Below are positions 1 through 64,000 of a stretch of DNA of 64,000 bases, one piece after another. The notes below the pieces were generated by a model. It was not told the origin of the DNA. It did not search any database and worked only from the letters and a program-made list of their open reading frames with translations. Positions within the stretch are counted from its first letter, which is position 1, and each line of letters opens with the position of its first letter. The translations under genes were made by a program, and so were the position numbers. Source of the DNA: Camelus dromedarius (lineage: Eukaryota); NCBI RefSeq assembly GCF_036321535.1, contig NC_087436.1:51710001-51774000 (forward strand), given 5' to 3'.

Positions 1-193
1 CAGTTTACTGATACATCTAGGATCTGATTAAAGGTCCCAGAGGGAAAAACAAAAGTTGGGAAATATAACAGCAATGGATTAATTTCCAAAGATATTAAGG
101 CTGATAACTCTTCTTCTCACTAATTAATAACATCAGCATTTTCCTTCTGTTTCTAAGGGTGAGGGTCCTGGAAAAATTCCACAATAATCTGAC

Positions 194-466
194 CCTTCTT
201 TAAAGAGAAACCATTAACCAAGAAAGCATTTCCACTTTGCTGAACAATTAAATCCATCACACTGCAACTGACATTCTCAAACATGCTGGAAGAAGCTGCT
301 CAGTAGAATTTCATTCAGTGAACCCTTGGCACGCATCTCCTGAGCCTGTCCTTTGAAAGGCAGAATAGAAATACCTGTAGTGCTAATGGGTCGACTGCAG
401 CAGTCACTTCAAGGAAGGGGCAGAGTGACACTGCATTACTTGAAAAGGTTTTCAGCTACAGCATCT
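194..466 (-). pseudogene. Pseudo-exon with an RGS-domain C-terminal helix
   Basis: Acceptor at 467-468. Reads ...SSMFENVSCSVMDLIVQQSGNAFL, with F, L, S and FL at the same spacing as RGS4 [21 protein letters not shown]. Upstream in-frame stops are present. Confidence 0.5.
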
Positions 467-1859
467 CTAGGGATTTACAAGAATGAATAAGAAGCTATCA
501 TTATTGCAAACTCAGATTTTGTAAGTATCTGTGCTGGCCACTTGCCCACGTACCATGAGTAGTGTAGTTAGAGCACTGTGGTAATGGATATTCCTATTTT
601 TACCATGTCGAATTCACGTTTTCAGAACATCACACATGCATGCAAACACACTGATAAGAATATAACCACTGTATCTAGAAGCAAACATTCATATCACATA
701 CATTTTTATTAAAGGTCATTAAATTTGTTCCAAATAGTTTCAGCCCCAAACATTTGGATGAGCAAGCACAGGTAAATTTTAGTCTTAGTTTAGTGAGAAA
801 GTCAACCTTTAAGAATATTGAGACATTATTCATCATTGATGCTGGGATCCAGGCGGACAGGCAGAAGGTTGTTCAATTGTTTATGTTTTTATTATGTTAT
901 GTCTCCAAGTGGACAGAAACTTGGAAGGAAAATAGACACTTGAGAGAGAGATTGTAGCCTTTATTTCTTCACTCTGAACATAAGTAGTAGCTCAATAAAT
1001 ATTCTCATTTGTACATGGAGACTGACTGATTGATCCAGTTGCAAATGTTTTATGGAATTTGGAGACAAACTAGAAAAACTTGTATAGCATTTTTAAAGTC
1101 TAAAATGGTCAAGTGATGTTTTAAAGATAAAACTGTTAATAGAATTTGGGTGTCTTTTAGCATTTTTAAGAAGGATATAATTTTCAGTGCTGGCTGGGCA
1201 TGCTCCCCTTTCCAGATGAATGTTCACACTCAGAACCCATAGCTTCACATTTAGACATTGAGACATGAGTGTAATTGGTAAAGTAAGGACTATTTATTAC
1301 AAGTCTTTGTCAGGAAACAAGGCTAAATATGTATTTAAAGCAGGCTCACTTTGGAGAGTTCAGAGAACCCGGAAGCCAGGCAGTCTCTGGAGAATCACAG
1401 CAGAGGGGAGAACAGGAGCACAGGCCCCAAGCAGGATGGGGAAAGAGGTGTGCTCGCATTCCTAAGGAAGGGCAAGAAGGCCTGTGTGGCTGGAACAAAG
1501 GAGGAAGGGGGAAAGCTGTAGGAGGGCTTCAGAGGCTGTGATCAAAGCATGCATTTTATCCTGGGTGAATGGAAAGTTATCAGAGGATTCTGAAGAGAAG
1601 AGTGAGGAGATCCAACTTAAATTTTTAAAAAACGTATCAAATGTTCAAAATGATCATCAGTTATTAATTACCTGAATTAAATGATTATAACTTTTCCTCT
1701 TACTCAAGCCACTTACTTACACAATAAAAATTAAATTTTGATAGTTGGAGAATTATCTAAATTTGAATAAAGAGAGGATTTTCAGTGACACAAAACACAC
1801 TCTGTAGAAGCCCGGCTATGGAAGACCGGACCTTAAGGCTCCCCTGGTTTGCGGCTTAC

Positions 1860-1968
1860 CTGGTTTGATGAGCTCTTGATGTATGGGGAGTTTCCCATGA
1901 TGCATTTGGAAGCTTTAAAATGTAAGTAAATTCGGCTTTTGCTTTTTTATGTTTATCTGCACAGATAC
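1860..1968 (-). pseudogene. Candidate pseudo-exon (linker)
   Basis: Acceptor ...atgttaag and strong donor CAG|gtaagc. One open frame reads ICADKHKKAKAEFTYILKLPNASWETPHTSRAHQT. Confidence 0.4.
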
Positions 1969-4361
1969 CTTAACATGAGAATATAAAATTGTCACTTTCT
2001 TCCAGATTAATTTAAAAAAGGCAAAGTGAAGGTCAGGGATAAGCTGTATCACCAAAAAGATTCAAGGAAAGACCATAGAGTGAAGCCAACGTCACTGTCT
2101 CTGAGAAAAACTCTAATCTCACTTTTATTTAGAAAGAAAACTACATAGATATTATAATAAGCAAGGTGAGAAGACAGTAGAAAGTCTTGCTTACATCTTT
2201 ATCCTAATTTTCTCTTTGTATGATGTTAGACAGTCTATCTCTGCCTCATACCCCCATCTGGAAAAGAGGATAATATTTATCTGTTTCACTGAGGTGCTTA
2301 TGGAAATAATTCATATGGGTGAAGTATTTTGAAAAGGAAATGTACTGAATAAATGCTATACGTTAGCAGGTGACTGCATTTTTAAAAGAATTATTGTAAC
2401 AAATAATAAAAAGCTGTACTATGACATTTCACTGCCAATTACCTCCTTTTGTACGACTTACGCTGTATTTAAAATAATAATGCAAGATTACTCAAAATAA
2501 GAATAAGCTGTTAGGTACTTGAAATTACATGAGTTGTCAATTGTTAGAAAGGCTTATTCTTAGCAACAAACCAAGTTCAACGTTTTAAGTCTTATACCTC
2601 CAATGAACTTGAGTAATTTAAATACATTGTCATTAATAAAATAAAATAACAACATTGAAGTACCAGTGTCAGAAACAATAGAGCAATAATCATATGTTTA
2701 TCTTAATATTTTGCTTATAATTTCGCATTTTTGTATTACATTTGGGAATAAAGAAAATTTCCTCTGTAATGTAAGAATAGATTGCGTTGGATTTTGGCAT
2801 ACTAGGGAATGCTATATTTCATATGAGAAGACACGGCCTTTGGTTTAGAAAAATACCTTGGTGGTGGCTTTGAGTATAAAAGAAGTCTTCCTTGAACTGT
2901 CTTGAAGAAGAAAATACAACAAAAGGAGGTTGAGTGTGGGGTGGGGGAGGGGAGGGAGGCAGCGTCAAGAAGGACATTAGAACGGTAACAACGGGTGAGG
3001 CAGAAGCGAGGATGGTGTGACAGCTGGAAGGAAAAGACGAGCAGCAGCATGGTAGGAGGCTGTGGTCAGAGGACCCCTAGCAGTAGGAGTCCCTATGGAA
3101 GTTTTTAAGAAAATTTTACGTCTTAAGTTGTTTTCTCTGCTATCTGTTAGATGGTATGAAACCTCTCCAGGAGCACCTGCTCCTCTGCCCCACTAAATAA
3201 CATCCTAAAAGCTACATGATGTGTACTGCTTGTCCCGTATGCTTTGGGGGAAGCACAGAAAAGAACGTGTGGTCCATGTCTGTGCTGATCTTAGATGGAG
3301 GAATCAACCTAGCTGCAGAAGGACATGCTAATCAGGTTGAGGTGGGAACTGGGAATTGAATTGGGATGCATACATCCCTGAAAATTTCCAGAAATCTCTA
3401 GAAAAGATATTGGCCTTCCAGTGAGGTATGGAATAGGACCATGAATGATATTTTTACAAATATTAAAGAAAAATTTGACTCAATCTGATCACAGAATTCT
3501 AGGTTACAAATATGTGGTAGAAATTGTTATGGCAAATTGTTATGGGAATTATATTATATTCAAATATATATATTACTTATGCAAGTGGGTTCTAGGCTTT
3601 CAAAAAACACTAGAAATAACTTGGTTACTTATAATCTACTAATTTTATTTTTTGCATATGAACTATTTGTAGTCCCTTTTTGCTTTAAAATTTTGAAAAT
3701 CAAATGTTACTTTACTTGAATCTTCCTGAGCCTCAACTTCCTATTTCTTCCATTTTCGGCTTCCACTTCCATGATCAAACTCATGAACCAAAAGAATAAC
3801 TAGGGCAGTCTAATCATTTCCATCAGTCCTCCAGGATGCATTATTGTATCGCCAAAACTCTGTAGGGACCAATCCTCAGCCTCCAAGGCCATTAAGTACA
3901 CAGAGAGGGCAGACGTCCCAAGTAGTTAGACAATTAAAATGTTTTTATCTACCCCAATGAACTCAACTTATCAGATGGCTAGAAAGTGTGCCTTAGTGTC
4001 GCACAGCAGCTGAGAGTCTGGACCCCCGCACTTCTCCCTCTCCATGTTCCTCAGGAGGGATGCCTGACCTCAGTGGGCAGTGCAGACCTCTCTGCTCACA
4101 CAGGCATCACAATGTAGGCCCTGCTTCACAGCTGGCATTTCTGCATAGAGCATTGTGCCATTCTTCTGGAAATGGGAATTCTAGGCATTATGTGTCTCTC
4201 AGTGTAACCAAACAATGCCAAATAGACCAGGTCCATTTTTAAAGACCCCCCCCTTCACCATGTTAAATGCAGAAATATAGTACATATGGCTGTCACATTC
4301 GTCTTTATAAATGATTTGTTTATATCATAACATGATTCAGAAAAATTACCTAACCATCCAT

Positions 4362-4852
4362 GCATAGCCAGACTCCATGATGGTCCCCAATGATCCTCAC
4401 CTGCTGGTACTCACACTCTTGTCTAGTTCCCTCCTATGTTGTACCAAGGTTAGTCTGTGTGACCCCCTAGAAAAATGCAGAAGTGATAATATGTCAATTC
4501 TGAGATTAGGTTGTAAAAGACACTGTAACTTCCATCTTGGTGGCTTTTTTTCCTCTCACTCTTGGATCGTTTGCTTTGGGGGAAGTCAGGTTTTGAGCAG
4601 CCTGAGAAAGAGGTTCATATAGCAAGAAACTGCCAATGGCCACTTGAAGGAGTGCAGAAACAGACCTTCCAGCCCTTGTCAAAGTGCTCAGAGATAGCAG
4701 CCAACACCTGCAGCTTAAAGAGACCTGAGCTGCAACCACCCAGCAGAGGCCCTCCCAGATTCCTGACCTCCAGGAACGAATGTCATAATAAACATTTGTT
4801 GCTTCCAGCTGCTAAGCCTTGGTGGTGTTGGTTACATAGCAAAATAACAAAT
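4362..4852 (+). mobile_element. MaLR LTR (MLT1-like)
   Basis: Starts like MLT1 (...ctccatgatggtccccaatgatcctcacctgctggt) and ends with aataaacatttgttgcttccagctgctaagccttggtggtgttggttacatagcaaaataac. Confidence 0.7.
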
Positions 4853-5787
4853 ACATTTTCTTATCTCCTTCCTCTGGCAAGTGCCTGCCAGGACAAAGAG
4901 AGGCTTTGGCTAGCACACAGTACGGTACAGTCCTGAGGCCATGGCACCTCTAACCTGCGGTGCCTAGATTGTGGTTTCAGTAAATACTACCTTGAAGAAG
5001 TTATAGATGAGAACAAAGTAGACAATTTGAAATCAAGATGCAAATACCAAACAAGCATGGCAAACAGGACAAAGAACAAAATTCAAGATAAATGGGGGTG
5101 TGAAGCCTGGAACACCCCTTCTGAGACTTTGGGGTTTCCTTATTTTGTTCTGTGCCCTCTGAAAAGGGCTTGCTAGGAGGACTTAAAGAGGCTTGTCTAA
5201 GCAGAGACTAATCTGACATTCAAGGGCTGCCACAGTTACGACCAATCTTACCGTTTCTCTTTACTAATCCCCCTCTGAGCTTCAAATAAATAGAGTACTT
5301 TCTTATCTCTAGGTTTTTATGGAAGCCTTTATATTCAACAGGAATTTCTTGCCTCCTATTCACATGACTCCTTGAACTGGACCTATCTTTTAATTCTGCC
5401 TGATATCTTTTTCTCTCTGCAATCCCTGCTGAACAACAGAACTCTAAGGGATTGCTCTCTCACTAAGAAATCAGTATCCATACCACTAGCATACTGTGTT
5501 CATTTTTTGTGCCTGTCTTCACAATAAATAATTTCTAGAGGGCAGGAGTCTCCCTGATACATGACTGTATCGTCTCCAAAGATGCTAGTACAATACCACT
5601 TAATTGATACCAGTGTGATAAATATTGGTTAATTGACTTCTACAAGTTTTCTTATTGCAGATGGGTCCTGTTTTTTCGTGTGTTTGTGGACAGTTTTAAA
5701 AGTCAATCAAAAAGGAAAAAAAATCAATTCACCACTCAGCAATAACCGCTCAATATTTTTGTGGTATAGTCTTTTTTGAACAGATAT

Positions 5788-5788
<1 letters not shown>

Positions 5789-5820
<32 letters not shown>
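5789..5820. repeat. (TG)n microsatellite
   Basis: Uninterrupted TG run. Confidence 0.95.
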
Positions 5821-5821
<1 letters not shown>

Positions 5822-8241
5822 TTTGTAGTGTCTGTGTGTTTGCTATGTGTTGTGTATGTGAAAAGGAATCAAACTGATTATATACTTGCTTGTTTAATAA
5901 TGAATAGCAACATTTATTCACTGAATGCCCCATTTTTAGACCTGGAAAAAAAATCTGGGGATGTAATTTTTAAATGTAGCTCTACATTAATATAAGGAGC
6001 TCTCTTGCCTGTAAAAGCAGTATGTCACTGATTTCAGACCCTTTCTGTGTTACTTCTATTACAAATAACCATGATAATAAACAACATCCTCAGCTGGAAT
6101 GGATTTCAATGTCATGTCATAACAATACCATCAACTATAAAGGAAATAAACAACCATCAAACTATGTCAGTGAGATTTAAATAAAATGGGTAAAGAAGTC
6201 AACTGCAACTCAAAATTCATGTATAACTCACCTAATTTTCCAGTACTAACCATGGGAAGGGTTATAGCTACCAGAAAGTCTGTCTGCTTTCATTTTAGCA
6301 TGCTTAAACACAGCTCTGAAAAGGACAGGAAATGACAGAATTGCTGCTCCCTTCCCCTACTAATAGCTCTTATTTTAATCTCTCCATTTCTACAGTTTTT
6401 TTAAAAAACCCATACCCATGTGACTTAACTGTTCAGTTTCATAAGCTAGGAAATAAGAAAATAATGGTATATACCTTACAATGTCTGGCATAGGGTAAAC
6501 ACTTAAAAATGTTTCTCCATATTACGCCTGTTTTGTTCTCTCACCCTAGTAACCACACTTTTGCATGCATGTGTGTGCACCCGCTCTGTCTCTCACGCAT
6601 GCGCGCGCACACACACACACTCACTCACTTTCTTTAAACCAAGGAACACAACTATCACAGGCTCCCTGATGTGAGAGTTCTGTCTATGTTTCATTTTTTA
6701 TTACTTTAAACAAGGGTCAGTTACATAATTAGAGGAGCAGGTAAGTACAAACTCACAAGTCAAGCCAACACATCGTTTCTGTTTAATAAAATCTTCATCA
6801 TTTAAAAGAAAGTACAGAGTAACAACCACCAGAAGAAGGCAATTTGGATTGCTCTGAGACTGGGCATTAATACACAGTCAAAATCTTGTAACTGATATCA
6901 GATATTTCTTTTGTTATTGAGAATGAAGGGTTGGAATTTATAGATTCATAATCTATAGCAGAAAACAGTATTAAAAGCTCTGAAATGTGATCTTAATATT
7001 CTCCTAGTGCTCTCTGAACAATTGTTAAACGTCCTGCAATCCCGGCTCTACATTATGGCTACAAATCCCCGCTGAAAAGTGAAGTCCTAATCCCTCCACA
7101 GACTCACTGCCGGCTCAGGGCTCCCACAGGTCAGAGGCAGCCTGGACATGACTGTCTTCACCCCCAAGCACACCTGCATCCAAACCATGTATCTCCGACC
7201 ACATTCTCACCAACTGAACATGGTGGCAGCACCTTCCATGGTCCCTGTTGCAACTCAGCCACAGTGGAGTGAACTCTGAGAAGAATCTGGCAAGCAGTAC
7301 TTAGCCTCCTATTCTCTCCTTTCTTTGTCATTTTATCTCTTCAGTATGTCCTCTCCTAAATCCACTCCCTCTCCAGCATCCTCATACTCTCTCTCTTCTT
7401 TACCTACATGATTTACGCTAAAGTACGAATGACCAAGGATTCTTGAAGTTTTATTTCCCCAGGCATTTGCATTCATTTGTGACCAAGCTTTAAATAATGG
7501 AACACATCAATAAAATGTAAGCATCAGTATTAAATTACAGGTATCTGGGGGACCAAAATTCTTTGGAAACACATCACATAGTCCCTAAATTAGGCCATCC
7601 TATTAGACAATATTAAATTTGAGAATGCAGTGACATGTAAGTGATATCTGTCCATCAGCTGAACAACTCTCAGTGCTTGGATCTGCTTTTCTATCACTGG
7701 ACATTGGCCATAAGAAGGATATAAACAGCTCAGGTGGGGAAAAGAGTGACGTTATAAAGAAGATGGAGGATTTTAATAACAATGTCATCCAGTTGATTTT
7801 CAATAACTTATTTTATAAATATAATATTCAAAAGAAAATTGAATAATTTTTCAACAGTCTCACCACTCTAACCATTGTTTCTCTTTTTTAATGTGCATTA
7901 ATAGTTCATTCATCAGTGTTTGTTGAGAATCTTCAGCATCCCGGAGAACTTGTCATGTCTCTTCTAATCCTATTAATCTTTATCCATGGAGAACTGTAAT
8001 CTGTAACCAGAGCGTATTTTTACTTTTTTGAATTTTACTTTTTCTTTCACTTACTGTATCATAAGCATTTTTATATGCTGCTATTTCGAGACATGACTTC
8101 AATTAGATACACTTTTCAGGACAAAAAATGTTCTTGAGATGAGCCAAGTGAGAGGCAACTGGGAAACATGTCTTTCTTAGAATTAATGAGAGGTCTTATT
8201 AATGCTATGAAAGCCTTACTCACAATTCCAAACAAGTTTAC

Positions 8242-8456
8242 CTGGAAAATTTCCAAGGAACATCATCACTTGTGCCCAGTGCAAGAATGAAGCATCTTTT
8301 AGTGGATTGGAGAGAAGCTAATAGCCCTTTGAGAGCTTACTAGATATCACTGATTTACATACTAGACATCAGTGTGTGCTCACAAGGTGTTTTTCAGACT
8401 TCTTGGCACAAAAGAAGTCTCTAGTAAGAAACTGAGTTGTTTTTGCAGTAAAGTTC
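8242..8456 (-). pseudogene. Pseudo-exon, second half of an RGS-like domain
   Basis: Acceptor ctctag and donor CAG|gtaaac. Reads NFTAKTTQFLTRDFFCAKKSEKHLVSTH*...KGY*LLSNPLKDASFLHWAQVMMFL, containing the RGS-type '..AQ...F' spacing. Confidence 0.5.
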
Positions 8457-9639
8457 CTAGAGACTTGTACCCTTCCCTGTCAAGCTTCCCTCAACTTTTA
8501 GAAACCAAATGACAGCGATGGACTTCCCAGGACTGAGGGCTCCCCTGGGGAGTCATGAGCCGCTAGAGACCGAGCTGCGGTATCTATTTTGCCTTCAAAT
8601 GAAAGCAAACTGCACTAAGACACAGGACCTGGCAGGACTGTGAAGTGAGCACAGGAGGGGCAGGTGCAGAGAATTAGGGCATACTGAACTCTAAGGTTAA
8701 GAGCCAGCCTTCTAGGTCACCTTCCTATTTGTCTAAAGAAAACACGATTCAAGGAGGAAGGCTGCAAAATCGCATGAAGCTCTCTTCCTTCATCCTTAAA
8801 ATTATGGGTGAAGATAAGTCAAATTTTCCTAAATCAGGCCCTGGAAACAAAATAAAAGTTATGTGCTGGGCAAGGTGAGGGAGGAAAGCAGTCCCCAAGC
8901 CACAGTGTTCCCTGTTCATATCCTGCTATGACCTGAGAATCTTAGTTGCCATTAGTTTGGCCAGAAACTGAAGAACTGAAAGGCAAGGGTGTGTGGATTC
9001 TGTGTGGATGATGGGGTGAAGGCATAAATAGAAGGGTGGTTAAAGATAACAAGATTTGCTCTTTTCTTTTTTTGACACAGATGCTTTGTTACGACAAAAT
9101 TCTATCAATAATAAATTGTTTTTGTCATCATTTTGCCTAGCATTGACCTGCGCATCCACCCATCTTTCTCTTCCCACAGCACTAGCCTGTGCATGTACCT
9201 ATCCCTGCTAAGGTAAAAGGGACCAGCCTGCCCCTGATACATCATAGTAGTCACAGAGTGGTGCCCAGACCACTAAGTATACAACACCCAATTCCTATTC
9301 CTCCCCTTTGCCTCCACTTCTACTATACCAGAACTGGCCTCAGCTGAGAGGGCTTGAAAAACTGCTAAAAATTACTAATAATAGTTATTTACTGAAAGCC
9401 TATTATGGGCCAGTCTCAGTCCATCCAATTCCAAATGTCCTACCCTTGCTCTTGAATTACATGTAGTATTTCTGGTCAGTATTTCCCTACAGGTTTAACC
9501 TGTAACCAGTGTAGGGGCAGTATAAAATTAAAGACATTTTTCACTCAAGAATCCTTCAACCATTTAAACTGTGAATGAATATTCATATATGCAAGAGAAA
9601 AGGTGAGAGGAGGACACCCCAAATCCCTGGACCATGTGA

Positions 9640-9788
9640 GTTCTCCATCTTTCCCGTTCTTTTCTTTCCCTTCCTTTCCCTCACTAATCTTCCTTTTCTT
9701 CTCCCTCCCTCCCCTTCCTCCTTTCCTTTCCTCCCTCCTTCCTTCCCTCCCTCTTTCCTTTCTTCCCTCCCTCCCTTCTTCCTTTCCT
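9640..9788. repeat. Polypyrimidine low-complexity tract (TTCC/CCCT)
   Basis: About 150 nt almost purely C/T; it generates the spurious ORFs at 9545-9905. Confidence 0.9.
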
Positions 9789-12700
9789 AGATGGCATGCC
9801 AAATATTTAAAAGATGAAAGTGATCTATATAAACCTGTTACACACAAAAGCCAATATACCTATATGAAAAGCTCCAAAGGCTCATATTTTATGCTCTTGC
9901 AGTGAATTAAAATGAAATTTTGTTTTAAAGTTCTTACAGAATAAAAAAGTATATTTATAAAAGACAAAAAATGACCAATCTTTTCCTCATGTGGCAAACC
10001 AGTTAAATAACTATCATTAGATTAAAGCAAAATTTAATTAAGGAAATAAAGAGACAAACAACTACCTTGGCATATTACAAATTCATGTTATCTAACATCA
10101 ACTTTCACTGCTGCTTCTTGGCAAATCTTGTTTCCTCATTGATTTCATAACATAGCCTCCAATCCGGCTGTTGCAACCCTTCTGCTTTCCCTAGGTCCCC
10201 ATCCTGCTTCCCTCATTTGCTGTCCTCACTCCCTCACTCTTATTCCTACTCACCCAGCTCCTCCCTAATTTGGTCCGTTGTGTGCCCTCATTCCACTCCC
10301 CCTCACTAGCATCTCCATCTTCCCTTACCCATGTGCTTCCTGCACCTCTGTCTTTAATAGAGTACTTTAATAGGTCAATGCTGGATAGCTCTGCAAAGGA
10401 AAGGCACTGTGCTGGTCATCACTTCACTTCACTGTCTCTCAGCGTCAAACTCACCCATTTGCCTGCTCTGTGAAAAATGGACCTGGATTTTTAAAATATT
10501 TTCCTTCCTTTGCCAACTTGCATGATTTTAAGCTTTATCAGTAGAGAGGGGATTGGGAAGAAATGGCAGGATGAACAGGGTTCTGCCTCCCACTTGCCGT
10601 GTGCCCCCTGGTGGCCTGCTGCAGTCACTGCAACATGTGCAGCTGCTCTCACAGACTCCAGCTCCTAGCCCCCAGGGCAGTTAACATTCTTTATATTAAA
10701 CTTTCCCTATCCAAAGCAAAAAAAAAAAAAAAAAAAAAAAATCATCATCACATTACATACGTCAGATCCTTCATTCATCACATACTTCAGATCATCACAT
10801 ACTTCATATTCCAAATCTTGAGTCTGGGCAGTGGGCTCCCAGTTGTTCTTTATATTGTCTACAAAATATACCTAAGATTTAAAAAGTCTGTTTATGGACC
10901 GATGATGTCAGTGCATCACGACTGAAGAAGGTCAATCTCACTCCTTACATCTGAGATCCTTGAAAAGAAGGGAGTGAAGAAAACAGTTTCTTCCCACACA
11001 CCCCTACTCTCATTTTTCACTTCAGGAAAAAAAAAAAAAAAATCAAGAGCCTAAGTTATAATCTAAGAAATCTTTTGTCTAAAGTATCCACCCAATATTT
11101 TTTTTGGTGGGGGGGGGCTTCATTGGAGTGGATGTAAACAACTGGGAAAAATTAATTCTTTACTTACATATATTTTAACCCTGAGGATTAAAATGAAGTT
11201 GGGCTCTACAAATGCATCAAAAATACAAGTCTCAACTCAAAACCTGAACTGTTCAAGAAATTCAATGTCTAGTTCAACTAGTCCCTGACATTCATCCCAG
11301 CCTCTTACAATTCCATTTTTAGCGGAGTTGCCTCTGTGCTCTAAGGAGTGGGGGAAATCAGACCATTAGTTACCACTTTCTGAGATCCAAAAGGTACTTC
11401 GGTGATCATCTCACACAGGTCACAGCTGCATTCTTCCTCATCCCAATCCAAAGGGCCCAGTAGGGCTCACTAGAGTGTAACGGGGCTCTCCTCACAGACC
11501 ACCCCCCCCCCACCAGTTCTGTATCTGCTATCTCCCTTGAAGCTCTGACGGTCATTCCACTCCCGCTCCATGCTGCAATACAGACAACTGAGGACTGTGG
11601 CACACGCATCTGCCTAGACAAACCACACAGGGCTTTATTTCCTCTCAGGGGTTTTGTCTTCTCCTTGGGTCTACCCTGTAGAAAAGGCTCAAATACCTTC
11701 TGCTATCACATCCCCCCAGATTCCTCTACTGTTTGACCATCACTGCTGCACCTCAGCTTACGTGGAGCAGGAAACAGTTCTCCTGAATCTCAGACACCCA
11801 CATCAACTACCCTTCTCGCTTTGCCTTTGGCTCTTCTCCTCACCCCCCAAACCTGAAGTCTCCGGGAGCTGGAAGATTTGTTCTGACTCATCAAACATTC
11901 TCTGTTCCCTGAGTTCTCTTGGTGGAATAGACCTTTTGAAATTTTACTGCGTTTCTGCTGCAATATTCCTTCCCTAAGGCAATCAATGCTGCAGATCCTA
12001 GATGCCTAAACTACTTCTTAGTATTACAAATGATCACGCTGCCACAGTGTCTGTTCCCACTGACTCTAAAACTATCTATGCTGATATATCCAAACACAAG
12101 GCTCCTCTAGTACTGGGGCTACCAACTGCACAGCACAAAGCACACCCTGTGCACGCTTCCAGTCCTGCTTTTTACAGTGCTCACCCACCACCTTCCTGTT
12201 GAATGACGCACAATGCTGTGGAGCCTGCACCAGTGCTTGTTTCCTGCAGCTACCACTGCTCTGCCTCCCGACACTGACCGAACAATAACTGTTCAGCTCC
12301 TGAAGTGCTGCTACCACTGTTGCTCAGGGAAGCCCATCAGAACCTCAAACAGGATGGCCACAGTGTTTCCTGCAAGTTGCAACTCCTCTGCTCAGGCGGA
12401 ACTGGTTTCCTGCTGACCTTGAAGATACTGACCTGACCTGAGCTATTAAGATACTGATCATCAAGATAGCCTGGCTACTATTGTGGACAACTTCCTCAAT
12501 GGAAAGAGCTTCCTAAGAGAGCTCTTACTATTGCACTCAACCCCACCATGTACCTTGCCCTCCTGCCCCCAGAGTCTACTATCATCCAGCAGTAGTACAA
12601 GACTTACAAAAATGAAGTCAAAGCACAATGCTCATCTGTTCCAAGCCCCCCAGGGGCTCCCCACATAAGCGGGAGTTAAAAACTAATTTCTTAGGAAGGT

Positions 12701-14150
12701 CCACACAGTCCTATGTGATCAGACTTCCCATTACCTCTCCAGATGCTCTTCCTGTTTGCATACTTGGCTCTGGTCTCTTTGTCTTCCCGTGGGCCTGGAA
12801 CGCACCTGCATGGTTCCATCTCAGAGTCTTCACACCAGGCCTGTCTCCTTTCCCTCCAATACTTCACTGGGACTAGCTAACTCACTCACTCCTGTGTTTT
12901 TTTTTCCCAAATACTTGCTTAGAGGAGACCTGCTCACTGAAGCCTACCCTGGCCACCCCACTTAAAGCTGCACCCGCCAGCATGCCTCTTCTCAGATTCC
13001 TTCTTCTCACTGGCACTTTTCACCTTCTAACATACCTCATACATTGTTATTTTTGGACCATGTTTATTGTCCTCCTCCCTCTACAGCAATGTAAGTTCCA
13101 TGATAACAGCGATTCGCATCATTGACCTTTTCACTTCTCTATTTTCATCACTTAAAACAATGCTTGGTACATAGTACTCATTTAAGAAATACGTATTTGT
13201 AGAGTGAATGTTTGATGCCTGATTGTCCAGCAGGTGGCTGAGAAGCAACGAGTGCTCTCTTCCATTTGGTATCAGCAGAGCTTCTTCATAGAACCCTCCA
13301 AAGGGAAGCACAGCCCTTGGCATCTTCTCTGCCTCAGCAGGGGTCTCCCTATTCAGTGATTCAGTCTCCAAAAGAATTTAGGAAATGTTCACCCTCATTT
13401 CTCTTTGTAAGGGACTTGGGCAGGTACCAGAGTCTTTTCCACCCCACAGATCTTTCATAAATGGACTCGGTAAGCCCAAAGACTTCCAAGCTAATCAAAA
13501 CCATGATGCTCTTTTCTAAATTCCTAGTGTTTCTAGATGAACATGGTCCTCCTAAGACCATGAGAGGAATAACAGGAATACATGCTTTCATGCTTTCCAT
13601 GGAGCATCCTCTCTGTCAGTTACTACACTGAGTGCTACATATGTGTTCAATTTAATCCTCAGAACCACCATGTAATGTAGGTGTTATATACACTTTGCAT
13701 ATAGACATAAGGCTCAGAGAAGGAAAATAATATTCCATAGTTTACAAAGCCAAAAATCTCATAGTTCAAAAATATTTCAGACACTTTGTGAGCCCCTGCA
13801 ATCCTCATAATAAAGACATGTATTCGAAGACACAATTTGTCCTCCCTTATTTCTACACTCTAGTAAGTTCATGAGAACTACTAAGATCCAGGTGGTGTCT
13901 GCAGCACCTGTCAAACACCTGCCATGTGTTCACTGCTCCCTAAATATGTATTAAATGTAATGAAATCAAACTTCATCCTGTGTAGGAACACTGTATTTTG
14001 ACAGAAAGTAACCCACAAAGGTAGTTCATTAGATGCCTTAGAATGCCTTGGAATGATGAGTAATTATGGGAAGCTTAGACATTGGATAGTCCTCAAGAAA
14101 GTTATAAGGAAAAGATTTAGATCATTTGCAATTTGAGATGTGCCACCACG

Positions 14151-14543
14151 TTATCGCTGATTTTCAGCAAATAGCAAGAACCACAAAATTCCATATATTT
14201 TTATCAGCCCTGGAGGAACAGTCCACAGCAGTAGATTAGGAAGTAATGTCCCCATGGAAATGGTCAATGTTTCCATCTTTGTTACTGTTGTTTCAAGTAC
14301 TTTCTGAAAGAAGGAGTCCACCTCTGTGGGCATGAATGAAAAAAATCATTAGGTTGCCATAGGATCCACCTGAATTATGGGTGACTCAGTGTTGATGTGG
14401 CCAACATCATTCGTACTTGTGTCACTTGACAATGACTGTCTTGCATACAACTGCTTCTGTCATACTACAGCCATATCAGGCCTATTTTCACTGTCTCTGC
14501 ATCATAGTCAGACATATTAGAGATCCTTAAACATTCTGAATTT
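14151..14543 (-). pseudogene. Pseudo-exon with an RGS-like domain
   Basis: Acceptor attttgttgtattttag. A single frame reads KFRMFKDL*YV*L*CRDSENRPDMAVV*QKQLYARQ...GHINTESPIIQVDPMAT**FFSFMPTEVDSFFQKVLETTVTKMETLT. HI...SP..QV and F-x10-ME match RGS spacing. The 3' boundary is uncertain. Confidence 0.6.
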
Positions 14544-15059
14544 CTAAAATACAACAAAATCGTGGTAAATTCCCAGCTATAACTTTTAGCTTAACCTCTA
14601 GAGTGAGTTGCATGATTTTCATTCTGACCATCTGGAACTATGACTAGGCTTAAAATGGTTTTTAAGAAAAAATTTCAGACTAACTAAAATAGTATTTCTA
14701 AGACTCGTTTGTAATTTGCTTAGAAAACAAGTGTACTCAACCTAAAAGGAAAGAGATTATTTGAGCTGCCATTTAATCCCTAACGATTTCATTGTATTAT
14801 TTACTCTTTTTCACATCCAACTGGAGATAGTGTCTCTCCAGGGAGTTGCCTCTGCTGGCTGCGGGACTTAGGCAGCAGGATTCTAGGATTACTCGGCTGT
14901 GCCAGCATTATTAGAGAAATACAACATTGGTTCTGGTCTCCCATCTTGTATTCTAATCCTCTTCATTTCTTTTGGAGAGACTGTGGCATACTCTCAAAGA
15001 GTTACTTTCCTATAGGTGTAATTTTCAAATATCTAAATGATGATAGCCCAATTTCATAC

Positions 15060-15197
15060 CAGAAATCTCAGGTGAGGTGATAATAATATACATTATTAGA
15101 GAAACAAAAATAAATTATACTCATAAACATTCAAAGTTGTGAGGCCAAGGACCTCATCCATCAATTCTGAAGGATCCAAACATGGATTACACTGTAC
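15060..15197 (-). pseudogene. Pseudo-exon, RGS C-terminal helix
   Basis: 138 nt between AG and CTG|gtatga. Reads VQCNPCLDPSELMDEVLGLTTLNVYEYNLFLFL**CILLSPHLRFL; MDE...FL has the same spacing as RGS4 FDE...FL. Confidence 0.45.
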
Positions 15198-15780
15198 CTT
15201 AACATAACAGCATTAGAAACAAAATGATTGAACAAAACATTTCAGCAAACAATTCTAGGTTAATATAGGTACATGTGATATCTCCAGAGATCAGTTTATT
15301 TCATTTTCCAACACGTTCTTAAAGTCAACTGTTTTTAGAATTAATTTCAAAAGTCTGAATTTGTAGACCAAGATTAACTCGAAGAAGAGTTAACTACTAC
15401 CTTGACCTAAAACTTCCTGGAGAGATCAAAGGCAGGAGAGTGAATCCAAAACATAATAAACTCCCTGTAAGATGCAAAAGCAGAATTATGTCTCCTTATT
15501 TGTACTTGTCTATTGTAAATAAGCCAGGGTCAACATGGACAAATTATGGCCCAAGTCTGTTTTGCCTGACAGTGACAGTGATGCAAGCACGTTCAGATCT
15601 CGTTCCAGTGAGACACTTCCAGGAAGGACACAGTCCCTCCCTAAGAGAAGCACAGTTTCTTCAAGTTTGGAATATGAATGTAGTCCTTTCTACTACGAGG
15701 CTTTTGGAACAAGAGCATGTCACAAACCATTTTGGCATCCGAACCAAGAAACCAGCTTTCAAACAGCATTTCTTTCTTAC

Positions 15781-16045
15781 AGGTGTTGAAAGGTGCTACA
15801 CCCCAAGCAGTAAACAGCAGTGATTCATTATCATACTGGCGTAGAAAAACAGATGACCATGAACTGTGTGAATGGATTAGTCTATTACTGGGAGTTGTGG
15901 TAATGAATCATCATTTCCACTCAATACTCCTCCCTTCTTTTCACTTTGAGCTGCTTCCCTTCTTGAAGGAAGACATTATAAGGAAGAGGCTTTATAAGCC
16001 AGAACTGGGAAATGATGTGCTTCAGCTCTGACTCAGAAAGCTGGC
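15781..16045 (-). pseudogene. Pseudo-exon with an RGS 'FWL' motif
   Basis: Acceptor atttcctag and donor gtaaga. Reads QLSESELKHIISQFWLIKPLPYNVFLQEGKQLKVKRREEY*. Confidence 0.45.
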
Positions 16046-17651
16046 CTAGGAAATTCAACTACCCATACCAACAGTTCAAAATTGAGTTCAATATTTTCAT
16101 TAACTTTGAGTAATCTGTTTTTTCCCTAATTCATTTTTATATGAAATATAAAGAACTAAAATTTCCAAAATAAAACCAAAAGTCCTTCTCATAAAACATT
16201 CTCCTTAAAAAATACATTTGGATCCAAAGTTCAAAGATGTATTTTTTTGAATATCAAACTTTCCTTTCCTTCCAAAAACATGCACAAGAATTTATCTTAA
16301 TTAATTGGACTAGGCTGGGAGAATTTCTCCTGATCTATGATTTAAAAGATTGTTACAGCTAAGAAAAGAAAGGCTGAAAGCCAAGAGTCTAAGAGATCTT
16401 ATCAGAGACAGGGAGAACCTTATCTACCCAACAACTTTCCCAGAGCCACAGCACCTACCTATATTTGCATCCCTGAAATCCATAATTTACAGGTTTTTGG
16501 AAGAGCAGCTAGTAGCTCTGCCTTCAAGACCTACATCTCCACTCATGTTCTCATCCATAAGCAATGGTGCAAAGAAAGAAGGGATGGGTAGGAAAAATAC
16601 CCTCTGTGAAAAAGACAAAGTTTTGGTTTTGGCTTGTTTCATTTTAACAGAGAAGTTTATACAGAGACTAAATCTGGGAGAATGACAGCTGAGAAGCCAG
16701 CTGAGAGACATCAGGTAATTAGTGAGAACTACACTAGATAGAGAGTCAGAAGGGCTGTCTTCCCTCTGCCCCAGATAGCTGTGTGAACTTGGCAGGGCCT
16801 CTGAGAGTCCTACTCCTTCATTCAGATCTGAGATTGAGAGGAGTCAGACAAATGAGCTGGTTCCAGTGAATTTCCCTACTGCATGCAAATTTCAAGCTAA
16901 AGAAGACAAAGCTAAGGTAGGAACACGGCACCATCTCTCACTTATCTTCCAACGAGGAAAAAAGCCAGGAAATCTGTGCTGGGGAAACTGGTTCTAGAAT
17001 TTGGTCTTTTTAGTAGCATCACTGTGTCTCACCACCAGGTCTTTTATATTATACATCAGGGAAAGAAAAAAAAAATGGGAAAGCTGTGAAGTTGATTCAA
17101 ATGAAAGCATTTTCTCTGTTAAGTAGAAATACCCAAATAACAGACACATCATGTGGTTAATAAAAGTAAATTTTAATCCAGGATTATACATACAAATAGC
17201 AATCATGGTGAATTGGTAAAAGTTAGTGATTACCTTGAGAGATACCTAGTTTTTCCAGTTTGCTTAAAAGCTTGATAAATTGTAATATACTTTTAGCTGT
17301 AATGTTGAACAATATAGCCAATAGCCACTACCATAATAGCCAACATGCTCTGAGTCTTTACCATGTGCTTGAAGTGTTAAAAACACTGTTTAATTTATTC
17401 TTGAGAATAACTACATAGATATCAGATAGGCAATCATTGTTTTTATTTTACAAGTGTGGAACAAGATTCATAGAACAAAAGGAATTTGTCCAAGGTTGCA
17501 CAGTCGTTAAGCAGAGAGCTGGCACCTGAACTGAGCCACAGCCCCTCCTCTCAGAAACAATGCTCCATTGCTTCTCTGCTCGTGTTCAACTCTTCTCATT
17601 CAAGATGTAGTTCTATTTTTCAAGAAAAGGAAACAATCATGCCCATTTTAC

Positions 17652-17844
17652 AAAAAAAAAAAAAAACATTTCTAGGAGATAAGTCTGTTTCGTCAGCTAT
17701 TCAAGACTATCTCCTCCAGGCGAAGCAATCCAAATTAAACAGTAGAAGTTACTATTCGCAAGGGAATAGCCAGTTTTATAACAGCAAGCATGATCAACCT
17801 ATCAGATTTCTCCCTGGCAAGTTTTTCAAAATATTTCACCAAGC
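17652..17844 (-). pseudogene. Pseudo-exon, start of an RGS-like domain
   Basis: Acceptor aatttttcag. Reads LVKYFEKLAREKSDRLIMLAVIKLAIPLRIVTSTV*FGLLRLEEIVLNS*RNRL and ends in an expanded T-run before gtaaat. Confidence 0.45.
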
Positions 17845-20800
17845 CTGAAAAATTACTTTTCATAGATTTTCTGTATGATACTACAGTAAAAATGACAGCG
17901 TTCTGAAAAGTTAAAGAAAATGTTCAAATGTTATTTTTATTTTTATTAATTCCTGTGTGCAGTTTACATTTAGGGCTCAGAAAAATGTTGTGTTTAGTCT
18001 ACACACCTCTTTTAAGAAACTACTCCCATGCAGACCTAGATTCATCCCAAATCTCATTGGTGGACCATTAGTTCATACCCCTCTTTTGACAATTCTCTTG
18101 GAAAATAATTTCTCTCTCTTGCATACCTGTCCCACCTTATTAAGGACCAATTCCAGCCATTAAAACAGTCCTCTGCACTTAGTCATGCTGCTAGCCACAT
18201 GAACGACACTAGCAGATTAAAACAAAGTAAACTTCTAAAGAACGTAGGATTTAAAATTCTTTTGATCCTCAGATTTGGTGTGCTCAGCATTGTGGTCTAC
18301 GCAAATTTCCTATTAGCTGAGGAAATGAAGCTATTTGAGCATCCTACGTTTTCATTCCTTGAGGTTAAAACTAGAAATGGAATTGCAATATCTCTGTAGG
18401 TACTATTAGGTTAAAGTAAACAAATGCCACTGAATGAAAACCAAGTCAATACCTTAAGCAAAACAATGAAAGTAGAACAGGACTTGAATTCACAATGTAT
18501 TAATTTTAAAGAGAAAGTAAGGTACAATGGAAAGAACATCAGTTTTGGAACAAGTCTGGTTTGAGCTGAAAAAATCCTAACTTGAAAACCTGCCAACCCG
18601 TAATCTTAATGAAGTTACTTTACCTTTTTCCAAAAGCCTTAGCTTCCACATCTGTAAAATGGGATCCATTCTATTTAACTTGCGGAATTTTTATAGGAAT
18701 TAAAGACTTTTAATGTAAAACAATAGCTAATTAAGTCACTTAACATCATTTCCTTTCTTTTCTTGTCCCTATTCAAAACAAATACGGTTAATGTCGAAAG
18801 ACATAAGCTGTCATGAACCTAATTTGCAAATTCTAAAATGCTGGCAATGATAGCAGCATTAAGATTGCCCTTGGCTGGAGTTTCAGCTGCTATTACGTGA
18901 GATGCATGATTAGGTATAAAGTCCTTTCCCTTGGGAGAAACAATGATGGCTGGGACGTTGTCATAATCCTAGGCTTCTCTCTCAGTGGTAGCTTTTTAAA
19001 TTTTTCTCATTTTCAATATACGGGAGTCTTTGATAACTAGCCACCTGTTATTTCTCTTCCACGTGACAGCTGAATATTTCCAAGAGGAAATTAAAATTTC
19101 CATGACCAAGAAAAAGTTTTTTAAAATGTGGTTTAAATGTGTGGGCAAGTAGGCTACCTAACATGGACATCCAGAACACGACAGACCTGCCCACCCAGTA
19201 CCTGGGCATTGGTGCTACTGACCTCACATGCAGGGCCACCCACAGAACGCACGCACAGTGTGGATGAGGGGAGGGAGATGCCTGATCCTCACACGTGGCT
19301 CACATCCCAGTGAGAGGAGATGGGGGAGATACACATACACAATTCTTGCTAGCAAACTCATCCATCAAAGTAAGGCATTAAATCATCCTCTATGCATGCA
19401 AGGGAGTGAAAGGCGGCCAGGAGAATCCCACAGTTAAAGACGCCTTCACGTGAAAGGAGATCATCAAGAGTGGGAAAGCACTCTCTCACCCACACTGACA
19501 AATGCACTAATCCCTGGTTGGGACACACATTTTAGGTCATGAACACAGACAAGTTACCAAAAAAAAAAAAAAATTACCTATTCAACTCCAAAATTTGCAA
19601 ACTCTCTGAAACAGAAATTTGCTCATCATAGTAGCTGATTGACATGGGGTTAGAATTAATCATAACAATAATAGCCACCCTGACAATCACAACCACCAGA
19701 GTGAGCCAGGCACCGACCTGTATCCTCTAACTGCATTATTCAGTAAAATATCTCAGAGCAGGTATTATTTTTCTCATGTAATCTCCCATAGAGTTTAAAT
19801 AATTCACATAAAATCACACAACTTTTTAGTATATAGTAGAGCCAGAATTTAAGCACAATCTGTCAAAACAAAACCTGTGTTCTAAATGTCATGCATATAT
19901 ACAAGCTTCTGTTGTAACCGTACAGATTTCTGTATCGCTGTTCTGCTTCTCCACGGTTGGATACAAAATCAGGTCACAAGTGTACTGATGTTCAGTCTAT
20001 GACAACTCAGCTCTATATGTCCAAACTGGTAGGAAGAATAATTTTTTGTTGAGTTTTCTTCTCCAAGGGTTCATAAAGATCCCCCCAACCCCACCAATTC
20101 ATCATTTGAACAGATTCTTCTAGGACCCACCTGGTGGCACTAAGTTAGGCGTGCCCATTGTGACCGATCTCTGTCAGATCTGACATATAAGCAGCACCCC
20201 CTGCTGGCTAACCTCAGTTTCTCACAATGGACCTCTAATACTTGCAAAGAGTACAGCGGGTGTCATTCATTTCTAAACTAAGGACAGTCCAGCAATTTGA
20301 TGCGAGGCCCTTTCACTGCAATTGCTAGCCTTGCAGTGTTCTCTCAGGTGCTAAGGAGAATACACCTGTCTTCAATTTTATGCTCAGCAACAAGTGTCCC
20401 ATAGGTCTAGTCCCAGTGTTACAGGTCTTTACAACTTGGGTTTTTACTTACTTACCTATATGATTCCTTGTTAGGACATAAGGTTGCCAGCAGGACATCT
20501 GGGTCAAAGCAAGTTCCAGTGTAAACCACCTAAGAGATCCTCATTCTTCCAACTTTCAGTTCAGGCACCAGCCCATTGTTTGTCTTTCTCTCTTGTTTCT
20601 TTCTTTACCATGGAATCTTGTTAAAAGATTCCTGACCTATCCAAAACATTTTGATAACCTTTCACTTTACAGCAAAGTCCTTCAGGTCTTGGCCCCTTCC
20701 TGCCCAAAAGACCTCTGTGCTCATAAAACAAAGCTTTGTAGTTTTCTACCAAGAACTACCAGCTCCCCATAGCAATGAGTAGGAAGAAAGGGCATCTTGT

Positions 20801-22888
20801 CACCTCTCCATGCCGATTTACTAAATATGTCCAGATACACTTTTGCCATAGAAAACTCTTTTCTTTCATCTCCCAAATATTGCCTCACTCCAAAGTGAGT
20901 GCACATCCTGTTGTATCTAAATATAATCTACATAATTTTTTCTCTGATAACATATACATATAACAATACCATAGAAATTGGTATTGATCCTCTTATCCTT
21001 CCATCCAGTTTGAAAAACATCTTTTCTCTAAAATTAATTCTACTATCCAGGTCCTACTCTTTCCTTACTGCTGAGGGAACTCACTTCTTTCTCTAATTTA
21101 ATGCACTCCTTCAACCATCTTTTCCTTGTTTGTATTTTTAGCATGCACTTGCATTTAACATCATCTCCCATATGCACACCATGCCATGCCCTAACTAGTA
21201 TTATCTCTCTGTAAGGTTTCTTGAATACATTGTCCATATCTCTTTATATTGCTGTTTTTCCTCACCCTTACATTTCTTCTTAGCTCATCTGCAATCTACT
21301 TTCCCTAAGTGAAACTTCTAAGGCCAAGAATGGCTTTCTTCTCACAAAATCTAATAATCTTTCTCCAGGACCTTTTCTTCTGTTCTTCCTTATGCTGAAC
21401 TAATGTCTGTTCTTGATTCCCTATCTTTTCTTGAGGCCTCAAACCCTGCCATTTGCTCTTATTTTTCTGTGCTATTTCCATGAGCAACGTCATCCACTTC
21501 CACAGGTTGAATGATTCCTGATTCTCAGATCTCTATGGTAACCTCTGATATCTTTGTCAACTTTGAGCCTGTTCCCCCAGCATCCACCCTACAATTTGAA
21601 TTCTCTAAACTATGAACTTGCTATGTCTCAACTGGGTCCACAGTTCTGTCCCCATTCCACCTCCACAGACCAAACTCTTCATGTCAGAGATGAACATAAA
21701 AAATCCTGGATTTATCTTTGATTTTTATCTTCTTTTCATTTCTTATATACAATCAGTCATCAAATTCTGTAAACATATCCATCAAAAGGTCTAAGATGCG
21801 TCCTCTTATTTTAATCATAACTCTCCTAGTGTCTTGTCTGAGTTATTGCCATGGCTTCTCAACTGGCCAATTTAATTTCAGTCTCTCTTTCTTCTACGTC
21901 CTGAACACTGTGTTCAATTTAGCTTTCTAATATATGACAGTTCTATTTTCAACACTTCTAAAATCAAATCAAATTTCTCATTCTGGCTTTTTAGTTTATG
22001 AAAAAGTCATTTCACTTACTTCTCCAAACTTCCATTGCTTTGAAACATAAAATTCTCTCCAGTTATGTTTTTTCCCCACTTCCCCCAATTTTTGCTTAAT
22101 ATTCCCCTCCTCCCACTGTGATACACAAACATTCCTGCTTCAAACCATTTTCACCTCTGTTGCTTCCCTCTCCCTAATTTATTTCACAGTTCTTAGCCAT
22201 ATGATATACTTTGTAGCCATACCAGAGATGGTCATTCCCTGGAAAAAACAAAACAAAACAAAACTATTTCTTCTCAATTTAAAATATTTAGATAAATGTC
22301 CATTTAATTCACTCTTCCCTATCTAAAATTATATTTTAGTTATTCAGGTGAAATTATGAAAATTACTTCATTTAGGCATCATTTGTATTCATTCATCTCT
22401 CTTTCACTTACTTATGCCAAAGCATTCTGATTAACTATAATGTAACGGCAGTCACTGGGAAGAGGAAAAGCAAAGCATGAAATGAGACAGTGTAAGTAAC
22501 TACCTTGAATCACAAACCTCAGAATCAGCAGGGCTACATCTGAATACATAGGATGTAGAATTTTAGAGACTGAAGGGAAGGCAATTCAGCAGGAATGTCT
22601 TGAGTATGTACTATGTGCAGGAGCCTAATGTAATGTAATGAGACAGAGCCCTTGACTTCGCGGAGTACGTAGTTAAATGAGTGAATTTATTGCTTTTGTA
22701 ATGACACATCATCAGTATTTTTAAAATTATCTAAAACTTGAAATAAGTCAAGTAGATGGTGGCATACCATCTTTTACTGTCCTACTGGAACACTTTTTTT
22801 AAAGGCCCAACCAAAGACTATTTAGTTATCTGGGTTAATGTATCTTTGTTTAACTTGCTATTTATATGCGGACAAAAATTCAGTTATC

Positions 22889-23382
22889 GTGAAGTGTAAA
22901 ACAAAGAATGTTGCTGACATCCAGTTCTACAAGAATTCAGTCATTAGTCACTACAGTCACTGACCTACAGTCCACCCAGAAAGAATTCAGGGCAGAGATC
23001 AAGATGAGACACTCTGTGCTCTGGGCAAACAACAAGCCCTTAGGGCAAACAACAAGCCCTTAGGGTAAACAACAGGCCCTTAGATAGGGATATTTCAAAA
23101 AAAATTTTTTTATGAACCCAGATTCTTGCATCCTACCATACTTAGAAAAAAATCATTAACTAAAGTCATTAACTGAGATATCTGTTCCTCTGATTAGCAA
23201 TAACCTAGTGCTGGATGGCATGTACTCCTTAACCAAAGTCATGTATATACTGCCTCCCCACCCCCGTCTCCAGAGCAGCTCCTCAGAGCTATCTGAGAGG
23301 CTGTCTCCTGCGCTATAGTTCCCAGTAAGACACTGAATGAAACTCAGTTCTCAGCTCTTACATTGTGTTCTCTCAGATGACA
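22889..23382 (+). mobile_element. ERV1-type solo LTR with an internal 20-bp tandem repeat
   Basis: LTR-like motifs (cagagcagctcctcagagctatctgagaggctgtctcc, tgaatgaaactcagttctcagctc). GGGCAAACAACAAGCCCTTA occurs three times at 23023-23082. Confidence 0.6.
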
Positions 23383-24772
23383 GAAGTTACATGATTTCTG
23401 TTTAGTAGGAAAGATAACTGCAAAGGTTAGTGTTACTGTCCTGTAGGACAATAGCAATTTTTTACAGTTAACCTTGCTATCTTCTTTTAATTTAATCATA
23501 TTTAAATGCTCTTGCAATGAGTTATTTCAATGAACAAATACATGTTCATTCTCTATCTGCATGACAATGAGAACTGAAACCATTTTAGACATTTAAACCA
23601 AATTTTCAGTCCTTTTGTTGAATACTTAAAAGGATGAGGCATACTTTTCTGTCCCTATATTAAACAACACTGGAACCAAGTTTAAAAAAAAAAGTTACCT
23701 GCCTGCTCAATGAAATGTATTTGCTCTTAAAAGATAAGACTGTAAGCCAACGAAAAGAGCATATGTATTAGGACTAAGAGTTTGCTGGTCAAGATTTGTT
23801 TCAAAACCCTTGCTTTGCTATCCTCACCAATCCAAAATTATTACATGTAAACTCTGCCCCATCCCTAAAAATCACCCTACTCAAAATCTAAAATCCTAAA
23901 AATATTCTTAATTTCCCCTATTTTAAGAACCCTGTGTTGAATTCTCTAAAGTATCACCAAGCAATGAATTAATAAAGCTTAAGTTATTAGAACTCACTAC
24001 AGTAAAGCAGAATACCATGTGACCTCCTCTCAAAAGGGAGGAGCTGAGGAGATTTATAATTTATAGAATTATGGCTTCTGAGTTCAACTGGTTTAAGATG
24101 GACCATTCAAATTTTTCTAGGGAGAAGGAAATACTGAGAATGGACATGGTTCATTATAGTTTGAGGTTGGTAGATGCAGTGAGATGAAGGTTTTGAAGTA
24201 AGTCTTCATAAGTAAATTGCTATTTGGTAAGTGAGCTGTTTACCCAGATAAGCAGATTGTTATCTCAGGAAAACTGATTTATGTGAATTTCCTGAAGCAA
24301 ACAGTGAAAATATTTATTGGTTTGCAATCTTATCTTTCTGGAGCAAATATTTATTGGGACAAAGTCAGGTTGGCACAGGTTATCCCAGTTCTTAGTGCTA
24401 AAAACTATGCCTTGTTGGAATAGATGGTCTCCTTTCTCACTAAGACCCAGTCAAGCTGGTATTCTCCCTGACTGCAATAGATCTTTGCTAGCTCAATACA
24501 TTATTCTTTGGATCTTGGAGTAATTAACAGTCAACAAGAGTTATACTTTTAACTTATAGAAGAATGTACTTTGACAACTAGGTTAAGTTTAAATAGTTTA
24601 AGCTTAAATAAGTGATCAACAATTGCTGAAAGAAAAGACATCTTATGAGATAAAGTATCATAACAATATCCTATTAAAATGGAGAAGCTAAACAGTTTTT
24701 AATTTAGTTATCTAAAAATGTCATAATTGAAATACTTTTATCATTTTGATGGCAAAGTTTAGCTCCTTCATA

Positions 24773-24988
24773 CAGTTGACCCCTGAACAAGCCAGGTTTG
24801 AACTGCGCAGGTCCAGTTACATGTGAATTTTTTTCAATAAACACATACCGCAGCACTGCACATTCCACAGTTGGTTGAATCCACAGATGTAGAACTGAAG
24901 ATACAGAGGGTTGACTATAAAGTTATACTCAGATTTTAGACTGTGAGGGTTGGTACCCCTAACCACTGCATTGTTCAAGGATCAACTG
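24773..24988 (+). mobile_element. MER8-like TcMar-Tigger DNA transposon (MITE)
   Basis: Terminal inverted repeats cagttgacccctgaacaa and ttgttcaaggatcaactg, with a TA target site on the left. Confidence 0.8.
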
Positions 24989-25107
24989 TGTGTACACACA
25001 CACACACACACATATATAATTATAGTAATGTATATAGTATATGCCAGCAGCCAACAAGAACATCCATGGAATTCCATGAATATGTCATGAAAAAAGACTT
25101 CCAAGGT

Positions 25108-25728
25108 TGTGATGGTTAATTTTATGTGTCACCTTTGACTGGGCTGAGAGATGCCAGATAGCTGGTAATGCATTATTTCTAGGAATGTCTGTGAGGGTGT
25201 TTTAGAAAGAGATCAGCATTTGAATCAGTAGACTGAGTAAATAAGATCTCCAATCACCAATGCAGGTGAGCATCATCTAATCCAATGAGAGGTCAAGTAG
25301 GACAAAATGGTACAGCAAGAGCAGATTTGCTCTCTAGTTGAGCTGGAACATCCACCTTCTCCTGTCTTTAGACACTGGTACTCCTGGTTCTCAGGTCTTC
25401 AGATTAAGACAATTATTTATCCCTTCCCAGCCCCCGTCCCCCTGGTAACCATATACCATAGGTCCTCTGGTTTGTGGGCCCTGGGATACTGCACAGTTAT
25501 TTTTAATGATTCCCCTGTTGACTCCCCTGGTTCTCGGGCCTTTGGGTTTGGACTGGAACTACATCATCAGCTTTCCTTGGCTTCCAACTTGCACACAGCA
25601 GATTGTGGGACTCCCCAGTCTCCATATTCATGTGCGCCGATCTCTTATAATAAACTGACTGATAGACAGACAGGTAGATAGATAGATACCTCCAATCAAT
25701 TCTATTTCTCTGGAGAACTCTAATACAA
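25108..25728 (+). mobile_element. ERVL LTR (MLT2-like)
   Basis: Starts tgtgatggttaattttatgtgtcacctttgactgggc and ends ttctctggagaactctaataca, typical MLT2 termini. Confidence 0.8.
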
Positions 25729-26503
25729 TTGTCAAACAAATCTGATAAATGATCATTCTGTTGTAGACCCAGAGTTCACATTAACACATAAATAGAACTG
25801 AGAAGCTTTATATTAAAGGACAAGTTTAAATTTTGCACAGTATTTGCAAAATTGATTTCACCACAGAGCTATTTATTTGTATAACCCTTAACAGTCTATA
25901 GGACTGGGCTCAATATAACATTTAGGGGAAAACAGTGGTGATCTTGAACTTGTTATTTCTGCTACAATGTGAGCTCGGAGGCATAGATATAAAGTTTCTA
26001 TTACAAGCCATACACATAATACCTACTTAAATACTTGATGACAGTTATCATTGTTTTAATAAATAATTGTCTCAGAACTAAGGATATGCTCTAAAATCTT
26101 TACCACCACCATAAAGCCAAGTGTTCTATTTTTAATAATTTTCATCACTATTGGTTTACTTCTGCTCACTTTTTTAATATAAAGTTCTACCTACTTTTAT
26201 ATTTATAAGATTCAAAGGAAAATATTTCAGGGCCAATCATTTTTGAAAGTAAATAGTTTATTTGAAATAGTTATTAAATGGCCTGTTTTTATGACTTGCT
26301 ATTGAATCCTATCTTGCTAATGCTTCAGAACTAAAAACCACACAATGTTTCAAAAAATAAAACTTGGGGCATTTAATTACAAATTGGTGTCATGAAAATA
26401 ATCAAGATGTCTTCTAGTTTTTGGTAATCAACACAACACAGGTATTTCTAACAAATCCCAATAATTTTAAAATAAAACTGGAATTGCAGCTCTCATTTGT
26501 TAT

Positions 26504-28497
26504 TCCATAGAACACTACTAGAGCTGATCGAAGAATTCAGCAAGGTAGCAGGTTACAAGATTAACGTTCAAAAATCAGTTGCATTTCTTTACACTAACGA
26601 TCAATCAAGAGAAAAAGAAAATAAAGAAACAATCCCCTTTAAAATAGCACCCAAAGTAATACAATACCTAGGAATAAATCTAACCAAGGAGGTGAAAGAA
26701 TTACTCACAGAAAACTATAAACCATTGATGAAGGAAATTAAAGATTTTAAAAAATGGAAAGATATCCCATGCTCTTGGATAGGAAGAATCAATATTGTTA
26801 AAATGGTCACATTGCCCAAGGCAATCTACAGATTTAATGCAATCCCTATCAAATGACCAAGGACATATTTCACAGAAATAGAACAAATCATAACAGAATT
26901 TATATGGAACCATCAAAGACCTAGAATTGCCAAAGCATTACTGAAGAGAAAGAAAGAGGCTGGAGAAATAACTCTCCCAGACTTCAGACAATACTACAGA
27001 GCTACAGTCATCAAGACATCATGGTATTGGTACAAAAACAGACATATGGACCAATGCAACAGAACAGAGAGCCCAGAAATGAACCCACAAACTTTTGGTC
27101 AACTAATCTTTGACAAAGGAGGCCAGAATATACAATGGAATAAAGACAGTCTCTTCAGCAAATAGTGTTGGGAAAACTGGACAGCAGCATGTAAAGCAAT
27201 GAAGGTAGAACACTCCCTTACACCATATATAAAAATCAACTCAAAATGGATCAAAGACTTAAACATAAGGCAAGATACAATAAACTTCCTAGAAGAAAAC
27301 ATAGGTAAAACATTATCTGACATACATCTCAAAAATGTTCTCCTAGAACAGTCTACCCAAGCAACAGAAATAATAGCAGGAATAAATAAATGGGACCTAA
27401 TGAAACTTACAGGCTTCTGCACAGCAAAGGAACCCATAAGCAAAACAAAATGACAACCTACAGAATGGGAGAAAATTTTTGCAAATGAAGCTGACAAAGG
27501 CTTTATCTCCAGAATATACAAGAAGCTCATATGACTTAATAGGAAGAAAAAAAAAAAAAAACCCAATCGAAAAATGGGCAAAAGACCTAAACAAGCAATT
27601 CTCCAAGGAAGACATACAAACAATCAACAGGTACATGAAAAAATGCTCAATATCACTAATTATCAGAAAAATGCAAATCAAAACTACAATGTCACCTCAC
27701 ACCAGTCAGAATGGCCTTCATTCAGAAGTCCACAAATGACAAATGCTGGAGAGGCTGTGGAGAAAGGGGAACCCTCCTACACTGCTGGTGGGAATGTAGT
27801 TTGGTTCAGCCACTGTGGAAAACAGTATGGAGATTCCTCAAAAGACTAGGAACAGACTTACCATATGACCCAGGAATCCCGCTCCTGGGCATATATCCAG
27901 AAGGAACCCTACTTCAAAATGACACCTGCACCCCAATGTTCATAGCAGCACTATTTACAATAGCCAAGACATGGAAACAGCCTAAATGTCCATCAACAGA
28001 TGACTGGATAAAGAAGGTATGGTATATTTATACAATGAATACTATTTAGCCATAAAAACCGACAACATAACACCATTTGCAGCAACATGGATGCACCTGG
28101 AGAATGTTATTCTAAGTGAAGTAAGCCAGAAAGAGAAAGAAAAATATCATATGGGCTCTCTCATATGTGGAATCTAAAATTACAAACAAACAAACAAACA
28201 AACAAAACATAAATACAAAACAGAAATAGATTCATAGACATAGAGTACAAACTTGTGTTGCCAAGGGGGTGGGGGGTGGGAAGGGATAGACTGGGATTTC
28301 AAAATGTAGAATAGATAAACAAGATTATACTGTATAGCGCAGGGAAATATATACAAGATCTTATGGCAGCTCATAGAGAAAAAATGTGACAGTGAATATG
28401 TATATGTTCATGTGTAACTGAAAAATTATGCTCTACACTGGAATTTGACACAACATTGTAAAATTATTATAAATCAATAAAAAAAGTTAAAAAAAAT
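26504..28497 (+). mobile_element. 5'-truncated LINE-1 (3' ORF2, 3'UTR and A-tail), young lineage-specific subfamily
   Basis: ORF2 peptides [38 protein letters not shown] and [18 protein letters not shown]; aataaa and A-tail near 28476-28497. Confidence 0.95.
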
Positions 28498-28739
28498 ACC
28501 ACACATGAGATACTTTGAATTAACCACAGGAAAGCACAATGAGTTTTGTTTATTGAAATAACTTCATAAGGATAATGACAAGTAGGCTTTCCGGGCATTT
28601 TGAATTTGAGAACTATTTTTTATAGAATTATGTCTCTTTCTGTCTTTTGAGAGAGGTTTAAGATTCTAACGCTCTACAAGTACCATGAATTATATTCTAG
28701 TAGAAAAGGGTGAAAATAATCAACAGCAGGTGCTAAAAC

Positions 28740-28967
28740 CTTAGCAAAGACTGGAGGTCATTCCGTAGGCCTCGACAGCACCACCATCAGCACCAAAGTC
28801 AGATTTGCAGATGAGGTTGCCAATGTCTTTGCAAAAGCCTCTTTGTAAATGCCAGTGACGTGGCTACCAGTGTCACAAAAGGACCTGTGGCTTATCTTTC
28901 CAAGAAAGCAGTAGTGACAACACAAACAGCAAAGGAAGCTAGCTTACTTCCAGAGCTCTTTAGGAAA
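28740..28967 (-). pseudogene. Candidate pseudo-exon
   Basis: Strong acceptor ttttctctctttttctatgtag. Reads FLKSSGSKLASFAVCVVTTAFLER*ATGPFVTLVATSLAFTKRLLQRHWQPHLQI*; the reading frame is ambiguous. Confidence 0.4.
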
Positions 28968-29807
28968 CTACATAGAAAAAGAGAGAAAACACACACACAG
29001 AACTTCCCAGTACTTATTGAGCCTTGTGAACTCTGAATATAAACTGAATTTTCAAAGGAAACAGACTCAAATATTTTCAATTGTTCTATTTTTTTCCTGT
29101 GTATCATGTCCAGGGATAGCAGGGTGTGGATCTATTTCTAGCTTGTCTCAAAGCCTCAAGGCACCCACTGAATTTTTTTTCCAGTTGGTTGGTTTGGTTT
29201 TGCTTTTGCTTTTTCCCACTTGAAAAATCTGGGCAGTGACTAATAGAGGAGGAGATCTCACTGGTATTTGGATGAGGTTTTTCAAAAGGCACCTAGACAC
29301 TGCAGAGTTTATAAAAGCCAAAACAGTGGCTATTTCCCTCCAGGCATAATAGCAACTCATAATTAGTCAACTGTTAATCAGGAAGGAAACCTCACTCTCT
29401 CAATACCCTGAATGAGCCTTATGCTCTAGGCTCTGTTTTCTTGACTAAAGAAATGTGGAAAGCAAGGTCCAGAAATGTAGCTAAGAATTTAGCATTTTCT
29501 TATTGAGACACGAGTTACTTTACTGTCCTTTAAAACGATGGACTTTAAGCATTTTAAGAGCAACTGTAACAAGTTAAAGCAAAGGCTATAAGATATTGAG
29601 AAGAAAAATGACAGGGAGGTGTGTAAATGTGAAGTGGCTAAAAGCTAGATGGCTTGCAAGGAATACAGGATGTCTGTAAATATAGTCATAGAGCAAAACG
29701 TCCATTTCTCGCTGGCTTTGCTCTGCACTCCCCATTTGACTCCTAGAACAGAAAGTGGTCAATGGCATTTGGTCACTTGCGTGAAAATGCATCATCTCCA
29801 AATCCAG

Positions 29808-30297
29808 TGTCAACTGAAAAAAAAAAAAAACACACACACAACTTAAAAGGGAGAATTATGTTTTATTAGGGAACTTTACTGAAAACTATAGCCCAGGAGA
29901 CAGCCTCTCACACAGCTCTAAGGAATTGTTCTGAAGAGGTAAGGGAAGAGCCTGGATATACAAGAGATTTTGCTGGAGGCGGGGTAGGTGGGGAGGTGGA
30001 GTAGGGGGTGGAGGACAAACAGGCAGTCAAACATTAAAAGATAATTGCTAATCACAAAAAATGGGGCAACTCAAGTTAATGATTCTAGTGCTTTTCTTTG
30101 TATGGGAAGATGGAGGAGTCTGGGCTTGTTAAAATCATTCCTTTGATATGTATCTTAGTATCTAGGACCAGTATCCTGTTTTTCTCCATCTCTAATTCCC
30201 CTCAGGGCACACTGTCGGGCATCAACAGTGGCTGATGGCTTGATGGCAGGCAACAGTCTTTGTTTACTGAAATGGCAGCCAACATTGTTTGTCCACA
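29808..30297 (-). mobile_element. ERV1-type solo LTR
   Basis: Antisense LTR motifs (gttttattagggaactttactgaaaactatagcccaggagacagcctctca; atgggaagatggaggagtctgggc). The gagacagcctctca motif is also present in the LTR at 23.3 kb. Confidence 0.6.
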
Positions 30298-33218
30298 CCA
30301 GGATCTCACAAGCATAGATTTTTCCTAAAACAAGCTCCAAGGGGAGACCTGTCTTATATTTACCCTATGTGAGTAAATGTGTGCTAGCAAGATCAAGTCT
30401 GAATTCATGGCGTCTAAAAGTCATTTAATCTGGAAGAATGACAGGCTACAAAAAGACAGTTTTTGAGTTTGCTTTAATGATTAAAAACTCACCTATCTTG
30501 CATAAGATTTTCTAAAAAAGCAAATTTTACAAATAATTTCTGAATCAAGCTTTTAATTTTTCTCCACAATTTTAGTTGGAAATACTGCTAAAATGATTAC
30601 ATATTCCCTGCCTCAGAAAACAAATAAACCTTACACCTTTGTGGTAGCTTAAATTCATTATTAAAAGCAGCAATTATAACATAGCACTGAAAGAATACTA
30701 CTATGCTTGAGGTAGGCAAGATCGTTACCTCTAAACTAAATGGATCAGGATTGATTTCTTTTTATTATGCCTATTTTAATCATTTTCTGTTCCTCCTGTC
30801 AGTCTATTTGCTCTCACTTACTACTCTCAGTCTTAATAGTATCCTTCATTTTCTTCTCCCTGAGCTTTTCCCTTCTAATCTGCAGCTAATCAAAGCTGTC
30901 ATAATGCTGTCTGTACTAAAAAGAAACAAAACAAAACCATATGATATCAATGAAGGGCTGAGAAGTACATATATATACATATACATACATACACACACTC
31001 ATATAAAACTTGTTTTTTCTTGATCTCTTATCAAAGAAGATCAGGTATCTCTTATTAAAGAGAAGTGGTTTGCTTGGTACACAGTAGGTTCCCATAAATA
31101 TTTATTGAATGAATACATGACATGGTGATATTATATTTATATATACATATATACATAAATCTATTGCTCATCATGGGTGGATAGTCTTCACTAGAAAATA
31201 ATTATAAGAATTCCTTATTATTTTTGTTATCGCACTCACATTAAGTATAATACATAAGCAGGATTTTCTATATTTAATTCCTTATCAAAGATTGGAGATC
31301 TTTTTCTCTGCCTTACTTTTTCTGAATTCTCACCTGTTTTCTTCTAAGCATTCTCTTCATCCTGTCCTTCTATTCCTAGTATCCCTTCACCAAATGTTTT
31401 TTGCAATTAAAAACAAAACGAAAACTTTAAAATGGGACCACTGTCTTAATATAGGCCAAAACATCCCATGTGGTAACTCAAGGAGATGCAACAATTCTGT
31501 CCTTGTGCCCAAGTGCCCTGATCTACAAATACCCAGGATGCAGGCTGTAATAACACCTCAGTATTGGTGGTGGTGTTTATTAAGACATCACATGAAAAAC
31601 AGATGGTCACAACCTAATCTCCCATGACTGTTCAACATGGCCTTGTCATCACTAACTACATGGTGTCATTAATCTTACTTTGTGAACCAACTACAGAGCA
31701 TCCATCTCTTGGACACTCACTTATTCAGCAAATTTTTCAGTTTCTTAGATAAAAATCACAATCATATTCAATCAATAATGGATACTTGAAAAACCTGAGG
31801 CTTAGAGATTTCTATGTTATATCAGAATTGAGAAAACTGTCCTCTCTTTATTATTTAATTGGGAAAGCATCAATTGTACATATTTTGAAAAGCCCAATTG
31901 GAGACATTCCTCAAAATTAGAGAGAAGGAACAATGTATGTCCCCATATTTGGAGATATATTAATCTCAGTTATTTTTTCCTGATCCTTTATTAGAGAAAA
32001 CTGGTTTACCTGGCATATAGGAAATACCCACAAATGTTTATTGAATGAATGAGTTATATACCAGTATTTTTTCAAAATGTTAAGAAGCTGTGCTTTCACT
32101 TGAGGAGTGCCAAAGATCTGCTAACAGCTAGAGACTGAGACCTCAATACTCTCTTACCCACAAGGTAAGGATCTGACGCTCTGGTATTGCCATGCGAGGG
32201 CTCAGTTCCATTATGAAATAAACAATCACCAACATCATTGACAGAGCAAAGTCCATTCACCTTAATTGGCTTTGCTCTATCAACTCTTTAAATCTCCATT
32301 TAAGCTGTTTTAAATTTATTCTTTCTAAATCCTGGTGGGGTTAGGATGCAGTGATAAGAGAACACTCTCTCCAGCAAGCAAGGCTTCTATGCTTCCTGAC
32401 TTCGACTCAGCTGCTGTTCCAAGGAGTGAAAATAAAGAGGAACCCAGGGAATTGCTAAGCTGATTCTCTTCCTCCAAAATGTATGTGAATCATTTGCCAG
32501 GGTACAAATTAAAATAAAATTAGTTGATTCCATTTCTGTCATTATTTATTAACCCTTAAACATTCATTGAATGTTTCACCAGCTATTCAAAATCTAGATC
32601 TTCTGAAGCAAGCCCGTTTCTCCTAGCACACACTCCTTTCATCATTTAAAACGGTTATTTATGCTATGACTTGTTCCTTGATTTTTGGCTTCCTACGTAA
32701 TAGGCAAGAGGAAGGAAATAGGAAAACTGAATCCAACTCCTTCTCTTCTAATCTAAAGAATCTGTTCTTCCTTAGAATCCTGCTTCAAAATATCTCATCT
32801 CTTAAACTTTCTTTTTCTTCTAAAAGAGACATAGATATCTACAATTGTTAAACAATTGTAGCAGACTGTGCATACTATGCACAGACCAACCACCGTTCAG
32901 ATGGGAAAAATTTAATATTTGCATACATAAAATTAGATTTCATGCATATAATTAATAAAGAGGAATGCTTTGTGTTTCAAGTATGTAATTAGGAAAGATA
33001 GTTGTTTCTCTAAAATAATGTAAGACAACCCTCACTGGCTCTGTCTTCCAGGTTAGATTATCCTCTGATGGTGAAGAAGAGGGGTCTTAGGAGAGTGTTA
33101 AATGGTAATGGAGTAGTCAAATAAATCTAATCCAGATGAGAGATGTCCTCCCACTTCACTCAGTTCTGAAGGAGAGAAACTTAAGGGTTTATTCAATTAG
33201 ATATTTACAAAATCTTAC

Positions 33219-33305
33219 TTTCAGATACATTTCTCTTTTCCATTCCAGAAATGAGGAGTGAGGCCCATAGCAAAAGAGCATTGATCTTTGGTAGAGAGCT
33301 ATATG
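33219..33305 (-). pseudogene. Pseudo-exon (87 nt) with an RGS 'N.LL(F/L)W' motif
   Basis: Bounded by cacag and gtaaga. The phase-1 frame YSSLPKINALLLWASLLISGMEKRNVSE is open. It is phase-compatible with the segment ending at 35521 (...ATWYFTRKI) and the one starting at 32819 (EKESLRDEIF*). Confidence 0.55.
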
Positions 33306-35867
33306 CTGTGATCAATAATCAGTGATTTATGCTTAAGTAAACATCCCAGCCATCAGCTTAGAATTATTCACAACAGCCCATATTCTCCTCATCCAGTCAT
33401 TATTCTATATTCCCTTCTCTGCCTCCAAAGAATCATTTCAGTCATATGGTGTGATGACACAAAAGGCTACTTTAAGACCTTTATAGACCCTAACTACTGT
33501 AACGAGAACCCACCCCATATACATTTAAGCCACTGACCAGTACTAAACCATAAAAAAGTCTTAGGAATTGCAACAAGTTTCTGATTTTTCCTGGTTACTT
33601 TGATTTTTTAATATCATATATGAAATTGATTTCAGAAGAGATTTGGTGTTCTTGTTTGCTGAGTCCCACATACAAGGCAATTAACCTTGTCCTGACTCTT
33701 GGCTGTTTCCAAGTGCCAATGCCTCAAACATTAAACCTGCATTAGCACCAGATTTTAGCAGTTAATCTCTATTTCCTCTCTCCTCATCTTCTCGAATATT
33801 TTAATTAACAATCATTTTAATAGACAGATTTGAATTATCTAATATAAGTACACTTTGCAAGTCATACGGAAGGGAGTTACGTGCCACTGAGTAATGACTC
33901 TCAACATTTTCACAATTTGGAGAATATCCCTTAATTATAATGATATATGACAACCTGTCCTAGTGTCTACCTCAGCAGTGGTACTGAGAGTGACAGCCTG
34001 CTAAGAGAATGACCAAAAGGAGGGAACTGTTACAGTAAAATAGAATGGAGAACAGGCTTGAAGACCCCTGAGCAGATAAAACTAGTTAAGCTCCATAAAC
34101 AAAATTTAATCTTGTTTATTCCATGAATATAAGCAAAATTTAACTTAGGGTATTCCTTACAAATTTCATAATTTCCTTATAAATTCCCTATGCCTCTGAT
34201 ATATAAATGCCATAAATGAAACCGAAGTTGTCTTCCTGACTTGGTATAAGATAATCTCTTTTAAGCAATTCCCTCCCTGCTGTCTTGAAACCCTACTGTA
34301 ATAATCAATCACTGGAAAGGTTGAACAACATCCTCATTCTCTTTATAAGCTATTCAGTAACATCATGCCTCTGAGCTTCATACCAGTTTCAGGTTTGAAG
34401 TCTCCCATCTGACCATCTCCCATCTCTGACCATCAATGTGTTTCTCACCCAATAAAATATCCATATCACATGAAGTTCTCTTAATTTTTTTTGGACACTA
34501 TGTGTATGTGTGGATAACAGTTTATATATATAATACAACTTATATACCTATATATGTTACTTTTCTCAAAAGTGGGATCATATTATATAAACTATTTTTA
34601 ACTGACTTAATCCCAGCTCTGTCACTTACTAGCTGTGTGTCAAATTACCTTATCTGTCTATAGTTTAATTTCTTCATCTATAAATTAAGCATTAAAATAA
34701 TCCTCATCTCATAGGGTTGTTATAAGAATTACATTAATTGATGTCTGTGAATCACTTAAAACAGTAACCAATAAATGTTAGTGATTATTATGCTACAATT
34801 TATTAAACCCTTCCTTATTATTCGTCATATACACTATAGCCAGCCAATCCCTTCGGTATGCCAGATGAGAATTCTAAAGCCAAAGAGGTTAATCACCTTC
34901 ACATCCTGGACAGCATCTGGCAGAACCAGGATGCCAGGACTTGTCGAAGTAATGGCCTCTTCCTACAACCAAAAGAACAGCTTCCTAACAAGAACTAACA
35001 TGCAGAGCGCTTCCTAGATGTAACGTCCTGTGCTGGGAACTTTACGTCCATTAACTCATGCAATCCTGGCAGGTAACTTTAGAAAGGCAATTGCTGCTAC
35101 AATTCTAATCTTATTCATGAAGAAACGGGGACACAAGCAAATTATAAGTTACCAAGTTTTTCCAAGGTGTCACAACTAGCAAGTAGAGCCACATGTGAAC
35201 TCAGGTCTTCTGGCTCCAAAGCCCTTGCTTTGAAACACTATCCTTTGCCATATCACATGAGAATTTCTACAGACTAAAGGTGATGAGCCCATCAATTTCT
35301 AAAGGTCAATAATGTTATAAAGGTCATTAAGATAGCATAGTTCCCTAATGACCTAACTCCTTATAAAGGGACTTAAGCACCACAAAGAAGCCAGTGGCCT
35401 GACATTCAGAGAAATGTAACTCACCAAGGGTACTGATATTCCTACTCTCTGCCTCACAGTTTCTCAGGGATATTTATAGCGTGAAAATCCTCCTCTGTGC
35501 CCATGTCTCACTCAGTTCACCTATTTTTCTTGTAAAATACCAAGTTGCTCTCGGTTGGGTTTTGAAAACTGCTTCAGTAACAAGAGTAGAACTTTGAGAT
35601 CTCAGGTTCTTCTCAAATGATTGGGGAGGGATTAGGGTATTTGTCAGGCTTAAGCTTGCTGTGTCCTCTGGAGGCTGTGGGATACATTTTCAACAATGTA
35701 GGAAAGAGTAGGCATGCTGAAAAATGCTGAACAGATTTGTTTATGGGCCAGGACAGAAGGTCCTGTTTCCCCTTCTGAATAGGAAAAAAATCCCAGGCAA
35801 TCTTTTGTGCTGAAATATGAAATTATTCCATCCTTTCAATTCTTTGCTCCTTTCATATATTGCTCAC

Positions 35868-36253
35868 TTGTATTTCATAGTGAGTCATGTCTGCAGCAAT
35901 CTAAGGCTTGTCTTGCTTCATTGTAACCACCTGCTTTCTCATCAGCTCAGTCGATGAAAACTTCAGGTCAAACTACAATATATGTTTTTCCTGATTTTTG
36001 TGTCCAGACAAAAGCCTTCAAATGAATGTTGGAAAACTACAGCCATGTATTTCACCCAAAACCAAAGAAGCCCAAGATCTGAACACTCAAAGAGAAAGCT
36101 TGACACTTAAATACAGAATTCTACACATTCATTTCATAGACCAGTTACAAAAAGTTTACATACGATCTTATCTTCATCTGCAGATACATGCTTCTCTTCT
36201 CTAGTTGAATATGTTTTTGCTCAAGGGAGAACCTGATAGAGGATGCCAATATT
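35868..36253 (-). pseudogene. Two linker pseudo-exons (36164-36253, 90 nt; 35868-35972, 105 nt)
   Basis: Bounded by ctatag/gtatgt and tgtag/gtgagc. They read EYWHPLSGSPLSKNIFN* and FDLKFSSTELMRKQVVTMKQDKP*IAADMTHYEIQ. Confidence 0.5.
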
Positions 36254-36570
36254 CTATAGAACACCGTGGGTAAATAATGATAACTCCAAGGAGGCAAACT
36301 GAATAATAAGGATTTGTAAAGTAAACACAGTAACTATTTACCATCTCATATACTGATTTGCCCCATTAACTCTAGCTAGAATCTACTAGCAATAACTCTG
36401 AGGGTTAGGAGCTTGCTAGAGCGGATCACAAAGGTAAGTCAGACAGATCAGAGCCAGGAAACATTATTTCTTCACACTGTGAAAACTAAATAAATGCACA
36501 TGTATTTAAATGCATAGTCAGTGCTGCACATAGTAGATGTCAAATTAAAGTTAATTAACTTTTCCCTTAC

Positions 36571-38212
36571 CTTTATCTTCAGGGGATTCACAGAATTTGT
36601 TGTAAAGCCAGTGAACGATGTAAATATTCCTTCCAAACATAGCCTGAAGTATTTGCATCTCAAAACTTTACCATAGAAGGGCAGGAGACACAGATTTTCA
36701 AATCTACCCACAGATAAGGAGGAAGAACAAACTACTCTCTTCAGAAAGCCTACCCCAACTAATGCTACACTTACCATATCCCTGTCATGGGAATTAACAT
36801 TCTTATCCCACACTGCGTTTCCCACAGTCTGTAAAACACTTAAAAATCCTGGAATGTGCTAACACAGTTGCTACATTTTTCTACATTAAGTTATAGAATA
36901 TCCTGATGTTCAATTAAATTCACCAATTACCAATATGCAAATCATTAATTAAGCTATAGTAATGGTATTCTCAAAATTCTTTAAGCAATGAGGCCAAGAT
37001 TCTGAGAATATTTTGTTTATATTTTGCCTTTATTTTTATAAATTCTTACAAATGTGTCTTTCTGGTCTTAGATAATTTATATCTTTTATATCATTTACTT
37101 AAGCATTCAGATGTTCAAAGGTCAGATCAATTTCATAGCTCTCTTTTATCATTAGATCCAGTAAATCATGTGAGTTTAAAAACAACTGAATTCAAAAGAC
37201 ATATATGGAGCAGCATACCAATTTTCATTTGAATCTGTGTATGTACACAAGTGGCAGGATGTTAACTTGGAGCTCATCAATTCTCAAAAGACAAAATTTT
37301 CCAATGAAACAAACAAACAAAACAGGTTTATCTGGGATTTTCCATGATGAATAGCTTAAATACAGATTTTGGACCCAAATATGTTTAAAGTTTTCATTGA
37401 AATTCTACAGTCAAGATGGATCCACACAACTGTAGGGGTACTTTGCAAATCCGAATAATTAGAAAATTGTTTTTCTAGCAAGTAGCTGAGTCAAGAGGTT
37501 GGTTCTAGCTCAAACTCTGAAACCAACTGTGTGATGCTGAGTATATCAACTAACCTCTCTAGACATCCATTCTCTCATTTGAGAAGTAAGAAAGTTTTAA
37601 AGGAGGTATTAATTCCCTGTTATTTCAAAATTATGGTTACTTTATATAGGTAGATCAGTGATTAGCCAGTTGGAGGAAATAAGTTAGGGGTGATGACCTG
37701 ATAAACTGAGTAGGCAAGAGGACAAGGGAAGCTCTGATTTACAGCATTTACCAATTCCCATGGTGTAAATATTTCCTCTTTTGCCAATTTCAAGCTGCCT
37801 ATAATGTCACTGAACACAAAGTTGGGAAGAGATAAGCATATTTAGCTTTCAGGGACTGGTACAAGCAGGTTCCAGTACACATTTGACTCCATTCTTCAGA
37901 TCCAAAGCTAGTCTCAAGCTGTAGCTGACAAACGTCCATTTTCACTTTAAAATGATGCCTTAATAACAAACCAAAGCAAAGCTTTCCTGAGGAACATTTT
38001 CCTATTTGGATGAAAAGATACACAGTACCCATTTGTTTTGGCCTTGGGGAAATAAAAGTGCAAACTATTATCCCTACATGAAATGCACAAAACACATCTC
38101 AGTTTCACTTCCTGCTAAAGTAGGTTGCAAGTTTGCAAATTCTCATTCAACACAGGAGCTCAAGTGAGTTTTTTTGCTCATAGAGGCTGAAAATACATCT
38201 CTTAACATCATG
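36571..38212 (-). pseudogene. RGS-like domain split over pseudo-exons 38029-38212, 36775-36828 and 36571-36671
   Basis: Reads EQKNSLELLC*MRICKL...GIIVCTFISPRPKQM|DCGKR...|...YFRLCLEGIFT(frameshift)VHWLYNKFCESPEDK. Donors at 36774 (gtaagt) and 36570 (gtaagg). Confidence 0.65.
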
Positions 38213-39009
38213 CTAGATTTACACAAAATGAAGTTGGGAAACAACTTAAAGCTGGAGAAGTTTCAAATGAATAATTCAGTTGAATACATTCAGAAATCTA
38301 CAGAAGACAGTTCTTTTCTGAAGACATCACTCAAAAATACCTTCTGTAGTGAAAGATCTTATCAGATCTTCACCATTTATACCATCAGCCATATTTACAG
38401 ATAGAGAGATGCTGAAGGAAAGACATATATCCTACCTCAAGTAGCCAGCAGAAAGCAGATTCTGAGAAAAAGGCTTACATATACTTAATTTCCAGAAGTG
38501 ATTTCAGGAGACAAGAGTAGAGGATATGACAGAGAAAGAAGAAAACTGGGGAGCTCTCCTATATGCACCACTATTGCAGCTTACCTCAGCAGGAAGTTTA
38601 TTTTTACATACCCCAGTAGGAAGAAGAAAGGTTTTTCTCCTTGCCCAGCAACAGCCTAGTCAATAAGAAATTGTCAGAACCCAGCTAATGAGAAACCACC
38701 ACAACCCTGAACTCTCATTCTCCTCCAATGAACTTTCATTCAAAACAGTCCCTCTCAACTTCCTCTATTCCTCTGTAAAAGAATGCTCCCTTCCTTTCTT
38801 GTCTGGTCTTGCCAGTCGTTTGCCAGTTTGCATGTCCCAAATTGCAATTTCTCTGCTTTTCCTGAAAAAAAAAAACAAAACTTGACTTTGCTAGCTAAAC
38901 CACTTAACTTTTTTGTTTTAAACGTTAATCTTACTTGGTGTCAGAAGTGAGAGCCAAAGGAGACAAACCTTTAGGAGTAAACGACTCTCAGAATTACGTG
39001 CAGTACTTA

Positions 39010-39390
39010 CTTAAGAAATTGAAGAAGACACACAAAACTGGAAAGAGAGTCCATGCTTATGGACTGGAGGAATCAATATTGTTAAACACGTCCACAGTAC
39101 CCAAAGTAATGTACAGTTCCAATGCAATCCCTATCAACGCCAAAGGCATATTTCATAGAACTAGAATAATTCTAAAATTTGCATGAAACCACAAAAAAAA
39201 CTGAAGAGCCTAAACAATCTTGAGAAAGAGGAACAAAAGTGCAAGTATCACAGTCCCCAATTTCAAACTATACTACAAAGCTGTAGTAACCACAACAGTA
39301 TAGTACTGGTACAAAAACAGCCACATAGATCAGTGGAACAGAATTGAGAGCCCAGAAATAAACCCACACATCTATGACTTATAGCAATTT
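39010..39390 (+). mobile_element. Old L1 ORF2 fragment nested in the ERV internal region
   Basis: aatgcaatccctatcaac, ttcaaactatactacaaagctgtagtaacc and gatcagtggaacagaattgagagcccagaaataaaccc are L1 ORF2 hallmarks. Confidence 0.8.
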
Positions 39391-40688
39391 GGTTAAATAT
39401 GCATTTTGTAGACAAAAATGAAACATTTGCTTTTTTTCCTCTACCTGATCCCTCCAAAACATGGAAATTTCAAGCATTCTTTTCACAATATAGTTAGTTA
39501 TTTAAATAAATTCAATAAAAATTTATTCTCCTTATAACAATGAAATTAGAAATATTGGTTATATTACCATGGCTTTGATTAGAATATCACATGAGAGAGG
39601 CATGTATAGATTCAGATACTACCAGGCAGCTTTAAGGAACTACTCAGACTCTGATATGGCTTCCTCATCTTGAAAGGTTTTTAGGAGTTCAATCTGAGAG
39701 TCCTTGTTCTAACAAAGCAGTCTTAAAAGAGCTTATATAGCCAACAACTATTCTTGCTGCACTTACGCAAATAAATATGCCAAGCTTAGAACAAATAAAT
39801 TAGCTTTACTTTCACTGCCTTTGACAAAAATGGGGGCAACTGTGGAGAGAGAAATTATTTTCACACCTTTGTCTATATTATATTCTAATCCTGTTAATTG
39901 TCTTCGAGGTTTTGTTATATACCTGTAAACTGTACTGGATCCTGAATTCTTCTTGTTTCCTCAAATATCTGGCTACAAATCCCCAAACTAACATTTCAAT
40001 CCCTAAGAACAAAGATTGTCTTGAATCTCCTTGGAAGAGACTATATTAGGTCTTCCTAACCACTCAGATGGCAGCCAAACTTCAGGGACTTGAATCTTAG
40101 ATACACATCTCACAGCTGAAAAAGGCTCCACCGGACATCTGGTCCTGCACGAAAGCTGGAGTACTCCAAATAAAGCTGAGCAGGAAGAGAAGTATCTGAT
40201 ATTGAGACAGACTACTTCCTCCCAAGATGCTGGATCAAGACTTCATATTTTCGCTAAACATAAACCCTTTCTTCTTCCCTTTCTTTCCTTTATTCAGGCA
40301 TTGACCTGGAAAGATGTCATCATCTTTATCTCTCAGGCCATTACTAAGGGAAGGTGGGAGGAATAATCTGTCAGACTGCTGGATTTGTCATCAAAAACAT
40401 TATGCTAGAGACCCCCGGTCCATTTCCCTGTCTCTGATTAGCACCCAAAGTTGAGGAACTTTGTCTCCTGGCTTTATGGGAAAAAGGGACACAAGGGAAA
40501 CAAAGCCAGAATAAAACTGCCTGTGTGATCTGTAGACCCTTACAATTTTACTGGTCTCCATGGCTGTTACCTTTCCAACCCTGTGTGACAGATTCAAACA
40601 ATAACAACCTGGAAACAAATATGACTCTGGGTTTGCCTACATATGGAGAGATTTTCTCTGTTGGGTCAGATCAAGTGCCAAAGAACAT

Positions 40689-41000
40689 GTGATCAGAAAT
40701 CTTCCCCTAACATTAGGAGAGCTAGTCAATGCTACAGCCAAAGCAATAGCAGCCCAACAACAATCACTTGATTTGTTGGCTAAAACAGTTTTGGATAATT
40801 GTATAGCCAATGATTACTCACTTTCTGAACAAGGAGGCATTTACACAATAGCAGATATCACCTTTTGTACGTGGATAAATGCCTCTGGAGAGGTAGAAAT
40901 TCAGTTACAAGATCGAGGAACAAGCACACTAGCTACAACAAGTTTCACCTGGTTCTCCATGGTCCTTTCATTTGTTCAGCTGGCTTACCTTCAAGTCTAG
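40689..41000 (+). pseudogene. env: ERV env TM-subunit remnant
   Basis: AIAAQQQSLDLLAKTVLDNCIANDYSLSEQGGIYTIADITFCTWINASGEVE contains a heptad repeat, a degenerate immunosuppressive domain (cf. LDNRIALDYLLAEQGG) and a decayed CX6CC. Confidence 0.85.
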
Positions 41001-42453
41001 GATCCTAGTTTAGAACCATCCTAAAAGCCAGATTCATCATATTACTTTTAATTCTGCTTTGCATAATTTTTTTAACCTTTGTATCCACTGCCTGTCAAAC
41101 CCTTGTAGAAATGACGTACCCAATGAGGTGATGCTAGCTCAATGCTTTGAGATGCTCTCCAATGCTTATGACCTTAATAAGATAAAGACTTTGCATGGGA
41201 AATGGCTGAGAATTCTCCTTTCTACCTGTCCTTGTTCCTCAGATGAGGCTTCAATAGTTCCAATCTACACACGTTTCCTCTGCCGTGGAACATGACAGCC
41301 AGAAAAGGTCCTCCCTGACACCAGGACAAAACCACTAAATATGAAAAACTGATTCTTGATCAGCAATACTTTCAAGGATATATCTCAGTTAAAAGGGGGA
41401 AATGTGAAAATAAAGAAAAAACTCATTTAAAGTCAGGAAGCTGTGAAAGGGGAGGTCTCATACCTATATTGCCTGTCACAGCTTACTTTATGTACCCCAG
41501 CATGAAGAACGAAGACTTTCTCCCTGCCCAGCAACAGCCCGGCTGATGATAAATCACCACAAGTTAGCCAATTAGAAGCCACTGCAACCCTAGAACTCTC
41601 AATCTCCTTCAATAAACTTTCATTCAAACCAGCCCCTCCTAAGTTTCTCTTTTCCTCTATCAAAGTATCCCCCTGTCCTTTGTTCTCCGGACTTTGCTGT
41701 GGTTTACCACAGTTTGCATGCCCAAATTGCAACTCTTCTGCTATTCTCAAATAAACTCATTTTTGCTGACTAAACAGCTTATCTTTGTTTTAAAGGTTTA
41801 CAGTCTGCTTTAAATTTTGTGAGTATTTCTCCCAATTTGTGGCTTTTCTTTTGTTTCTTTAATAATGTCTTTCAAAGAGCAAAATTTTTACTTTTGATTA
41901 ACTTGAATTTAACCAAAAAAAAATTTGTTTTGCTTCCTGTTTTCTGTATTCTAAGAGACCGTCACACAAACCAAGGTTACAAAGATTTTTTTCCTGAGTT
42001 TTCCACCAGAAGTTTCATAGTTTTAGGTTTCCATTTCAGTCTGATCTACTTCAAGTTAATCTTTGTGTGTGCTGTGAAGTCAGTATTTACATTCATTTTT
42101 GTTCATATAGATATTTAGTTGTTCAAGTATCACTTATTAAAAAGACTTTCCTTTTCCTCCTGATCACTCTGTCGCCTTAAAGTTAAAATACCTATATATA
42201 ACTAATGCTTTTTCTAGTTTTTATGCAACTTGATAACTTACTCAAACAACTTGGCTCAGTTTAGCTTTTCACTGCATTCAGTTTCTGATAGTGATATCTG
42301 TATATTCAATGCCTTATTGCTTCTACTCCTTATTCTTATGTACCTTCTTGCTCTTTAATCCTCTCCAAATACACTAACTTTGGATTCTGAACTCCAGATC
42401 CCTGCTTCCCGATGTTTTTCATGCTCTATCACAATTGTTAGAGACATCTTTAC

Positions 42454-42643
42454 ATTAAGGCTTCTCAACAATGACACACCTGACATTCTGGACTGGATGA
42501 TCTTGCGGTGTAGGGGGCTGTGCACTGCAGGGTGTTTGCCAGCACCCTTGGCCTCTACCCAGTAGATGCCAGGAGCATGCTCCAAGTCAAGATGACAAAA
42601 ATGTCTCCTGGGGGTTAAAGTGACCCCAGATGGGAACCCACTG
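42454..42643 (+). mobile_element. MER20-like hAT DNA transposon
   Basis: Contains ttctcaac...tgacattctggactggatgatctt...ggcctctacccagtagatgccag...gaacccactg. Confidence 0.8.
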
Positions 42644-42953
42644 CGTCACATCTATGTTTACATTCATGGATTATTATCATCCAAAAATGTATATGATTTG
42701 CCTAGAATTTGGGGACAAAGTAGTCATTGAAACATGGCGTTTATGAAGCTGGTATATTCAATCTTCACTTTTAGCAAGTAACTAAATTTTTCTATCGATG
42801 TGAATTAGCATATAATATAGCACAGACTGTATTATCTCTATAATGCCTTGTCTCTTTTCACCTAATAAAATTCATTGGCCTCGATGAACAATAAAAACAT
42901 AGCATGAACATGTAACTTGTACCTCAAAGATGGATATTTTAAGGCAGGCTTAC

Positions 42954-45030
42954 GTGTTACTATTCAAGTTTATTTCACTTTTTATTTCACTTGCATTCTG
43001 GGTAGTTTGACTTAGTGGTTCAACAGTCACAAATAAATTTATTAAAGCTCATTTAGATCATTTAAAAAGTATTTTAAGAGGAAATATCCTAAAGGAACAT
43101 CTCTTTTGAGATACTAGCAAGAAAAACAGACATAGGCCAAATATTTGAATATTTTGAAAAGCAGTTCTTTAAAGGAAGGGATTTATTGTGCACATGAAGT
43201 TATGGTGATAATGAGCTTGCTGAATATTGAAAAGTAAAATTCAAAGGTATCAAGTAAGCTATTCTCTGTTAAGTTTAAATTTTCAATTGAGAATGAATCA
43301 ATGTTCATATTCTTTGTTCGTAAGTCTTTGTGAGTTAAATAAGTGAAGTGTGCACTAACTAATTTGGTTCTTTCTGTATCTTAAATGTTCTTACCACTAT
43401 GAAGAGACTGATAATAAAGACATTATATTTATTTATGAAAAATTCTCACTCACCATACATATGCTTATATGCACTTGACATACCTGAGACTTTAAACCGA
43501 GTGTCTTGCCATTATAAACTTGCCTCTTTGTACATCAAGGACCGTCACAGTCAAGTATTTTAGAAGTTAAGGTCTAAAATGAAAGCATAAAAAAGAAGGT
43601 TCTGAGGGATAGGAGAAAAACAAGGAAGAAAAGAATTAAAAGATACCTCATAATTTAACCTGCATGTCGTGTCAGTATATCTTCTATCTTAAATTAAAGA
43701 TCCAGGAGTTTGCATCAGAAGTTTTAAAAATTAAATATATTTCAGGAAACACTAAAAATAATTTTTAAAAGTGTTTATAATTTGTACCATCTAAAAATTG
43801 TAATTTATTTATCATAAAAGAGAAAAGCTTTGTAACCGTATTTAACCAATATTCCATTGTGTATGTTATTTCTTTGCAACTTGGCTTTCTTAGTATATTT
43901 TCTTGGAACATTTCCAAAAGGATAAACAATGACTAGCAATTAAACCAATATAATTCATGAGTTTTACGTCCACTCTTCCTACTGCTGATAGACGATCCAG
44001 AATGCTAACTATAAAGAACACTGCAAGATTACTGTTTTATGAAGAAATGGAAACTATAAACCAGTTGTGCATGGCATTGTACAGGGAGTGAACATTCAGC
44101 TTTGTGTCTGAATCCTAGTTCTACCCTGCCCAACCTATGTGACTGTGTTGAGATGTCTTAACTTCCTGAGCCTCCGCTTCCACATACGCAAAATAAGGAT
44201 AGTAAAATCTTCTGTACAGGTTCACCAAGATACTCAACAGGATGACTAGGGCCTCACACAGGAGGGCAATGTATTAAGCTGGTATTATTTTTGTTATATT
44301 TGCTGCTGTTTTTATTATTATTCATAGTAGTAGGAAAGCTCTTCTACTCCAAGGGAGGAGATTCAATTATCAGAATGAAAGACACTTAAAAGTTAAAGCC
44401 CCCAGGGAACTTTTCATCATGGTTAATATATGAAAAATATATGGCAGAATCCAGAACTTTAGTGATACTTAGGATGGTCTACACACGGCACCCTAAGACA
44501 GCTGAGCCAGCTCCTCCCACACAATGCATGAATGTTATCTTCCCTTATCTCTGCATGAATGTTCTTGATACTTGCTGACATCCACCCATATGTCATTCTT
44601 CATCATAAACTTCCCACTCACTGCTGGGATTACACCCTTTTCTTTATTCATAAGCCTTCAAAATTCATGAAAACCCCCAAATCACTGTCAAGAGATGTAG
44701 GGAAATCTATCTTTTTATCTGTTTGCAGCAGAAGAGATTGATTTTCTTAAATAAGTAATTTTAAGAACATACACTTTAATATATATTTCTAAGAAGAAAT
44801 AAGTTAATTTAGTTTGTCAACATCTTTACAAGGTGGATAAATATTATGATTCCATTATCCAGAGGATTATAATAGTGAATATGAGAATGCAAGTATTTTA
44901 CTAAGGAAAAAGGGCCTTCCCCTCTTGCTGACCATCTGGTGCAAGAGCATCCCTAGGCATTTGCGGGTCAGGCAGATCACCGCCTTGTAAGCATCCAGGT
45001 GAACTCAGTGTTAAGGCAGCACAACGAAAT
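42954..45030 (-). pseudogene. RGS-like domain split over pseudo-exons ~44902-45030, ~43837-44008, 43647-43751 and 42954-43219
   Basis: Acceptors ttcctttaag, ttctttatag, tatttttag and caatattcag. Peptides VHLDAYKAVI, KLMNYIGLIASHCLSFWKCSKKI, FPEIYLIFKTSDANSWIFNL and PSFKELLFKIFKYLAYVCFSC*YLK occur in RGS order. Donor gtaagc at 42953. Confidence 0.6.
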
Positions 45031-48010
45031 CTTAAAGGAAAAAGAGAATTACATTGAGGCCAAAATGCAATATCTTATTTCTTAAATATTTCTTCTTTGG
45101 GCTATTTTATTCATGGATTCTTCTCAATTTTATCTCTTAGGGCCTCTTTACCCTGTTTCATGAATATCACTCATACACGAGCTTTCTCTGGTAACAAAAA
45201 TAGTAATAACAGTATTTACTGAATGCCTCCTAGGAGCCAGGCAATGTGCTGGGTACATGCACACGTGAGCTCCCTTATAAGATGAAGAAACTGAAGCAAT
45301 GCAAGTTTAAGCCACTTGCTCAAGGTCACCAGGTAGCAGAGAGCAAGGAAGAGCTGAAGATAATACAGGAAATTCGTAAGGTCTCTTCAGTCTCACTTAA
45401 TAAAATTCTTCCATAAATAAGAGGTTTAAAAAAAATGTTATTTAGTAATCCTTTCCTACATGGCACGGTGGGGGAAAGTAGGCATGACTGCAAAAGAAGA
45501 GATGGGGAAAGGTGAAGTAATGCTGATCACAAACTGGCCCTTGGACGCAGAGGACAAGGAGAGAGGGAAGAAAGAGGCAGCCAGTCTAGATGGGTAAGCA
45601 GCAGTTCCGATAAGCAAAGAAACTTACTAAGGAGGCTCCTCTCCTGCCACCGCAAGACTAGTAATCTCCATACCCACCTGCCAGAATCTCAAAATTTATA
45701 TAGCAGCCTTAACTGAATACAGTCACATATATTGTCCAGATGGTTTCAACAACACACTGCTCTCTCAAAATGAGTCCTTGAAAATGCCTCCCACTATGGG
45801 AATTGTGGGCAGAACATGCCAGGATGGGGAGTGGACCCAGAGCCTCCCATTGCCTGGGTCTAGGTGGCAGATCACAGGCCAGCCATGGGTTACGTCCTCT
45901 GGATAACCTCCTCCAATAAATAACTTGTTCAGGTTGGATTTGCACCCAGGTTTAAGTCATGAACTGCTATACTTCCCACTGTATCAATTTATCAAAATTA
46001 GGGATTGTTCATTAGTCCCTCATGTTTCTGATTGGCAGACAGCAATGATCTTCAAAATATTCCCTTTACTTTAAGGATTTTTTTTCCGCTTTAAGGCAAG
46101 GAGGTAAAGGGCTATCAAAGCATCTTCTAGCAGATGCAGAAATATTTCCTTCACTACAGGCACTGATGCCTAAGATCAGCCCCAGCTTTAGGTCTGAAAC
46201 TCGTCTAAAGCTGCAGACTCAAGTGGGATCCCTCATCTCATCCGGGTGCAGAATGTATCCATGGGCCTTCTTATCAGATACCAGGTTGTACCAGAGCAGA
46301 GGGAAGCAGTGGGAGTCCAAGGAAGGGAAAAGTAGAACATTCATTAAAAGATCCTAAGGCGTGAGGAAATTGGGGTTTTATTGGTTTGTTTCTTCTGAAA
46401 AAAGACAGGTGAGTCATTTTTAATATATCTATTTTGGTTTTCACTTCAGAAATACCTTTCAGTCTCTCAAATGACAGATGGAAAAAAATCATAGAGAAAC
46501 ATTTGATTAAACAGCTATATGTTTGAAAATATTCACTGGGGACATGATTTTTTTTCATTTAAAAGATGACATCATATGATTACACTTTGAGCTTTTTCCT
46601 CTACTCAACAACTGTTATTGATGGATATAAAATCAAATCTAAACATTAAAATGTGTCAAAACTAAAACAAAACAGAGTGATAAATACACAGCAGTCAAGG
46701 TCCCAGCAGGAAACAGATGTCACCCTCCAAGGGTTTAAACTATACAGAATTAAATGAGGGGACCATATGTGGAGGTGTAGTCAGGATTAAAGGAATCAGT
46801 AAGGGGTGATGAGTCACCCAGGGGCAGGCAAGGGGTGGAAGAATGATGAACGGAGGGAACAAGGACACCAGCTGTGTGTGGAAACTGAAACTTTCTCTAA
46901 AATAAACTCATAACACTGGTCAACTCTGTCAAAACGAAATACACTTTTATGGTCATTTTTTAGCTCACTATCGCAGGTACTATCAGACAAGCAAGGTTCA
47001 CTTCGCCTCAGATGTTCTAAATGTTATGACAGAGCACCAGTTTGTCTTAGTCTATTGTCTTTCACATTCTAGAATAACCAACCATTGTATTTACTTACCC
47101 TTTTTCCCTTCATGGACAAAACTCAAACCCATTATCCTTTATATACATTTATATTTCTTTGCAACTTTTAAATTTATTTGAGTCGCCACCACCAATATTA
47201 GTTTCAACTCTTAACCGAAATTACTCACTTCTGTCATAGGCCAAAAAGACCTGGAATGAACTGAAGACTGTCCATCACAGACAAGCACGTGAGAGTAGAC
47301 GAGTTCCAGAAACAGCCGCACCCCACTATACATGTCCACATAACGTGGACTAAATTACTGAATTCAATCATTCACTCGTCTGTTGTGACATTTTTCTTTC
47401 ATATACTTGCCATGGCCTCTTGGTGAGTGAAGTGTATTTCTTTGTCCTTTGACTTGGGATTGGTCACGTGGCTGGCTTTGGCTACTGGGATGTTAGTGTA
47501 TGCAGGCCGGGCCGGGGGGAGGGTGGAACTGTTCCTACACGATAGAGCATGTCTTCTTATGCTTCAGCCATCTGCTATCAGAGAAGTATGCTCCAGGGGG
47601 CTGATGCCCTTTAGTCTAGACCCCAAAACAATGAAAATGGAACCTGGGGCCTGAATCCCAGAGCTGAGGGCCCACCATAGCCCAGCTAATGTACAGACTA
47701 CCTGCAGACATATGAGCAAGGAAATAAATATTCCTTTAATCCACTGAGTTTGGGGATAGTTGATAAGCAGGACTATTGTGGCAATACTTGACTGAATCGT
47801 GGGAAAGCCAGTATATGGCTTCTACTTCTGTGAAGGTTAATAATAACCATGTATACTAAGACAAGGTATTTTATATCCTTTTCAGCCTACTAGCTTGACA
47901 GTCACATTTTATTTATAATTTTTTTATCCAAATAGTGTATTTGGAATAACTAGTCTTACTGATTCATAGCATGATAAAAAGTTTAAATAGTAAACCATTT
48001 TAGACAATAG

Positions 48011-48272
48011 TGCTAATTTACTTTAGTTGTATATTCAAATTTTACATAAACATGTTGTGGAAACGATGATAAATTACCCATAAAAATCAGTTCAGGAGAT
48101 TAAAAATTTCAGAAGAATTAACCTTTTTATGAATAAATAAATATGTCTGCTAATTTGCCTTAGTTGTATATTCAAATTTTACCTAAACATTTTGTGGAAA
48201 CAATGATAAATTACCCATAAAATCAGTTTAGGAAAATAAAATTTCAGAATTAAGTTTTTATGAATAAATAAA
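48011..48272. repeat. Local tandem duplication of about 130-137 bp
   Basis: 48011-48141 and 48148-48272 both read tgctaattt..ttagttgtatattcaaattttac...gatgataaattacccataaaa...tttttatgaataaataaa, with scattered differences. Confidence 0.9.
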
Positions 48273-48829
48273 CCAAAACACTACTAAATAAAATAAAATA
48301 AAACATGTTAATATTATTCTTTTCACACTGTGATAAAATCAGGGAGATGGCATACATTGTTTTAAATCAAAATTATTAAACCATTATAAATTATTCAAAG
48401 ATTCACCTGAATAAGAAATAGTATCAACTATTTTTAATATTTATACAGTATGTAAATGTTTTAAATTCTTTTCTTTTGTTTTGTTTTTCCTAATGTGATT
48501 TTCTCTTATTTGTTTTCTTTTAACATTTATTTTGACAAATTTTAAACCTACAGAAAAGTTGAAAAAATTGGCCAGTAAACGTCCACATATACCTATTGCC
48601 TAGATGTACCAATTCTTAATATTTTGCCACATTTCCCTTATCACTCTCCAAATATATATTTTTAATAAACTTCTAATTTTGGAATACTTTTAGATACACA
48701 GAAAAGTTGCATCTAGTTTTGTTCAGAGTTCCTGTATATCTTTTTCTCAGTTTCCCTAATGTTAACATCTTACACAGCCTTGGTTCAGTTGTCAAACCAA
48801 GTAATTAATAGTGGTGCATTATGAGCTGT

Positions 48830-49175
48830 TCACATGTTCTGGAAATTAAGCCCTTGTCAGTCTCATCTTCTGTAAATATTTTCTCCCATTCCATACGTTG
48901 TCTTTTTGTTTTGCTTTTCCTCTGCTGTGCAAAAGCTTGTAAGTTTAATTAGGTTCCATTTGTTTATTTTTGCTTAGATTTCTATTGCCTGGGTAGACTG
49001 CCCTAGGAGAACATTGCTAAGATTTATGTCAGAGAATGTTTTGCCTATGTTTTCTTCTAAGAAGTTTATAGTCTTGTCTTATATTGAAGTCTTTAAGCCG
49101 TTGTGAGTTTATTTTTGAGTGTGGAATGAGTGACTGTTCCAACTTCACTGATTGACATACAGCTGTTCAGTTTTG
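48830..49175 (-). mobile_element. L1 ORF2 fragment related to the two long L1 copies
   Basis: Reverse complement matches the region 54770-55110 (aatgttctcctagggcagtctacccaggcaatagaa). Confidence 0.8.
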
Positions 49176-49819
49176 GCCCAACAAGCATATAAAGTTTCTT
49201 TTTTTCTGTTTCTGGAAATTTATGAAATCTTGCATTTTAAATTCATATAGGCATTACTAGACTCAATAACTCAGTAAAAACAAGAGCTCTGTTCAATTTA
49301 AGTGAATTTATAATTGAATTCATCAATTTGTCTTTAGAAATAGGTAGTTACATATCATTTCATCTGTTTACAAAATATTTCAAATCACATAATGAGGTGT
49401 TGTTATCAAGCTCTCAGGCAGGCCCATTTGGAACTATAAATTCCAAACTCTGTTGGAGTTTATAGTTTAATTTCTCCTGCATACATTAAGTTTTGGGCAG
49501 CACTTGATTGGTCAGATGAGGGGGTCATAATTTAAAGTTCATTAACACCTTGTTGTTTGCATCTGAAGCTTTCCCTCACATTTGACCTGAATCATTTGTA
49601 TATTTCTGTGGGATTTCCTTATTTTTAAGAGAGGAGAGAGAAACATCACATATGCAGAAATCTGTAGATTTCTAAGAAAATAATGAAGAGAAGCTGGAAG
49701 CCATCTTTTTAATCCCAAAACATTCAGGATTTTTTTTTAATTATATCCAAAATAAGCAAAACTCTCTTTCAGAAATCATAGTACTCTTTTCCAAATCACT
49801 CATGCACTTGAAAAGTTGT

Positions 49820-50480
49820 TCAACCTTATTATGTGCCAGGGAAATTCAAATTAAAACTCCATTGGGATACCACTTTGCACACACTCGAATGGCTAAAATT
49901 CAGAAGATTGGCAACATCCAAAATTCCACTGCAAGGAGAGCAACTGAAACTCTCATACATTTCCTGTGTGAATGTTAAATGGTACAAGCACTTTGGAAAA
50001 CAGTTTGGAAGCTTCTTATAAAAAAGATACACATATCCACTGATACAGCAATTCTACTTCAAAATACTTACATGAGTAATGCTAAAGTATGTCCACAAAA
50101 AGTTGTGCATAAGGGTGTTCGTATCATTTTTAGTCATAGCAACCCGAAACTAAAAACAGTCTGGCATTACATCGACAGGAAAATGGATGTACAAACAGTG
50201 GTATATTTATACACTGGGATATTGCTTAGCAATGAAAAGGAATGAACTATTAAGATAAGATGGATGAATCCAAAAAGAAACACACACACGAATACATGTT
50301 ATATAAGTCCACTGATGCAAAGGTCAAGGGCAGACAAAACTAACCTGTGGTGATGGGAAGAAGCAGAGAACAGTGGCTGTCTTGGTGGAAGGAGGGAATT
50401 ACTTGGTGTAATGGAATTATTCTTTATCTTATTTACATATGTGTAATTATTTGTCAAAATGTATTCATGTCTGTCCTTTT
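49820..50480 (+). mobile_element. Old L1M 3' end fragment
   Basis: Contains ggaaattcaaattaaaactccattgggataccact, ctttggaaaacagtttgg and agcaatgaaaaggaatgaacta. Confidence 0.7.
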
Positions 50481-51735
50481 AACTAAGTGCTTCAATTTTT
50501 TAAAACTCTGTTATAAAAAATATGAAATTCAGGGTACTGCTAACCTCTAGGAGAGGCAGCAGGACAGGATAGAGAAGAAACACTCAGTGGCAACAGTATT
50601 GGGTTTTTTTAAGATTTTAGAATTGGTGATATGTTCATAAAATATGTTTATTTTATTACTATACCATGTAATACATGTATGTTATACATATATTTTACAT
50701 TTATCAACTATTATAGTATTTAACAAAATTCCCTCTTTTCACTTTATTATTAAAGAGTTTTTTTAATGTTTGGATTGTTTCTTGGAAGTTTGGTATAACC
50801 TTCTTGTCAAACCAAGCTTGCCCTTGAGTTTGCTTTGGGAGATTTTTAACTGGTATTTTAACTTCTTTAAAGATTATAGACCATTCAGATATTCATTTCT
50901 TGAATCAGATTTAAGTTACCTTTTGTCTAAGATTTCAAATTTATTGACATGAAATGTTCATAATATTCCTTATCTTTTCAGAATCTACACATTTTTGTTA
51001 GTTTTATTCTTTGTTCTTAATATTTAAAACATTTTTCTCCCTTTACTGTTTCTTTTATCTATCTTTCCAGAAAGATTGTAGATTTCATTCTTTTTTGATA
51101 TACTGATATTTTCTGTTTTCTCCTTCATTAATATCAGATCTTGTATTTATTATTTATTTCTTCTATTCTTTTTTTCTATTAATTTTTAACTCCTTAAGTA
51201 AGATGCTTACCTCATTAATTACTTCCTTTTCTAGTAAAAATATTAAGGCTTTATATTTCCTTCTAAGTCTTGCTTTGGTTGTATACCAAACTCTTGTATA
51301 TACATACAGCTTTTCCATTATTGTTATAAATATTTTCTAACTTGTATTATAATTTTTACTCATAAGATAAAGCTTTCCTTAGTTTAAAGATAAATGGCTT
51401 TTTTCTGGTTACATTTTGTTGTTATTTTTTAATTAATTTCAATGTGGTCATATAATGTGGTTTGGGTGCTTCCAGTCATTTGAAATTAATGAGATGATTT
51501 TACAGAAATTTCATCTGTTCTGCAGATTTAAGTTTCTATACATACCCATTAGACAAAGCCTACCATTTTTGTTGCTCATATTTTCTGAGGTAATACACCT
51601 GAGTAAAATATACAAAGCTTCATTCATTCAATTAATTACTATTTGCCTGTGAGATACTAATCCAACAAATATTCAGTTAGTTTCTACTGCATGATTCAAA
51701 CCATGTTCAAAGATCAGAGTCATGAGATATTTTAC

Positions 51736-53394
51736 TCCACAAATATTTATGTATATTCTACTTGGTATTTTATGGGAGAAGCAAATTATATGAACCAACA
51801 TATACAATATTTGATAAGTGATTCAAATGCAAATTCATTCAATGAGATCACAAAAGTGGGATTAAAAACTTCAGATAATCCAGGAGGTCTTTCCAAATGA
51901 CTGTTCTATTTCAAACTCTCAAAAAAAAAAAAAAAAAAGGAAACTCTCTGTGAGACTCTTAAGTGGTGTCTGAAGTACAGTAATAAAGTAAGGGATGCTG
52001 GCACTTTATCAATCTCCATTACAAGGGATTTATTCTGCTGATTCATTCTTTTATTCAGATTTTCTTATTAATTATTCTATTTAATTCACTTACTAAGATG
52101 CTATTATGAATCAGACACTATTTTGGTACTTTTCAAAATGCTTTATTTCATGCTTATCATTGCCCTGGGCCATAGGTCTTACCCTTAGGGAACAAACAAA
52201 CTCAGAAAAGGGAGGTAGTGTGATCAGAGTCACATAGCTAGAAGGTGAGATGGTTTAGTTTAAACCTAGTTCTTTTGATCACAAGTTCCCAGAAATGTGT
52301 AGTATAAATGTTGAAATAAAAATAAAATTTATATGATATTGTAGCAATTCCATATACTTTTCCACAGGCCTTATGCCACACCCAATTTCAGGTTTCCTAA
52401 GAAATTTTTATTACAATATAATCTCTAATATCATTAAAATGTTTTTACCTAACTCAATCTGACCATGAACACTGATAAATGAGTCTTAAATGTTCTTCTC
52501 AGTCACAGAATAGCTGCTGAGTGGTTTTGGGCACACAGAATGCCATTGTTTGCAGTTCTTAGTATTTTGATTCCCAGGAGCCCAAAAGCTCAGAGCAGCA
52601 ATTTAATATATGAAAACAAACTATAGTAGATTAAAGAATTAATGTTCTTTTTTATAATAGTATCTCCAGAAAACATTTATAAGGAAAGTCATCTGGGTTG
52701 AATTTCTAGTGTGCCTATGAATACAGTTGTTAAATACCACCTGTGAAAGAAAAATAATCCTTTTACACCAACTACAAATTTTAATGCAATTAGATTTGCT
52801 AAGTCATTAAGGAAGCTCCTCTCTCTACTTTGCCATTGAATGTGTCTTAAAAACATGAACAAAGATCCTAAAATTCAGTTATATACACATTACTAAATGT
52901 ATATAAAAGGATATGGTGGGTGAGTTATATTGGTTTTTTCTCAAATTTGAAATTCCCTACTAAGTCATTAACTATCTCTAACTGAATTTTCAAATGAACT
53001 ATAGGGATGCATCTTTCACCCTGCTCTTCTTTCTCTCTGTTGCATGTGCACATACACGCACACACATACAATTAATATTTGAAAAACTCACTTTGTGCAC
53101 TATATAAACTCCCTAACAGTCTGAAATACACCTTAACTCTTTCCTAGGGATACAGCATGAGTTTCCTATCCTAATTCATTGTCAAAAAAATTAAACTACA
53201 TTATGATACAAAGTAAATTCATAAGATTTTATGAAAACGATTGATGTTGAAAGTAAAAGGTTGACTTATTTTTCTCTTCTTTGAAGATCTCTCCTTGAAT
53301 TTGATCCAAGACAGCTACCAGAAAGTTATTTAAGATAAATTAAACTGAGGTAACACCATCTATTCTGTTTAATTTTCTTGAAATCGTATGAGTG
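51736..53394 (-). pseudogene. RGS-like domain over pseudo-exons 53270-53394, 52738-52867, 52449-52620 and 51736-51969
   Basis: Reads ...VLDQIQGEIFKEEK|RSLFMFLRHIQWQSRERSFLNDLANLIALKFVVGVKGLFFFHR|...IAALSFWAPG...TEKNI*DSFISVHGQIEL|DTT*ESHREF...VFNPTFVISLNEFAFESLIKYCICWF. Two joins are phase-1 compatible. Confidence 0.65.
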
Positions 53395-53531
53395 CTAAAG
53401 CAAATGTCACTGGCTGCCAGATTAGTCTTCCTAAAACATCACTATGTTGTATTCTTTTCTTTCTTAAGAACTTGCTTCCCTGCTCCCTACTAAGCTTTAT
53501 AAAAAAAATTCCTTTTAAAAATCTGATTGTA

Positions 53532-56106
<2,575 letters not shown>

Positions 56107-56861
56107 AAAAATCTGACTGTAATCTACAAACCATATTTTTCAATGGTTCCCAAGTTCACACACAGTCACCTTCTCCATTTCCAGCCCTCTCCCTCTCCAT
56201 ACATTTTATTGGAAAAACAGGAAACCTATTGTAGTGGAAAAATAATAAAAAGATAGCCAATAATCCAAAGTCCCCGAGTTTCCTACCTGCCATCTACTAT
56301 GGCCACAGACAACGTTTCTTTACACTTGTCTGGTCAGTACACAGAGACTATAGACAGGCAATCGCAGTCTTTCACTAACTGGCATTTTGACTCCAAACCC
56401 CTATTTTCCTGGTGAGCTGGCTTGGCCCACCCATGGATCATGAGAACTTCTCTGAGAGACAGGATGAGGAATGGAGAGAAGGAGGTATTTTTCACCACAT
56501 AAACTTTAAAGCTCAGGATCTCAAAGATAACTCAATGAGCAGAATGCAAAGGAAAACTTGCCCTTAGATTCTATACTTTATCATCCTTTCTCAAGACACA
56601 TCAAAAGATCTAGCTTCTACTACTATGGCACAGTTTTCTCTTTTCCTTCGAGAGAGTAAGATAGACTTAAACAACCTAGGAAGAAAACGTGTATGGCAAC
56701 AATTTCCATTTTTTCCTTCAAGGTGAGTTGAAACATGCTGCCATAGTATGTGAATTTTCACTGATTATGTTAGTCATCCATCCATTTATTCACTTAACGA
56801 ATGTTCATTGAGTACCTACTACATGTTATGCTTTGTTCTAGGAGTTCAGGATATAGTAGTG

Positions 56862-57412
56862 TGGAAACAAACGAAGACCAACCAAAGGAGTAAAGCAAAC
56901 ACTGCTTATTCTGAGCTTGCTATGGTAAGGGAGTTAGCCACTGTCACTTGTATTTTGGCAGGGACTCAAAGACAAATGGAAAAGCTTTATAATGGAAAAA
57001 GGGGGAGGCATCAGGTGTGCCTTGATTGGAAGCTGTTGGCATGGGGAACCTGTAGGAGAGCCAACTAGAAGCAGGGGATCCTCTGTAACTGGTTAGGGGT
57101 ACACAGTTGGCTTTCTGTGGTTGATCTTAAGTTGGAAGTAGGGACAAAAATTATGGAAGCTGTCAATTATTAGTTAGGTCCTGGCCATATTGGGCTGATT
57201 GTTACAGAAATTATTATTTAGCTTCCTAGACTGTCACTAGAGATAGCAATCAAGCTTCCTGCAAGTGTGATTCATAGCAGGTGAGTTTCCTGGGTTGTTT
57301 ATTGTAGATAAGGGGATTGGTTTCCCAGGAAGGTTGCTGCAGGTTGTAGGTCAAAGTCCTATTTTTATGTATGGTTGGACCACTGTCCATTTGCATGTTT
57401 AATCTCTCAGCA
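56862..57412 (-). mobile_element. ERV1-type solo LTR (MER34/MER39-like, family tentative)
   Basis: The minus strand begins tgctgagagattaaacatgcaaatggacagtggtccaacc and ends ...agcaagctcagaataagcagtgtttgctt. It interrupts an L2-like sequence. Confidence 0.6.
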
Positions 57413-57804
57413 GTAAACAAACAAAACAAACAAAAGTCCTTGTACAGTGTATGTTCTACAAGGGATATTACACTGCTTCTTTCTCTAGATCTTTTTGCAC
57501 TTATTTCATACAAGAGGTAAAAAGTATGCAGTCCTTTTCTTTAATCATTGGCATCTTACAATTTGGACTACATTATGTCCACATATAATATTAAAATATT
57601 CACACATTCATTTAAAAACATGTAATGATCACCTCCTATGTGCCGGGAACTATTACAGTCCGTAAAGATTCAGTAGTGAACAAAGTCCTGTCCTCACTAA
57701 GCTTGTATCTGGTTAAAGGGACATAAATAATAACAATGACAAATAAAATAATTTGTGTCTGTTAGAAGGTGATAAATGGTATGAAAATTAAAAAGCAGGA
57801 CAGT

Positions 57805-57878
57805 GACTAAGATGGCGGAGTTGGAAGACCCTGAGCTCACACCAAAATTACAGCTCCGTACAGAGTAACCGTCAATGT
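57805..57878 (+). mobile_element. Short L1 5'-end fragment
   Basis: aagatggcggagttggaagaccctgagctcac resembles the YY1-site-containing start of laurasiatherian L1 5'UTRs. Confidence 0.55.
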
Positions 57879-60800
57879 TGTTGTGTGGTTAGTGCTTCAG
57901 CTGTTGGTCAGACAGCAGCAGTGAAGGCGTCAGTACTGAACTGCTGGTGTCTTGACCATCCTGTGATGAAGGGAAATTTACTGTCTTCATTTTACAGAGG
58001 GTAGGTTGAGGCGTGGAGTAAGGAGGCGCAGGTCTCAGTCACCAAGCTGTGACTAAGACCCATCTCACTGACTGTCAGTGTTTATTCAACTAATTATGAT
58101 TCGAGCTCTTCATAATAGCTGGCTTCAGATTTTAAATATAGATAAAATTTAATAATAAGTGTGAATGATTTTAAATACCAAACTCTAACCTTTGCAGTAC
58201 TGCACTGGCAAAAGAATGCTCTACAACATCTTGATCTGTAAGGAAATGGGAAAACTTCCTCATCCCCGTCCCACTCTGTGGGACTCTACACACCATTTTC
58301 CAGTGGTTCTGATTTAGCCACAAGTAACTGTTCATTGATATGAGTATCAGTTGAGATCCACTGACAGCACCATATCTTCTAATAGTTTTTCTTCACCAAA
58401 ACCACCAGGTGGAGGTTACAGTCATACTGCTCTGTAAAAATGAATATGGGCTTAGTGGCAGCTACTGAAACTCATGGGTAAACATAATAGGATGTTATTC
58501 AGATTTAATTTGAATCGTATAATCCAAAAAGCAAAAGCCCTTTGTTCATCAAATAGGTCACTTTATGAATATTACAAAAAGAGTACCTCTTAAAGGAATA
58601 TTAATGTGAGATTGGTGTCTGTACTTTACATACATGGTTTTATATAATGTGGCTCTATCAGTTAAACTCACATTTATAAGAATTTGTAGTTTCAATGGGA
58701 AAAGTACTTACCTTTCTTAAAATTAGAAGACATTCTTTCCTATTGTCAATTCTTCCCAAAAGTGTCAGCTGAAATATTTCTCCCCCTAAAAACAGAAAAA
58801 TTAATTACTTAGGATCAAAGAGGGATTTGGATATTTTCTGCAAACTCCCAAGTTTGACTTAATTGGGTGGAGGAGTTTTTTTTAATATAATTAAGGCTAG
58901 AAAACATCATTAAATGGAACAAAATGGAACAAGGAAGAAGATACATTTCAACACAACAAAAATCTATAGTGATACAGGTAAAGTACTAAGAAATTTCACT
59001 CCATGGAAAAAAATTATTACTGCAAAAACAAATTAGCCACAAAGAGAACAAGATGTTGCTATTACTTTGAAATAGATCCTGAATAAGTTTTTTGGGTTTT
59101 TATCTGTTTTGTTTTGTATCACATACGTGGTTTTGTTAGTGTCCCATGGTGTACTTAATGTACATTTGGTAAAATTTCTATTTGAATTTCCTTTTCCTTC
59201 CTGTTTATAATAAACATTTTCAGTGGGTTGTCCTTGCCTTTGTCATTGTGAACTGCATTGTCTTAAGTTTCTTGGTGTTTAAAGAGTGGGCTCTAGCAAC
59301 ACTCAGGGCAAGGCTCAAAACTCAGCCTGCCACTTGCTAGATGTTTTGACCCTAAATTCTTTGTGTCTCTATTTCCACATCCTTACTTCACTCTGAGAGA
59401 GGACTGATTTTATAGGAGGCAGTGAGTATTACATGTGCCAAGACACATCAAGCCCTCAGTACACAGAGCTGGCCCTCAATAAAGGTTGTCAGGTATTAAC
59501 ACAACCAAACCCACCCTACGCTGGGCTTCTACTTCCGATTCATTGTGTGGTTTCAGATCCTACTCCACCTTCCAGACCAGGGATTTTTAGAGGTTTTAGA
59601 TAAGGTGATGATAGACACCTCTTACAGTTTTTTCAGAGGGTGGATGGTTATTTGAACATTTTCTAGTGTTGTTTATGACTCACAAAGCAAGAGGCACCTG
59701 GAAGTCTCTGATTCTGTCTTCAATAAACCCCAACTGGCTTAGACCCATCAGTCAGCAGCAAATCAAGCTGTAGACAGGGCTAAAAGCTTCTGCTCTAGGG
59801 TCAGAATTCAGTCTGCTGCTTCAAGACACTCTAAGAATACTTTGAAACCCAGGACTTGGCATAATCTGTCAATCTGAAGCTATCCTTGCCTTGTCAGAAC
59901 ATCTCTCCCCGCTAAAAACCAAGAGTCCTTACAGCCCTATCCTCCTGAGGCTTTCAGCCCTCCTTTTGCTCAACATTTCCTGTTCAGAATAGGATCTGGA
60001 TCTCTCCTTTGTATAAACAGAAGTTCTACTAAAATATTTTTCCTTAAACGAAGGAACAGTTTCCTGAGTATTCAATTTTGCCAATAGTCTTGGTGCAACA
60101 GGTGCAGCCTCCTGCAGGCTACTTTTCAAATGGCATATTTCTGATCCTGATATAGAGTGTTCATATGCTGTTATTAAAGTCCTTACAGAATAGATCAGAA
60201 ACCAGAAGGGGTTAGTAATCATTTTTAACCTGGGCTCTTGAATTATGCAGGTAGACCTGGCAGGTAGGCACAACTCAACTCTGTCTGGAGAAGTGCAGGC
60301 TAATTGGTACAGGTGGGAAGCAGACTGCAGTGGAGAAGTGGGGCGTGGGTAGAACGATCAGATGATAGAGGACCATATATGCCATCATGAGGAATTTGGA
60401 CTCTATCTAGGAAACATGTCTTTCCAAACCTGGATGCATATCAAAATCATCTGAGAAGTTTTTCTTTTGTTAACAGAATTTTCCAAGTCCCATTCCAGAC
60501 CTATAACATCAGAATATTTACAGAGAATATCTACATACGTTTTATGCTTTCCTAATCCAGGCCTGAACGTTTATTGCTTCCCATATCTCACTGGAACAGA
60601 AATGGACATCAAAATAGAAATTTTTTAAAGTTTACTAATTTTTTAAGTCCTGAAATAGAATTTCATGCTGAACGTGAATTATATGGAAACACAGAGCATG
60701 GTGTAAGGGTCCTAGTTGATCATGATTAGGTATTTGACATTCTTTCAGCATTTAGGTGTTAGAATACAATTATTCTGTATTCATTACTTATTCTTTGATG

Positions 60801-61843
60801 ATTTTCAAATCTTCTCAAGTCCTTTGTTATGAGTTTATCATATTCATACATATATACATATACATATATATACATGCAAACAAACATATATATATACATA
60901 AGAAGACCTGTTCTGCCTTATGATCAAAAAGACTGATAAAAAATAAGAATGAAGAAAGGAGACTGGTACAGATAGTGAAATAAAATATGGAATGCAATCA
61001 GGCATTAGAACACTGCTTTCTCATAGTCCACGACAGTGAGACTATGCAGGTGGCATGGTCCCTATGACTTGCTGCTGGAGCGTCCTTAAGAGAAAGATCA
61101 TACAGTACAAAGAGGCTGCAGAATCCACTTCCACACAGAAGAGACAGACCTGATCCCAAATGATTAAGCCAACTGGGATTGGAATTCCCGGTATATTCCA
61201 AAGCTCAGAAGTAAGCCAAAGTACATAAAACCTGTCATTTATCTTTTGCTCTCTGTATAATCCATCAGTCATGAGTCCTGACAATTTGTCTCATAAGTGT
61301 CATTCTCAGGATCATCTACAGTCCACACCCCCTGCAGCTGACCTAGTTCAGGTTCTCATTTTTTCTTGCTTATACTTGGGCAAGTCTTCCCACTGTGCTT
61401 GTCGTCTTCAGCATCTTTCTCTCGTAACCTTCTGTACATTAGAATGGTATCTGGAAAACATGCTGATGCTGGGGTGATTTCCAACATGTAAGGAATCATC
61501 TTGCTTTTTATACCTCAAAATGTTGATTACTCCAAATTACTTTTTAGATCAAGTCCAAATTCCTTGACCTGGCAGAGAAGGCTGTGCTAGGCTGTGGCCA
61601 GTCTTTCTTTAACTCTGATAACTTAGTAAGAAATGGAAACCTAAAGAATGTAATCAGGTTTCAGCTAGGACTGCTTTATACGGGAGTAAATAAACCCTTG
61701 AGTGGTGACTTCATCTCCTCTCCAGCGCAATGTGATAAAAGCTAGCAGCCTGCATAATTTCTTTGTTACTCTGATATTTTACTCCATAACTCACACTGCC
61801 CATCAATTTTGCATAGGTCTGGGACCAGAAGCTAGTTACTCAC

Positions 61844-62000
61844 TTGTTTCCTCATCTCTTGTACTCTTTGCATGAGTCATTTGCTGATACTGGTAGTAAA
61901 CTGAAGTAAAAGCAAATGTGAACATGATCTGAATGGTGAGCCTCATCAATCATCGAATCCAGGCCAGCCCTTTCCAGTCTGATCGAAGATCTTTAATGAC
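61844..62000 (-). pseudogene. Pseudo-exon, N-terminal half of an RGS-like domain
   Basis: Acceptor gttctag and donor AA|gtgagt. Reads VIKDLRSDWKGLAWIR*LMRLTIQIMFTFAFTSVYYQYQQMTHAKSTRDEET. Confidence 0.55.
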
Positions 62001-62636
62001 CTAGAACTTGCTTACATTTATAGTGTCTTTTCCTTCTAAGTTTGCCACACCATACTTTAGTACAGACACTCAAAACTACTTATAGTTCCCTCCAAGCACG
62101 ATACCCACACAAGCCTCCCTGTTTTGTTCTTACAAGTCCCTTCTTCATCTAAATATAACTCATGTTTGAGGACTCAACTCATGCATAATTCTTCCAAGAA
62201 GACTTCACAGATGTTCCCCTTCCCCTCCAGACTGGGACAGGCCTCCTTCCAATCTGCTCCATAGCGTCCTGTGATGGCTCTATCACAGTGCTGAACACCA
62301 GCTACTGAATGTCTTTACTTGTTGGAATCCTCATCTATACTCTAAAATCTTTGAGAGTGGGCTACATTTTATCTTCACATGCCCATGCCTAACACTATAT
62401 CTAACATATACTCACACTCAATGATTACTTATTGAACTGAATTATAAACAGATTTTTTTTTAATTTGGAGTGAATGCATTTGCAAAGATAGGTCCTGGGG
62501 CTCCCTTTTAAGATATTAAAACATAGTGTCACAGTTTTCCCCAGAAGAAATGCTGCTATAAAAAAAAGGAGAAAATTATATTTTTATGCCCATTCAACTC
62601 TAGCCATTAACAAAATGTCTTTGGAAGGTTCACTAG

Positions 62637-62686
62637 ATGATGATGGTGGTGGTGGTGGTACTTGTGGTGGTGGTGGTGATGATGGT
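62637..62686. repeat. (GGT/GAT)n trinucleotide repeat
   Basis: Imperfect gatgatggtggtggt run. Confidence 0.85.
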
Positions 62687-62729
62687 AACAACTAATATTG
62701 ACTGAGGATGTATTATGTCCAGGCTAAGA

Positions 62730-62859
62730 TTTTTTTTATTTGTTTGGGGGAGGTAATTAGGTTTGTTTGTTTGTTTTTTTAATGGAGGTGCTGGGGATTG
62801 AACCCAGGACCTTCTGCATGCTTAGCATGCACTTTACCACTTGAGCTAGTCCTTCCCCC
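62730..62859 (-). mobile_element. tRNA-derived SINE, camelid Vic-1-like, inserted in a MIR-like element
   Basis: The minus strand has A-box tagctcaagtggtaaag and B-box gggttcaatccc, followed by an A-rich tail. Flanking direct repeat AGGCTAAG at 62721-62728 and 62861-62868. Confidence 0.8.
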
Positions 62860-63300
62860 AAGGCTAAGCATTTTTTGTACATACCCGTTTTTCAGTCTCA
62901 CAACAGTATAGGGAAGTACTCTTATTATCCCCATTTTACATGTGTGAAGCACAGAGAGATGAAGTCTTTGCCCCAACCACACAGCTATGACACCCACACA
63001 ATGTGCTCTGGACATTCACTGGAGCATTTTCCAAAAAAGCAACCACTGGAGATTACAGAGCTGAATACAAAGTGGCTCTTTAAATTGCATTTGGAATTTA
63101 GTGGGGAAATATTACTGGATATGTTGGTCATACCATCGAAAAGCCTTTTGCAGCTTATCAGTGTAGCATCTTTTACTTGTGAGTACACTGGGCATCCCTG
63201 AAGGTAGGAAACATATGTGGACCACTGTACCCACCCCCCCCGTGCCTATTGTGAACACACAGATTCTTGTGATATGTCTGTTGGCTAACTGCTTACTTAC

Positions 63301-63773
63301 AGACTCTCAGTGGGGGTCTCAACTACTTCATGCACAGCTCTCCTTACGGAAGTAGATGTATTACTTTTATTCACTGAAGAGTGCAGTGTGAGCACATTTT
63401 TCTCTTCCAATTTTTTACTTACTCTTTGGTCTTCATGCAAATCTTTTGGCATAGAGAACAGGCATCATTACTTGCTGTTCCATCTACCTCTTGCATTCTG
63501 GCTTGAACAGAATCATTTCTCTCAGAGGAGTGGATTTTTCCAATTAAGATCTGGACAAATTAGCACTATATTTCACATGAGCCACTAAAACTGTATTATG
63601 CTTAGCTGCATCAGGCCACTTTGGTCCTGGATGAATTTCATAATGCTGCAAAATATTGCCTCTTCCTCCTAATTTTCTAACCAAGTAGTCTCCATCCTGT
63701 TGAGTTTACATCTATTACAAATCTTTGAAATAGTGTTCACAACTTACCTAGGTCTCAGAAATCTTTGAAAACA
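63301..63773 (-). pseudogene. Large pseudo-exon (possibly two)
   Basis: Acceptor tctcatttttttttcag and donor gtaagt at 63300. Reads CFQRFLRPR*VVNTISKIC...EEEAIFCSIMKFIQDQSGLMQL; the last open stretch is PKDLHEDQRVSKKLEEKNVLTLHSS...VETPTES. Confidence 0.55.
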
Positions 63774-64000
63774 CTGAAAAAAAAATGAGAGGGTAATTTT
63801 TTTTTAACGACTTTCCTTAATGAAGCAGATTCTAATTTTATTCTCAGCTGTATAACATCTGAAAAACCCTCCTTTCTAGCCTCATTCACCCAGTGGCTAA
63901 CATTATACCTAATTGCCAGTGCTAAAGAATATGCAAATCCCTGTGGATTCTGCGATGGTCCCAAGTAAATAGTATCAGTTTAATTTGTGTTACAGGAGAG

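What the first reader, a model, noticed from the sequence alone, without database searches (positions are those of the whole stretch)
56432..60181. Complete RGS domain reconstructed across three pseudo-exons, with the conserved Trp codon split by an intron
Joining 59684 (donor gtgagt) to 58785 creates T|GG = Trp in LLKTESETSRCLLLWGEIFQL, comparable to RGS4 FLKSEYSEENIDFW. The 74-nt exon is stop-free and joins in phase 0 to VV*VYL. Further on, LHSAH*VIFEILSFKVY places A, IF and Y exactly as in FDEAQKKIFNLMEKDSY. Just upstream, LDLLLTD and MGLSQ occur in adjacent frames, consistent with small indels. This is the strongest single piece of evidence for the gene.
Basis: partly seen in the sequence, partly recalled or inferred. 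Interest (0 to 1): 0.75.

Follow-up and report, generated by a model that had tools for sequence, protein, structure and literature searches.

The report
Possible fossil RGS-like gene, unproven
This stretch of mammalian DNA holds exon-shaped pieces that cannot make a protein today and may be the remains of a long-dead gene with G-protein-regulator-like domains, but the resemblance is too faint to prove, so at best it is an ordinary ancient pseudogene.

Summary
The splice geometry is as described: AG/GT flanks, a split T|GG Trp, a stop-free 74-nt piece with a top-ranked donor, and a phase-0 join. The claim of a "complete RGS domain" is not shown. The RGS4 comparison scores at chance: 1090 of 1500 random spliced constructs do as well. 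A strict RGS pattern, a real RGS seed, Pfam, PDB, ESM Atlas and four protein searches gave no RGS or intact relative. The spliced product itself was never scanned against Pfam or folded. Segment 3 carries the chance number of stops. An orthologous stretch from another mammal is no better conserved than the flanks, differs by 7 frameshifts, and by inference lacks the Trp. Best reading, about 0.5: an ancient, neutrally decaying relic of a multi-RGS gene like RGS22, not a GAP. Main rival, about 0.4: pattern-seeing in neutral DNA. The scan had not noted this on other DNA.

The parts
59684..60181 (-). Segment 1, putative long pseudo-exon. One frame is open for the first 83 codons (possible linker); the last 84 nt hold the RGS-like start spread over three frames.
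   Evidence: Stops per frame 14/4/11; fewest-stop frame matched by 659 of 4000 random windows. Ortholog P0006: identity 101/161 with 7 frameshifts.
59684..59767 (-). Alternative shorter exon from a stronger acceptor that begins exactly at LDLLLTD
   Evidence: Acceptor in the top 1.2% of AG, length 84 nt
58712..58785 (-). Segment 2, 74-nt exon-like piece, phase 1 to phase 0; the best-supported element
   Evidence: Donor AAG/GTAAGT top 0.06%, acceptor top 2.3%; one of 8 strong internal exon candidates on both strands; no homologue found
56432..56675 (-). Segment 3, exon-like at its acceptor only; 3' end undefined (donor after 56431 or after 56287)
   Evidence: Acceptor top 2.1%; 5 stops, the chance level; no Pfam, PDB or protein hit
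63748..63773 (-). 26-nt micro-exon candidate reading CFQRFL, like the end of an RGS domain; joins segment 1 in the phase of its open frame
   Evidence: Acceptor top 0.65%, donor top 0.33%; join open for about 92 codons; 4 of 356 comparable joins do as well, 3 of the 4 being this exon
61844..61900 (-). 57-nt phase-neutral exon candidate between the micro-exon and segment 1
   Evidence: Acceptor top 3.7%, donor top 0.78%; one stop in the chained frame
36571..36703 (-). Exon candidate ending in YNKFCES, like the end of an RGS domain
   Evidence: Donor top 0.11%; only minus-strand match of 5 to the pattern [YF].[RK]F[LIVMC].S
35868..36177 (-). Exon candidate with FL...L.FW in RGS register; in frame with the 36703-36571 piece
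   Evidence: Acceptor poor (top 43%). No Pfam, PDB, Atlas or fold hit; tandem-domain scan not significant.
56860..57416 (.). LTR-like insertion inside intron 2 (recognised by eye; family not tested)
   Evidence: Sequence; label recalled, from no call

Best explanation
An ancient unitary pseudogene. The pieces are decayed exons of a minus-strand gene that encoded several tandem, non-canonical RGS (RH) domains, built like RGS22. Shown: no intact frame exists; the lesions are present in other animals of the species; segment 1 has drifted neutrally against another mammal. Inferred: the gene was already dead before the split from that mammal; the ancestral protein was a scaffold and not a G-alpha GAP, because the EEN and EVN(Asn) motifs are absent; a ciliary or sperm role is borrowed from RGS22 by analogy only. 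Today it makes no protein, at most a non-coding transcript that may reuse the old splice sites.
For: A domain-end motif lies within 45 nt of 2 of 34 top donors, both on the minus strand, P = 0.026; other cut-offs give 0.04-0.14. Phases chain from the 63773-63748 micro-exon into the open frame of segment 1 and across 36571/36177. P0007 has sense codons where the window has a stop in that frame. Neutral drift: identity 101/161 in segment 1 against 16/25 and 37/54 in the flanks, with 7 frameshifts; P0006's Met-Lys forces a TGA in the RGS frame. All sampled words are held by 7 runs from 3 studies not marked as a possible source (15 of 24 rows in all). RNA holders X16 and X18 (one study, reproductive-system RNA-seq) and X17 (kind guessed) hold 21-23%, against 18-25% expected from exons alone and 4% if the library were all DNA. 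RGS22 has four tandem domains that lack G-alpha-binding residues (PMC13443885).
Against: No library supports an RGS call: Pfam gave no RGS hit for any unspliced piece; PDB sequence searches none; Atlas none usable. No intact relative. Strict pattern: 1181 of 1803 constructs score as well. RGS4 motifs: 1090 of 1500. Tool-derived RGS seed P0010: 1602 of 1803. Whole-window spliced scans put the locus at 13.1 and 8.7, below null maxima of 17.5-23.2 and 15.8-29.1; about 758,000 constructs are possible. The spliced domain has no repeat in the window (43 against 39-54 for 30 shuffles). The tandem scan misses the 36-kb pair. Segment 3 shows no frame signal. The Trp is not kept in P0006. A different frame of the same join also shows an FW-E-E-L motif, which shows how easily such motifs arise.
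Confidence: 0.5

Rival explanations
1. Chance resemblance. The region is neutral single-copy DNA, or a lncRNA with ordinary AG/GT exons, that never coded for an RGS domain. With free choice of splice sites, frames, gaps and stops, a few hydrophobic residues and a Trp can be lined up with an RGS template.
For: Every test that I did not tune myself is at chance (RGS4 motifs, 91 strict, 113). Stops in segment 3 are at the random rate; a stop-free 74-nt frame occurs in 2411 of 4000 windows. No exon-specific conservation against P0006. The donor that makes the Trp is weak (top 12%). Strong internal exon candidates are about as common on the plus strand (3) as on the minus strand (5).
Against: Rank 1 of 1803 with the loose pattern; domain-end motifs at 2 of 34 top donors, both minus; phase-consistent chains. 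The negative tests have little power for non-canonical domains: P0010's 26 PDB matches at E <= 0.001 were canonical-type RGS proteins only.
Confidence: 0.4
2. The pieces are relic exons of a dead protein-coding gene of another family, and the RGS label is wrong.
For: The exon-like signals (strong donors, phase chain, 142-codon open frame at 60357-59929, fifth longest in the window) do not depend on the RGS reading.
Against: No other family is hit at a meaningful level; the motifs that do recur are RGS-like.
Confidence: 0.07
3. An intact or recently broken RGS gene (for example the camelid copy of RGS22 or RGSL1), or assembly errors that hide an open frame.
For: The 74-nt piece is open and has a perfect donor; RNA runs hold part of the region.
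Against: Stops in every frame of segments 1 and 3; the same words in independent runs; an intact mammalian ortholog should share 5-residue words with segment 3, yet none scored; P0006 is broken in the RGS frame too.
Confidence: 0.02

Closest known systems
RGS22 (four tandem non-canonical RGS domains; radial-spoke component; PMC13443885, passages and one results section read)
   Different: No sequence match to RGS22 was shown; the locus is broken, whereas RGS22 is described as highly conserved and functional in mouse. The comparison is one of architecture only.
Canonical RGS proteins (RGS4, RGS5, RGS16; Pfam PF00615)
   Same: Order of a few residues: LL.D, [FY]LK.E, Trp, a helix with V/Y/L, then A...I...L.
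   Different: No EEN, no EVN(Asn128-type) motif, no AQ, no DS[YF]PRF; Trp-to-Ala spacing 70 against 60; no HMM hit; scores at chance.
RGSL1 (multi-domain RGS-like gene; recalled, seen only in search listings)
   Same: Recalled as a long RGS-like gene of similar build.
   Different: Not tested by sequence; no intact mammalian protein matched any piece.
Genes with lost coding potential and the lncRNAs derived from them (PMC5577775, passages read)
   Same: Gene lost early in mammals, exons decayed, locus possibly still transcribed.
   Different: The parent gene is not identified here; 'RGS' and 'regulator of G' do not occur in that paper's 4 held supplementary files, though their tables may list genes by identifier only.

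Membership tests
RGS domain (Pfam PF00615) | Score over the curated cut-off (23.9 bits) | tested here: inconclusive
   No RGS hit for unspliced pieces read with X at stops. The spliced product was not scanned, and single exons are too short for power.
RGS domain (Pfam PF00615) | Similarity to a verified RGS domain | tested here: not met
   Seed P0010 (Pfam E 1e-11): spliced product scores 27; 1602 of 1803 control constructs score as well. One distant seed, low power.
RGS domain (Pfam PF00615) | Nine-helix RGS fold | not testable with these tools
   The spliced product was not folded. The 36-kb piece alone gave pLDDT 45 and no Foldseek match.
Canonical RGS GAPs (R4/R7/R12/RZ) | EEN before FW and E[VI]N[IL]D loop with the G-alpha-contacting Asn (RGS4 Asn128, PMC7572916; motifs seen) | tested here: not met
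   The product has TSR and no E-x-N at those places; strict pattern at chance.
   spacing 70 against 60.
RGS22-like multi-RGS proteins | Several tandem RGS-fold domains | tested here: inconclusive
   Motif clusters at 63.8, 59.8-56.5 and 36.7-35.9 kb, but no internal repeat and no significant tandem scan.
RGS22-like multi-RGS proteins | Sequence homology to RGS22 or RGSL1 | not testable with these tools
   No such sequence or profile was obtained; database searches from the window found none.
Unitary (unprocessed) pseudogene | Disabled frame with intron-exon structure kept in place | tested here: met
   Stops and frameshifts in AG/GT-bounded pieces; present in independent runs. This holds for the DNA whether or not it once coded.
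Unitary (unprocessed) pseudogene | Intact syntenic ortholog in an outgroup | not testable with these tools
   No genome is held for the window and no vertebrate genomes can be searched.

The most novel reading that the evidence does not exclude
The window holds the fossil of an unnamed third RGS22/RGSL1-type gene with at least three tandem RGS-fold domains over more than 28 kb. It was lost early in placental mammals, is still intact in non-placental vertebrates as a ciliary or sperm scaffold, and is still spliced as a non-coding RNA in the camelid reproductive tract.
Probability: 0.3. Interest if true: 0.5.

Novelty: new member of a known kind. Interest (0 to 1): 0.25.

Why it matters
If real, it adds one more anciently lost vertebrate gene and points to an unstudied RGS22-like protein in outgroups. 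RGS22 has just been tied to the radial spokes of motile cilia (PMC13443885), so a lost paralog would bear on how mammalian sperm and cilia changed. It reveals no new mechanism in this genome, and ancient gene relics that survive as lncRNA are a described class (PMC5577775). If it is chance, it is a useful example of how splice choice plus frameshifts can produce a convincing-looking domain.

Tried and rejected
Protein searches: HMMER over 1.84 billion representatives with one frame of segment 1 gave 4 hits, all frames called on orthologous mammal-type DNA (P0006 runs through both flanking introns); word searches with segment 3, P0006 and the frame around segment 2 gave none. Metagenome scans for related loci: 0 of 55 and 0 of 90 candidate stretches confirmed. 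Rfam: 0 matches. Weak Pfam and PDB rows (NADH_dhqG_C, zf-C5HC2, alphavirus capsid, L28, Csf1, VPS13A; E 0.008-1.2) were treated as chance. Cluster look-up could not be made. Hunting for RGS seeds: motif scans of genome and viral contigs gave one true RGS locus (L011) among 166 loci screened; PF00615 searches of 401 bacterial genomes and 8 viral records gave 0 over the cut-off. A single seed allowed no profile. Internal repeat test negative. Single-sequence fold of the 36-kb piece uninformative. Literature: no paper held both 'RGS domain' and 'unitary pseudogene'; searches showed no description of such a relic in their listings; supplement searches of PMC5577775 (4 files) and PMC10195156 (1 file) found no RGS entry. 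The supplement of PMC13443885 was not seen, and subscription papers are not in the library. Rejected: a high-copy transposon origin of segment 1 (only 4 hits); a canonical GAP; an intact gene.
Full report
Context. The window is mammalian DNA: G+C about 37% and CpG at 0.09-0.23 of expectation, with L1 pieces recognised by eye. No genome is held for the window, and Rfam finds nothing.

Observation. The three segments, their AG/GT flanks, the split T|GG codon, the stop-free 74-nt piece and the phase-0 join are all present. With an approximate, recalled splice matrix, the donor at 58712 is in the top 0.06% of GT sites and the acceptors at 58785 and 56675 in the top 2.3% and 2.1% of AG sites. The donor at 59684, on which the Trp depends, is only top 12%, and the acceptor at 60181 top 8.7%. 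Position 56432 is not a splice boundary.

Is it more than chance? As stated, no. A stop-free frame in 74 nt occurs in 2411 of 4000 random windows, and segment 3 has 5 stops against a mean of 4.8. The first RGS4 motif fits only with a gap; the second scores 15, which 112 of 127,900 positions reach. Both motifs together: 1090 of 1500 random three-piece constructs score as well. In a spliced, frameshift-tolerant scan the best path ending in segment 3 scored 13.1, fifth on its strand and under the three control maxima of 17.5-23.2. A strict canonical pattern gave 1181 of 1803. To avoid relying on memory I fetched a natural RGS domain (P0010 from viral contig locus L011; Pfam E 1e-11; 26 PDB matches). 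The spliced product scored 27 against it and 1602 of 1803 controls did as well. That seed is distant and matched only canonical-type RGS proteins, so this test has little power for divergent domains.

Libraries. Pfam gave no RGS hit for any unspliced piece. PDB sequence searches and the ESM Atlas gave none either. Four protein searches found no intact relative; one search tested only one frame of segment 1.

Other mammals. One search returned four proteins that are frames called on orthologous DNA; P0006 runs from the upstream intron into the downstream one. Aligned to the window, identity is 101/161 in segment 1 against 16/25 and 37/54 in the flanks, with 7 frameshifts inside the segment. That is neutral drift. 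Two inferences follow from P0006's residues. Its Met-Lys pair forces a TGA in the RGS frame, so that lineage is broken too. Its Ser opposite the last Leu implies C, not T, as the first base of the split codon, giving Arg; since CpG decays to TpG, the camelid T may be the derived state. P0007 and P0008 align without frameshift in the frame of segment 1 that has the fewest stops, and P0007 has sense codons where the window has a stop. The query was in that frame, so this is biased. All sampled words of 56300-60400 are held by 15 of 24 listed runs, 7 of them from 3 studies not marked as a possible source, so the lesions are not an assembly slip.

What speaks for a relic. I wrote the pattern after seeing the sequence, about 758,000 constructs are possible, and the same pattern run across the window gave 8.7 against 28 null maxima of 15.8-29.1. 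(2) A domain-end motif lies just before 2 of 34 top donors, at 63748 and 36571, both on the minus strand (P = 0.026; 0.04-0.14 at other cut-offs). (3) The 26-nt piece 63773-63748 joins segment 1 in the phase of its open frame; 4 of 356 comparable joins do as well, 3 of them from this same piece. (4) Pieces 36703-36571 and 36177-35868 join in frame, giving a domain-end motif, an acidic linker and FL...L.FW in register. Against this, the second acceptor is poor, the tandem scan does not rank the pair, and the two putative domains do not align above shuffles. (5) Two reproductive-system RNA-seq runs of one study and one run of guessed kind hold 21-23% of the words, close to the 18-25% expected from exons and above the 4% expected from DNA alone.

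How it most likely works. Shown: no protein can be made from these pieces, and segment 1 is not under visible constraint. Inferred, about 0.5: they are exons of a gene with several tandem RGS-fold domains that died before the camelid and P0006 lineages split. The product lacks EEN, the E[VI]N loop with the G-alpha-contacting Asn (RGS4 Asn128; PMC7572916, passages), AQ and DS[YF]PRF, and has a Trp-to-Ala spacing of 70 against 60 in RGS5. If it was an RGS-fold protein it worked like RGS22, whose four domains lack G-alpha contacts and which serves in radial spokes (PMC13443885; passages and one section), and not like RGS4. Decay could also have erased those residues. The main rival, about 0.4, is that the motifs are chance in neutral or lncRNA DNA; another frame of the same join also shows an FW motif.

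Known and new. It fails membership of the canonical RGS GAPs. Membership of the RGS22-like group could not be tested. As a class, genes lost early in mammals whose loci persist as lncRNA are described (PMC5577775; passages). Searches showed no description of this relic in their listings; supplement searches of PMC5577775 and PMC10195156 found no RGS entry, though tables may list genes by identifier only. The scan's notes hold no look-alike.

Verdict. Observation partly confirmed; RGS identity unproven; at best a new member of a known kind. Interest 0.25.

Noticed in passing
L011:844-1953 (-), IMG/VR contig of 278,565 bases: A 369-aa protein with a hydrophobic, multi-pass-looking N-terminal part fused to a true RGS domain (Pfam E 1e-11; PDB RGS5/RGS16/RGS4 matches).
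   Followed up: partly
window 36703-35868 (-): Two exon-like pieces that join in frame with RGS-like end and start motifs; other frames of the second piece show EVFID and YNEARQ, like the RGS loop and last helices. Not significant in scans.
   Followed up: partly
window 63773-63748 (-): 26-nt piece with strong acceptor and donor, reading CFQRFL.
   Followed up: partly
window 52740-52450, 51598-51546, 43601-43484, 47250-47099 (-): Further exon-like pieces downstream of segment 3 with one or two good splice sites; no family hit for the 52.7-kb piece, the others not scanned.
   Followed up: partly
window 56653-56722 (+): A strong plus-strand exon candidate overlaps the start of segment 3, so RNA from this region could be antisense.
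   Followed up: no
window about 53540-56130 and 26500-28500: Two truncated L1 copies with ORF2 fragments, inserted antisense to the proposed gene; labels by eye.
   Followed up: no
window about 40600-41000 (+): A 131-codon frame resembling a retroviral envelope transmembrane part within a decayed ERV-like block; label by eye.
   Followed up: no
window 15359-15907: Overlapping long open frames on both strands (154 codons +, 88 codons -) outside obvious repeats; not examined.
   Followed up: no
window 23023-23083: Three tandem copies of a 20-base unit, 95% matched.
   Followed up: no
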